A stretch of DNA of 64,000 bases. Origin: Octopus vulgaris (taxonomy: Eukaryota). Where the stretch lies: contig OX597819.1 of NCBI GenBank assembly GCA_951406725.2, positions 81,716,001 to 81,780,000 of the forward strand, read 5' to 3'. A model generated the notes under the pieces. The model was not told where the DNA came from, made no database searches, and worked only from the letters and a program-made list of their open reading frames with translations. The translations under genes were made by a program, and so were the position numbers. Shown piece after piece: positions 1 through 64,000 of the stretch (position 1 is its first letter; every line of letters begins with the position of its first letter).

Positions 1-44
1 ACAGTTAGGACTTTGTGTTCCACAGAACAACTGCACATCCAACA
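1..44 (+). CDS. trh: trachealess/NPAS1-3 bHLH-PAS gene, partial exon (end of PAS-A); gene begins upstream of window
   Basis: Reads QLGLCVPQNNCTSN then GTATGT donor; QLG matches EQLG at the end of PAS-A in trh/NPAS3; phase 1 joins the 1005 exon. Confidence 0.8.
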
Positions 45-183
45 GTATGTATCTTATCTTTTCTCCCCACCCCCACCACAACCTCCCGCCTTCTTTCATA
101 ACAACACTAAGTTTAAATTATCACTAGAATTATCATAGTCAAACAGAAACTTGCGGTAGTCATATTAAGCAATTTTAGAATCT

Positions 184-902
184 CAGTCACATTTTCAGTA
201 GTTTTCATTTAAAATTTAAAGTTCTATATATCTCATTTTAATTAATTAATTTTTCATAATCACAACTATTATTGCTGTTGTTGTTTTGCAGTCCTAGAAT
301 AGTCCTGATAAATAGATCTAGTGATTTTCAGCTACGTCAAAGGTCTTGAACTCAGCACTGAAAGTATAAAAAAGTGGTTGTTAATAATGAAAATGCTCCT
401 GCTGCCTACTATTATTGATGTTGTTAATGTTTATAGCCCAAGGTCACTCTTGTCAAGCAGACTTATCATCATAAGCTTATGAGTCCATCACCAAGTAAGA
501 GGGTTACATGAAAATTTTGTACTTGAATGTGTCTTTTTATAAGATGGTAGGGTTTGCTTCAAGACGATCTAGTTGTGACTACCACATTTTTTTTATCTCT
601 GAAACCTAGCATATCTAAGATCACATCACCCAATGTATCCTTCTTTTCTAGTGTAGTTTGAGGGAGATTTGGTTCTCTTTCTAGCAGGTTGAAAGATAGC
701 CATTTAGAGGCTCTAGTATTGAATCCATTAATAGATTGGCTTCTATCAAGCACATAGAAGCTTTTTCATAGTCCAGTCACATTTTTAGTAGTTTTCATTT
801 AAAATTTAAAGTTCTATATATCTCATTTTAATCAATTAATTTTTCATAATCACAACTATTATTGCTGCTGTTGTCCTAGAATAGTCCTGATAAATAGATC
901 TA
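184..902. repeat. near-identical ~135 bp direct repeat (184-320 and 774-902)
   Basis: cagtcacatttt(c/t)agtagttttcatttaaaatttaaagttctatatatctc...agtcctgataaatagatcta occurs twice. Confidence 0.95.
474..533 (+). pseudogene. decayed partial copy of the trh exon at 2574
   Basis: About 44/56 nt identical to 2577-2632 by hand alignment; reads LMSPSPSKRVT*KFCT*M versus VMNPSPSKGVTRTFCVRM. Confidence 0.75.
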
Positions 903-1004
903 TGACGAAAGACATTCCAGCCTTCCAACCATAACTTCCCTGTATTTGTTGTTTTTATTATTTATTCATTTATTTATTTATTTATTTATATTTTTTTCTT
1001 ATAG

Positions 1005-1094
1005 GTGGAGGTGTACCATCACCAGGTTCTAACTCTGATGAGGGTTCGAGTACAAATCATTCCCGATCAATGACGCCTCCGCTTGGAGAACGCT
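1005..1094 (+). CDS. trh: trachealess exon (Ser/Pro-rich PAS-A insert)
   Basis: Pyrimidine tract + TAG acceptor, GTGAGT donor; SGGVPSPGSNSDEGSSTNHSRSMTPPLGER resembles the trh SP..SDDGS linker; phase 1-1. Confidence 0.85.
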
Positions 1095-1409
1095 GTGAGT
1101 ATATTTTCAAATAATGTCCCAGATAATTTTGCAAACTATTTCTCATTGCTATTCTCTCTTCTAAAAGAGGAAAATAGACAGAGAAAACGTAACGCAATTT
1201 CTGAAAAGCTTATGAGAACACACTCTTTTGGCAGGACAAGTTTTAAGACACTTAATCAGATTTGTTTAAATTGGGCTCTTTTCCAAAAGAAGACCCCATG
1301 CCAAGAGAAGACCCTGTGTCAAGAGAGGGCACTGCACCAAGAGAGGGCTCCATGTACATACTCAAACAAATGACACTATGATGAATTTTTAATACATTAT
1401 TGTGGCTAA

Positions 1410-1662
1410 TGGTGGAGGTGCATGGCTTAGTGGTTAGAGTGTCAGCATCATGATCATAAGATTGAGGTTTCGATTCCTGGACCAGGCGACACGTGTTCTT
1501 GAGCAAAACACTTCATTTGATGTTGCTCCAGTCCACTCAGCTGGCAAAAATGAGTAACACTGTGAAGGACTCGCGACCTGTCCAGCTGGGGAACACATAC
1601 ACCATAGAAACCAGGCCCATGAGCCTGACTAGGCTTTAAAAGGGTGCGTTTATTTTATTATT
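1410..1662 (+). mobile_element. tRNA-derived SINE with 13-bp target-site duplication
   Basis: A-box TGGCTTAGTGG, B-box-like GTTTCGATTCC, (TTTA) tail; TSD ttattgtggctaa at 1397-1409 and 1663-1675. Related heads at ~24060 and ~26423. Confidence 0.9.
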
Positions 1663-1847
1663 TTATTGTGGCTAAATGTGGAGCCTCAAGCCTTCAACAT
1701 GTTTTGGCTGGGATTGACATACTACACAAAGTATAAAGTGTCAATTTTTGGCTTTTGTAGAATAGAGAGACCCACTGACAATCCTCTAATTGGGCCTCAC
1801 ACTCCCTAGTGCTGACCCACTTTTGGGTTAATATTCCATCTGACATA

Positions 1848-2070
1848 AGGTGGCGAGCAGAAATGTTAGCATGTTGAGTGAAATGTTTAGCAGTATTTTG
1901 TCTGTCTTTACTTTCTGAATTCAAATTTCGCCAAGGTCAACTTTGCCTTTCATCCTTTTGGGTGGGGGTGAGGGTTAATAAATTAAGTACCAGTTGTGTA
2001 CTGGGGTCGATCTAATCTATTGGCCCCCTCCCCCAAAATTTCAGGCCTTGTGCCAAGAGTAGAAAAGAAT
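1848..2070 (+). mobile_element. SINE with Nin/Deu-like central domain
   Basis: ggtcaactttgcctttcatcctttt...aaattaagtaccag; further copies at ~10225, ~10450, 25230-25612(-), 26905-27075(-), 30690-30920(-), 33870-34075(-), 38900-39108, 54135-54330, 60240-60385. Confidence 0.8.
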
Positions 2071-2573
2071 ATTCCATCTGACATGTCTTTATTCAAATTT
2101 GGCAACTTTTATTCTTTTACTAGTTTCAATCATTGGATTGGGGCCCTACTAGGAAACTATCTCAGTGGGTATTAGTTGATTATATAGACAATAATATTTT
2201 CTCTGGGACTTATTGTATTGATATTATAGGAGTAGCCTCAGCAGTGGCAACAACAACAATGATTTTGATGGTGTTGTTTTCAACAGTGATGTGATCTGTG
2301 ACATCATTTTCTCAAGACCCAGTGCATCTGAGACCACATCACCCAATGTATCTTTCTTTGAGAGACATTTGGTTGCTATTTCTTGCAGGTTCAGAGAAAA
2401 TCCACTTTGAGGCTTTGATATCAACTCATTAAGACTGATGTTGTTCTTTATGCTGTGGCAAAGGCAACATGACCAATATATTGGTCTCCTAACTAAAAAC
2501 TTTCATCGCAGACACTTTCATTTCATTTTTTTTTTTTAAATAATTATCATTTTTCTTTTTATTCTTTTCTCAG

Positions 2574-2683
2574 GCCAGGTTATGAACCCATCACCAAGTA
2601 AAGGAGTGACACGAACATTTTGTGTTCGAATGAAGTCAACACTAACTAAAAGAGGAGTACATGTAAAATGTTCAGGCTACAGA
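2574..2683 (+). CDS. trh: trachealess exon
   Basis: CAG acceptor, GTAAGT donor; CQVMNPSPSKGVTRTFCVRMKSTLTKRGVHVKCSGYR contains the trh/NPAS3 signature RMKSTLTKRG..K.SGY. Confidence 0.96.
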
Positions 2684-3117
2684 GTAAGTCTTCTTTTAAT
2701 GGGTTTCCACTTTCATTTCAGAGTGAACGTGAAAGAAAAAAGAAAGAGAGAAAAAAAGTGACAGAGAGAGAGTATATTATTGCATGGGTGAATGAGATGT
2801 GTGCGAGTTTGTACTTTTGTGGGTGTGAATGTGTGCTGTACTGGCAGTACTATAGCACTTTTTTTGTTTGTTTTGTTTTGTATTTCTAAATTTTCATGAG
2901 TCACTAGAACTCATAAGATCAGTTACCCAGTTTCCATGGCCTATCAGTGATTGAGATTACACCATTCCTTCTGAATGGGATGCCAGTCTGTTGCAGAGAT
3001 CAAGACCTATTTCTCTAGCTAGTTGAGTTCCCATGAGGAGGCTGCCTTAGTTGTTGTCATAGCTGTTGCTAAGCCAAAGTCAGCTCTGATCAAAATCTGT
3101 AGTCAAGAGGTATTTAA

Positions 3118-3337
3118 CCCATTCGTTACTAGCCTACTTGAAACTGGCTCTGGCTCTGAGTACAAATATCTTCTTTTCATAAGTTTTGAATTAAAATCTT
3201 CAACCAAACCTTAGTCACAATTTATGTTCCTAACACTAGCTGAATGATAACTAAGCTATTTTACTAAATTTTTTGTAATATTTAAAGTAATTGAAAGAAA
3301 CACAGAGCATCTCAAAATAAATACAGTAACAAAAGGG
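3118..3337. mobile_element. piggyBac-type MITE
   Basis: TTAA on both sides; TIRs CCCATTCGTTACT / AGTAACAAAAGGG. Confidence 0.85.
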
Positions 3338-3611
3338 TTAAGCCATTACCCTTCCACCTTTTTTTTTCTTTTTTTTCTGCAGGCATCACATAACTCAAAT
3401 ATGCATTATCCAATGTATCCATTTCTTTTTTTTTAAAGATGACAGACCTTGGTTTTGAGTGAGACTTAGCTCCTAAATCAAGCAACCAAATAAGGATTTC
3501 CCCCATTGACTTATTAATAATGCATGTATGCACCTGTAAAATGTTAGAGATTATTTAATAACCTTCTTCTATTAAAAACTGAACTGTGGTGCAAATATGA
3601 AATAAAAGTAT

Positions 3612-3793
3612 AGGTGCAGGCGTGGCTGTGTGGTAAGAAGCTTACTTCCCAACCACATGGTTCAGTCCCACTGCATGGCACCTTGTTCAAGTGTCTTCTA
3701 CTATAGCCTCAGACCAACTAAAACCGTGTGAGTAGATTTGGTAGACGGAAACTAAAAGAAGCCTGTTGTGTATGTATATATATATATATATTT

Positions 3794-3845
<52 letters not shown>

Positions 3846-4058
3846 GTATGTATGTCTTTCTGACTATGTTTGTCCCCACTGTCATCACTTGACAACTGAT
3901 GATAGTGTGTTTATGTCCCTGAAACTTAGCAGTTCAGCAAAAGAGACTAATAGAATAAGTACTGGGCTTACAAAGAATCAGTCCGGGGTCGATTTGTTCG
4001 ACTAAAGGCATTGCTCTAGCATGGCCATTGTCAAATGACTGAAACGTGTAAAAGAATA
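3612..4058 (+). mobile_element. abundant tRNA-derived CORE-type SINE with internal (TA)n
   Basis: Head gtggctgtgtggtaagaag, ggcaccttg..caagtgtctt block, tail atggcc..tcaaatgactgaaac..gtaaaag; copies at 8088-8345, 8418-8610, ~20134, 20755-21140(-), ~22820, 23770-23968, 46604-47180, 48200-48400. Confidence 0.85.
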
Positions 4059-4077
4059 AAAGGATATAAAAGAATCT

Positions 4078-4303
4078 TAATCCTTTTGTATTTAAACCAA
4101 CCATATTCAGCTCAAATATTCAATCTGCTTAATGCTCAAACTAGCCAGATCCAGCCTCTCACACTTATCCTACAATGTTATTCTAAAAATATACAATCAC
4201 ATCATCAAAATCTCAAGGCTACAATTAATACATGATTAATTCAAAACTATGTGAATAAACAAACATTACATTTGACAGAGTAATATGAATGCTAACTGGT
4301 TAA
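4078..4303. mobile_element. piggyBac-type MITE, second family (degenerate)
   Basis: TTAA-bounded; homologous to copies at 53340-53543, 58503-58724 and 60883-61102 (TIR consensus CCCTTTAGCATT). Confidence 0.7.
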
Positions 4304-4345
4304 ATAAATTATTTGATTATTTATTTGCATAAATTTTCATTTTAG

Positions 4346-4539
4346 GTTGTTCATATCATGGCATCTCTTCGTAGTCATATGAGTTTCCCTATGGGCCGGA
4401 AACATCCACCTTCACTCCTGGGATTAGTTGGCATGGCAATAGCTTTGCCACCACCCACAATTACTGAGTTGCGTATTGACAGTGATATCTTTATCACTCG
4501 ACTAAGTCCGGATTTTACAGTTCTCTACTGTGAACCAAT
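4346..4539 (+). CDS. trh: trachealess exon (PAS-A/PAS-B junction)
   Basis: VVHIMASLR...LLGLVGMAIALPPPTITELRIDSDIFITRLSPDFTVLYCEP matches NPAS3 ALPPPTINEVRID..F.TR; TAG/GTAAGT sites. Confidence 0.97.
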
Positions 4540-4914
4540 GTAAGTATTCCTATTTTGTTTTTCTGTTATTGTCATTATGATGTCATATTTAACAGAAATT
4601 TTGCAGAGCATTTAACAAATGTCATGTTCCTGATTTTCTTATCCTTAATACAGATTAAAATAAATCCAACCAGCATAATATGGGTAATTAGCTAAGAGAG
4701 TAAAGACACTGTTATAAGGAAAACCACAAATAGTGTTCATTACAGCTACTCAGAGTTTCATGTCCAAAACATTGATTTCACCATTTTTCAAGCTGATAAC
4801 AGAATGGTTTGATCATCTTGTTCTCAGGCCGAAAAAAATGGGAAAATAAATGTTTCTGCAATGAACCCTGGATAGCTGTAATTAACAAGGTATGTGGTCA
4901 TTATTATAACGTTA

Positions 4915-5295
4915 TAGACTATGACTACTGAGGATATATGATGGCTTGGAACAAATGAAGCCAGTATGCTCTACTGGATGGGTAATGTCAGTGTGCATAT
5001 ATAACAGAGTGTAAGTGATTTGAGAGAAAAACTGGGTATACAAGGCATCAGGTGTAGTGTGCAAGAGAGAAGACTGTACTGGTATGGTCATGTAATGCAT
5101 ATGAATGAAGACAGTTGCATCAAGAAGTGCTGATCTCTAATTGTAGAGGGAACATGTAGAAGAAGTAAACTCAGGAAGATGTGGAAAGAAGTGGTGAGAA
5201 AGGATTTACTGACATTGGGACTCACAGAGGGAATGGCAGAGGACTGAAACTCCTTGCAGTTCGCTGTGCTTCAGATAACACACCATACCAAGTGA
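4915..5295 (+). mobile_element. RTE-clade LINE 3' fragment
   Basis: NEASMLYWMGNVSVH...QERRLYWYGHVMHMNEDSCIKKC* homologous to the C-terminus of the LINE at 36831-37553. Confidence 0.9.
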
Positions 5296-5481
5296 AAGTG
5301 TGATTGTCCCCTGCGTCCATCTTCAGCTGAGCATTCCTAATCTTGTGTCATTGAGACCCAAAGGTGTCAGGTAATGCTGAATAAGTGCTATAGACGGACC
5401 ATAGTTAAGTTCCAGATTCGGTAATTTTGCGAATAAGGGTCCAACGTTGGTTCTATGTCAGCATGTGTATATAAGAATTTT

Positions 5482-5955
5482 TTGCGTAATAAGATAAAAA
5501 ACCAAGGCTGTGTAGATATTAGAGCATTTATAGGCAGAAGGTCTTACAGCTGTTTCTAGGATATTTATTGATTATATCCCTTCATCGGAGACGGTGTGAG
5601 AGGATGGTTAAGTCATAGTTAGTTTAGATGTGATACAAAATAGAGAGTGAGGTAGAGGAAAGAAAATAGATGAAAGATATGTATGTATATTGAAGTTGTA
5701 AATCCATTTTTTAGGCATAATGGTATATATGCAATATTCCAATATCCTATGAGTAAAGTTCAAAAGTTCAACAGAGTTTAAAATGGGTCCTTCCTTATAG
5801 AGTTTATAAGTAATGTAAGATTCCCTTATGAGTGAGATCCAGCAGATTTTTAAACTTGGTCATTCCCAGTAGGGAATTTATATACAGTGTTGCAGAGTCA
5901 AAGGTTTTTATTTAAAGTGACCTAAAGTGACAGCCTTGGTGTTTTATCTTATTAC

Positions 5956-5959
<4 letters not shown>
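5482..5959 (-). mobile_element. Penelope-like element remnant (pLTR with inverted partial copy)
   Basis: 30-bp inverted repeat (5482-5511 / 5930-5959, 28/30 identical) enclosing a minimal hammerhead motif; abuts (TA)n. Confidence 0.65.
5541..5592 (-). ncRNA. minimal type I hammerhead ribozyme motif
   Basis: Minus strand: GTCT-CCGATGA-A-GGGATAT-aatcaataa-ATATCCT-A-GAAA-CAGCTG-TA-AGAC (stem I, core, stem II, GAAA, palindromic stem III, GUA site). Confidence 0.75.
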
Positions 5960-6032
<73 letters not shown>

Positions 6033-6252
6033 GGAATTTCCCAAAAAAAAACAAAAAAACAAAAGACGAAGACGGGTGTGTAAACAACAAACAGATGTAT
6101 TAATTTAAAGCTCAGGAAATGAGAAAGTATTTTACGTTTTGAGCCTACATTCTTCAACAGAAAGGAACACAGAAATAAACAAAGAGAGAAAATAAAAAAA
6201 GGTTTAGTGGCTAGTGATCAATATATTATATATATATATAGATATTATATAT

Positions 6253-6305
<53 letters not shown>

Positions 6306-6666
6306 AAAAGAGAATAAGAGAGAGAGAGATGTATGTGTGGTTGTGTGAGTGACTTCAACTGAGTGGTTACAGCAAAAAGTGGTCTCCCACTTACCCAGGA
6401 AAGAAGCACAAGCCATTGTTACAATTTACTCTGACTCACATAGATTCTGCAACCTCTTATTAAGACACTCACAAACACCTTAGACACATCATGAACATTC
6501 TAGAACACTACTAAGCTCACTATGATAACTGACTGAACAAGACAAGCACAAAGTATGATGACTGAAGACACTTGGTTATAAACATATGGTTATAAACTTC
6601 TTAACTACACAGCTAAGTAATTTTTTTGAATATATTGTAATGTTTTCAACTGCTTATATTTTTTAG

Positions 6667-6773
6667 CATTTCTGACATGATGGATCTTACAGCTGAAGAT
6701 TTAACAAACAAGGTCTTGTATGAATTCTGTCATGCCGGAGACTTACAGAAATTACGCAAATCTCATGTAGATA
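6667..6773 (+). CDS. trh: trachealess exon (PAS-B)
   Basis: ISDMMDLTAEDLTNKVLYEFCHAGDLQKLRKSHVD; TAG/GTAAGT; phases fit both neighbours. Confidence 0.96.
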
Positions 6774-8624
6774 GTAAGTAAAACAAATTCACTTTTCTAC
6801 AAGTAACCTACTACTGATTTTATCTACTACCTGTCTCGGTGCCCCTAGTATGAATAAAGAAGAACAGTCTGGATGAAGATAGTATATTTACTTACATTTA
6901 AAGATTTGAGGCATTGAGAATTGAAACAACCGGTTGTAAAATGACATTCACTTCTTACAAATATTCAGCTTTGCAAAACTGTCTGTCCTAAGCTAAGATG
7001 GAATTAATGATGGGACCATGTAAACTCCACCAATACATACACATGCATGCACACACACACACACACACACACACTTACATATATATAATCAGCCGAAATT
7101 GCAAGGATAATCTGGTGCTTGACTGATGAAAGAAAACTTCAAATGACCCGTTCTTGTTTTCTTTGTATCGTCTATCTCGTTATGCAAGTACATCTCGGTA
7201 ATATATTAAGCAATGATAATAATATTAAACAATTTACTTAGTCTATTATTTTCTTTTCTCAAAATTGTATCTCTTTGGCGGTAACTCATTCATATTTCCT
7301 TCCCAAGTACCAACTTGTAACAGTTTAGACTTAACTGCAATCACACTTGTTGAGTTAATGCTAATATAGTTAATGTAATGAACATCAAAACACTAATGTG
7401 GTGAGGAAAAGATAATATTCATTAAATGACTAATACTATTCTAATCTTTTAGTCCCATATGGGAGACAACTCCAAACATGTTTTGATCTTATTAAACCTT
7501 TTCAATGAAGTATAGCCTTCACTGTATTTATGAAATAGTGATGAGAAAATTAGAATATCTCTCTATAGAATCACTTGGAGAAAGTACACAGAGGCACCAT
7601 CTGCTTTATAGGAATAGCTAAGTTAATACTAACATATCTCACCTTGATTTCCTCCCTTTCCTATACTAGATAGACTTTGTTTTTTATTGTTTTTATTTAT
7701 CTATTTAATTATTAGCCCATATATTTTTACAGAAGGAGAGGGGGAAGTTTAAATAATTTACGAAGAACAATTGTTTTTATATCGAGATTCTTTCATTCAT
7801 GTTAACCAAGCAGAGTTATGTACCTTGCCTTGCAGCACTCTGTTATAAGCCACATAATATGGTCAGCAGTTCAACTTGTTAACCTCAAAACCATTGTGCT
7901 TCTTACAACAAAATAAAAAGAAGTAGATGTAGCATCACTAACAAATAAAAGCAAAAAAAAACAATGTGGGGTGAAAGAAATAAGAAAAGTACTAATACAA
8001 GTTCTTGCCTTTGTCTCAAATTTACGCAAACAAAACACATCACTACAATTCATTCATGGAAATCAGGAAAGGAATTTTATTTTTCTTTTGGTAGACGGAA
8101 ACGGAAAGAAGCCCGTCGTATACATGTGTATGTATGTGTGTGTGTGTCTGTGTCTGTCCCCCCAACATAGCTTGATAACCAATGCTGGTGTGTTTACATC
8201 CTCGTAACTTAGCAGCTCGGCAAAAGACAATGATAGAATAAGTGCTAGGCTTACAAAGAATGAGTCCTGGGGTTGATTTGTTTGACTAAAGGCAGTGCTC
8301 CAGCATGGCAGCAGTCAAATGACTGAAACAAGTAAAAGAATAAAAGAGTAAAAGAATATATATCTGTGTGTGTATGTATGTATGTATGTACGTATGTATG
8401 TATGTATGTATGTATGTGTCTGCGTTTGTTCCCCCTCCATCACTTGACAACTGATGTTGTGTTTACATCTTCGTAATTTAGAGGTTCAGCAAAAGAGACC
8501 GATAGAATAAGTACTAGGCTTACAATAAGTCCTGGGGTTGATTTGTTTGACTAAAGGTGGTGCTCCAGCATGGTCAGAGTCAAATGAGTGAAACAAGTAA
8601 AAGAATAAAATATATACATTTATA

Positions 8625-9215
8625 TACCTTGGATCGTAGGGTGACCTGCTGTGCTTGGGGAGACCTATTGAGTCAAGTACATCAACATCAAACTAAATAT
8701 CAAATGGAAATTATAGTTGTGATACCTGTGCTGGTGGCGTGTAAAAAGCACCATCCAAACGTGGCCGATACGAGCGCCACCTTGACTGACTTCTGTGCCT
8801 GTGGCATGTGACCTGCTGTGCTTGAAGAGACCTATTGAGTCAAGTACATCAACATAAAATAAATATCAAATGGAAATTGTAGTTGTGATACCTGTGCCGA
8901 TGGCACGTAAAAAGCACTATCCGAACGTGGCCGATGCCAACACTGCCTTGACTGGCTTCTGTGCCGGTGGCACGTAAAAAGCACCAACTGATTGTGGCTG
9001 CTTCCAGCTTCCCCTGGCACCTGTGCCAGTGGTATGTAAAAAGCACCCACTACACTAACAGAGTGGTTGGCATTAGGAAGAAACAGCTGTAGAAACACTG
9101 GAGCCTGGTGTAGACTGGAGCCTGGTGTAGCCTCCTGGCTTCCCAGACCCCGGTCAAACCGTCCAACCCGTGCTAGCTTGGAAAACGGACGTTAAATGAT
9201 GATGATGATGATGAT
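8625..9215 (+). mobile_element. RTE LINE 3' UTR / RTE-tailed short element ending in (GAT)n
   Basis: GTGCCGGTGGCAC repeat units and tail aacccgtgctagc..gaaaacggacgttaaatgatgatgat, shared with the LINE at 36289-38711. Confidence 0.85.
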
Positions 9216-9244
9216 ATATGTGTGTTTTTTTTCTTTTCTTTTAG

Positions 9245-9392
9245 TTCTGTCAAAAGGCCAAGTATGTACTGATTACTACCGGCTAATGAATAAACATGGA
9301 GGTTATTGTTGGATTCAAACATGTGCTACAACCATCTGTAATGCTAAGAACTTGGATGATCAGAACATTATAGCTATCAATTATATAATAAG
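9245..9392 (+). CDS. trh: trachealess exon (PAS-B/PAC)
   Basis: ILSKGQVCTDYYRLMNKHGGYCWIQTCATTICNAKNLDDQNIIAINYIIS matches trh KGQV.T.YYRLMNK.GGY.W.QTCAT; TAG/GTTTGT. Confidence 0.97.
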
Positions 9393-10803
9393 GTTTGTAA
9401 TTAATTACTTGCTAAATTAACTAGACTGCTGTGATTAATCACTAATATAAAACTTTCAAATACTAAATTTTCTGATTTTGAATAAGTTTATGCGCAGTGA
9501 AGAAAGATGGAATTCTAATGCCCGTGAAATGTGTTAACTAACTCTTTCTTTTTTTTCAGACATAAACCATCCTTCAGGCATAAACTATCCTTAGTTTCCT
9601 TCAGTTTTGTTTTTCTGTGGTGGGCATAGAGAGAATGAGAAGTGTTAATGAAAGGCTATTCTGAAAATATATTGGAAAATAAATGTGTCAATTTGGCAGT
9701 TTACATATCCTCTCTCTCTCTCATGCACACCTTCTCTTTTGCACATATACTTTCTCTCTTTTACTGATACACAAATTCACTCACCCGCTCTCTCTCTCTC
9801 TCTCTCTTTCTTGCACTCTGTTGCTCTCTCTCTCTCGCACGCTGTTTAGTCCCACTGCATGGTACCTTGGCTAAATGTCTTCTACTGAACCTCCAGGTCA
9901 ACAAAAAACTTAGACAGAAATTGAAAGAAGCCAGTCATGAGTGTGCGTGTGTGTGTCCTTGATTTGGCATTATGTGATGGCTATAAATGAGCATTTCTAT
10001 CAAAAAAGCGGTGTCCTTTGTTTCATTTGCCATTGAAACACGTAAAACTAGGTAAAAATATTCCCTTACTTAGAAACAGGTGAGGGTTGGCAACAGTAAA
10101 GGGACCTAGCTGAAGAACCCTGCCTCAACAAATTTCATCTGACTCATGCCAACATAGAAAAGTGGACATTAAAAGGATAGTGATGGTTAATTAACACTTA
10201 TTACTAATTGATGCATTAGTGTAGAAGATTGGCAGAATGCTTTGCAACATTTCTCCTGGCTCTTTACATTCAGAGTTCAAATCCCACTGAGGGTAACTAT
10301 GCCTTTCATCCTTTAGGGTCAGTAAAATATGTAGTAGATAAACATTGGAGTTGATATAATCGACTATCCCCCTTCCCTAAAACTGCTGCTCTTGTGCTAA
10401 AGTTTGAAACTATTAAAGGCCACATACTGGGGAAGTCATAAGCATTTTGAGCAAAATGCTTAGCAGCATTTCTTTTGATTCTTTACATTCTTTGTTCAAA
10501 TTCTGCCATGGTCAATATTGCCTTTCATCCTTTTGGGATTGATAAAAGAAGTCCCAGATGAGCAATGGGATTGATGTAATCAACCTACCCACTCCACTAA
10601 AAACTGCTGACTTTGTACCAAGATTTAATGCCATTATCATTTGATTCATTGGTCAAATTTTTTGCCATATAACTGTAGTCTTTTCAATGAGTTCTCATTG
10701 AAAAGGTTACAGTTGTGTTTTTATTGCCAAAATGTTCCTCTCAAAAATAAAACAATTCTTATTATATTCTTCTATTCCTAAACAAATGTTTTCTATTTTG
10801 CAG

Positions 10804-10916
10804 TGGTTTGGAATGTGGTAACTGTGTTTTTGACACAAGTCAGCTAAAGAATGTAACTGGAATGAGCTCAAACAGTAGCAGTCTCAAAGACCAAATCAAC
10901 CAAGATACAGATATAG
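10804..10916 (+). CDS. trh: trachealess exon (post-PAC)
   Basis: CAG acceptor, GTATAT donor; GLECGNCVFDTSQLKNVTG... with the conserved D..QL; phase 2 in, phase 1 out, matching flanking exons. Confidence 0.88.
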
Positions 10917-11094
10917 GTATATAGATCTTTACTGACTTTGATGTCTTTAGAAATGACATTTTGAGTTCTGATTGACAAATTCCAAGATGATGAGGAAGAT
11001 ACACAAATAATTTGAAACAGTGCAGTTAAAATAGTATTGTAATTGATAACTAAGTTGTCTGGCAAGCAATTATCATAGTTACTCCTGAACTGTT

Positions 11095-11550
11095 GACCTG
11101 TATACTGGACAGCAAGATGGCTCCAATATTCTTGGTTTTTAGTATAGTTGCCTGTATCTTCCCATGTGATGCTAAGTTGCTTCAGACCTTCTTTGAGGGT
11201 GACATACCATGTCCTCTTGGGTCATTTTCTTTTTCTTTGTCCCTCTCCTGGCACTCAAGCTGGCTTGGGTGTTTGTCCTTCTTGCAGTTGGAAAACATGA
11301 CTCGCAAGTCTCACTCTTCTTTTCAGCACAATTTTCTGCGAGCTGTGCAAATTGGTTCTTCTAGAGACTTCAGTGTTTGTGATTCTGCCCCTGTAGGGGA
11401 TCTTGAGTATTCTACATAGACACAATTCATGAAATGCATTCAGCATCTGGGAAATCTTGGCAGTCATTTTCCAAGTTTCTCCTGCATAGACTGCTCTTAG
11501 TGGGACAATTCCTTGGTACGACCAGATCTTCATACTGTTGGCAAGCAATA
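11095..11550 (-). mobile_element. RTE-type LINE fragment (different subfamily)
   Basis: YAGETWKMTAK...LNAFHELCLCRILKIPYRGRITNTEVSRRT...RLASHV, typical of the RTE C-terminal region. Confidence 0.8.
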
Positions 11551-11713
11551 GGACATATTGTTAAATTCTATCTGTTGGTCTTTCTTTTTTCTATCTTAAA
11601 ATAGTGCTTATAATGTCTAATACTATATATAAGATTAGTGGTTAATATTTTCCTTTTTAATTCTTTGAAGTTCTTTCAAAATTGCCTGTTTTTTCTTTTT
11701 TCCTTTTTTCCAG

Positions 11714-13167
11714 ACTGTCGGAAAACAAAAGATAAAAGTCATAAAAATGATAATCAAGGTGGAATTAGCTCACAATCCATTTCCATGAAACCCTCTTCTA
11801 CAATGTCTGCTAATAATCAGAATAGTATAGAAGGTCATTATGATAAGCAGTCAGTGAGTCAAGAGTCTGAAGCTCTCTTTACAGGGGTACAATCCAAATT
11901 ATCCAACAATAACAATGACCAGAATGAGGTCAACGACAACTGCTCCATGTTTATTGACAAAAGCAATGAACCAATTAAACTGGACAACAAAAATTCAAGA
12001 CGCAAAGCAGAAAAGCCAAGAAAGCGTCGTCGAGAAAATGAAACCATTGAAGATAACTATTTGGAGGATGAATTTCTTAGTGACCATAAAGATATGGACA
12101 GTAAGATCACTCGTCTCATTAGTAGCATTGATGACAACAAAAATAATTCAGGGGAGATGAATCACATAAAATCAAATGTGGCTATGTCAATGAGAAATCA
12201 AGAGAAACTAACAGCTAACATTTCATCTCCAATACCTGAAGACTTATCAACAAAATCAGTGACTATAGTTCACTCTCCAGTTCAGAATTCACATTTACCA
12301 AATTCAACATCTAATAGAGATTGTACATCAGATTGGACAAATACTGTTGAAAGTAACACTCCTGACTTCTCACACCAACACACCTCGGTTAAAGACTTAG
12401 AAGATGTGATGAACCGGCACCTGCCAACAATTACAGAAAATCCTGATTCCAATATGAATGGAGAAATGAACAACCGTTATCAGTCACGACACAAACCAAC
12501 AATACAATGGATTGGATCTCATCAGAATGCATCAGATTCTCTTCCTGCCTCAAATCTTCTGAGGTCAATTTTTGCCAATCGAGAATCCGTCATTCGAAGC
12601 AGTCGTCCACAATGTTATAATGACATTCCTGTAAGTATGTTAACGCCACCTAGTGGTGACGGTGGCTATAAAGATCCAACAAATGCATCAATGTCATCAA
12701 TGCCAAATGGAAGCAAGGCTCCTATCAACCAAGATGCACAGTACGCTGCTTCTACATATGCATCCACTCCATTAACCGTTTCTATGTCTTGTAATGCTAT
12801 GTCAGACTCTTACAGCATCACACCCCCATCTTCTGTCTCTCCTCAAGACAAATTGCACTCACCCTTCACCGATGTTAGCTATGTGGATAGTACCACTCAA
12901 TGTACAAGTCTTCCAGCCGACAATTCTGCAATCCAGCGTATACCTGTCAAACCACAAGCTGGCTATACATTAACTGTCACCTCACCTCAAAACCTTGAAT
13001 ATGATCATACAAAATCTACAGGATTTCAAGCTTCTGGTCCATACATCCCAACATCCTCAGAGTATACCCATTATAGTCATATGAACAATGGTAATAATAC
13101 TCCTTCCTATGACCATAGTAGTCATCGATCTTCAGGACCGTGGTACTCAACTGCATACACAAATTAA
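11714..13167 (+). CDS. trh: trachealess terminal coding exon (C-terminal regulatory region)
   Basis: Long ORF entered at a CAG acceptor in the right phase; motifs SVKDLEDVMNRHLP, TIQWIG, LLRSIFANRESVIR and TPPSSVSP recalled from protostome Trachealess; basic NLS-like RRKAEKPRKRRR; TAA stop and AATAAA at 13259-13264. Confidence 0.95.
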
Positions 13168-13279
13168 TAATTGGCATTTATTCAAACTTTACCCAGACAT
13201 TTCTTTAAGGTTTAATGTAACATTCTGTTGATGAGCTTCCCACACATTTCATTATTTTAATAAATATGCAAAAGAAAAA

Positions 13280-13377
13280 ATATATATACATATATAAATG
13301 TAAAGAAACATCAACACATGCATGCATACATTCACCACATTCACATACATGAGTTTACATATACACACATATGTATG

Positions 13378-13419
<42 letters not shown>

Positions 13420-13433
13420 TATATATATATGTA

Positions 13434-13482
<49 letters not shown>

Positions 13483-13670
13483 TCACACACATGCACATAC
13501 ACATACAAATGTACATACATGCATTGATATATATGTGTGTGTATAGATATATGTATATATATGCATGTTTATAAATATATATATGCATATATAGATACAT
13601 AAATATACATGTGTGTATGTGTGTGTATGTATATATATATATATATGTTTGTGTGTGTGTGTGTGTAATG

Positions 13671-13714
<44 letters not shown>

Positions 13715-13760
13715 TACATGTATGTATGTATGTATATGTATACATATATATGTATATATC
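13280..13760. repeat. compound (TA)n/(CA)n/(TATG)n microsatellite just 3' of trh
   Basis: Seen directly. Confidence 0.98.
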
Positions 13761-16304
13761 AGGTGGTGCTATTAAGTTAGACATGACCTGGGCCAATCTT
13801 TGGTCAAAACGTATCTAAGTTGTCTAAGTTATATATATAATGCTACTGGTGACATGTAAGTTGGTACATTTTGTTAAATGGTTAGATTGTTGGCAACTAA
13901 AGCAACATCACCCACCCACCCCAATCCTACCTCTACAGGGCTAGCCTGGTTAAGAGGAGTGCTAAAAAAAAAACCAACTGAATCAACACCTACCAATAGA
14001 GTACGTTGAAATAGAAATATTTGATTTAGTGACCAAGTGCACTGCTGTCCATTTGGGAGTACTGTTTCCTGAGTTATTAGTCAAAAGAGGAATAGATAGG
14101 ACTCCTTTACTGTGGTAGCAGCAATCTATTTGTACTACCCTGTTGTCTTGTGGGTGTGTCAAGGGGTACACTCTGAAAGAAAAACAAGCTGTGATAGATA
14201 GCTTTAAGGCAGTTCCCAATAGATTGGATTTCCAGTAACTTTCTGCACCTGTGAGAAGTTACCAGTCATCTTGAGTCGTCTTTGCCATCAGATGCATGTC
14301 CTTCACAGCAAAAATAGTGATATTGGGAAATATACTTTCCTAATGTCAACTTCATTGTACAGATAACATTTCCTGCAATGTCGACTATGGATCTTGGATC
14401 TCAGTGGTGGTCATTGTTGTTACAGTAGCCAAGGTACCACATGTCTTTGATAATGAAATACTACCACTTCTGTGGTTTATTCACTCATGGGTGCTCACAG
14501 TAAGCATAGCACAGATTTAGCTGTTGTGATTCTACAATCATCCACATAGTTGTCTCCTCTATTGCTGCTCTTTAAAAGTGCAGTTATAAAAAAAGATTCT
14601 CAATTCCAGAAGATAGTCGTCACTGAATTAGGTGGACAACTGTAAGCATGCACATACTCATACATATACACACATATGTGTATGCATTAATGTATGTTTG
14701 TGTGTGTGTGTGTGTGTACATACATAGATATGCATTTGTGCATATATATGCATACCATCATTGTCATTTTATGTCTATTTTTCATGCTACCATGAGCTGA
14801 ATTTTTCCCTTCTTATTCAGTGTTGCTGCCTTTCAGATAGGTTATAAGGACTGTCCTCACTAAAATGTTCACATGTGTACGCATACAAAGGAAAAAATTG
14901 TGCACACACAAGGTTTCCAAGATGAAATCAATTTTTTTTAAAATTAAAGGTAGCATCTTGTATGGATGCACCACATACTTAACAAAGAGGGACAAAATTT
15001 TCATACTAGTAAATTTTTGAGCCTATCCAGTGCAAAAAAAAAAAAATTGGAAGGAACATTATTTGGGATATCAATATCTTGCTTGTACATTCTATTTTGA
15101 GCATGATTACAATGGTTGGATACCCTTCCTAACGTCAATCACTTTACAGAATGTACTGGAGGTATTTTATTTTAGCACCACATTATTGAAGTTGCTTTGT
15201 ACTCCAGTAGAAAGAGAGCTAGCACTTCTCTACTTTGTTCCATTTTCATAGAGCAATGTAACCAATTGAGAGGGCAGAAAGGTAGATGGTTGTAGAAGAT
15301 GAACTGAGGTGGGAGGAAGGAAAGAAAGTAAAGTATGAAAATCGAGGGAAATTTTGAGGAGAGCTGTGTGAGAAAGAGTAATGGAAGAGAAATTGTAATG
15401 GCAAGGTATAAAAAGAGAAAAAAGAGAGAGTGATAATAATAGTAAAGCATAATGGGAGACAGAAGCCCCAAAGCAGCAACATGTGTGCTTATAAGAGAGG
15501 CAGAAAGTGATGGGTAGTTATATAGATCAATAGTAAAAAAGTGTGACTGATGTCAGTAAAGAGTGACTTGAGTGATGACCAGCAGGATAGAAGGATTAAT
15601 TTTTGCTGAAAAGAGAGAGTACAAGTGATGAATTGTTGAGATGGCAATAGTAAGGGTGATGAATGTCAATAAAAGAGAGAGCTAAGGGAGGGAGTGATGG
15701 ATAGCAACAAAGAATAAACGGAGGTATGTATTGAATATTACCATGCCTGATGCAATCCTTCATTATTCAGGCATCAATAAAGGAGAGAGGAATGAATGAT
15801 AGTAATGAGAGGTGGAACAAGTATAGACAGATCTAAAACTTTTCCTCAGTACATGGACTGCATGGTACAGCAAATAGTTGGTAGGATAGTAGAGTGATAA
15901 AAGAATTATGAATAGACAAGAATTGCTGGAAGAGACTTTGCAGATACAATATGGGTGAAAGGCCAAATGTGGAAATATATTAAATATATCCCTCCTACAT
16001 CACGTCTCCATTTTAATGTAATTTTACTCCATGCTTACATGAGCAATCAGGTCTTTGCCACCCTCACATGTGACAAATTGTTGTGATCTTTTATCATATC
16101 CTTTGTGAAACACATCAAGAGACTAGTCTTCATCACTTATCCCAAGTCTTATTCAGTCTCACAACTCATCTAAAAAGGCAGTAACTCTGAATAAGATTTG
16201 ACCTGGACCATGACTATCTGTCCAACTTATGATGATCTAAAAGGCAAATATAAAATGATGACAATGATGATGATGAGGTATATATATATATATAACAGAC
16301 TCCT

Positions 16305-16351
<47 letters not shown>

Positions 16352-17869
16352 ACACACACACACACTACTTTGCCCCATATTCTCCCCAGTCTTTCTCTTC
16401 CACAGGCTCCATCTATTCTCATTGCTCAGCACTTCTTTATATAGCCATCATCTTCTAGAGGCATCACATGCCCATCCCTGAACATTCATTTCTCTTGCAT
16501 CATGCTGTTCACTCCTTTATTGCCAGCAAAGAGATATAGCCCCATGAACTTTTGACAACTTGTTCGTATTATGGTCATCATGCTTTCAAAACACTTACTT
16601 TCATTGCTAATTCAGTTACCTAATGTAGGTAACAAAATAAACCATCTACTTTTAAGAAAGATTTCTAGGTATTTGTGAGAAGTTACTTCCCATGTTCTGT
16701 TAGTGCTTATTACTCTTGGTGCATCTACTGTATATGAAGTCTACCTTCACTATTAGCATTCCTGTGATGCTACTGCATTATTTGTGCATTCTTGATCAGC
16801 ACCGGGTGCACTGCTATGGAGTTTCTACATGCTCCTTTTCTGTATATTAAGCATGGCAATTTCCATAATAGTAACAGACTCCTATCTTTTCTCCTACTAA
16901 ATAAAACCTTAGTCTTTGATAAGTTTACTTTATGGCCTCTTAGTTCCAGATTTGTTCATTTTTGCCTGAATTTTTTTCTTTATATCTATTACTGATTCTG
17001 TTATAAGAACTAAGGCATCAACATATAGCAGTTTCCGGAGACAAATGTTCTTAGACTTCTATTATAGTTTGTGGTGGTGGGGCAATGATGAATAGAAGGG
17101 AGCTGAGAAGTGAGCTCTGGTGAACACAAAGTTGCACATTAAAACTAGTTACTGTATTCATTGCTAACTTTCCCCTTGCTGACCACACCCTGTACATAGT
17201 TTGTATAACCCTCACAAATCAGTCATGTACACAGATTTTCCTGAGATTACAGAGCATAGAACTCTGTCCAAAGTGTTCTACAGATTGGTGAATGCTAAAT
17301 ACTGTAGTTTACTTTGATTAAGTACTTCCGCAGTTGGTCACCACAAAGAGGGCATCAGCAGTACTTCCCCATAAAACAAACCTGTACTGCATTTCATTTC
17401 ATATGTGTGTGTGTGTGTATGTGCATACATACATACATACACACTCACACACACATATATATATATATGTATGTATATATGTAATACAAATATATACACA
17501 ACGTACATACATGCACACACATATATTAACTATAAAGAAGAGAAGTATTCAGTATATGGTGTAGAGTATGATTATATGTATTCGGCTGATTATTCACATT
17601 TTCTTATTCCCCCACTCAGTCCGGACATCAGCTTGAGGTAGCATAATGATGTCACGAAAGATGTCATCAGGGCCTCCCTATTTCATTCGCAGGACAATCT
17701 GCAGAAGTTAGTCATAAAGGGTGATAACACTCCAACTGAAATTTGATATTTTTATAGGGGGAGATAACTTTACTTGGCTAGGTTTTGGAAAACTTGTTCC
17801 CAAAATTAACTAAATTAGTGGTAATTAGTATCAATAATGATTAACAAAAATAATTAGCAAAATTTGTAA

Positions 17870-19965
<2,096 letters not shown>

Positions 19966-21574
19966 TTGACAGACGTTGCTGTTAGCTTCTATCAGCTGAA
20001 TGGGCGCAGCAGAATCTCTTTTTGCTGATGCAAAACCAAAGGTATCAACATGTTCTACTGTCTGACCTTACATAATAAACCATTTAAACTCGAACTCCAG
20101 TATTCAGTACTCTTTTCTTTCATTGTGCATATATGGCTGTGTGGTTACGAAGTTTGGTTCCCAATCACATGGTTTCTGGTTCATCCTCAGCTGCAAGGCA
20201 TCTTGGGCAAGTGTCTTCTACTATAGCTCTGAGCTGACCAAAGCCTTGTGAGTGGTTTTAATAGACAAAAACTGAAAGAACCCCAGTGTGTGTGTGTGTT
20301 TGTGTCCCTTTGTAGTTGCATGTGTTAATTGTAAATGAGTATCTTTGTCATACAAGCAGTGTCATTCACTTCAATATTTCGTGAAAACATATCTAGTCAT
20401 GAGCTGATATTACCATGCTTGGAAACAGGTGAGCAAACTAGAGCAATGGATTTCAGTGATGCTATCAGCAAGTGGATTCATAGCATCGTAGATCATGTCA
20501 TCAAGCAAATTCACCCGGTACGAACCTTTTAATAAACAACATCTTCAAAACATATTTTAAAACAAAGTCCTACCACACACAAAACCATGAAGATAGAAAC
20601 AAAGGCACAAAATGGCTATTCAGTGATCCTATCCCAAGCAACCTTTACATTTCTAGATTACATTGAGAAGAATTGTGTGTGTGTGTGTAACTGCAAACAG
20701 TTTTTTTTTATTGTATCCTTCATCCACTTATTCAGATTAAGGAACTCTCTTTACTCTTTTACTTGTTTCAGTCATTTGACTGTGGCCATGCTGGAGCACC
20801 GCCTTTTAGTCGAGCAAATCGACCCCAGGACTTATTCTTTGTAAGCCTAGTACTTATTCTATCGGTTTCTTTTCCCGAACTGCTAAGTTACGGGGACGTA
20901 AACACAGCAGCATCGGTTGTCAAGCGATGTTGGGGGGGACAATCACAGACACACAAACATATACACATACATATATATATACATATATACGACGGGCTTC
21001 TTTCAGCTTCCGTCTACCAAATCCACTCACAAGGCTTTGGTCGGCCTGAGGCTATAGTAGAAGACACTTGCCCAAGTGCGTGGCACCGAACCTGGAACCA
21101 TGTGGTTCGTAAGCAAGCTACTTACCACACAGCCACTCCTATGCCTAAGAAAAAATTCCACATTTTTGTCACAATTAGCAAAGGAACCTTACCAACCAAG
21201 GGCTGACATAGCCTTTAATAGCATGGAATGTCATAGATTTTTCTGGGACATACAGCAGTGGAACCTGACTACCAGAAATTTCCAAAACCTGAAGTAGAAT
21301 GCAGCGTCACTTAATAGTACGTCAGTGGATTTGTCCAGTTGTCATCATCAGTGGAGCTTCCACTAGGATTACGAACAAATTTCTCAGATGACTGAATATT
21401 ACCCACAGAATTCAGCTGTAAATCAATCACTAAAACAGCATCCGCCTGGCAGAATTATAACCGTTGCACAGGCAACGACTAGGAGTTACCTCCCTCTAAA
21501 ACAGGCAATAGTCATGTCTTTAATAAAACGTTTAAAGGAAAGTTGCTCCCTGTTTGCATAAATGTGTGTGTGTG

Positions 21575-22815
21575 TGAGGTTGGTGCAAAAGAAATGGCTG
21601 ATTTTAAGGTCTCTATTAAATAATGAAAAAGCCCATGATTAAGACAATATTTATTTGTTAACATAATTTCCATTGCTTTCTAAAGCTTCATTCCATCTGT
21701 CAACAAGCTTATAAATGCCACACTTGTAAAATTGTTTCAGTTTTGATGCGAAATATAAATCCAACTTATTTTCAACCTCTTCTCTTAATGTCAATCTAAG
21801 ACCATTCAAATGGTTCTGTAGTCACCAAAACAAGTGATAATCAAAAGGAACAAGGTCTGAAGAATATGGAGGATGAAGTAATATCTCCCAACCAAGCTCT
21901 TCCAAGAGATCTTTGGTCAGTCGAGATATGTGAGGACGAGCATTATCATGGTGGAAGATGGCACCCTTTCTGTTAACTAAGCAGGGTCGTTTTCTGTGCA
22001 AAGCAGCTTTCAAACGAGGAAGTTGACACAGCAGAGGTCAGCAGTAATTGATTGATTGTTGTCTAACAGTTCATAATGAACAATTCCTTCAACATCCCAC
22101 CATACACTCAACATGATCTTCCTTGGATGAAGTCCTCCTCTTGGTTGTTGAACAGGTCTTCCTCCTAGACTGAACTACAACCAGCAGCATTTAACATTAT
22201 GGTAAAGGATCCACTTCTCATCAGCTGTAGCAAGCCTTCCTAAAAATGGTTCCTTAAGGTGTCGTGAAAGCAATGACTGACAGCAAACAACACACTGTTG
22301 CAGATCCTCTGGGGACAATTCATGTGGGACCCATTTTCCAACCACTGAAACCTTTTTGATCTTTTTTAGTTGATGTAGAACAGTTGTATGGGCTATGTTA
22401 AACTGTTCTGCAAACTCTCTACAAGCAGTAGTTGAATTTTCGACAACAGCTTCCAACTCTTCGGAGTTTTGAACGAACTTCTTTTGGTTTGTCTTTCAAA
22501 CTCAAATCCCCACTTCTGAAGTGAGAAAACCATCTCTTGCAACTTCTTTCATTCACTACATCATCCCATAAACTTTCTGAAGTGACGTTACTGCTGTGCT
22601 TGCATTGACATCTTTATGAAACTCATTGAGTCAGATCACATTAGACATCTAAGGTGATCTTTAAATGGGACGAACATGAGTGCAAATATAGCAGAAGATT
22701 ACGGCTAATGCAATCAGAATCTGAAAGAAAAATATATAAATTACTCATTCTGAATTCTTAAAAGCTATCGAAAACTGTTTTTAAAAAATCAGCCATTACC
22801 TCTGCACTAACCTGA
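21575..22815 (-). mobile_element. full-length inactive mariner (DD34D) transposon
   Basis: TIRs aggttggtgcaaaagaaatggctgatttt / aaaatcagccattacctctgcactaacct (Hsmar1-like start); transposase motifs WVPHEL, TADEKW, HDNARPH, YSSDLVPFDYHLF broken by stops/frameshifts; ~1.24 kb. Confidence 0.95.
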
Positions 22816-22933
22816 TATGTATGGTAAGAAGATTACTTCCCACTGCATGGCACCTTGGGCAAGTGTGTTCTACTATAGCCAACCAAAGCTTCGAGAGGAT
22901 TTGGTAGACAGAAACTGAAAGAAGCCTATCACG

Positions 22934-22965
<32 letters not shown>

Positions 22966-23061
22966 TGTATGTATGTATGTATGTATATATATATATATAA
23001 CATAAAAAGTAAAACGTAAAAATGTCAAAAGGAGGAGTAAGTATGGTTAGGCAGTTTTTTA

Positions 23062-23183
23062 ATCGCTACAAATGTTTTGCTACATACAGATCCTCGTATA
23101 TACAAGATTTAAAGTTAAGTTTAAATTAAACTATGTAACGATTTACCTGTATAAGAAGATCTATATAAATCTCCTCAGGTGAT
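23062..23183 (-). ncRNA. decayed type I hammerhead motif with long stem II
   Basis: Minus: ATCAC-CTGAGGA-G...TATATAGATCTTC / GAGGATCTGTATG (13 pairs incl. G-U)...C-AAAA-CATTTG-TA-GCGAT; GAAA changed to AAAA at a CpG. Confidence 0.6.
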
Positions 23184-23658
23184 ACTCAGTTGCTATCTCC
23201 ATAAATAAATTTGGATTTCCATGCTACAACATCCATGGCTTCTTCTTTGAAACTAACAAACGCTGATGGTTTCAATTCGCTCGGTATGAGTGTGTTATCA
23301 TGTTCGACATTAGCTGCAATGTGCACGTTGTCTGTTTATTTATTCAGTTTCAACATGTTATTCTGCACATGCCAAACTGTTCCATTATGCAATATACATT
23401 CATCCATTAGCTCATACTTATACAATCACTTACACACCAATATATCATACATCACTGAGTGCTTCCATACATATACACATACACGCACACACACACACAC
23501 ACATGCACGCACACACACACATACACTCACATGTAGACACGTACACACATACATGCATATATATAAAAATATATGTTCATATATTCAGATGCACCCATGC
23601 ATACATATACTCCCCTACATATCAATAAACACATTCACATCTATACATAGACACTTAT

Positions 23659-23727
<69 letters not shown>

Positions 23728-23976
23728 TAGATAGATAGATAGATAGATAGATGCATATGTGTGTGTGTGTGTTTGTCCCCCACCACTGCTTGACAACCTG
23801 TTGGTATGTTTACATCATCCATAACATAGCAGTTCAACAAAAGAGATTTATAAAATAAGTACCTGGCTTTAAAAAAAATAAGTACTTGGATTGATTCATT
23901 TATCTAAAACTTCTTCAAGGCAGTGCCCCAGCATGGCTGCAGTCTAATGACTGAAACAAGTAAAAGAAATTTATGC

Positions 23977-24022
<46 letters not shown>

Positions 24023-24059
24023 ACATGCACATGTGATGTGTATGTATCTATGTGAAGAT

Positions 24060-24935
24060 AGTGAAGGTGCGTGGTTCAGTGGTTAGAGCGTCAAGCTCAC
24101 AATTATGAAGTAGTAAGTTTGATTCCCAGACCATACTGTGTGTTGTGTTCTTGACCAAGACACTTTATTTCACATTGCTCCAGTTCACTCAGCTGTAGAA
24201 ATGAATTGCAATGTCACTGGTGCCAAGCTGTATCAGCATTTGCCTTCCTCTTGGACAACATCAGCGTTGTGGAGAGGGGAGACTAGTATGCATGGACAAC
24301 TGCTAGTCATCCATTAACAACCATGTCCGGACTTATGCCTTGGAGGGTAACTTTCTAGGTGCAATCCCATGGTCATTCATGAGCAAAGGGAGTCTTTACA
24401 TGTATATATGTATATATGTATGTGTGGAAGCACAATGACTCAGTGGTTAGGGCAGCAGACTCGCAGTCATAGGATCGTGGTTTCGATTCCCAAACCGGGC
24501 ATTGTATGTGTTTATTGAGCAACAACACCTAAAGCTCTACGAGGCTCCAGAATGGGTGGTGATGAACCCTGCTGTACTCTTTCACCACAACTTTCTCTCA
24601 CTCTTTCTTCCTGTTTCTGTTGTACCTGTATTTCAAAGGGCCAGCCTTGTCACACTGTGTGTTGTGCTGAATCTCCTCGAGAACTACATTAAGGGTACAC
24701 GTGTCTGTGGAGTGCTCAGCCATTTGCACGTTAATAAATGAGCTGTGACGTCACTTGGTGCCAAGCTGTATCAGCTTTTGCCTTTCCCTTGGATAACATT
24801 GGTGGCATGGAGAGTGGAGGCTGGTATGCGTGGGCGACTGCTGGTCTTCCATAAACAACCTTGCCCGGACTTGTGCCTGGGAGGGTAACTTTGTAGGTGC
24901 AATCCCATGGTCATTTATGACCGAATGGGGTCACA
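24060..24935 (+). mobile_element. cluster of three tandem tRNA-derived SINE pieces
   Basis: A/B boxes at ~24072-24128 and ~24435-24491; 24738-24935 repeats the 3' half of 24200-24398. Confidence 0.85.
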
Positions 24936-25329
24936 ATAAAAATATATGTATGTATGCATATATGCATGAGGGGATTTAATACAAATTATACAAATTACAT
25001 TAGAACAAGTATATTCTTATAAGATTTATTGAGCATTAACTCTTTGCTTCGTAGAAAATCTTCAGAAGTACGTGATATTTTAAATGAGGGATGCATTAGT
25101 TAAAAACATTCTAAATGATTCCAACACACTTGTACTATATTTGATTGCCAATACATTTCTTTGGAATTCATTTGATATTTAACCTATCTAAGTTTTCCAC
25201 AAATATGTAATGTTTTACTGTATACTAATATTTTGGTCTCAAATTTTGGCACAAGGCCAGTAATTTCGGGGGAGGGGATAAGTCAATTACATCAACCCCA
25301 GTGTTCAACTGGTACTGAGTTTGTCGACC

Positions 25330-25507
25330 TCATCATCATCATCATCATCATCGTTTAACGTCCGTTTTCCATGCTAGCATGGGTTGGACGGTTCAACTGG
25401 GGTCTGGGAAGCCAGGAGGCTGCGCCAGGCCCAGTCTGATCTGGTAGTGTTTCTACAGCTGGATGCCCTTCCTAACGCCAACCACTCCAAGAGTGTAGTG
25501 GGTGCTT
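25330..25507 (-). mobile_element. 5'-truncated RTE tail nested in a Nin-type SINE
   Basis: (CAT)n + cgtttaacgtccgttttccatgctagc splits the SINE between gtcgacc and aggcaaagtcg. Confidence 0.85.
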
Positions 25508-27362
25508 AGGCAAAGTCGGCTTTGATGGAATTTGAACTCAGAATGTAAAGATGGAAGAAATGCCACAAACATTTTGCCCAGTGTGCTAGCAATTCTGTCA
25601 GCTCACTGCCTCACTGTATACTGATATACTAATGTCTGAATTCATTTAAATATAGTACAAATGTTCTAGAATCATTTGAAATATTTTAGATTTAAAATAG
25701 CATTTACCTCTACCAATTTCTTTTGACTGGAACTAGAGATTCTATGTTAAAGCAAAATAAAGCTGTTAAATTGTCATCATCATCATCTAACAATTTTTTT
25801 TAGTGGAAGCAGAGATTCTGTGTTAAAGCAGAATTAATCTGTTATATCATCATCATCATCATCATCATCATCATTTAGTTAAACGTCTCCTTTTCTATGC
25901 TCACATGAGTTAGACAGAATTTGTTGATGCCTTTCCTGTCACCAACCCACATCAGTATCCAAGTACCATGTTTCATGGAAGATCAGAAATAAAGAACACT
26001 GCTTGCATGATAGTGACACTCACTTGCAATTATCACATGATGTCAAGCCAATGTGACAGTAACACACACACACACACACACACTGTTATATGAACTTAAT
26101 AGAATAACAATTATTGGCTGGCACCTTCTCACAAAGTTTTGGACTTGCAGATTTCAGATGTTTCTGTTTAGATTTGGAAGAATTACATGCTATTCTGCTT
26201 CACATAGTCTCCACATGAGAAATGGACCTCCTAATTAAATTCCTTAAATCCAATTTTTGCCTCATTCACTATGGCCTCTATGTTGCATCAACTATTCAGT
26301 ACAGTATGGGGGTACTAGGCTCAGGATAATACGGCCATTGGTTCAAATCTCAGAATAGATAGTTGGTACATTTCATTCAAGGACATAATACTTTATTTCA
26401 TATTACTGCAGTTGACTCAGTTGTGGAGGTGTGCAGCTTAGTGGCTAGGATGTTGGACTCATGGTCGTAAGATTGTGCTTTCAATTCCTGGATTGGGCGA
26501 CAGATTGCATTCTTGAGCAAAACACTTCATTTCATAGGAGAGTATTGTAGTTCGCTTGAAGCATTGTGTATTGTTTGTAAAGAATAAAAAGTTTTGAATG
26601 GTACAACAATGCACTATAATATAGACAATGAGCTATATACCTGTTGTAATTTAGTCGTCCATAGTCTGATATGATATTTCGGAATAATATTCCTTCTGTA
26701 GATATTCTTAGCTGGAGTTGCTGCTATAATCGTTTTTTTAACGGCTACTGCACTCAGCTGGAAAAAATTAGTAATCTTGCAATGGAATGACATCCCATCA
26801 AAGTGGGGAATATATTTGCCATGGAAACTGGGAAACTGGCCCAATGAGTCTATGACTAGGGAAGGAACTTTACCATACCTAGTTGACTCAGTTAAAACTA
26901 ATTACCTATTTCTTTATTACCCACAAGGGGCTAAACACAGAGGGGACAAACAAGGACAGACATAGGTATTAAGTCGATTACATCGACCCCAGTGCATAAC
27001 TGGTACTTAATTTATCGACCCCGAAGGGATGAAAGGCAAAGTCGACCTCGGCGGAATTTGAACTCACAACGTAACATTAACAGTTAGAAGGGCTAACTCT
27101 GCAACTGACCATTGTCCCAATGAGAGGAAAGTCTTGTACTGCCACTCAGTCAGTTATGACAACAAAGGTTCCAGTTAATCTGATCAAGATGTGAGTGGCT
27201 GAGCACACTGCAGACGTGTGTACCCTTAATGTAGTTCCTAGAGAGATTCAGTGTGACACAGAATACATATGGCTTCATCAGAGATTTGGGCTCCAAGATA
27301 CTTGTACAATTCAACCTGGGAGGAAGGTAAAAACACAAAAGACACACAAACACATGCACACA

Positions 27363-28030
<668 letters not shown>

Positions 28031-28926
28031 AGCCATATACATATCATACTTAATGTGTGTGTGTGTGCGTGTGTGTTTGTGCATGTGCACATGCACATGT
28101 GAGTATGTCGTTTGGGTTTTTACCTTTCTTCTTGATTTTTTCCCATCCTGCAATTTATTTGGTAACTTTACTACCGCTGGTTGCATGAAATGAACACTCG
28201 GTTGTGTTAAGGAGTTTAAGGAGGGCACCCATACACAGAAACTATGCCAAAGCTGACACTGGAGTTCAGGGTAGCCCTATAGCTATCTTGGATCTAGTCA
28301 AACCACCCAACCCATGCCAGCACGGAAACTAGACATTAAATGATGATGATGATGATGATGTCTTTCCATTATATGCAATAGAAGCAGTATTGAAATTAAA
28401 ATAGCCATATACATATCATACTTAATGTAAATACATCATTGAAAAACGATTAAGCATGGTATTCATCCAGAAGTAACATCTCTTATGAATGTGTTGTGTT
28501 TAGAAATACAATGTCCCAACCTCATTGCACCTTGTATGTACTCACAGTCAACTACATACTTTGAGAAATTTACAAAATAGATTTTTATTTACCTGGGCAG
28601 GTATTCACATTAACAGTGAATATTTTATTTCCTATTTCTGCTACATCAGAGGTAACAATTATTTTCTAAGCATGTGGCTGGTAGTAAGTTCATGCCATTG
28701 AAGCTAAAGTGCTTTCAGCCATCTCACTAACTGCTGCTTGGATTATTTTCATCTCCCTCTGAAAAACTATGTTGTTAAATACAGCACGTTCATAAGAGAT
28801 GGTATCTTTAGATGAATTCCATAGTAACTGGCCTTTCAGCAGTGTATTTACATTTAAGTATGATACATAGATGGCTATATATGTCTAAATGTGTGTGTGT
28901 ATTCTTACATAAAAATGCATATATAT

Positions 28927-29200
28927 ATATACATATGAGAGGGATGACCACTATGTGGACAACCCTTATGCTAGAAGTAGATCTGCTATGGTCTTACCAC
29001 TAAGAAATGTTCTCGAGAAAAATTTAGCAAACACCAGAACGTAAGCGAGCACAACAAGTTACTTTTCATTTGTTTTGCTTGCTTACGTTCTGGTGCTTCC
29101 TAAATTTTTCTTGAGAACATTTCTTAGTGGTAAGACCATAGCAGATCTACTTCTAGCATAAGGGTTGTCCACATAGTCATCATCCCTCTCATATGTATAT
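28927..29200. repeat. ~270-bp near-perfect inverted repeat (foldback/MITE)
   Basis: catatgagagggatgac..atgtggacaacccttatgctagaagtagatctgctatggtcttaccactaagaaatgttctc is mirrored on the right; loop ~10 nt. Confidence 0.95.
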
Positions 29201-29471
29201 AATACAATTTACTGAACTTTCAGATTTTAATATGCTAGACCACTGGTGTTAAATTGATGTTAATTAAATTAATATCCAATTTCTCACCCTCATTTTAAAT
29301 TTATATATATATATATATATATATACATACATACACAAAATATGGGGGTTTAGTTCGCAAGTGATCTAAACAAATAGGTATGATGGGTAAGTGCTGTAAC
29401 AGATTACCAAGGCTCCAAAGTTATAGCCGAGATGGGAATTATGGAACTGTTGTAGATTTCCGATATAGCAG

Positions 29472-29604
29472 ATATATAATTGTTAAAGAGGACAACAAGC
29501 ATCAAGGCAAGACAAACAGGTCATATATGTTATAATAATAATGTATATGACTCGAGATGTTTGTCTTGCCTTAACGTTTGTTGTCCACTTTAACAATTAT
29601 ATAT
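29472..29604. repeat. ~130-bp inverted repeat
   Basis: ataattgttaaagaggacaac..aaggcaagacaaaca / tgtttgtcttgcctt..gttgtccactttaacaattat. Confidence 0.9.
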
Positions 29605-32499
29605 ATAGGTGTGTATACACACACACACACAAACAAACAAACAAACACACACACACACATACTTGTAGTATGTAGTCAGATACATGCTCGCACAAGAATT
29701 AAAGTCTTACATCTTACATATCAATTTAATCTACATAGTTCATTGAATTAGTTTGAAATATCTGTCATATACTGAGACTTCATATTGTTATTTTAAAGTA
29801 CATTGCTCAACAGGTGATCCTTCATGCCAAGTTATCAGAATCATCTTGTGTTGCTGTTAAATCCCTAATGAAATTTTGTCAATTAATTCTTGTTCTTTTC
29901 CGATTTATGCTTGTCCCCACTTTTTTTATTATCATTCATTACTTCCTGCCTTCACTTAATGCTTTCTTTTTTTTTTTAAGTTTTCAAAATATGTTAAAAA
30001 TCATTTCATATTTTTTATTATTCTTTTTTTTTATGATAAATATTACTGTTATAATTAATTTATTTAATGCATATTCAAAAGTCTTTGGTTTTGTTTTTTT
30101 TTCTTTCTTTCTATAAATATTTCAATCAACTAATTAACTGTTAATTACTTAGCAACTGAAAAGAATCAATTGCTGGATTTTTCTTGATCACCTGTATTGG
30201 TCAATGGGTTATTAACTAACCCTATTAATATTACTGCAGCAAGTTCCGCAAATTTTTTGATCAATGGGAAATTAACTGTTGTCTCTCTCTGAATGATGTA
30301 CATCTGGGAGAAGTTAGCTTTGTGGAAGTATTTTCAAACTTACAATCATGGGTTGGGTTAAATTACTGCCTATAGGAAGCATGCAAATAATTTTATGTTT
30401 ACTATTATTAAAACAATTTGAACATATTTTGCTGAAATTATAGAAATTATGTAATTAAAAGTTGTGGTTTTTGATGATTCTTTTCCTTGAGAAACTCTAC
30501 AATATGAACTCATGTGAATACGATAAAAAAAAAGGTTTGTAATTTCCACCATATTGGAAATATTTGTCTTCAAAATCTTTTCCTATTCCTATGAGAGTGT
30601 TCTACAATATAAGAGCCATTGTTTGCTCACCCTTGGCCAATGTGAATTCACCATTAGTCTGCATCCACAGCAAGGTCAACTATCTATCTGTCTATTTCTT
30701 TAGTACCCACAAGGGGCTAAACACAGAGAGGACAAACAAGGGCAGACAAACGGATTAAGTAGATTACATCGACCCCAGTCCGTAACTGGTACTTAATTTA
30801 TCGACCCTGAAAGGATGAAAGGCAAAGTCGACCTCGGCGGAATTTGAACTCAGAACACAAAGACAGATGAAATACTGCCAAGCATTCCACCCAGCGTGCT
30901 AACATTTCTGCCAGCTCGCCACTATCTGTCTATCTGGGAAAGCGACTTACCAAGACCAATGCAACTCTCCTGCATAGATGTCCCAATCTTCCATAGCAGT
31001 CTTCATATCCTCAATTTCACAATGCCTTTGACGATTTGACATATGCTTTTCATGCTCAACTGATATCTGTACATTCATGTGTGGGTTTCCAAAGAAGAGG
31101 AACACTAGATATTTCATCCTTGTTTCTCCAGCAGTGTCTGGTGTAACATGTTCTTCTTCCTTTCATTATCAAGGTGATGGCTGCCATTCAGTCACTGCTT
31201 TGTTGGCTATTGCTGCCAAGAAAGATTGAGAACTGCATGAAGTATTCTCATGTATGTACAGTCAAGTTTCTTTTTTTAAGTCTCTTGTTCATTGTCCATG
31301 TTGAAGAGCCTTAAAGAAGTATTGATTCAACAACTGCTTTGAAGAAACTCTTTTTGTGCTGTCAGGAAGGGAGAACGTTTTTGTGACTCTGAATCTGTCA
31401 TGGTCAACAGCTTCACTAAATCTAATATCGCATCCAGTGATATGTCAGAAAGTTGGGAAATACACGTCTTTCAGTAAGCTTTCCAATGATGATAAGTCTT
31501 TTTAGCTTGATTTTCATTGTTCAAAACAGTGGCTAGTGTTATATTTAAGCTTCTTAAGATATGACCAATCTAAATTAATTTTGAATGGAAAATGCTAGTC
31601 GCCCCCCCAAAAAAAAAATTTGCACTCTTGCAATTAACTTTTGATTTTTTTTTTAAACTGAATATATATTTATTCATTGATAAAAAAAAATTACTCCATG
31701 TGAAAATGTTAAAAGAGAGCAAAGTCTAGCAATTTTGCTCTTATATTTCTGTTATTGTCCAGGATTCACTATCATAGACCAAAAAACTGTTACAAAGCAA
31801 GTGTTGAAAAGTAGCACTTTAAAAAGCTTGCTCTGAAAACAGTTGCAGGAGGGCAGCAATATGTGACAGGTGATAAACACTTTCCACCTAGTTCTCATAA
31901 GTTTAAGTTGCAGTTTACTTAGAAAAACCATGTTTTATTTCATAATTACTATTATTTCACCTGAATATGTTATTTAGATAGCTTTGATTAGTATTAAGCA
32001 TAAAATTAACTTATATCCAAAGGCATTAATTTTAACTTCCTTCAGTAAGGTTTATATTCAGCAAACCAACATAAAATGTTCTTTGTCTTCACTCAGCTTT
32101 CATTCCACCCTGCAGTAAACTGTATTCCCAGTGACATCAAGCGGGCCAGTGAGATTTAAATATTTTGATCATGGTCACAGAGCAGCCAATTTCAGAATAA
32201 AAAAAAAAATGTCAACTATTCAACCAGAAGCCAAAACCCTCTTTATTCAACCTGTAATAACTAATATAATAAAATACTGAATAAATGTAATAGCTGTTAT
32301 AAAGTTTTTTTTCATTAAAAGGGCATGCCCAATATTAAGTGTTGTTCTATGTTCTAGTATATACATCAGATACATTTCCTCTCAATAAGAAACTTTTAAA
32401 TTATTTTTCACAGAAATGTTTTATTGATGTTTACCCAGTTGTTATTAGCTCTAGTCTGCTTTGCTTTTGTAAACTGTGATGTTAAAATAGAACAGTTGT

Positions 32500-32870
32500 A
32501 GTCAGTGTCTTTCTTCACCTATGGTCATGAATTTGGAATGATGATTAAAAGAGTATTATTGCAAATACTAGTGGCTGAAATGAGATTCCTCTGGAGGATC
32601 TCTGGGGTAACTTTACTTGACAGGGTACTTACCTTGAAGATCAAAGAGTCTCTCAAGTTCAAGCCACTGCTTCATCATATTGAGAGGTAAAAGCTCCAGC
32701 ACTACAGCCATGGGATTAGCATATTACAAGAAAGAATCACAAGACAGATTCTTCAATTTTTCAATTGGTCACATTTAGGGATCCAAATGGTAAGTCTATT
32801 GATGGTGGTTTCTGATAGAACCCTATGGAGGAGGTGGCTGAACCCTTCCAAAAAAAGTGGGCTGAGAAGA
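32500..32870 (+). mobile_element. old RTE-type LINE fragment
   Basis: FTYGHE...VAEMRFLWRISGVTLLDRV...IKESLKFKPLLHHIER. Confidence 0.75.
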
Positions 32871-35800
32871 TGACTGGATAGTTAGTGCCATACTGTGCTA
32901 AAATTTAGGGCTTGAATATGTATGTGGTCCACTTTCTAAAGATGTGGTGCATGAAATTTATCTATTTATCTATCATGTGACTATTCAATGAAACAGTCAA
33001 GTCTTTCTTAATATTTTCCAATGACATATGAAAAACAGCAGAGAATGTTCAACTTCTTTGCTGAAATGAAAAGAAAGATGATTCTTTGAGGTAAATTCAG
33101 TATTTTGTTTTGAAACAATATATTTCAAATTTGCTAATTTTACCTCCTTACTTGCTGGACATCCATCAGTTAGAATTCAGTTTAAATGTATGAGCATAGA
33201 TTTTATTCAGAAAGAGATATCATGTAAATTCAAGATTTTAATAATTATCTGATGTAGTTTCTTCATTGCTTGTTAAAGGAACAAAACAGAAGTAAAAAAA
33301 TAGAAATTGAATTTTTCATTTGACCATGGAATAATTTCTAATAAATTTAGAAATGGACTTCTGCTTCTACCTATTTGAAAGGAACACTTCCAATGTCCAG
33401 AGACCAAAGAAGAAGGTCCTACATGATTGTTTGACTTTCTAGAAATAATAACCATATTTCCTTGATAAGTAATCTCCATGTCATAAATAGATGGTCATGC
33501 TGGAACATTTTGATCACAGGTCTGTTCAGTCAAAGCTGACATGGGGTGGACTACTATCAACAATGATTCCGTAGTGGCTCATGCCACAAACTGATAATGA
33601 AGTTTCTATTACATCCCTGTAATTTGCAGTTCAGCAATCAATTTCCTTTCCAGTCATACCCTACTCTCTTGAAGAACCAAATAAGAACACATCAGATATA
33701 CTGCATGGATAAAAAAGCTAGGTTGGTCACAGGTGTACTGCCTTTAACTATAGGTCATCTCAGAACTGACCTAGGAATAAATGACAACTAATGTCTTATT
33801 TAAATATCGACAGCTGAACTGTTCTTTTTTTTTTTAATAATTAAGGATGTTTGATACTAATGGTTTCTGTTATAAGCACAAGACCTGGAATTTTGACGGG
33901 GAAGGTGTTAGTTGATATCATTGTCCCTAGCACTTGACTGGTACTTTTTTTTTTGCCAACCTTTAAAGGATGAAAGACAAAGTTGACTTCAGTGGGATTT
34001 GAACTCAGAATATAAAGAATCAGAACAAATATCATAAGGCAATTTTTTTCCCCAATGTTCTAATGATTTTTTAGCTCCCCATAATTTTTTGGGTCACAGA
34101 AACATTATGGAAGATATTTTTCTTTGTGGAGTTTATCTAATAAAAAAAAAACGCCTCTCTTTCTCTCTTTCTCTCTCTCTCACTCTCCTTCCCTCTCTCC
34201 CTCCCTCTCAGCTATACTAAGAGAAGGAATTAAATTCAACACTAACACCAGCACAGCACACATTTATCTTTTAGTGCTACCACTTACTATCAGATGAACT
34301 GAGCCACTGAGAAATAGACTTTCAACTACCATTCATTTTTGCTGGTTGCCTTCCTGGTACCTTTCAGCTCAACTTCATAGAACTTCCAGAAGTATTAATA
34401 ATCATTTTAAGAACCTGATAAGTTCATAATAATCAGTTACAATATTATTCAGAAGAAAAAAGAAAAATCTTTTTTGAGATATATTACTAGAGTCTGTTCT
34501 ATGTGACACTCATTCCTTGAAGATTTTATATTGTGTCCTATCAACTAGCTAAACTGTGGCTGGTCAACCTGATTGAAATGGATATAAAGAACAAGAAAAC
34601 ATCATGTTCCCCATTGATAAATATGTTTGAAACAGGCAGCACACACTCAAGCTACACCACTACTGCAGCTATAATGTTCTCTACCATTCTGTATTTGCTG
34701 ATCTTTCCTATTAGAGCCAGTTTTAAGGCAATTAAACAGATTTGCTCAAATTGGGCCCCACACCAGGAGAGGGCCCTATGCTCATACTTGAGTTGATGAT
34801 ACTATGATGAATTTTTAGTATATCATTTTGGATAATAGTTGCGCCTCAACCTCTCCATCACTTTTTAGCTGGGACTAGCATAGTATATGAAGCATAAAAC
34901 ATCGGTCTTCAGTTTTTGTAAAGTAGGGGTCCCACTGACAATTCTCTAATTGAGTTTTGCACTTCCAAACACTGGCCCTGCCTTCTCCTATATCTCATTC
35001 TTCTAAACTCCAGTATGAAATAATTTTTCCCAATAATTCCTTCCCAGTACTACATCTCTCTGAAACTATCCTTCTACTCATGTTTCTCCCGATGAGGGTA
35101 AAGAATTATTTACATTATTTACATTCGACGGATATTTGCCTCTCCCTCTCTTGAATATACCTACTCTGCATATGATGGAATGTCTTATACAGGTAGAACC
35201 CTACTATAAAGCAACAGAAGGACTTGAAAAATACTTTAAAGCAAAGAGAAGCTGAAAGGTTTAATAAAAATATGGAAAATCCCACCAAAGAACTTTTTCT
35301 TTTTTTGATGTATATAAGGAAATTTAGTGCAAACTTGAGACTACTACTCTGAAATAAGAGATTTAGATAAGAACAAATCCACAGAAAAAAAAGCATCAAA
35401 AAGAAATCCTCAAATATACTGAAGTGGAAGCTGGACAGAAAAATCACTCTGTCCCCTAAGAGAAGTTAACCTGTGTGATAGCTAGTAATGGATCAAAAGC
35501 TCTGGGCTAAAAGATGAAACAAAGTTTTTATTCTAGATACAAGAGAGTAATACCTAGCTATGAATAAGTAAAACAGTGAAAGAAGATGCTAACATCAAGT
35601 GCAGACTATGCAACCAGTACAATGAGATGACTGACCACATCATCTCCACAGTGGCATAGCTAGAGTGTGTACTGCCCAGAATAACCCTTGAGTTTGTCAT
35701 GCACTCGTCAGGCCAACACTACTTATGCAGGTTTACACAGCAGACTCAAAAGTGCCGTCCTCATACAGGAATCACCCAAAGCAGACTAATTCCACTCAGC

Positions 35801-36288
35801 TACACAAATGACTACCCAGTCCTTGCCAAGTTCAAGCATATTCACAGATACTGTTGAGTCAACAGCTATATCTCACTGGACAATATGCCAACACTTCAAC
35901 ATGAAAACAAACAGAGTTCAGGACAGGGACTTAGCCATGATCATCTGGGATTTGCATATTGAAGCTAACAAGGAGGTCAAGGTAAGCCAACCAAAAATAA
36001 TAAGCAAAAACTGGAACAAAAATACTTGTATACAGACAGACATCTTAACTTAACCAGAAATATCTGGTATCCATTTCTCTAAAACTTGGTAAGATAAGAA
36101 AAGGCAGAATTAAGTATCAATGTTTTCTTTAGTTTTACTTTTCCATTTGTGCCATTAACTAAGAGGCCTTGGTATTTTATGTGCCCAGCATTTGTCATTC
36201 ATGTGCATCAAATATCTATACTAGTACAGTTGTCTCCCCTATAAGCTTTAATGCTTTAGCAATTCTCCCGAATCATTTGTCCACTTTT

Positions 36289-38711
36289 TCATCATCATCA
36301 TCATCATCGTTTAACGTCCGTTCTCCACGCTAGCATGGGTTGGACGGTTCGACCGGGGATCTGGGAAGCCAGAAGGCTGCACCAGGCTCCAGTCTTATCT
36401 GGCAGTGTTTCTACAGCTGGATGCCCTTCCTAACGCCAACTACTCCGTGAGTGTAGTGGGTGCTTTTTACGTGCCACCGGCACGGAAGCCAGTCGAGGCG
36501 GCACTGGCATCGGCCACGATTCGGATGGTGCTTTTTACGTACCACCAGTCCAGGGGTCCTGGCATCTGCCGGGTGCCAGTCATAGGATTGGTTCAATTTC
36601 GATTCCGATTTCGATTTCGATTTCACTTGCCCCAACAGGTCTTTGCATGGGTGCCTGTTGTCGGATGAGGTTCGATATCGACTTCGCTTGCCTCAACAGG
36701 TCTTTGTGTGTCCAAGGGAGGAAAGGCATGCATAAGTGAGCTGGACTCACTTGTCCTGCCTGGTTTTCTCACGCACAGCATATTTCCAAAGGTCTCGGAC
36801 GCTGGTCATTTCTTCAGTGAGGCTTAAAGTTCAAAGGTCGTGCTTCACCACCTCGTCCCAGGTTTTCCTGGACCTACCTCTTCTACGGGTTCCCTCAACT
36901 GCTAGGGATTGGCACTTTTTCACACACCTATCTTCATCCATTCTCGCCACATGACCATACCAGCGCAATCGTCTCTCTTTCACACCACAACTGATGCTTT
37001 TTAGGTCCAACATTTCTCTCAAGGTACTAACGCTCTGTCGAGTATGCACACTGACATTACACACCCATCGGAGCATACTGGCTTCATTCCTTGCGAGCTT
37101 ACGCATGTCCTCAGCAGTCACGGCCCATGTTTCACTGCCATGTAGCATGGCTGTTCGTACACATGCGTCATACAGTCTGCCTTTTACTCTGAGCGAGAGG
37201 CCTTTAGTCACCAGCAGAGGTAAGAGCTCCTTGAACTTTGCCCAGGCTATTCTTACTCTAGCAATTACACTTTCAACGCACCCACCCCTACTACTGACTT
37301 GGTCACCTAGATAACGGAAGCTATCAACTACTTCTAGTTTTTCCCCCTGGAAAGTGACGGAAGTTGTTTTCTGCAGATTTTCAGAGTTTATTGCTCCTGA
37401 GCATCTGCCACATACAAAAACTATCTTCCCAGTTAGCCTTCCTTTGACATTGCTGCACCTCTTATGTGTCCATAGCTTACACTGGGTACATCTTATAGAG
37501 TTTCTACCTACACCTTTTCTACAGATCGAGCGGGGCCATCTTCCTGAAGACATTTGTGGTTTGTCTACCTTCCTACTTTTAGTACTTTGGTTTTAGCTAG
37601 GTTGACTCTAAGGCCCCTCGATTCTAATCCCTCCTTCCACACCTGGAACTTCTCCTCCAGTTCTGATAGTGACTCAGCAATTAGAGCAAGGTCGTCAGCA
37701 TAGAGGAGCTCCCAGGGGCAACCTGTCTTGAATTCCTCCGTAATTGCCTGGAGGACTATGATAATTAGGAGGGGGCTGAGGACTGAACCCTGGTGGACCC
37801 CAACCTCTACTTTGAATTCTTCTGTGTACATGTTGCCAACCCTAACCCTACTTATGGCATCCCTGTACATGGCACGCACAGCTCTCACCAGCCATTCATC
37901 TATCCCTAGTTTCCTCATTGACCATCAGATAAGGGATCGGGGGACCCTGTCAAAGGCTTTCTCCATGTCAACGAAAGCCAGGTACAGGGGCTTATCTTTG
38001 GCTAGGTATTTCTCCTGCAGCTGTCTCACCAGAAATATGGCATCAGTGGTGCTTTTCCCTGGCATGAAACCAAACTGCATCTCGTCCAAGTTGACTCTCT
38101 CCCTAATCAGTTGGGCTATGACCCTCTCTGTAACCTTCATTACCTGATCCAACAGCTTGATACCTCTGTAATTATTTGTATCTAGGGCGTCTCCTTTACC
38201 TTTGTAGCAGTTGACTATTATGCTGCTACACCAGTCATTGGGTATGACTCCTTCATGTATCACCTGTTTAACTATACGGGTGACTAGGTTATAGCCGACA
38301 CTGCCAGATATTTTGAGCATCTCTGCAGTAATTCCTGTTGGGCCTGGGGCTTTCCATGTCTTCATGCTTCTAATTGCCTTAATTACCAAAGAACTGTCAA
38401 CTCGGATGGCTGGTCCCTCTGTTGGGTTGACATTTGGCAGACTCTCTTTATCCCATTCATTTTCTTTATTCAGCAACCTTTCATAGTGGCATCTCCAAAC
38501 CTCTCTCTTTGCATCCTCATTTAGCGCAAGTGAACCATCATCCATGCGGACACATTTCTCTCCTACCACATCACAATTCTCTCTTACACACTGTCTTGCA
38601 ACACGAAATACCTCAAGTCTTTCATCCTCACGGCACAGAACATTGGCAAATTTTTTCTTATCCACTTCCCCTCTGGCTAAATAAACCTGTCTCCTAGCTT
38701 CCCTTCTGGCT
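36289..38711 (-). mobile_element. 5'-truncated RTE-clade LINE (RT domain, 3' UTR, (GAT)n tail)
   Basis: RT motifs NYRGIKLL, QFGFMPGKSTTDAIF, FVDMEKAFDRV, GVHQGSVLSPLL, LLYADD; in-frame TGA at 37925, a frameshift near 37560, premature stop at 36831. Confidence 0.97.
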
Positions 38712-39649
38712 GTTAGTTAATATCACACATCCAGTGAACCTTGTTCAGCACATATCTGTAAAGACTTCATAGATCTTCAACACTCAGTTCCCATGTTTGT
38801 CTGCTTTGCAACACAATGGTTTATGAAGTCTTTGTTCAGTATACCTTTGCATATTAAAAAAATTCTTTGTTGCCAACAGAAACAATTAAATTAAGGTTTC
38901 AAGCTGGTAGAAACGTTAGCATGCCAGGTGAAATACTTAGTGATATTTCGTCTGTCTTTACGTTCTGAATTCAAATTCCGCCGAGGTTTGACTTTGCCTT
39001 TCATCCTTTTGGGGTCGATAAATTAAGTACCAGTTGTGTACTAGGGTCAATCTAATCGACTGGTCCCCTCCCCACAAATTTCGGGCCTTGTGCTTAGAGT
39101 AGAAAAGAAACAATTAAATTGGCTAGTTTTACACTTAGGTAGCTGATTTTTATATTTTTGCAAAGCACGGCTTTACAAAGAGATGATCATAGGCTACCCT
39201 TTTCTGATATTTTCTATAAAATAAGCAAGGCTACTGCATTTATATATATATATATGTAGTTTTATATCCAACTTCTTTTGTTGCTTATATGAGTTGGATG
39301 GTTTCTATTGGTGCGTGTGTTTTTACATATGAATGCTCTTCTTATTGCTAACAACTCAGCTCAGTCATGCTAATTTAACCACAACAATAGTTCCAAGAAC
39401 TCCTTATAACAACCTTCTCCAACACCTATTGGATCATCTATGTAATGGAAACTTAACCTCTGTTCTAAGCAATTAATAGATTTCATTTTATGGATGGTGT
39501 CACTGATATTATTGAGGTGATCTGTGAGAAGGTAACATGGTACAGTGCATAAGGAGAAAAGGATCTTAGGCGAGGCAAAGCAATTCCTCAAGAGGAAGAG
39601 CGCCAGGTACACATTAATGAAGTGCAATTTTCTGTCATCCTGGACAGGT

Positions 39650-40560
39650 CTTCATATTTGGGATCCAAGCACTCTTGTTATTTCTTTTGAGAGGATTGGA
39701 GAGCTAAGAATCCTGACAGCATTCCTTGCTGTTTTTGATGCATCTGTTGTTTGTGCTTCTGCTGTTGTTACTGCTGCTGCTACCACCAGACACCTACTCT
39801 GCCTCATAGAGTACAGCCACAGAGTTGTATCAATCTTCTCTGAACCCTACATGAACCTCTGACCCCTACACGAGCATCCTGCTTCTGGGCTGGATTTAGA
39901 GGCATCCACTGTGTGCATAGCTGAACGAAACCCTTATGTCCGTACTTATGGGATTGTGTGAAATGCTTGTCTACTAATTTAAGGAAGATCCTTCCCAAGC
40001 AGATTTTGACATTCAGTGAGAAGGGTAAAGCAACAAAACCAAAAGACCTTATGGTGACACTTTCTTTTGTGGGTTTTAAGTCCTGGCATAGAGGAGATGT
40101 GGTACTTAAACATGCTGGCTGCCAAAGCCTCGTTGTTGAAAATGTCTTTATTCAAGGACAGATTCAATATACTGTTTTCTTGGTATAATGTCTATGAATT
40201 TTTCTGTTCCTTTCTTTGTTACCCTGGGCTCTCCTATGAAAGCAAATATAGTTCTTCGATAATCTCCATACCTTGGTCTTTGTACTTCTGTATTTTATTG
40301 AGTTCTTTGACCATTAGATTGTTGTCTGTGAGGATAGCCATATCAGTTAGGAGACAAGTTTTATTAATATGTTTTTTGTTATTGTTACATCTAGATGATT
40401 TGTCTTGATAGTTCTTTTGGTATGAATTATAAAATCACAAAGAATGTTAACATGACCAATCTCAGTGACTGGTTGGGGAAGGTATTCAAACCAGATTTTG
40501 GTCTTTTCTTTTGCATAGTGCTACAGATTTTCCTATGAATATATTGCACTATTTGGTGAT
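39650..40560 (-). mobile_element. Penelope-like retroelement coding remnant
   Basis: Fragments LSLNKDIFNNEAL, KVFWF and GRIFLKLVDKHFTQSHKY resemble the PLE RT-linker region (IWFNPPF..NIG..FL.L.DKHF). Confidence 0.65.
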
Positions 40561-40659
40561 GTTTGTTTCCATACTTGTTAGTAGCCATTGAAGAACATCC
40601 ACGTTACACCAAAGCAAAGAAAAAATGACATATTGTGCTTTAAAAATGATGGCAAGTGT

Positions 40660-41030
40660 TTACACCTTCCATTAAAACAGCCACTGGAAGAAGCACTCGT
40701 GGACATGTTTACAAAGTCAGAAAAAAGCACAGCTTCCATGACTTTCAGAAATATTTTTTCATGCTAAGAGTTGCTGAAGTATGGAACAAACAGTTGGCAT
40801 CAGTTGTTAGTTGTCAGAGCACTGCATCCTTCAAAACTTCCATGCTTCCTGAGATTCGCCAACACTACACCTGATTTTCTCCTCTCCATACACATGCAAG
40901 CATGTATCTGACTCATACACTGTTCGCTTTCCAGACATATGTACATTACTGCATATGCTTTATACTCAATTTTGACAAGTTGTGATGCACCTGAGCACTG
41001 TATACAATAATTTTATTATTATTATTATTA
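40660..41030 (+). mobile_element. CR1/L2-group LINE 3' end
   Basis: STRGHVYKV...KYFFMLRVAEVWNKQLASVV..STASFK followed by an (ATT)n tail. Confidence 0.85.
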
Positions 41031-42133
41031 TAATAAATATTGGGAGATATTCTCACAACTGAGTAAGGCAAGGTTTATGGTATGGTCTGTTGTACATTGA
41101 GGACTGAGCATTCAACCATAACTCACATTGAAATAGTTAGACATGCCAGCATTCCTGTACTTGTGCCCCAGTAAATAGGGCAGAGAAATATGAAGATGAC
41201 AATTAGGAAGACTAGAAACAATGTAATTCCATGGTTGATCACCACATTTATATTACAGTAAGAGTAGAATGTTGGTTAGGAGTAACAAGAAACAACACAT
41301 GTTCAGAAATAATTAAGATGAATATACAAATCCTAATGATCCCTCCAATTCCACAAGGCCATACTAGAGTCATCTCCAGATGAGAGCACCAAGGCAAAAA
41401 GCATGAGACTAATAATGCAGGTAAAACAGCCTAGTTGTTACACATGATAGGAAAAACCACTTGAAGGCCTTTTGTTGTAAAGAAGTGGATGAAGTATGAA
41501 AGCAGAGGAAAGAGGAAAGCAATGGAGAGCAGCTAAGGCATCAATAAGGTCAGCCAATTCCAGTCTCCTGATCCAGATCAGTCACAGATTCATATAGTGT
41601 GAAAGACATCTCCTTGTGCAAAGTACTAAGAATAAGCGAGCAGGTACCTTATCCTCTGACTGTAGTAAACAGCAGCATAGCACCACCATCTTGTGATGAG
41701 AAGGAAGAAATGGAGACCAAGCAAAACTTCCAAGCTATTGATGAGAGTGCAAAGAGCAAAAAATAGAAAGGGAAAATACACCCCTACAAAAAAGAGTAGA
41801 CCCCAAGAAAAATAATCAAAAAAAAAAAAAAAAAAGGTGAGAATTCCCCACTTCAGGAGAAAGTCAGAAATTAAACAGTCATGTAAAACTGTAACCCAGA
41901 GCTACTGATTGTCAATGGAGACTGGAGAGGAATACTAAGGATTGTGAAGAAAAAGAAAAAAAGAGGAAATAGAAGCAGAGAAAGGAAATGGTATGTAAAA
42001 CTCACCAAAAGATACACTTCACAGAATGACACAATATTTATTATTATGAGAGTGAACAATGTGTGCCTAAGATTAATACTAAGCCACTGTAAAACCAATA
42101 AAGATAATAATGTGCTGTATCAGAAGAAAGATA

Positions 42134-42375
42134 TTTTTTTTTTTTTTTTTTTTTTTTTTACTTGTTTAAGTAATTTGAATGCGGCCATGCTGGAGCACCG
42201 CCTTTAGAGTGGTGAAAGAGTACAGCAGGGATCACCACCTCCTGCCGGAGCCTCGTGGAGCTTTTAGGTGTTTTTTTCGCTCAATAAACACACACAACGC
42301 CCGGTCTGGGAATCGAAACCGCGATCCTCCGACCGCAAGTCCGCTGCCCTAACCACTAGGCCATTGCGCCTCCAC
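42134..42375 (-). mobile_element. chimeric SINE: tRNA-derived head + tail of the CORE-type SINE + poly(A)
   Basis: 42375-42206 matches the 5' part of the SINE at ~24424; 42205-42160 matches the AAAGGCGGTGCTCCAGCATGGCC...AAACAAGT tail; 26-nt A-run at 42159-42134. Confidence 0.85.
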
Positions 42376-42383
42376 TTAAAGGA

Positions 42384-42503
42384 ATGCTTACAGCACCTAG
42401 GGTTCCCAAGCGGTCACCCATCTAAGTACTAACTAGGCTCGATGTTGCTTAACTTCGGTGATCAGACGAGAACCGGTGCTTTCAACGTGATATGGCCGTA
42501 AGC
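42384..42503 (-). rRNA. 5S rRNA gene (solitary copy)
   Basis: GCTTACGGCCATATCACGTTGAAAGCACCGGTTCTCGTCTGATCACCGAAGTTAAGC...GATGGGTGACCGCTTGGGAACCCTAGGTGCTGTAAGCAT, 120 nt; helix I pairs fully; internal box A/IE/box C recognisable. Confidence 0.95.
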
Positions 42504-42953
42504 CATATAAAGTGGATATAGAGAAGACAAATAAAAATGTTAGTCTGACATGTTGCTCGTGAAGAAAGCGTCGAAAGAGAAACACCCAGAAGACACTGGA
42601 TGCTTTTTACTATGAGTGTCAGACAAGCTGGGCTTTAAAGTGTCAAAACCTAACCTGGTTAGAGGGTTCTCACTTGTCAGTGGAGAGATCAACATAATTT
42701 GTATCTTCATTGTTTAAATTTTATCTGGTTTAATTAGTTTAATAATGTTTAATTAGAATACAATGAGAGTGATTCGATCGATAGGCGACATAGAAATTTC
42801 TTGCTTTGAATCATTATCATAAAATATTTAAAAAAAATATTATGTTACGCAATGCTAGTTTAGAGTGTTTTATCACAGGGAGGTAACTCTTGTAAAGGGG
42901 TTCATCATGTTGTCTGCTCTTGTTATATGGCCAGTAAAGTCAAAAGACAAAAT

Positions 42954-43032
42954 ATGTCGAGTTCGGCAACTCATAAAACGTGTTGAATTATTTTATGATG
43001 TTAATTCACCTTATCCATAGTTAGCTTTCGAG
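42954..43032 (+). pseudogene. GSTK1: glutathione S-transferase kappa exon 1, disrupted
   Basis: KRVELFYDVNSPYP*LAFE then GTAAGT, versus GSTK1 RTVELFYDVLSPYSWLGFE; Trp codon is TAG (43018-43020) and the ATG at 42954 is one base out of frame. Confidence 0.8.
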
Positions 43033-44312
43033 GTAAGTATGAATGCTATTATTGCTGTTTAGTGAAAATGAAAAAAAAAAAAAGAAAATTTATTAGTGGT
43101 AGCTAATTCGGAAGGTGGAGTGCGAGATGTTTATAAAACATGAATTTTAAAATTTCATTAAAGGTTAAAAAAAAAAAAAAAAGATCCCCCACTCCATCAC
43201 CGTTTCTTTCTTTTCTTTTTTTTTTTTTTTTTGAAATGTTGGATGCTAAAAAAATTTGTAAAAATTACGAAAAAATCAAAAACGGAGAAATTCCGGGACG
43301 GCTATACCGAAAGTTCCAGTCCTAATCAAAGTTAAATTTGATCAACAATATCTTCCTCCATAAAAAAAAGACGTTTGTAGTTTTGTGTTAATATTAGAAA
43401 TAAACATGAAATTTGAGTGAAAACAGTCGATTCCTACAATTCGATGGTGAATTAGATGTCGTTATTTCAGTTGACACCGAAATTCAACTCCCGGTGTAAC
43501 CCGAAATATATACATAACAGAAAACAAAACCCGAAATAAAATCTGAATGGTATGTAGATTCTATGTTTATTGCTTTATTAATCAACTATATTAATTTTAT
43601 AATAATTTAAATACCTGAAAACTCTGTAAAAATATATTTGGATCAAGTTTTATATTTCTAATTTCTTAAAATAATGCAGATTTTCATGTCATTGCAAAGG
43701 TCATAAAGACACCGGTACTCGTTGTCGTTTATCAATTAACATTGATCGAACAAATCTGTGATCAAAGGTATTTCTAGCTGTAGTAAATTATCCCGTCTTA
43801 GTTGTCGCATCCAGTACACCTTATTATTCCAATGAGCCACTTTTCTAAAGGCAGTAACAAGCAATTTAAGGGAGCTTGGTTGCTATTTTGTTGACGCGTG
43901 CTTCATTTGAACCCTAACTTCTTTATTAGGTTTTATGATACAAAACTAAAATATAGATACTTATATTTACCTATCTTATGATGTTTTGATGTAGAGGTTA
44001 ATGTTTATAAAAGACATAATTATATTTATGTTTGCAATTTAGTTGAGGAAAAAGTTTGGAATTGTAGTAAAATCGGCATAGACTTCGTTTCTTACATAAT
44101 CTTGTGAAAAATTCCTAATTCTGAACGAAATTTTCCCGAGATACGTTTCATCAGGTGTAGATTACGATTATGTCAGAACTTTTGGAGGGAGGAGAGGAGT
44201 TTCGAATAATTCAAATATTTTATAATGGGCATGAAGGTTTAGATACCTGAGAAGTATCTCCTCCCATTATAATTGTTTTGCAGTTTCAAGGAGCTGGAAC
44301 GGGTCGCCGATT

Positions 44313-45219
44313 TGTGACGTCCGTGCGAAGCGAGGTGATGAGAATGGCTCCTTAGTACATCACACGGTCGATACTATAAATATAAATAGAAGAATGCATA
44401 TATGTGCCAGAGGGAAATAAGAGACACAACCGGGTAGAATGTTTAAGAGAAGATTTATTGATAGGTTAACATGTGTGATTGTGTGGGCGTCATATATACA
44501 GAATAATAAACAGGCCGTCATAAAAATAAGATGTATGTGTGTGTATGTAAGCATAGACATATGCATGTTAATAGCATATAAGGATGGCGATGAAGAGGAG
44601 ACAGAGAGTCTATAGCCAGCGAAGTGATAAGTAAGTTCATAGACACAAGAATGATAAGTACCAGTTCATAGTCAATTGTACACAATAGTTGAAATCAAGA
44701 GGTTGCGACGATGATGCAGAGCCGGTTGTGGTACATGTTGTACGTGAAGTTGTGGCTGAGATGCTGCTGCCTGGGTCACTTGGTACAGGAGTTTTGCAGG
44801 TTGTATTTTCACTGTTGATCCATGGTGAAGTAGTTCATGAACAGTGCAGTGTTGTAACCTGGGCAAGTATGTAAAGAGATGTTGACGTTAGGATGAATGG
44901 TGGCAACGGAGATGGAGGTCACCAAATGCTGTTGGACGAAGTTGGTGAGTCTCCACGTAGCTGATGTTGTGTTGTCGCTGAAACTGGCAGTGTCTTGTGT
45001 GGTCAGCAGCTAGACCTTAAAAGGTGTGGAACTGAAAGACCTCGCGACGAGGAAAAGTTAGGTTTTTAATAAGGAGTTGTAGGCTCAGCTGAGGCAGAAA
45101 ACAGGCTGTCACACATGACCTTATTTGAAGGCTGCAATTGGTTGGGTTGCATATTGGCACATGATAGAGCAAGAGACAAATTGCGCCAATACCAACCAAT
45201 CAGAGTAGTGGATACAACA
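44313..45219 (-). mobile_element. probable LTR with PBS-like stub
   Basis: Minus strand starts TGTTG and ends GTCACA, followed by aa-TCGGCGACCC (close to a TGGCGACC PBS); TATA-like TTATTAAAA, TCAGTT and AATAAA in LTR order; CpG-rich; no TSD seen, right boundary uncertain. Confidence 0.45.
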
Positions 45220-47336
45220 GGGTCCGAAATGTGGCCAAAGGCTCGTTGTTATCAACTACGTTTGTATGTATGTATATATATAGAAAGGAGAGGAATTTCA
45301 TTCAAGTGCACGTTACAACCGCAACATTGTTTTGTCATAACTTTCAGAAAAAATGGATATTTTGAAATGAAATTTCTTTCAAATGCATTTCAAATATTGT
45401 AGATTACAATTTAGTGGGAGAAAAAAAATGGAGGTGAGTGGGTTTCGAATATTCCACACCCTGACTTTGTTTTCTTATACATTTTGATTAGGTGTATGAA
45501 TTATCCGCTCCCTACTCCCAACTAGCTAAAACTCTCTTATGAAGGAAATGATAGAGGACCAAGATATGTGATGCATTACTGTACTCAAGATGACCTGCCC
45601 ACCGCAACAGAAATGAGGTCTTAAAAACAAGATGCCACATAAAAAGCATTGGTGTGGGTGCTGGTACCATGTAAAAAGCATTGGTTTGTGCCACATAAAA
45701 AGTACTTGTGACGGTGCCATACAAAAAGCAACCAGTATATTCTATTAAGTAGTTGGCGTTAGGAAGGGCACCCAGCTGTAGAAACTAAGTCTAAACAGAC
45801 TATGGTACCTGGTGCAGCCCCTGACCTTGCCAGTTCCTGACAAACCATCTAGCCCATGCCAGCATGGAAAATGGACATTAAAATGCTGCAGGTAATGATG
45901 TAGTGTCTAACATTGACTGTAGTCCAATGACTGAATTCAGTAAAACAATAAAATATTTCAGCACTATGACCAGATGAAAAAGTTATTTTTTATTTTATCT
46001 GTTTTTAGTGTGTTTATTTAACTCTTTTAATACCTATCCACTCAAGCCTGCTTCTACTTCTAGGCTAAAACCACCGGTTCATATTTAGATATTAAAACCT
46101 TCTCTTCTAAGCATTTTGTTATATTCCAAGCACTAGTTTAATAATGAGTGTATTATTCATTTTAGTAAATCCCCATGAACTTTTAAAATCAGTTAACGTT
46201 CACTTTTCCATGCTTACGTGGGTCAGACAAGATTTGTTGAGGCAGATTATGTATGGCTTGATGCCATACAACCATCACCTATTTCCAAATAAGGTAGTAT
46301 TTACCCACAAACATGCTTTTCCCACAATACTGGAAATGAACAACCCTGTTTGTATGAGAGCACTGCTTGTTTACAACAATGACGTGATGTCTAGACAAGT
46401 GTAACCAGAGATACATACATACACACACTTGCATACACACACACACACACACAATTTCATTCAGTTTCTGTCTACCAGATCAACTCACAAGGAAGTGTTT
46501 GGTATAGAAGTGACTTGCCCAAGATTCCACACTGCAGGACAACCCAAGACCACTTGGTTAGAAAGCCATATCTATTCTTATTAATGTTTTCAAAATTAAG
46601 ATAGGTGCAGGCTTGGGTGTGGGTGTGTAGTGAGAAGCTTGCTTCTCAACTACATGGTTCTGGGTTTAGTCCCACTGCATAGCACCTTGGGCAGGTGTCT
46701 TCCATTATAGTGTTAGACCAACCAAAGCTTTGTCAGTGGATTTGGTAGATGGAAACAGAAAGAAGCCCATCATATATATATTCTTTTATTCTTATACTTG
46801 TTTCAGTCATTTGATTGTGGCCATGGTAGAGTACTGCACATATCGAACAGATCGACCTCAAGACTTATTCTTTGTAAGCCTAGTACTTATTCTATCAGTC
46901 TCTTTTGCTGAACTGCTAAGTTACAGGGACGTAAACATGCCAACATCGGTTGTCAAGTGATGGTGGGTGGGTGCGACAAACACAGCCACACAAACATATG
47001 CATATATATATATATATATATACATATACGATGGGCTTTCAGTTTCCGTCTACCAAATCCACTCACAAGGCTTTGGTTGGCCTGAGGCTATAGTAAAAGA
47101 CACTTGCCCAAGGTGCCACATAGTGGAATTGAACCCAGAACCATGTGGTTTGGAAACAAGCTTCTTACCACACAGCCACACCAGCAGCTATGGTTCTGGG
47201 TTCAGTTTCACTGCATGGCACCTTGCTATAGCCTCAGGCCGACCAAAGCCTTGTGAGTGGAAACATAAATGTGTATATGTTTCTGTATGATTATCCCCAC
47301 TCCATCGCTTGACAACCGATGTTGGTGTGTTTATGT

Positions 47337-48187
47337 ATATCTGTGCAAGAGAGGCATCTACGCTGGTATGGACACGTAGTAAGAATGGATGAAGATAGTT
47401 GTGTGAAAAAGTGCCACACCCTAGTGGTTGAGGGAACCTGTGGAAGAGGTAGACCCAGGAAAACCTGGGACGAGGTGGTGAAGAATGACCTTCGCGCTTT
47501 AGGTCTCACCGAGGAAATGACCAGAGACCAAGACCTTTGGAAGTATGCTGTGCGTGAGAAGACCCGGCAGGACATGTGAGGCCATAACCCATGGCCCCTA
47601 CCTGGGACGTAGTCAGTCCACCTGTGCATACCTTCCTTCTTGGGACACATAACTCTACTTGTGAAGACCTGTTGAGGCAAGTGAAAACCAAATCAAATCA
47701 AAATCATCGATGAACATCAATGGAATTTGTAGTTTTGTGGTACCAGTGCCGGTGGCACATAAGAAAACCATCCGAACGTGGCCGTAGCCAGTACCGCATC
47801 GACTGGCCTCTGTGCTGGTGGCACGTAACAAACACCATCTGATCGTGGCCGTGCCAGCCTCGCCTGGCCTCCGTGCCGGTGGCACGTAAAAAACAACATC
47901 CGAGCGTGGCCGTTCGCCAGCCTCGTCTGGCACCTGTGTCCGTGGCGCATAAAAAAAAAAACACCATCCGAGCGTTGCCGTTCGCCAGCCTCGTCTGGTA
48001 CCTGTGTTGGTGGCACATAAAAAGCACCCACTACACTCACGGAGTGGTTGGTGTTAGGAAGGGCATCCAGCTGTAGAAACACTGCCAGATCTGACTGGCC
48101 TGGTGCAGCCTTCGGGCTTCCCAGACCCCAGTTGAACCGTCCAACCCATGCTAGCATGGAAAGCGGACGTTAAACGATGATGATGAT
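47337..48187 (+). mobile_element. 5'-truncated RTE LINE copy
   Basis: VQERHLRWYGHVVRMDEDSCVKKC...GRPRKTWDEVVKNDL; same 3' UTR and (GAT)n tail as 36289-38711. Further tails at 45600-45900(+) and 48972-49310(-). Confidence 0.93.
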
Positions 48188-49521
48188 GTGTGTGTCTGTG
48201 TGAGACCCTCCCATCACTGCCTGACAATTGGTGTTGGTGTGTTTTTGTCCCTGTAACTTAGTAGCTTGGCAAAAGAGACCGATAAAATAAGTAGTAGGCT
48301 TTAAAAATTAAGTCTTGGGATTGACTTCTTTGGCTAAAACTCTTCAAGGTGGTACTCTAGCATGGCTGCAGCCAAATGACTGATACAAGTAAAAGAATAA
48401 AAAAATTAATACACTGAATATTCATTTTACTAGAAACATGGTTGTATATTAAACTTCATCATCATCATCATCCTCATCGTTTAACATCTGCCTTCCATGC
48501 TGGCATGTGTGGGATAGTTTGACAAGAGCTGGCCAGGCAGAAGCCTGCACCAGACTTCTGTAACTGTTTTGGCAGGACAGGAACTTTATGGCTGGATGCC
48601 CTTCCTAACATCAACCACTCAGCAGAGTGGACTTAGTGCTTTTTACGTGACTCAAGCACAGGGGAGGTCAGTTTTTGGCAAGGTTTTTACAGCTGAATGC
48701 CTTTCCAAATGTCAACCACTTTACAGTGTGGACCAGGTGCTTTTAAGTGGCACTAACAGGGTTACCAAATACTTGCAAGACAAAAAAAAATCTCTTTTGA
48801 GAGGGGAGGGGGGATTGGAGGAGGTAATCTTGTGTTGTGTCAGATGATGAAAGGTTATAGTGTGACAGAGAGACAGAAACAGGTGTCTTTCTGTTGAGGA
48901 GGTACAAGGTTACCTGGCCAGAGAGAGAAAGAGAGAGAGAGAGAGATCAGGAATGAAGACAGGAGCAGGTGCATCATCATTTAGCGTCCACTTTCCATGC
49001 TAGCATGGGTTGGACGGTTCATCTGGAGTCTGGGAAGCCAGAAGGCTGCACCAGGCCCAGTCTGATCTGGCAATGTTTCTACGGCTGGATGCCCTTCCTA
49101 ACACCAACCACTCCGTGAGTGTAGTGGGTGCTTTTTATGTGCCACCGGCACAGGGGCCAGGAGAGGCTGGCAACGGCCTCGATCGGATGGTGCTTTTTAC
49201 GTGCTACCGGCACGAGGCCAGTTGGGGGCGGTGCTGGCAACGGCCACGTTCAGATGGTTCTCTTACGTACCACCAGCACTGGTATCACAGCTGCAATTTC
49301 CATTGATGTGTTGCAATTAAACGTATATAAAACAAATTAATATTTACCGTAATGACAAAATTATCTGTTGTAGTTTATTTTCTTCAATTAAATTTGTTAT
49401 TTTTTAAAAATAAATTAAATTTGTTATTTTTTAAAAATAAATTTTTGAAGTGTGGGTTAGAACTTTTGATAACATTGAAAAACTAAAATTTCTCTATCTT
49501 ACATTTTTTAAAAGGCATGAA

Positions 49522-49610
49522 ATGGCACGAAGACTTCAGCGATCACTCAACAAAATTTTTTATCCCCTAAGTTTCATTGGAACAATTGCTGGTGCTTCAG
49601 TATTGCTTAA
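49522..49610 (+). CDS. RDH13: RDH13-like SDR, coding exon 1
   Basis: MARRLQRSLNKIFYPLSFIGTIAGASVLLK versus RDH13 LLPLSALGTVAGAAVLLK; GTAAGT donor; AG acceptor at 49513-49514 implies an upstream UTR exon. Confidence 0.9.
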
Positions 49611-49716
49611 GTAAGTTCTTTATAATTGATTGTGTGCAGCTAATTAATTATTTAAGATATCTATTATGTATGCATATCCTCCTCCTCCTCCTCATCATCA
49701 TTATTGCCAATTAATG

Positions 49717-51008
49717 AAACCACATAACTAATTTAATCTCCAAATAAAAAATCCAAACAACCCAGATAATATCTAAACAGAAACCATATAATCATGTTGA
49801 CTGATATCTAAACAACAAGATTACTTTAACTGGTTTATCTTCAAATATCAAAATCATATAAGCTTAACCTTCAAATAACAAAACCACATATAAACTCGAT
49901 AGCAAAACTACACATCCTGTTTAACTTCCAAATTAGAAATCCATATGAGCTGGTTAATATTTAAATATCAAAACCATGTCATCATCATTTTAACATCCAT
50001 TTGTGTATGCTTTCATGGGTCAGATGGAATTTGTTGCGGTAAATTTTCTACAGCTGGATGCTCTTCATGTCATCTGTTCTCAACTAAAGTAATATTTCCC
50101 CATGACCAAACATGTTTTTGAGGAAGTTTGGTAAAGAAGGATACTTTTTGTATGATGGTGACACTCATTTACAACTACCCTGTGATATCAAGACAAGGAG
50201 ATAGTAACACACACAATGGGCTTTTGTCAGCTTCCATCTACCATATGTACTCAAGGCCTTGGTTGACCCAGGGCGATAGTAGAAGACATTTGCCCAAGGT
50301 GTCACATAGTGGGCATGAACCTGGAACCATGTAAGCAAACTTCTTACCACACAGTGACTCTTATAACAAAACTACATATCCTAGTTAATATCCAAATAAC
50401 AAAGCCATGTAAACTGGTTAATATTTACCATAAATCCTCGAGTATAGTCTGCCCTTGAGTATAATACACAAGGGATTTTTAGGGGGCTGTACCTCTGAAA
50501 AACCTAAACCTTGTGTATAATATGCACCCCTTCTCTAACTTGAGTCATGCGTAATTAAGCCAGCAGGACCTAGTCAAACAAACACTTTCACGCATGCATA
50601 ATACAATAATGGTGATGTTCTTAACTGTTATATGGGAATGTAAATATGTTTGCAAATTGTTTTTGTTACATGTTATTCTGTGTTCTGAATACTTTTATTT
50701 TAATAAACGTTGGTTACTGCAAGTTATAGATGATTCTTTTATGACTTCATTGCTTTCAGGCTTAGGTATAGGTATTTTCACATCTGACATCACAAAATGC
50801 ATCTGAATAAACATTGCCGGACAGCAAATAGAGATTCAGACATTGCTTAGAAAATATTTTTCATTTTTAACCTCATATATAGTATGCACTAGGGATTTTG
50901 ACCTTTAAATTTTTGGAAAAAAATGCAATTATACTTGAGGATTTACAGTAAGTAACAAAACCTCATAAGTTCTAAGAAAACTACATATACTGGCTAATAT
51001 CCAAGTAC
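49717..51008. repeat. degenerate ~33-bp minisatellite split by two insertions
   Basis: Units resembling AAACCACATAAACTGGTTAATATCCAAATAAC at 49717-49980, 50367-50427 and 50951-51008. Confidence 0.7.
50428..50948. mobile_element. Tc1/mariner-superfamily (Tc2/pogo-like) MITE
   Basis: TA TSD; TIRs CCATAAATCCTCGAGTATA / TATACTTGAGGATTTACAG. Confidence 0.85.
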
Positions 51009-51122
51009 ATAATCATTTATTGTATCAGTCAGTCTCCAGTTTTCTTACACCAGTCTAATTTATGCCTTAAGATTTAAATCAGAAAAACTAACTATTGGAG
51101 TTATATGTTTTTATTTTGTTAG

Positions 51123-51241
51123 GGACTATCTTGGTGGTTCCAAATATGAAGGGAAAGAGAAGATTGCTGGTAAGACAGTTGTCATAACTGGAGCCAACAG
51201 TGGCATTGGGAAGGCTGTTGCTACAGGTCTGGCAAATAAAC
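51123..51241 (+). CDS. RDH13: RDH13-like exon 2 (Rossmann TGxxxGxG)
   Basis: DYLGGSKYEGKEKIAGKTVVITGANSGIGKAVATGLANK; TAG/GTGAGT. Confidence 0.96.
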
Positions 51242-51707
51242 GTGAGTTTATTTCTTTCATTTATATTTCAATTACATACCCCACTGACTCTCCATCAACT
51301 TGACCCTCTATCATACTTTAGCCTTGGTATAAAGCCACCTCCTCGCTTCCTTGAACACACCACCTCATTTAGTAGCTGGAGTTATTTCCCCTTTTCTCTC
51401 TCTCTCTGTCTTGCAAGTTACGTAACACCTTTACTAGGCCAATGGTTGGCATTAGGAAGGGCATCCAACTGCGGAAATTATTCCAAAGCTGACTCTGGAG
51501 CTTGAAGAAACCTTGCAGCTTGCCAAATCCTGTTAAAGTGTTCAATCCATGCCAACATGGAAAACATGTTAAAGTGAGATTTTTCTGTAACAAATGCTCC
51601 ATAAATGACTAAACTATATTAGCTTTAAATGTTATATTGGATTGAAATAATTTATGGAGTGTTAAAATACATTTAAATCTGAAGAAATGTATGTATTTCT
51701 TTTCTAG

Positions 51708-51863
51708 GTGGAAGGATAATTCTTGCCTGTCGTAACATGGAACGATGTGCTGAAGCTCAGAAAGAAATCATACACCAGACTGCCAACTTAAATATTCACT
51801 GCAGAAAACTAGATCTTGCTTCCATCAAATCTATTAAGGCATTTGCTGATGCATTTAACAAAA
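51708..51863 (+). CDS. RDH13: RDH13-like exon 3
   Basis: RGRIILACRNMERC...HCRKLDLASIKSIKAFA; TAG/GTAAGT. Confidence 0.96.
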
Positions 51864-52262
51864 GTAAGTGACTGCTTTTTTTTTTGTTTACTGAAATGCA
51901 CACACACATGCACACATTAAATCAAAGACTGGAATTTATGATATTGTCTTTTATTCTTTATGATCATTTCTACACAATATGGGAAATACATTTCATAACT
52001 GTAAATATCAATATGAGTATAAATGAATTCATAATATTGTAATTATATATTTTTTACAAGTATGTAATTCATAGGCATTTCCTTGGACGAAGTCTTTTCT
52101 TTAAGATAAACCATCTACAGATATACAATCTTTTAAGTGATATTTGCAGAAATGCTTACTGCAGAGCCAGCTCAGCTCTTAATCCCTTTTACTTGATATA
52201 TGTACAAAACATACATGTTTTAGTCTAAAATACTTAGATAACTGGGCTATTTATTTTTTCAG

Positions 52263-52367
52263 CTGAAAACCGTTTAGACATTCTAATTAACAATGCAGGG
52301 GTGATGTGCACTCCTAAATCCTTAACTGAAGATGGTTTTGAACAACAGCTAGGAGTAAATTATTTAG
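52263..52367 (+). CDS. RDH13: RDH13-like exon 4 (NNAG)
   Basis: [34 protein letters not shown]; CAG/GTAAGT. Confidence 0.97.
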
Positions 52368-53064
52368 GTAAGTTGATTATATTTTTGACACAGCTTTATC
52401 TTCTCAAGTGTAAAAGAAAACAAAAAAAAAAAACCACTACATTTTAACATCATTTCAGTAGGAAAACAAAGACAATAGAAATTAGATTTCTTCTGAAAGA
52501 AATGTTACTGAGCCATAAATTTCAACAAAACACTTAACTGATATTGTTATTTTAGTTTTTTGTCACACATTCTGTGACCTCTCCAATGACTGTCTGTCCC
52601 ATGGAATAAGCAGAACAAGTGAAGACACATGAGATAAAGAATCACTGAAGAGGTCACAAGATGTGTGACAAAGAGCTTTGATAAAGAAACTGAAGCAATG
52701 GTAATAAAGCTGAAGTGAAGGCCAAATATATAATGTCTGTTTAATTGGCAAAATATGACTTTCTCCAAGTATAACAATATCTGTTTCAACACATGATTTC
52801 ACATCTGCAATCTTGCAAAAGAAATACTTAAATAATATTATCACTAATCAGTCAAGTATAAGGTTAGATTGTTAAGGAATTATTTTACATAAATTAGAAT
52901 GTTGCATAAAAGCACAAATTAGCATCAACTGAAAATTTGTGTCTTCATATTATTCTTCCCTTCACCATATCTGCATTATTATTTTTATTTGTGATTTATT
53001 TGCTGAAATCAATTCAGTATGAAATTTGTTGTTGAAAATTCAATATTTTTGTTAAATTTTGCAG

Positions 53065-53274
53065 GCCATTTCTTACTGACAGTTTTACTTTTGGACAAAT
53101 TAAAAAAATCTGCACCAAGTCGTATTCTGAATATTTGTAGTCATTCTTTTAAAAACGGTTCCATGAACTGGCAGGATTTGAATAGTGCACAGAAGTATGA
53201 TGACCGTGAAGCATTTTACCAAAGTCACCTAGCAAAAGTTCTCTTCACAACTGAACTTGGCAGACAACTTGAAG
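53065..53274 (+). CDS. RDH13: RDH13-like exon 5 (active-site helix, atypical)
   Basis: GHFLLTVLLLDKLKKSAPSRILNICSH...KYDDREAFYQSHLAKVLFTTELGRQLE; CAG/GTAAAT. Confidence 0.96.
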
Positions 53275-53750
53275 GTAAATAGTCATTATGTATCTTATAA
53301 TGCCAACATAACTAAACAAAATATTTTGGGGGTTTATTTAAACCTTTAACATTCAAATTGGTCATATCCAATTCAAATTTTCTGTTTTATGTTTAAAGCA
53401 GCCGCATCTGGCCTTTCACACATGCCCTACAATGTCATCCTAAAAAATAAACAACCACATCGCCAAATAATGCAGGACTCATTCAAAACAATGTGAATAA
53501 TATGCTTTACATTTGACAGAGTAACTGACTGCTAAATGGTTAAAATCTAAGCTATGTTAATCTCTTTTTTTTTTATTTTACATTTTTTATGATACTACTT
53601 GAATTTATTTATCTTTTTGACAAATATAATTTTTACAAACACTAAAATTATCAATTAGTCTTCAGCTATATATATATCAATAATAATAATAATAATGATT
53701 ATAACGAAGTAGCATCGCACTACCTTTAATTCATTTATGTATACAGCTTT

Positions 53751-53781
<31 letters not shown>

Positions 53782-53865
53782 GTATATGTTATATGCATTC
53801 AGTGAAAGTCAATATCAAATAAGATGTTTTAGAGTTTCTAATGATTTTCTTTTCTTCTCACTTAG

Positions 53866-54073
53866 GTTCTGGAGTTACTGTAAATGCTGTCTACCCAGGT
53901 GTTACTAATACAAATCTAGGCACCCATCTTGGAATCAATAAATCATATATTTCTAGTATATTATTGTGGCCTGTTAAATGGATCTTACTGAAAACTCCTA
54001 TGCAAGGTGCACAAACAGCATTATTTTGCAGTGTTGACCCCAGCCTTGAAACTGTTTCAGGACACTACTTCTG
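53866..54073 (+). CDS. RDH13: RDH13-like exon 6
   Basis: GSGVTVNAVYPGVTNTNLGTH...WILLKTPMQGAQT...VSGHYF; TAG/GTATGG. Confidence 0.95.
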
Positions 54074-54421
54074 GTATGGTTAACTCTGTTTTATTTTTAA
54101 TATTTTCAATAATCCTGATTGATAAAAGGTTTCAACCTAGCAGAATTGTTACCATGCCGGGCAGAATGCTTAGCAGTATTTGGTCTGTCTTTATATTCAG
54201 AGTTTGAATTCTATTGAGATCGACTTTGCCTTTCATTCTTCTGGGGTCGATAAAATAAGTACCAGTTGAGCACTGGTGGTTGATATAATCAAATTGCCCC
54301 ATCTCCCAAAAATTGCTGGCCTTGTGCCAAATTTTTTTATATTTTTACTCATCTATCTCTTATTTCATCTGAATATCTGTTTATTTGGTGAACAACAGCA
54401 TAATCAATAATTATAAATTTC

Positions 54422-54821
54422 GAATCTTTTCAGTTTGAACAGCAGTTTTTTTCTAGCGGTGTCATATGAAATTGTCTCTCATAATTATGACCCTAGAATC
54501 GATCTATTGCATTTCAATCTCTTTTAGGGTTAGGGGTGGGGGAAGGGTATCTTTTTTTCTTCACAAATGTAAATAAACCCAATCTGTTTCTTAAACGAGG
54601 GACATATTCATACGGCACAGAATGCTTTTTAACTCAATAGACGTATTTGATTGGTTGAAATTGCCAAAATTGAAGAAAATATCTTACAAACTATAGAATT
54701 TTCTCAATAAAGCCAAGAGAAAAAGATGTTTTATAAACACATTCTACCAGTATACGAAGTTTAAAATTTTTTAGTTACCTAGAAATTATGTTAAAAACTG
54801 CCGTTCAAACTGAAAAGATCC
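54422..54821. mobile_element. MITE with 8-bp TSD (hAT/P-like)
   Basis: TIRs ATCTTTTCAGTTTGAACAGCAGTTTTT / AAAAACTGCCGTTCAAACTGAAAAGAT; flanks taaatttc / tagatttc. Confidence 0.88.
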
Positions 54822-55024
54822 TAGATTTCTAATGAGCCAGCCACTGGTTCATGACATTTCTGATGGTGAGAATGACAAGAGAGCATTGATGGAATTTTTA
54901 TTTGAAGCTTTGGGCTGATCAAAGTCTTGTGAGTGGATTTGGTATATGAAAATTAAAAGATTTGTATGTTTATAATCGATCATATAGAAAGCTTGGAAAG
55001 ACAACTGTTTTTTATTTTTTTCAG

Positions 55025-55121
55025 CAACAACAAAGAGATGGAGTTTCCAACAAATGCTTTAGATACAGAAGCAGCCAAAAGACTGTGGCTTATTAGTGAA
55101 AAGTGGATGGGAATAAATTAA
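55025..55121 (+). CDS. RDH13: RDH13-like last coding exon
   Basis: CNNKEMEFPTNALDTEAAKRLWLISEKWMGIN*; CAG acceptor; AATAAA at 55151-55156. Confidence 0.95.
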
Positions 55122-55295
55122 GAAAAGGATTTGTACAAATTGTTTTTGTAAATAAAGATTATGAAAAAATATTAGAATCCTGTTGTCATAGTCTTGTCCA
55201 GAAATAATTTCAGGTAACAACTAAAGATTTTTTTCATCAACATTAGTTATACCCCTTATGTCGTAATAACTTAGCAAAAATCTATTCTCATACTT

Positions 55296-55727
55296 ATTTT
55301 GTTGTGTGTGGCTGGGAAGAGTTGTAGTGCCTTAACATAACACACTCATGGGTTATTTCCACTCATTTATTTATTCCAGAAAGCATTTTTGTGACTGTAT
55401 CAATGGATTCTGACTCTGACTGACTGTTATTGTATTTATGGTGGTGGATAAGCAGAATTGTTTGAGCAATGGACAAAATGCTTTGCATTCGGAATTTAAA
55501 TCAGGTCAAGCTCATCTTTGCCTTTCACTCTTCCAGGGTCGATAAAATAACTACCAGTCAAGTAATAAAATCACAGCTTCAATAACGGACATTCAGAGTC
55601 AAAATCCCTTGATACAGTCACAAATATGCAACAAATAAAAGCTTTCTGGAATAAATAAATGAGTAGAAATTGAACCAGTGAGTGTGTTATATTAAGGCAC
55701 TATGACTCCCACCAAACAAAACAAAAT
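55296..55727. repeat. inverted repeat (arms 55296-55419 and 55593-55727)
   Basis: tagtgccttaa..aacacactca..actcatttatttattccagaaagc..tgtgactgtatcaa is mirrored; the loop segment is duplicated at ~55810-55947. Confidence 0.9.
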
Positions 55728-57693
55728 TTGTTTCGACACATGAACTCACATAAGGAATCTCATACTTATATTAACTATTTATTAATATTTACATGATGTT
55801 ATTAATATTTATTGTATTTACAGTGGTGGATAAACAGAATCATTTGAGCAGCAGACAAAATGCTTTGCATTTTGAATTCAAATCATGCCAAGCTCATCTT
55901 TGCCTTTCACTCCTCTAGGGTCAATAAAATAACCAGTCAAGTAATAATATAGTTACGTGTCAAGTCTCCACAATATTCTGGTCTGGTGCCTGTGAGAGAA
56001 ATCAGTATTTATTTTAATGTTATTAAGGCTATCTCTTATATACAAGACATTGTAAATATGTTTCCTATATGATGCTGTGCAGACAAGATTGATCACATGA
56101 ATAGTTGTCCTTATCCCCTTTTTAGTCAAGTATAACTTGTCATTACTCAAACTATCCTGACAATGTTGAAACCTCTACTTTCATCTTGCTAGTTAACCTC
56201 ACTCTACATGTGCCATAGATACACCTTCATTCAGTCATCTCCCCCAACACTAAGGCCTATTCATGGAAAACTACAAGTTCCAACCTGATGGCAATTATAC
56301 ATTGTATGGATAAAATATGTCTTATCTAGGAATACCATTGGAGTTTCAACATATTGCCTTTGAGTTATTCTCTACTTTAATCACTGATCCCCCCACCCCA
56401 CCCTCACCCCTAAAACTAGTATATTTGAAAGCACTTTTGATAGGATAACATATCAAGTTGATAAGAAATATTTAACTACAAACATGAGTTGGAAGGATCA
56501 GCAGACTTAAATATTTTCACAAACAGGTTCAATCAAACAATTTATTTGGGATAAAATTGACTTTGAATATCTAGCTGATTTCTTAATTTGTTGGGCACCA
56601 GTCACACAAGATCTAGCTGTCGAGTTAAGTCCTCCATTTGACTGGTGTTCAGAGGAGATATTTAGACCAAGATATGAACCATTCTTAGTACTACAGACTT
56701 TGTTAAAGTGTTGTCAATCCAGCACCAAGTTAAATTAAAAGCAAGGATGAAGATTTCAAAATGATGATGACTGAGATACCTGGCCATACTCAAGAAGATC
56801 CATATCCCACAGAAGTGTTAAGACCGACCCTTCAGGTGGTGCTACATAAAAGCACCCAGCACATTCTGTAAAGTGGCTCACATTAAGAAGGGCATCCAGC
56901 TGTAAAGTGGCTGGTAATTAGGAAGAGCATCTAACTGTAAAAACCATGCCAAATTAAACTGGAGTCTGGTGCAGCTTGACAGCTCTGGTCACACCATCCA
57001 ACCCATGCCAGCATAGACAATGGACATTAAATGATGCTGTCTGAAAAAATATCATTAGCAGCCAATCTTCTGACTGAGCTCAAGAAGCTTAGTTTCCATT
57101 AGTTTTTCAAATTGCTGATGTTATCTGTCAGTTGTAACCCCTGATATAGAGGTACATAATGGTAAGTTAATAAAGGCCTTATTATGGATTCAGTTCCACT
57201 GTGTGACACCGTGGGAAAATGTCTTTTACTATTAATCCCAGGCTGACCAATATTTAGCGAGAGAATTTGGCAGATATATGTGTGTGTGTGTGTAAATATA
57301 TCATCATCATCTATTAATGTTGGTTTTCCATGCTGGCATTGATGCATGTCTCTGTGCTATTCCCCACCCACTGTTTGACAAATGGTGTTGGTTTGTTAAC
57401 ATCCATGTAAATTTAGGGGTTCAACAAGAGACACTGATAAAATAAGGATCAGACTTAGCCCCCACCACCCCAAGACAAAAAACCCATAACACTGGTGTTT
57501 GACTAAAACCTACAAGCCAGAGACCCACCACGGTCCAATGACTGAAACAAGCCATAAGACAAAAGATATGGAGTTATATAGAAAGCTTCAGAAACGCTAA
57601 ATTAATAAATGTAAAATAGTGACGGGGGCGGCAAGGGGAAAAAGACAACCAAGCAAAGAAAAATTAAAAATAAATGATACATATTTTTTATTT

Positions 57694-58307
57694 TTACAAC
57701 ATTCCAGGCGTAATCTTTCCTCTTTTAATAGATTTCTTTGATTTTGATGTTTTTACTTTGTCTTTTCTTTTCTCAATATTTCTGACACGTTTTGCCTGTT
57801 TTGCATCCTGCTTCTTCTTCACATTATCTTCACGTTCTTCCCATGCCTTCTTGCGTTTCATTTTTAATTTCTCTTTTCTCTTCAGAGCTTTTTTTAAAAG
57901 CTGGGGATTATCCTTGATTTTTTTCCCCATTGCCTTGTCCAGTGCAGCCTTCATTTTAGCATCTGATCTCAACTTGTCAGCAGCTTCAGAATCTGTTATT
58001 GCCAGCTCTTTCAATTTCTTCTCAGATTTCTCTACTTTAGCTAGAAGCTGTTTGTAATTCTTACCATGAAGTCCTGTTATAGTTTTGCGTTTTTTTTTAT
58101 TAGAGTCACCAATTTCAAGAGATCCGTATAAAAACTTCTCTTCCTGGTTTACTTGTGGAACATCTTTTTCCAATTTCTTGTTTTCCTTTTTAGTTGGATT
58201 CTCTGTCTTTGCAGAGAGAGACTTTTTCTTCTTTTGAAGTTTCTTTTCTTGTTTCTTTATACGCCGTCTTTCCAAAACAACACCTCTTTCAAGTAATTTA
58301 CGTTTGG
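57694..58307 (-). CDS. SURF6: surfeit locus protein 6, last exon
   Basis: Lys-rich; GKNYKQLL, KAMGKKIKDNPQLLKKALKRKEK..K.KKAWEER, KRGKITPG match the SURF6/Rrp14 domain; cctttcattttag acceptor. Confidence 0.93.
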
Positions 58308-60558
58308 CTAAAATGAAAGGAAAGTATAATTAGTAAATTTAGTTATTTAAAAGTTTTGTGATCATATTAACAATGAAATATGTATTTTAATCAATTTTGT
58401 AAAATAATAATAAAGTATTTAAATAAAATGACTTTTACATTGTGACTAGCTGGTGCTTGGAACATAAAATTGCGAAAAGTGTTAATTTAATCATTTAGTA
58501 TTTAGCTCTTTAGCATTCAAATTACCGTCAAATGTAATGCTTATTAATTCACATTGTTTTGAATTAATCATGCATTATCTTGCAGCCTTGAGATTTCAAT
58601 GATGTGAATGTTAGTTTCAAATGACATTCATGGGTAGATGTGGGAGGCCAAATCTAGCCAGTTTGACCACAAAGCAAGTAGAATATTTTGGTCAGATATG
58701 GCCAGTTTAAATGCTAAAGGGTTAAAGCAGCCACATCTGGCCAGATCCAGCCTCTCACCACACCTGTACTACAATGTCATTCAAAAAAAAAAAAAAAAAA
58801 AAAAAATCATATCACTGAAATCTTGAAGCTACAAAATAATGTATAATTAATTCAAAACAAAGCAAATAAATAAATATTACATATGATAAAGTAGAACAGA
58901 GAACAGGCACACATTACATACTCTGGTTTTCTTATTTACCTTACTCTCCCACCCCAAACCACTTCTAATTCCCATTATTGTCCTCCACCTACTATCTCCA
59001 CCAATCACCTTTCTGTGCCTTCTCTCTCCTGTGCTGTTCTCTACCATTAAACCATTAAAACCTTGCTTATCTGCTATCACCCTCAATGCCCTCATATCTA
59101 CCACAACCCTTGCACCCCTGAGCCTCACCTATATTTCTCAACATCGTTTACTTGTCATCTCTAACCTGCCCATTAACCCAGTCCAAACTTCTGTATCACC
59201 TCACTTATTCTCACCACCTTTAATGTCCTGACATCTTTACCATAATCTCTTTCACTACACTCTCCTTATCTTAGCCTCTAACTCATTCTCCTTTCTTTCC
59301 CAGTTGAAGTGTCCATGTATCTACTGCAGGTCACCTATCTCTCTATACTATTAATCTCTCAACTGGCACAAAGCAACCCCTCTCCAATACTACTCCCCCA
59401 CTCCCATTTGAGTGTTTTTTGCCTTTCTCTTGCAAGGTACTTGGAGACCCTGTTGGTGATGGTGACATGCAAAAGAACATCATGTACAGTGTAAAGTGGT
59501 TGGTGTTAGGAAGGACATCCAACTGTAGAAACCATGTCGAAACAGACAACAAAGCCTGGTACAACTTATGGCCTTGTCAGCTCCTGTCAAACTATTCAAC
59601 TCATGCCAATTTGGAAAATAAATGTCAAATGATGATGATTAAGAGGAGGTAGAATCAACCAGTTGAAACTAAAAAGTTAAGATTTAGTATTAAATTTTAT
59701 TTTCACTGGAAAATCAGATTTAGCATGTGATGGCTCTTAAATATGCTTCTTTATGCAACTTAGAGTAGAATGTTAAATAGAAACAAAAATATCTAAATGA
59801 AATTTTTCATACTTCATTATTTGGTCCGAGATAATGTGATGAGAAAATACTTGGGCTCTGATCGCAACATATATATAGTTAACATTTTTATGTATAAATT
59901 TTGCTAACCATAAGGCCGTGTAGTCCAGCACATTTTCAGTTTGTTGTACATTGCAGTGAGATATCATTTAATGTCTGTTTTCTATGCTGGCAAGCTGGGG
60001 AGAATCAGGCTCTAGTCTAATTTGGCATGGTTTCTATAGGCGAATGCCCTTCCTAATGCCAACCACTTAGTGTGTTGGATGCTTTTACGTGGCACCACAC
60101 AGAAACTTTTATGAGGTACTGTACAGGCGCTTTTGTGTAGCACCGCACGGGCACTACCATGAGTGCTTTACACCATCAGAGAGACCAATTAATACTCCTG
60201 CTGCAGAATATGTCTTTTAATATATAGAATATTAAGGCATTAAGCTGGCAGAATTGTCAGCATGTCAGGCAAAATGCTTAGAGGCATTTCATCAATCTTT
60301 ATGTTCTAAGTTCAAATCCCACTGGGGTCGATGTAATTGACTTACTCCTCCTCCGAAATTGCTGGCATTGTGCCAAATTTGAAAATAATAAGTAGAAAAG
60401 TTTACTTTTCATAAACCCAATAAGCCCTAACTCATAACCTCTGAAACACTAATTTATTCAAAAGTTTTACATCAGTAGTATTAAAGGGCTACTAAGAAGA
60501 TATTAAATTAATGTTGCATATTTGCTGATAATTGATTAGCAGATAATTTTCTACTTAC

Positions 60559-60618
60559 ACTGCAAAGATTCAATCTTGTTCTGAAGTTTGATTTCTAATT
60601 GAATGGCATTGTCTTCAG
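60559..60618 (-). CDS. SURF6: SURF6 penultimate exon
   Basis: tttacag acceptor, GTAAGT donor; EDNAIQLEIKLQNKIESLQ resembles SURF6 LRQRLHEKI; phase 1 joins 58307. Confidence 0.8.
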
Positions 60619-60882
60619 CTGTAAATAAACATTGAAAGTAAAATGCAGATTACAAGACATTCAGTGAGACAGAAGATGAGGTGGTAGAAATAAAAATTGC
60701 ATTTTGTTTTGTTTTGAACATTCTGAATTTTAAATTGTCAAGTTTGATTCATCATTATTTTGGGATTAAGAAATTGAATACCAATAATATACTAGATCAC
60801 GAGTTCTCAACCATTTTTTTAGCTATGGACTCCTTTTGATTACTCTTTTATTCTGGTAGACCCATAGCCATTTGTAGTTTAA

Positions 60883-61102
60883 CCCTTTAGTGTTCAAATT
60901 AATATGTCAAAAGTAATCCTTATTCATTTATATTTTAAAATATTAATCTGGTATTATCTTGTAACTTCAAGATTTGAAAAATGTAATTGTTTATTTTTAG
61001 AATGACATTGCAGGGTAGGTGTGAGTTGCTGGTTCTGGCCAGTTTGAGCATAAAATGAGTAGAATATTCGGGCCAGATACAGCCGGTTTAAACATTAAAG
61101 GG
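60883..61102. mobile_element. piggyBac-type MITE
   Basis: TTAA-CCCTTTAGTGTT...AACATTAAAGGG-TTAA. Confidence 0.85.
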
Positions 61103-61220
61103 TTAAAAACTAGTTTTATAGAAATTACTTTCAAAAATCCTATTTTGTTTTACACACATCAACATGTATTGGTTGAACTATGTAAAATGTTAGAGAAAGA
61201 AACCTAGCTGTTTCTTGCAA

Positions 61221-61795
61221 CAGACCCCACCACTCCTGCTGCAAAATGCTCATGCAATAAATTTAATGATTATAATGTACATGTATATTAATTTAGTATT
61301 AATATTTTAATAAGAATAATAATTATTATTAAATACTAAAGTTTTTCTTCTGAGCCTGTTTAGTTATGTGGTGTGTGAAATTTTGTTTGCACAAGACCTA
61401 TGCTCAATGTCCATTCCCAATGTCTGTCATATATTTAAAATACATTCCCAAATATCGTTCCATTCCTTTGATGCCATGTATGAAACAACAACTCACTCGC
61501 TCTTTCTTGAATCAACAGCTAAGTTATTATTCAAATGTGACTCAGTCAATGAATCTAGAATTCTCCCATTTCTTTCACTATCCAGTTGCCAAGGCCTTCA
61601 TCCAGACCCCACCCCATAAGCAAAATGCTTATGAGATAAATTTAACTATTAAAATGTACATGTATATTAATTCAGTATTAATATTTTAATGATAATAATA
61701 ATAATAATTATTAAACACAGGCTTTTCTTCTGAACTCATCTAGTTATGTGGTGCATAAAATTTTGTTTGCACAAGGCCTGTGCTCAATGTCCATT
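61221..61795. repeat. diverged ~195-bp direct repeat (61221-61415 and 61603-61795)
   Basis: cagaccccacc..gcaaaatgct..aatgtacatgtatattaatt..tagttatgtggtg..aaattttgtttgcacaag.cct.tgctcaatgtccatt occurs twice. Confidence 0.9.
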
Positions 61796-62169
61796 TTGCA
61801 CACCCGTTATTAATACCCATGCTCCCACACACCCACTATTCTCTTCGTACATTAACATTTTCACTCGGTGACTCATATGCTCCGTGTTGTGTTTGTGAAT
61901 AAATGTTTTGAGTATACCTTGAAACCCCCTCCTTATACAAGCACCCTGACATATAATACTTAAACTGCCCCATGAAACCACCCTATTATCATACCCACTT
62001 GATGGCTCTTACTCTAGATGTTGGACAAGGTGGGGGGAACTGTGATTGATTGTAATTTACTGAATAAAATATGTATTAAAGCTCTATGCTAGCTGGCAAG
62101 CATTTTTGCAGATCTTTGTTTCAGGTGATGACAAAATTTCCACAACTACCTTACCACCACCACCACTCC

Positions 62170-64000
62170 CAAGTACTCAATCTCAGAGCTGCTACCATCA
62201 ATGTTGGCACAATGAAAGCAAGGAGTGGGGAGATTATTGAAATGTTGGCATGATGCCATGTTGACGTATGTGGTGTACAAGAAGTAAGATGGAGGGGAGC
62301 CTCAGCTAGATTCCTCATGAATAAGAGACAGAGATTCAAATTCTTCTGGGTTGGCAGGAATGATGGAGTGGGTGGAGTAAGCATACTGTTAGCAGAAAAG
62401 TAGGTAGATAAAGTAATTGAGATAGTCAGAATATGTGACAGGGTAATTAAGATTAATTGTCATAGGTAAATTAACAGTTACATTTATCTCTGCCTATGCT
62501 CTTCAGTCTCGGCTGAATAGTGAGCAGAAGGACCAATTTTATGAGATACTTTTGCTGACCACCTCAACAACAAATAACAAAGATTTTGTTATTGTGGTTG
62601 GAGACTTCAATGGACATGCTGGACAGCACCCCAATGGATTCCAGGGAGTGCATGGGGGCTATTGTTTTGGATCTAGAAGAGGGAACAAGACTGCTGGAAT
62701 TCTGTGATGCAAATGATCTCATGATCTGCAACACTAACTTCAAAAAACCAGCCAGCCAGCCACCTAATCACTTATCAGTTGGTGAGCACATAAGTCAGAT
62801 TGACAACCTCCTCACCAGGCAGCGAGATAGATGGTTGCTTAAAAATGCAAAGTCTTTCCCAGGTGAAGAGTGTACAACCCAACATAGGTTACTAGTAAGT
62901 GACTTCAGAATTAGAGCTAGAAAGACTTGGAGAAATAAACCAATCTGCTAAAGAAGACTGGAAGCTTCTGACAATAGAGAGGAAGAGTTGGGGACATACA
63001 GCTTAGAGGACAACTGGAAGTTCCTACGGGACAATTTACTGAGGGCTACAAATGAAATTTGTGGTTGGTGCAGAGTCCCAGCTAAACCAAGGAGGTTGAC
63101 TGCTATAAAAGCAAAAAGACAAACCTGGAAAGACTGGTTAAGTGGTGGAAGCAGAGAATTATATCAGGTAGCCAAAAGAGCAACTAGGTGTCAGGTATAC
63201 ATAGCAAAAGGAGTAGCTGAAGGTAAGAAATTTGCAAATGTTCTACAGCTTGAGGATCAGAGGTATGAGATGTTCAGGATTCCAAGCAGTGTATCAGAGA
63301 AAATCGATATATGGTAGGTGAGAAATGTGTGTAAATGGATAATGGTATGCTTGCACTTAGTGACTCAGAGAAGAAAGATGCATGGAAGTGTCACTATGAA
63401 AGGTTACTAAATGTGGAAAATGAATGGGAGGAGAGTTTACCAAATATCAAACCAATTGAGGGACCAGCCATGAGTTAATACAGAGGTATTAAACTGCTAG
63501 ACTAAGTCATGAAAATTACTGAGAGGGTTATAGCTTAATTGATTAGATATAGAATTAAACTAGATGAGATGCAGTTTGGTTTTGTACCTGGGAAGAGTAC
63601 CAAAGATGCCATCCTCCTAGTGAAACAGCTGCAGGAAAAATACTTGGCCAAAAGTAAGCCACTGTATTTAGCCTTCATTGACCAGGAGAAAGCTTTTGAC
63701 AGAGTTTCCCGCTCTGTTATATGGTGGTCTCTAAGGAAGTTAGGAGTAGAGGAGTGGCTTGTTAGAGCTGTCCAAACCATGTACAGTGATGAATTTAGTG
63801 TTCAGGTAAGAGTTCACCACGGCTCGGTTCACAGACCACTCTTATTCATTATAGTCCTCCATGCCATAACAGGAGTTCATAACTGGGTGTCTGTGGGAAC
63901 TGTTTTAAGCCCTTGTTCTTTTTGCAGAATCTTTAGCAGAATTGGAGAAGAAATTCTAGGTATGGAAACAAAACCTGGAATCAAAGGGCCTTAAGTAGTT
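62170..64000 (+). mobile_element. degenerate RTE LINE (APE endonuclease + RT), runs off window
   Basis: ATINVGTM, VQEVRWRG, GDFNGH, SDF endonuclease motifs; QFGFVPGKSTKDAI, FIDQEKAFDRV; many stops and deletions. Confidence 0.93.

What the first reader, a model, noticed from the sequence alone, without database searches (positions are those of the whole stretch)
42134..42503. 5S rRNA gene reading into a chimeric SINE with poly(A)
Seen: a full 5S gene with no T4 terminator directly after it (GCATTCCTTTAA), then 8 nt later a CpG-intact tRNA-SINE head, an abrupt switch to the tail of a different SINE family, and A26. No T4 run is apparent on this strand before the A-tail, so Pol III could make one ~370-nt 5S-tRNA-tail RNA. 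Established: SINE3 elements use 5S heads and dimeric SINEs exist. Inference: a nascent or undescribed 5S-led composite retroposon, or a route by which 5S genes disperse. No TSD was found.
Basis: partly seen in the sequence, partly recalled or inferred. Interest (0 to 1): 0.7.

Follow-up and report, generated by a model that had tools for sequence, protein, structure and literature searches.

The report
Pre-5S RNA captured onto young SINE
A copy of a freshly made 5S ribosomal RNA sits fused in front of a young jumping element, and related samples lack both parts; a retrotransposon enzyme likely joined them by hopping between the two RNAs, the route that appears to have made most scattered 5S copies in this genome, none shown to spread as a family.

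Summary
The 5S plus its TTCCTTT linker matches three genes of the tandem 5S array exactly and stops inside their T4 terminator, so the 'missing terminator' is an RNA 3' end. Four sequencing runs from four studies or samples show the empty site lacking both 5S and SINE, revealing a 3-4 bp duplication: one recent insertion. The head/tail junction is not local: 683 exact copies, a young SINE subfamily. The 5S/SINE junction is single-copy. Of 46 dispersed 5S copies sampled, 43 are fused to a repeat, mostly at the exact start of a SINE head or a ~55-nt LINE tail, with varied linkers; U6 and a pre-tRNA are fused likewise; fused copies do not form a clade. Best reading: a chimeric retrogene, likely made when a CR1-like LINE reverse transcriptase finished a SINE RNA and jumped to the oligo-U end of a 5S precursor. 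It parallels platypus U6-L2/Mon-1 chimeras; the full-length, sense, trailer-bearing 5S version at ~200 loci was not found in my searches. It is not a 5S SINE family, but it is the raw material for one, and a real 5S dispersal route. Expression untested.

The parts
42505..42507 (+). Target-site duplication, copy at the 5S end (ATA; ATAT if 4 bp)
   Evidence: Empty allele reads ...CAGAAGAAAG then ATATAAAGTGG in runs X4, X7, X8; X3 and X4 contigs bridge 42121 to 42505 with 9 letters between
42504..42504 (-). One extra G before 5S +1, likely untemplated
   Evidence: Absent from the empty allele; the three matching array genes have T at -1
42385..42503 (-). Full-length 5S rRNA copy, identical to array genes, without the array's upstream flank
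   Evidence: Rfam 112 bits; 5 of 121 full array units share this exact sequence; no upstream-flank similarity
42378..42384 (-). 3' trailer of the primary 5S transcript, ending at 3 of the 4 T of the source gene's terminator
   Evidence: Same haplotype plus ATTCCTTTT trailer in 3 array genes, L073-L075
42206..42377 (-). Leader and head/body of the young short SINE subfamily (A-box-like 42363-42353, B-box-like 42320-42309; tRNA origin by motif only)
   Evidence: 0-1 mismatch over 194 nt to each of 26 free copies, plus small gaps in 5; 1353 exact copies of a 35-nt head motif
42160..42205 (-). LINE-type 3' tail shared with another SINE family; junction with the head is a subfamily trait
   Evidence: 683 exact junction copies; 61 of 91 local tails of this type sit on the other family; a sister tail ends an endonuclease-RT LINE
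42134..42159 (-). Poly(A) tail, 26 nt
42131..42133 (+). Target-site duplication, copy at the poly(A) end (ATA)
42091..42094 (-). First T4 run downstream; where a read-through Pol III transcript (~410 nt) would end

Best explanation
This is a single, recent insertion of a 5S precursor copy fused to a young SINE, likely made when a LINE reverse transcriptase finished copying the SINE RNA and jumped to the oligo-U 3' end of a newly made 5S transcript. Shown: one insertion with a 3-4 bp duplication; the 5S part is an exact copy of a primary transcript of identifiable array genes; the SINE part is an ordinary member of a 683-copy subfamily; the same kind of join recurs independently at many 5S and U6 loci and at one pre-tRNA locus. 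Inferred: priming at the AT-rich target on the SINE's poly(A) by a CR1-like LINE enzyme that needs the shared tail, run-off at the SINE 5' end, end-to-end jump to the UUU-OH end, copying to 5S +1, one untemplated base. Because small RNAs here seem to need that tail to be inserted, such jumps would be the main way 5S copies leave the array. The products are mostly dead ends.
For: Empty site lacks both parts in X3, X4, X7, X8; X1 and X2 carry the filled 5S-side junction. 5S plus trailer is 100% identical to 3 array genes and stops in their T4. Other young chimeras pair the haplotype and trailer of other array units: L002, L069, L124, L133, L137. 36 of 46 dispersed copies have a head or tail start within 30 nt versus 0.5% background; 7 more start in other repeats. 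33 of 46 keep the 5S 5' end within 5 nt and none has the array upstream flank. Sense joins number 5 + 37 + 50 by exact patterns; the antisense control gave 1 hit, which reads by eye as a trailer plus a decayed sense tail. 0 of 136 array units abut a partner start, so no master locus is seen. 34 of 81 linkers keep T4 or more, which a read-through RNA could not. Fused copies need 18 label changes on the tree against 17.9 shuffled. By eye, 17 of 30 U6 loci are fused to the same heads or tail; a tRNA with trailer is fused to the tail at L181. RtcB ligation needs a cyclic phosphate and a 5'-OH (PMC6789731, passages), which a nascent 5S 3' end and a full Pol III SINE 5' end are not expected to have (established knowledge).
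Against: DNA alone cannot separate a template jump from prior RNA ligation. The LINE carrying this exact tail variant was not found (0 of 91 local tails of this type looked LINE-linked by eye); only sister tails were tied to a LINE, and 'CR1-like' is read from recalled motifs, not a tree. The poly(A)-side junction of the filled allele was not displayed in any run (repeat masked), and X1 may be the assembly's own sample. Four old 5S-SINE loci share one linker and two share another; the four share no derived change, but a small burst from one master is not excluded. The tree is star-like, with 6 of 50 branches well supported. 3 of 46 dispersed copies showed no partner by probe or BLAST (one of them looks like a decayed tail).
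Confidence: 0.78

Rival explanations
1. The two RNAs were ligated first (RtcB-like), and the chimeric RNA was then retrotransposed in one piece.
For: Demonstrated for human U6/L1 (PMC6789731, passages). U6 chimeras are common here too. The bare tail starts at a fixed point in most of 30 copies, which could be a cleaved 5'-OH end. It gives the same DNA product.
Against: That paper reports that a 3'-OH donor or a 5'-triphosphate acceptor strongly reduces ligation. Here the donor keeps its unprocessed trailer and the acceptor keeps its full Pol III 5' end.
Confidence: 0.12
2. A nascent 5S-led composite SINE family: a master locus is read through by Pol III into one ~370-410 nt RNA that is being copied.
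For: No T4 before 42094; internal 5S promoter identical to array genes; intact tail; 5 other 5S plus same-head loci exist among those fetched; such families exist elsewhere (HaSE3, MEG, AmnSINE1).
Against: This junction is single-copy. The other same-head loci have different linkers, 5S haplotypes and SINE subtypes. One clade is rejected for the 25 fused copies tested. No master in the array region.
Confidence: 0.04
3. Two steps at one site: a bare 5S retrocopy or orphon inserted first, then a SINE inserted into its T-rich trailer.
For: These SINEs favour AT-rich targets (flanks). At most 3 of 46 dispersed 5S copies look bare.
Against: One duplication brackets the whole unit and the empty allele lacks both parts. 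Both parts are essentially undiverged. Priming of a poly(A) RNA on a T-run would favour antisense insertion (inference), yet no true antisense case was found. Array genes, with longer T-runs, have no such insertions.
Confidence: 0.05

Closest known systems
U6-L2 and U6-Mon-1 chimeras of platypus; U6-AnolisSINE2 of Anolis (Doucet et al. 2015, PMC4476161; section 10 read)
   Same: Small Pol III RNA fused 5' of a SINE or short LINE tail by a stringent LINE; 1-9 bp duplications; few or no bare copies; each chimera independent.
   Different: There the RNA is U6 and mostly 5'-truncated. Here 5S dominates, is mostly full length, keeps the precursor's 3' trailer and can be traced to array units; the host is likely an invertebrate.
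Human U6/L1 and 5S/L1 chimeras (10.1101/2025.02.02.635956; passages)
   Same: Single-event fusions that recur and do not self-propagate; U6 full length and sense.
   Different: Human 5S/L1 chimeras are mostly antisense and truncated, with 7-15 bp duplications. Here they are sense, reach the 3' trailer, and join SINE 5' ends or a fixed tail start.
5S-headed SINE families: SINE3, AmnSINE1/DeuSINE, HaSE3, MEG, Ped-1, OS (PMC10946416, PMC3272025, PMC4494074, PMC4758252; passages)
   Same: 5S sequence placed before a tRNA-type SINE or LINE tail; template switching is the proposed origin.
   Different: Those are amplified families with one shared junction. Here every tested junction but a few is unique and no amplification is shown.
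Octopus tRNA-derived SINEs OK, OR1, OR2 (Ohshima and Okada 1994; seen only as a citation; match recalled, not tested)
   Same: The head resembles recalled octopus tRNA-type SINEs.
   Different: No sequence comparison was possible; whether the 683-copy short subfamily is already named is unknown.

Membership tests
Chimeric retrogene (small RNA + LINE/SINE) | Both parts arrive in one insertion bracketed by one duplication | tested here: met
   Empty allele in 4 runs lacks both; ATA(T) duplication
Chimeric retrogene (small RNA + LINE/SINE) | 5' part is a copy of the RNA, without gene flanks | tested here: met
   Starts at +1, ends inside the terminator, no upstream array flank
Chimeric retrogene (small RNA + LINE/SINE) | Same orientation, retroelement 3' end with tail intact | tested here: met
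   antisense control
Chimeric retrogene (small RNA + LINE/SINE) | Junctions arise independently | tested here: met
   37 of 37 tail linkers differ; no repeat of the first 16 nt among 74 loci; tree test; exceptions of 4 and 2 shared linkers
Chimeric retrogene (small RNA + LINE/SINE) | Joined by template switch rather than RNA ligation | not testable with these tools
   Inferred from expected end chemistry
SINE3 (5S-derived SINE family) | 5S-derived head with intact internal promoter | tested here: met
   Identical to array genes
SINE3 (5S-derived SINE family) | LINE-related 3' tail | tested here: inconclusive
   Sister tail ends an endonuclease-RT LINE; the LINE with this exact variant was not found
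SINE3 (5S-derived SINE family) | Many dispersed copies descended from a master, sharing one junction | tested here: not met
   1 copy; clade rejected for the 25 fused copies of the other SINE
SINE3 (5S-derived SINE family) | Transcribed as one Pol III unit | not tested
   No RNA run was laid
tRNA-derived SINE (the free short subfamily) | Many near-identical dispersed copies with different flanks and A-tail | tested here: met
   683 junction copies; 26 inspected
tRNA-derived SINE (the free short subfamily) | tRNA-related head | tested here: inconclusive
   Box motifs by eye; no ARAGORN or Rfam tRNA hit
Functional orphon 5S gene | DNA-level copy with upstream flank and T4 terminator | tested here: not met

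The most novel reading that the evidence does not exclude
This genome is a working nursery of 5S SINEs: one LINE enzyme keeps capturing nascent Pol III transcripts (5S, U6, unspliced pre-tRNA) by their oligo-U ends, the same kind of join launched the 683-copy short SINE, and this copy, with a perfect 5S promoter, only three T at the join and an intact tail, is transcribed as one RNA and can seed a new 5S-led family.
Probability: 0.15. Interest if true: 0.72.

Novelty: new variant of a known kind. Interest (0 to 1): 0.5.

Why it matters
Template switching is the standing but rarely observed explanation for how 5S- and tRNA-headed SINEs are born. Here about 200 independent 5S fusions (46 in the first 659 Mb, extrapolated) can be compared with a join of similar form that did amplify. 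That makes two questions testable: why most fusions stay single (34 of 81 keep a terminator at the join), and whether jumping or ligation makes them. The copies also preserve 3' ends of primary 5S transcripts and older array variants (A at position 102 in 45 of 46 dispersed copies, C in 119 of 121 array units), a record of array turnover. It warns that dispersed 5S signals and automated '5S SINE' calls in such genomes may be independent chimeras.

Tried and rejected
Rfam and ARAGORN found no tRNA in the SINE head. Folding the 370-nt unit gave z -2.6 but a diffuse ensemble; uninformative. Expression: no RNA holder listed and no RNA run laid; no conclusion drawn. A likeness between the upstream flank and the array leader was tested and was no better than other loci (score 14). 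A first test of shared changes among four same-linker loci was spoiled by indels and redone with alignment. One of a tandem-duplicated pair (L215) was left out of the tree; 26 fused, 25 free and 3 U6-fused full-length copies were usable out of 35, 49 and 3 found. A search for the LINE bearing this exact tail variant in fetched loci found none. Two further tRNA-like fusions seen by eye (L184, L194) were not confirmed by Rfam or ARAGORN. A ribozyme reading of the tail was considered by eye and dropped for lack of the core motifs. Earlier scan notes held nothing relevant. Literature searches listed no paper on sense pre-5S chimeras in a cephalopod; the library lacks most subscription journals and Repbase Reports, and the curated repeat library of PMC13282606, which lists one '5S' SINE family, was not seen.

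Full report
What is there. On the minus strand the window holds a full 5S sequence at 42503-42385 (Rfam 112 bits), the linker TTCCTTT, an A, a SINE leader and head from 42376, a switch near 42206 to a short tail, and A26. No T4 occurs until 42094. The host genome has 2.8 Gb in 227 contigs; it is likely an octopus, judged from recalled repeat families, not from any call. The surroundings are ordinary repeat-rich DNA with a decayed RT-like stretch at about 36.8-38.7 kb.

The head/tail switch is a subfamily trait. The 29-nt junction has 683 exact copies. All 26 top free copies inspected lack 5S, have different flanks, and differ from the window copy by 0-1 mismatch over 194 nt, with small gaps in 5. 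A sister tail (1980 exact copies) is the 3' end of a LINE with endonuclease and RT domains in 7 of 30 loci; most of the rest are the bare ~55-nt tail starting at a fixed point. The motifs look CR1-like (recalled; no tree). The LINE with this exact tail variant was not found.

The 5S part is a copy of a primary transcript. A 22-nt 5S motif has 351 exact matches; 114 lie in a tandem array on C4. Array genes carry short pyrimidine trailers before their T-runs. The window's 5S and trailer are 100% identical to three array genes whose trailer is ATTCCTTTT, and stop after three T. The array's upstream flank is absent. So the missing terminator is the RNA's 3' end, as expected for Pol III transcripts that end in oligo-U (established knowledge). 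Other young fusions pair the haplotype and trailer of different array units (L002, L069, L124, L133, L137).

It was one insertion, and recent. In runs X3 and X4 a single contig joins 42121 to 42505 with 9 letters between. In X4, X7 and X8 the letters before 42505 read ...GTATCAGAAGAAAG, which is the left flank. The empty allele thus lacks 5S, SINE and poly(A), and the filled allele has ATA (or ATAT) duplicated plus one extra G. X1 and X2 carry the filled 5S-side junction; X1 may be the assembly's own sample, and the poly(A)-side junction was masked. Flanks of the empty alleles differ by 13 and 11 letters in about 1375, roughly a million years of separation if the rate quoted in PMC13282606 applies (inference).

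It is one of many independent fusions. I took all 46 non-array matches listed before the array (first 659 Mb; about 200 by extrapolation, at most 237). 36 have a SINE head or tail start within 30 nt (16 tail, 14, 4 and 2 for three heads), against 17 of 3218 flank windows; 7 more run into other repeats; 3 gave no hit. 33 of 46 keep the 5S 5' end within 5 nt. Exact genome-wide patterns gave 5 fusions to this head, 37 to the tail and 50 to another head; the antisense control gave one hit that reads by eye as a decayed sense tail. All 37 tail linkers differ. On a tree of 53 copies the 25 fused ones need 18 label changes (shuffled 17.9) and one clade is rejected, p-AU 0.004, also for 11 copies sharing a trailer type; the tree is star-like. 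Against full independence: four old loci share one linker, two another, and one pair is a local duplication; the four share no derived change. None of 136 array units abuts a partner start, and 34 of 81 linkers keep T4 or more, so these were not copied from read-through RNAs. U6 behaves the same: by eye 17 of 30 loci join the same heads or tail, 5 join internal pieces, 8 look like genes. At L181 a 113-nt tRNA match with trailer, apparently unspliced, joins the tail.

How it likely works. The LINE enzyme binds the tail, nicks an AT-rich site, primes on the A-tail, copies the SINE to its 5' end, jumps to the UUU-OH end of a nascent 5S transcript and copies it to +1. End-to-end jumping is known for R2 (Bibillo and Eickbush 2004; seen only as a citation, content recalled). 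The rival is ligation first; RtcB needs a cyclic phosphate and a 5'-OH (PMC6789731, passages), which fits U6 but not an unprocessed 5S end joined to a full SINE head. Seven of 81 linkers hold A-rich runs, which may mark added A on the precursor (untested).

Comparison with what is known. The closest case is platypus U6-L2 and U6-Mon-1: stringent LINE, small duplications, no bare copies (PMC4476161, section 10). Human 5S/L1 chimeras are mostly antisense and truncated (10.1101/2025.02.02.635956, passages). Amplified 5S SINEs are listed for reptiles, insects, fish and mammals (PMC10946416, passages; PMC3272025, passages; PMC4494074, passages; PMC4758252, passages). An octopus repeat annotation lists one '5S' and one 'U' SINE family without description (PMC13282606, parts 1-2 of 3); its library and supplement were not seen and may bear on novelty. 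Seven searches listed no report of this pattern in a cephalopod.

Verdict. The locus is a well-documented chimeric retrogene, not a 5S SINE family; it fails the amplification test but works like the presumed first step of one. The locus alone is modest; the genome-wide pattern, traceable to source genes and with a clean empty site, is a new variant of a known kind. Interest 0.5.

Noticed in passing
L181:1500-1662 (G000:C1:10.21 Mb): A 113-nt tRNA match (Rfam 50 bits), by eye intron-containing, with 3' trailer and T6, fused to the bare LINE tail; suggests unspliced pre-tRNA is captured too.
   Followed up: partly
L144-L173 (U6 loci): By eye 22 of 30 best U6 matches are fused to SINE heads, the tail or repeat pieces; L152-L156 form a tandem U6 gene cluster on C1.
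   Followed up: partly
L174-L203: Most copies of the LINE tail are bare ~55-nt pieces starting at a fixed AAT/GGCGGTG point; why the start is fixed (processed RNA, enzyme stall or tiny SINE) is unexplained.
   Followed up: partly
G000:C4:35.21-35.33 Mb: 5S array with about 137 units in both orientations and many trailer types; C at position 102 in 119 of 121 units, while 45 of 46 dispersed copies have A, and old trailers such as GTCACACATTT are absent from the array.
   Followed up: partly
window 42160-42185: Three G-to-T changes and a lost C next to the poly(A); similar changes occur in 5 of 26 other copies. May be sequencing errors beside the homopolymer or a sub-lineage.
   Followed up: no
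L003, L037, L041, L069, L124, L137, L141: A-rich linkers, some with a G, between 5S and partner; possibly oligoadenylated precursors.
   Followed up: no
L057 and L058, upstream of 5S: Two unrelated loci share the 15-nt flank AGAACAAACTCAATC just before 5S; possibly a preferred target.
   Followed up: no
L183/L205, 3' end: The LINE tail is followed directly by an inverted copy of the LINE's own 3' end.
   Followed up: no
window 36831-38716 (-): Broken RT-like reading frames of a LINE in three pieces.
   Followed up: no
window 28926-29201, 18697-18855, 29472-29604: Long self-complementary stretches (81-92% identity), likely MITE-like elements.
   Followed up: no

What the first reader, a model, noticed from the sequence alone, without database searches (positions are those of the whole stretch)
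53214..53237. Intact RDH13-like gene lacking the SDR catalytic Tyr and Lys
Seen: all seven exons are open and spliceable, and TGANSGIG, the NADP-type ACR, NNAG, the GVN Asn and the catalytic-position Ser are kept. The helix that reads AAYCQSKLAI in RDH13 reads EAFYQSHLAK here (Y to F, K to H), with a new Tyr one residue and a new Lys three residues downstream. Established: YxxxK is essential in classical SDRs. A-to-I editing cannot restore TTT or CAC. Inference: either a pseudoenzyme (NADP/retinoid-binding sensor or scaffold) or a rewired active site.
Basis: partly seen in the sequence, partly recalled or inferred. Interest (0 to 1): 0.75.

Follow-up and report, generated by a model that had tools for sequence, protein, structure and literature searches.

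The report
Cephalopod RDH13 lost its catalytic residues
Octopus, argonaut and cuttlefish keep an intact, spliced gene for the enzyme RDH13 that lacks its two key catalytic amino acids, so it likely works as a non-catalytic, cofactor-binding protein, hinting that this little-understood mitochondrial enzyme may have a second job.

Summary
A seven-exon gene (49522-55121, + strand) encodes a 327-aa RDH13 identical to a public Octopus vulgaris protein. Its YxxxK helix reads F207-Y-Q-S-H211-L-A-K214. Spliced contigs from four studies carry the same codons, so this is not an assembly error. All 17 coleoid sequences fetched read AFxQS[H/Q]LAK, whereas 190 and 189 of 191 other RDH13 relatives keep Tyr and Lys. 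A third near-invariant residue, Arg246 (189 of 191), is also lost. The cofactor motifs, fold and membrane anchor are kept, and constraint between octopods and cuttlefish persists. No canonical RDH13 paralogue was found in this genome. The 'new Tyr' idea fails, because that site is Tyr, Ser or Cys across coleoids. Lys214 is fixed but also occurs beside intact motifs. Best reading: an old, maintained pseudoenzyme, likely binding NADP(H) at the mitochondrial inner membrane (0.55). Main rival: a Tyr-free reductase like SimC7 (0.25). Mussel, whipworm and several unnamed invertebrate RDH13s show similar losses, but their independence is unproven. No activity, binding or dN/dS was measured. Three look-ups found no earlier scan note on RDH13. 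This is a new variant of a known kind.

The parts
49522..49610 (+). Coding exon 1: ATG, basic N-terminus and start of the hydrophobic anchor helix
   Evidence: tblastn of P0068/P0069 N-terminus, 100%; joint 49610>51123 GT..AG in 2 of 4 runs
51123..51241 (+). Exon 2: Gly-rich cofactor motif TGANSGIG (51187-51210)
51708..51863 (+). Exon 3: ACR with Arg78 (51731-51733; 2'-phosphate site by family knowledge) and DLAS
52263..52367 (+). Exon 4: NNAG motif and tetrad Asn154 (52358-52360)
53065..53274 (+). Exon 5: tetrad Ser182 (53139-53141) and the altered catalytic helix
   Evidence: (0 differing letters in 4 of 4 runs)
53214..53216 (+). Phe207 (TTT) at the catalytic Tyr site
   Evidence: Phe in 17 of 17 coleoid sequences; Tyr in 190 of 191 others
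53217..53219 (+). Tyr208, the proposed replacement Tyr; not conserved
   Evidence: Tyr 5, Ser 1, Cys 11 of 17
53226..53228 (+). His211 (CAC) at the catalytic Lys site
   Evidence: His 7, Gln 10 of 17 coleoid sequences; Lys in 189 of 191 others
53235..53237 (+). Lys214 (AAA) at a site that is usually Asn
   Evidence: Lys in 17 of 17 coleoid sequences; Asn 163, Lys 1 of 191 others
53866..54073 (+). Exon 6: YPG (HPG in most relatives), Thr242 kept, Thr246 (53922-53924) replacing the near-invariant Arg, lid region
   Evidence: lowest model confidence, pLDDT 62-65 over residues 241-260
55025..55121 (+). Exon 7 with stop codon

Best explanation
This gene is an intact, spliced RDH13 that lacks the catalytic tyrosine and lysine in every octopod and cuttlefish sequence fetched, and it likely acts as a non-catalytic, probably NADP(H)-binding protein predicted to sit at the mitochondrial inner membrane. 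Shown: gene structure, transcript, RDH13 identity, loss of Tyr207, Lys211 and Arg246 in both coleoid branches, retention of the Gly-rich, Arg78, NNAG, Asn154, Ser182 and Thr242 positions, and continued constraint on the protein at depth. Inferred: without the Tyr acid and the Lys proton relay, ordinary retinal or aldehyde reduction has stopped or become very slow. Also inferred: the N-terminal helix still anchors the protein in mitochondria, as in human RDH13, and the Rossmann fold still holds NADP(H), perhaps more weakly because Tyr and Lys also bind the nicotinamide ribose. Selection would then keep the protein for a structural, partner-binding or redox-sensing role that canonical RDH13 probably also has. 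One lead for that role is association with the mitoribosome and inner-membrane assembly factors.
For: Fixed in both coleoid branches: 17 of 17 sequences, 4 clusters at 90%, five named species; the clade has SH-aLRT 99-100. The Lys site varies freely between His and Gln, even within one 90% cluster, and Gln at this site strongly reduced or abolished SimC7 activity (PMC5039031, section 12). Arg246 is replaced by four different residues (T, N, G, S), which looks like loss, not redesign. The matching RDH12 sites carry patient variants Y200C, N207D and R239W (PMC3209419, passages; offset of 7 residues). Constraint at depth: 78 of 89 family-conserved columns are invariant over four coleoid lineages against 28 of 99 variable columns, p=5e-17; 172 of 327 columns are invariant against 177 for four canonical molluscs. 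The model is confident (pLDDT 92.9, pTM 0.90) and matches SDR structures (3rd5 Z 37.1, rmsd 1.7, 252 aligned). The N-terminal hydrophobic stretch is kept. Similar losses occur in Mytilus (YDQSQ, 5 of 6 full-length members; the sixth did not match the pattern), Trichuris (YDQSQ), Orussus (FAQSK) and four unnamed representatives (FxxSQ). Mouse RDH13 co-enriches with mitoribosomes (PMC6859486, one passage). Non-catalytic SDRs are established (PMC2792337 section 15; PMC13418739 passages).
Against: No activity, binding or localisation was tested. Active SDR-fold enzymes without the Tyr exist: SimC7 with Ser-Ile-His, TMR, QOR2 (PMC5039031), and peroxisomal enoyl-CoA reductase (PMC2792337 section 7). 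In the closest solved family, LPOR, Tyr-to-Phe lowered but did not abolish activity (10.1101/2020.08.19.257774, passage). Ser182 is kept in 9 of 9 aligned coleoids, whereas the other FxxSQ proteins lose it. Constraint is not visible at short range: O. vulgaris and O. bimaculoides differ at 5 of 134 conserved and 7 of 185 variable columns, p=1.0, and 5 of 6 listed differences in organism F contigs are non-synonymous (low depth, listed rows only). O. vulgaris has Asn for the conserved Asp79 beside Arg78. NADP binding may be lost as well. The mitoribosome link is a single pull-down in mouse.
Confidence: 0.55

Rival explanations
1. It is still an NADPH reductase, but one that needs no Tyr acid. 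Ser182, Phe207 and His/Gln211 would form a triad like the Ser-Ile-His of SimC7, delivering hydride to a conjugated or pre-protonated substrate (quinone, enone, retinal Schiff base) with the proton coming from substrate or water.
For: [quoted passage not shown] Ser182, Asn154, Thr242 and all cofactor motifs are kept in 9 of 9 aligned coleoids. Phe207 never varies (17 of 17). Several pocket residues are newly fixed in coleoids: C181, W192, Y236, Q149. RDH13 substrates are conjugated aldehydes (PMC7022914, passages).
Against: [quoted passage not shown] SimC7 and its relatives belong to another SDR subfamily. Arg246 is lost without a fixed replacement.
Confidence: 0.25
2. The active site was rebuilt with new residues: Lys214 reaches back to take over from Lys211, and His/Tyr183 beside the catalytic Ser supplies the proton.
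For: Lys214 is in 17 of 17 coleoid sequences and lies on the same helix face as 207 and 211 (340 degrees). Trichuris pairs Gln211 with Arg214. Site 183 is His or Tyr in 9 of 9 aligned coleoids against 1 Tyr and no His in 191 relatives.
Against: Lys214 occurs with an intact YxxxK (P0239, P0318), and His or Tyr at 183 occurs in 20 of 167 aligned stretches of more distant relatives, nearly all canonical. Mytilus and the FxxSQ proteins lost Lys without gaining Lys214. Side-chain geometry could not be measured because no coordinates are returned.
Confidence: 0.08
3. The protein is a slowly decaying relic: catalysis was lost in the coleoid ancestor and the remaining constraint only keeps a membrane protein from misfolding, with no real function left.
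For: No enrichment of changes at variable columns between O. vulgaris and O. bimaculoides (p=1.0), and 5 of 6 listed organism F differences are non-synonymous. Mouse Rdh13 knockouts are viable (PMC7022914, passage).
Against: The ORF is intact in both coleoid branches. Constraint is clear for Octopus versus Argonauta (p=5e-4) and Sepia versus P0004 (p=6e-5). Spliced contigs were found in 8 of 8 runs laid (runs were chosen as holders or their companions).
Confidence: 0.08
4. Tyr208 replaces the catalytic Tyr, or the motif is an assembly error or a young pseudogene.
For: Tyr208 is present in the three Octopus species.
Against: The site is Ser in Argonauta and Cys in all 11 decapodiform-group sequences, it is variable in the family, and it is 100 degrees off the catalytic face. 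Contigs from four studies match the genome.
Confidence: 0.03

Closest known systems
RDH13 (SDR7C3), NADPH-dependent retinaldehyde reductase of the mitochondrial inner membrane (PMC7022914, passages)
   Same: Best sequence hits are RDH13 proteins at 50-61% identity; the tree places it among protostome RDH13s; N-terminal anchor, NADP-type motifs and seven exons; the junction at c.469 matches the RDH12 donor c.448+1 at the same 7-codon offset.
   Different: Tyr, Lys and Arg246 lost; Asn214 to Lys, His185 to Phe/Leu, His236 to Tyr; longer basic N-terminus (3-4 K/R in the first 12 residues against 1). Activity and location untested.
Non-catalytic SDRs: NmrA/NMRAL1, MAT2B (PMC2792337 section 15), petunia benzaldehyde synthase beta subunit (PMC13418739, passages), BbsC (title seen in that reference list)
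   Same: SDR fold kept while tetrad residues are replaced; maintained by selection.
   Different: Those are separate families or partner subunits beside an active paralogue. Here the only RDH13 copy found in the genome is the altered one, and no partner is known.
Tyr-free SDR reductases SimC7, TMR, QOR2 (I/LxxxH motif; PMC5039031)
   Same: Ser kept, hydrophobic residue at the Tyr site, His at the Lys site in octopods.
   Different: Different subfamily; 10 of 17 coleoid sequences have Gln, which strongly reduced or abolished SimC7 activity; no substrate known.
Light-dependent protochlorophyllide oxidoreductase and 3rd5 (closest solved structures)
   Same: Top fold matches: 7jk9 TM 0.77; 3rd5 Z 37.1; YPG at the same place as LPOR.
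   Different: They keep YxxxK; 25-37% identity; a shared fold says nothing about function.

Membership tests
RDH13 orthologue group (SDR7C3) | Groups with RDH13 rather than RDH11/12/14-like paralogues | tested here: met
   Inside the RDH13 side in quick ML trees (branch support 89-94; protostome RDH13 clade 98-99); AU rejects a clade with the two own-genome intronless paralogues tested, p=0.003. Exact sister group among molluscs unresolved; no bootstrap tree finished.
RDH13 orthologue group (SDR7C3) | Seven exons with SDR7C1-3 type junctions | tested here: met
   Six introns, phases 2,1,1,1,1,2. PMC9859523 gives 122221 for RDH11/12 and Aplysia and 122222 for human RDH13; my phases are the mirror of the first formula, and RDH12 c.448+1 supports reading it as mirrored. 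This marks SDR7C1-3, not RDH13 alone.
RDH13 orthologue group (SDR7C3) | N-terminal anchor and mitochondrial location | tested here: inconclusive
   Hydrophobic 19-residue window, mean 1.49, like macaque and camel RDH13; helix 2-33 in the model; location not testable.
Classical catalytic SDR | Rossmann fold with TGxxxGxG | tested here: met
   PF00106 E=3.7e-32; motif invariant; fold matches.
Classical catalytic SDR | Tetrad Asn and Ser | tested here: met
   Asn154 and Ser182 in 9 of 9 aligned coleoids.
Classical catalytic SDR | YxxxK | tested here: not met
   FxQS[H/Q] in 17 of 17 coleoid sequences.
Classical catalytic SDR | NADPH-dependent carbonyl reduction | not testable with these tools
   Needs an assay.
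Divergent SDR (YxxMxxxK, GxxxxxSxA) | Cofactor motif GxxxxxSxA and Tyr three residues before the Met site | tested here: not met
   Cofactor motif is classical; the residue three before F207 is Arg204; motif definitions from PMC2792337 Table 3.
Tyr-free reductases with I/LxxxH (SimC7, TMR, QOR2) | Hydrophobic-xxx-His motif | tested here: inconclusive
   FxxxH in 7 of 17, FxxxQ in 10 of 17; Phe rather than Ile/Leu.
SDR pseudoenzyme | Catalytic residues lost while the protein is maintained and expressed | tested here: met
   short-range constraint not shown.
SDR pseudoenzyme | No catalytic activity; a shown non-catalytic role or partner | not testable with these tools
   No assay or interaction data.

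The most novel reading that the evidence does not exclude
The conserved job of RDH13 across animals is non-catalytic, for example an NADP(H)-dependent scaffold or sensor at the mitochondrial inner membrane linked to mitoribosomes. Retinal reduction is a dispensable side activity that coleoid cephalopods, mussels, whipworms and an arthropod-like lineage have each eroded separately, several by the same Tyr-to-Phe and Lys-to-Gln changes. Cephalopods would be natural separation-of-function mutants.
Probability: 0.25. Interest if true: 0.75.

Novelty: new variant of a known kind. Interest (0 to 1): 0.5.

Why it matters
The physiological role of RDH13 is still open: the review passages read call its roles speculative or yet to be established (PMC7022914). 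A lineage that keeps the gene, apparently as its only copy, while discarding the catalytic residues separates catalysis from whatever else the protein does. That makes a clean test possible: rescue an RDH13 knockout with the cephalopod protein or a Tyr/Lys mutant. If the protein is active instead, it is an animal SDR with Tyr-free chemistry. Databases name these proteins 'retinol dehydrogenase 13', so cephalopod retinoid pathways drawn from annotation probably include an enzyme that does not do that reaction.

Tried and rejected
Canonical paralogue in the own genome. Two protein searches (11 and 39 matches) and a degenerate YxQSKLAN pattern (14 matches, control 9; none in an SDR exon) found none of RDH13 type. 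30 of the 39 matches were read as loci. Eight further regions covered six of the nine unlisted matches; the other three (C4:57.05 Mb, C30:16.05 Mb, C9:96.14 Mb) lie beside loci already read. All paralogues whose motif was seen keep YxxxK, but they are intronless or have other junctions. The search scores only its best candidates, so absence is not proven.

Independent origin of the FxxSQ proteins. ML trees without the active-site columns put P0293, P0330 and P0373 with arthropod RDH13 (branch 96), but the AU test did not reject one clade with coleoids (p=0.46, p=0.20). Convergence is therefore likely but unproven. The Mytilus constraint was tested only with a rough search (p=0.018) and is not relied on. 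The treekit one-clade test and the careful trees did not finish, and one IQ-TREE script timed out. Rows left out: own_L019 and Trichuris (long branches); 29 of the 62 rows in the AU set; P0330 was cut to 240 residues.

dN/dS. Not computable: no orthologous coding DNA could be fetched, and contigs of relatives gave only 7 listed coding differences. No run was on record as RNA; tissue and expression level cannot be read from contigs.

Nautilus. No sequence was identified among named hits, so the loss is dated only to before the octopod-decapodiform split.

Geometry with NADP. Not obtainable, because the fold tools return no coordinates. No complex job was sent, as no binding partner is claimed.

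Literature. Ten searches. RDH13+octopus gave 1 unrelated paper. RDH13+Drosophila+mitochondria+catalytically inactive gave 0. None of the 25 listed of 1,941 cephalopod papers held 'retinol dehydrogenase 13'. I found no report of this change, but most subscription papers are not held, and PMC2573044 (the RDH13 enzymology paper) was not available. No supplements were read.

Other. The Atlas search gave only RDH13/14-like clusters. Pfam on single exons was uninformative.

Full report
Observation. The 24 bases at 53214-53237 read FYQSHLAK on the + strand. They lie in exon 5 of a seven-exon gene. Its 984-base coding sequence has one terminal stop and translates exactly to P0069, a public O. vulgaris protein of 327 aa. 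Contigs from four runs of four studies skip introns 2-6 (introns 2-5 listed as GT..AG joints, intron 6 seen as contiguous contig pieces) and match exon 5 with no differing letter; two of the four also join exon 1. Four more runs, two from a more distant relative, join exons 5 and 6 and list no difference in the motif, although some differences near contig ends are not listed. The runs are not on record as RNA, but precise intron skipping shows spliced molecules. A-to-I editing cannot restore Tyr or Lys from these codons.

What it is. The best hits are RDH13 proteins of molluscs, arthropods and vertebrates (best 120 of 1,480 listed). Quick ML trees place the coleoid sequences, as one strongly supported clade, among protostome RDH13s; the nearest mollusc relatives are unresolved. 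The other SDR7C-like genes found in this genome keep YxxxK where the motif was seen, but they are intronless or have other junctions. Those placed on trees fall outside RDH13, and an AU test rejects grouping the gene with two of them (p=0.003). It is therefore the only RDH13 found here, within the limits of the search.

Distribution of the change. All 17 coleoid sequences fetched read AFxQS[H/Q]LAK. They come from four 90% clusters and include isoforms and near-duplicates; the named species are O. vulgaris, O. sinensis, O. bimaculoides, Argonauta hians and Sepia pharaonis. Among 191 non-coleoid relatives (top lists-400 aa), 190 keep Tyr and 189 keep Lys. Arg246, kept in 189 of 191, is replaced by T, N, G or S in coleoids. 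His185 becomes Phe or Leu, His236 becomes Tyr and Asn214 becomes Lys. The cofactor side is unchanged: the Gly-rich loop, Cys77-Arg78, Asp105, NNAG, Asn154, Ser182, Pro-Gly and Thr242. In human RDH12 the matching positions Y200, N207 and R239 carry patient variants (PMC3209419, passages). The loss predates the octopod-decapodiform split; no Nautilus sequence was identified.

Is it maintained? At depth, yes. 78 of 89 family-conserved columns are invariant across Octopus, Argonauta, Sepia and P0004, against 28 of 99 variable columns. Overall invariance (172 of 327) is close to that of four canonical molluscs (177). Octopus-Argonauta and Sepia-P0004 each show the same skew (p=5e-4 and 6e-5). At short range the signal is absent. 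O. vulgaris and O. bimaculoides differ at 5 of 134 conserved and 7 of 185 variable columns, and 5 of 6 listed differences in low-depth contigs of organism F are non-synonymous, three of them at 244-246. These numbers are small but could mean relaxed constraint within Octopus. dN/dS could not be computed. The predicted structure is a complete SDR (pLDDT 92.9), closest to 3rd5 and LPOR.

Mechanism. In classical SDRs Tyr is the acid, and Lys lowers its pKa and binds the nicotinamide ribose (PMC2792337, passages and sections 7 and 15). With both gone, ordinary aldehyde reduction is unlikely. Lys214 is on the right face and fixed, and site 183 is His or Tyr, but both also occur in proteins with an intact motif. 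I favour a pseudoenzyme that keeps the fold, the anchor and probably NADP(H) binding (0.55). The His/Gln exchange and the unpatterned loss of Arg246 look like release from catalysis. The serious rival (0.25) is Tyr-free hydride transfer as in SimC7, whose Ser-Ile-His triad is active, although H112Q strongly reduced or abolished activity (PMC5039031, passages and sections 12-13). LPOR Tyr mutants also retain some activity (10.1101/2020.08.19.257774, passages). What the non-catalytic job would be is not shown. Human RDH13 lies on the mitochondrial inner membrane with an unsettled role (PMC7022914, passages), and mouse RDH13 was co-enriched with mitoribosomes (PMC6859486, one passage). That is a lead only.

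Beyond coleoids. Nine of the 191 relatives lack at least one of Ser, Tyr or Lys, including Mytilus and Trichuris (Lys to Gln, Ser lost) and Orussus (Tyr to Phe). Among the best 150 representatives at 50% identity, 167 stretches covered the motif: 143 Y/K, 6 F/K, 4 F/Q and 14 other or gapped. The four F/Q proteins are unnamed. Three group with arthropod RDH13 when the active-site columns are removed, but one clade with coleoids is not rejected (AU p=0.20). Repeated loss is the likely reading, not a proven one.

Comparison and novelty. It works most likely like known non-catalytic SDRs (NmrA/NMRAL1, MAT2B, petunia BS-beta). It is a member of the RDH13 group by descent and fails the YxxxK test for a classical catalytic SDR. 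Ten paper searches found no report of the change, with the library's gaps. Three look-ups in earlier scan findings showed no RDH13 note; two listed notes concern other SDRs lacking catalytic residues in other genomes and did not affect this reading. Residue roles for Arg78 and Thr242 are recalled family knowledge, not from a call. Verdict: a real, old, lineage-wide alteration and a new variant of a known kind; interest 0.5.

Noticed in passing
window 57703-58311, minus strand: Exon of a SURF6 (surfeit locus protein 6) gene, tail to tail with the RDH13 gene; Pfam PF04935 E=4.7e-29.
   Followed up: partly
P0293, P0330, P0373, P0287 (unnamed representatives): RDH13-like proteins with FxxSQ, no catalytic Ser and YPG, the same substitutions as cuttlefish; three group with arthropod RDH13 in ML trees.
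   Followed up: partly
P0120 and P0433-P0437 (Mytilus), P0035 (Trichuris), P0176/P0425 (Orussus), P0267 (Helobdella), P0236/P0237 (Lingula): Further RDH13 proteins with partial loss of the tetrad.
   Followed up: partly
191 non-coleoid RDH13 relatives: His155, His185, Asn214 and His236 tend to be lost together: all four kept in 145, all four lost in 12. This may be one hydrogen-bond network; relatedness was not controlled for.
   Followed up: no
window 39490-39534, 40395-40499, 43518-43553: Upstream pieces that a longer annotated isoform (P0068, 382 aa) uses to extend the N-terminus; probably 5' untranslated or predicted exons.
   Followed up: no
L012-L022 (G000 C4, C9, C11, C14, C19, C30): An expanded set of intronless or two-exon SDR7C-like genes with intact YxxxK in this genome; they could supply retinal reductase activity.
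   Followed up: partly
window 51734-51736 (codon 79): O. vulgaris has Asn where O. sinensis, O. bimaculoides and 171 of 191 relatives have Asp, next to Arg78.
   Followed up: no
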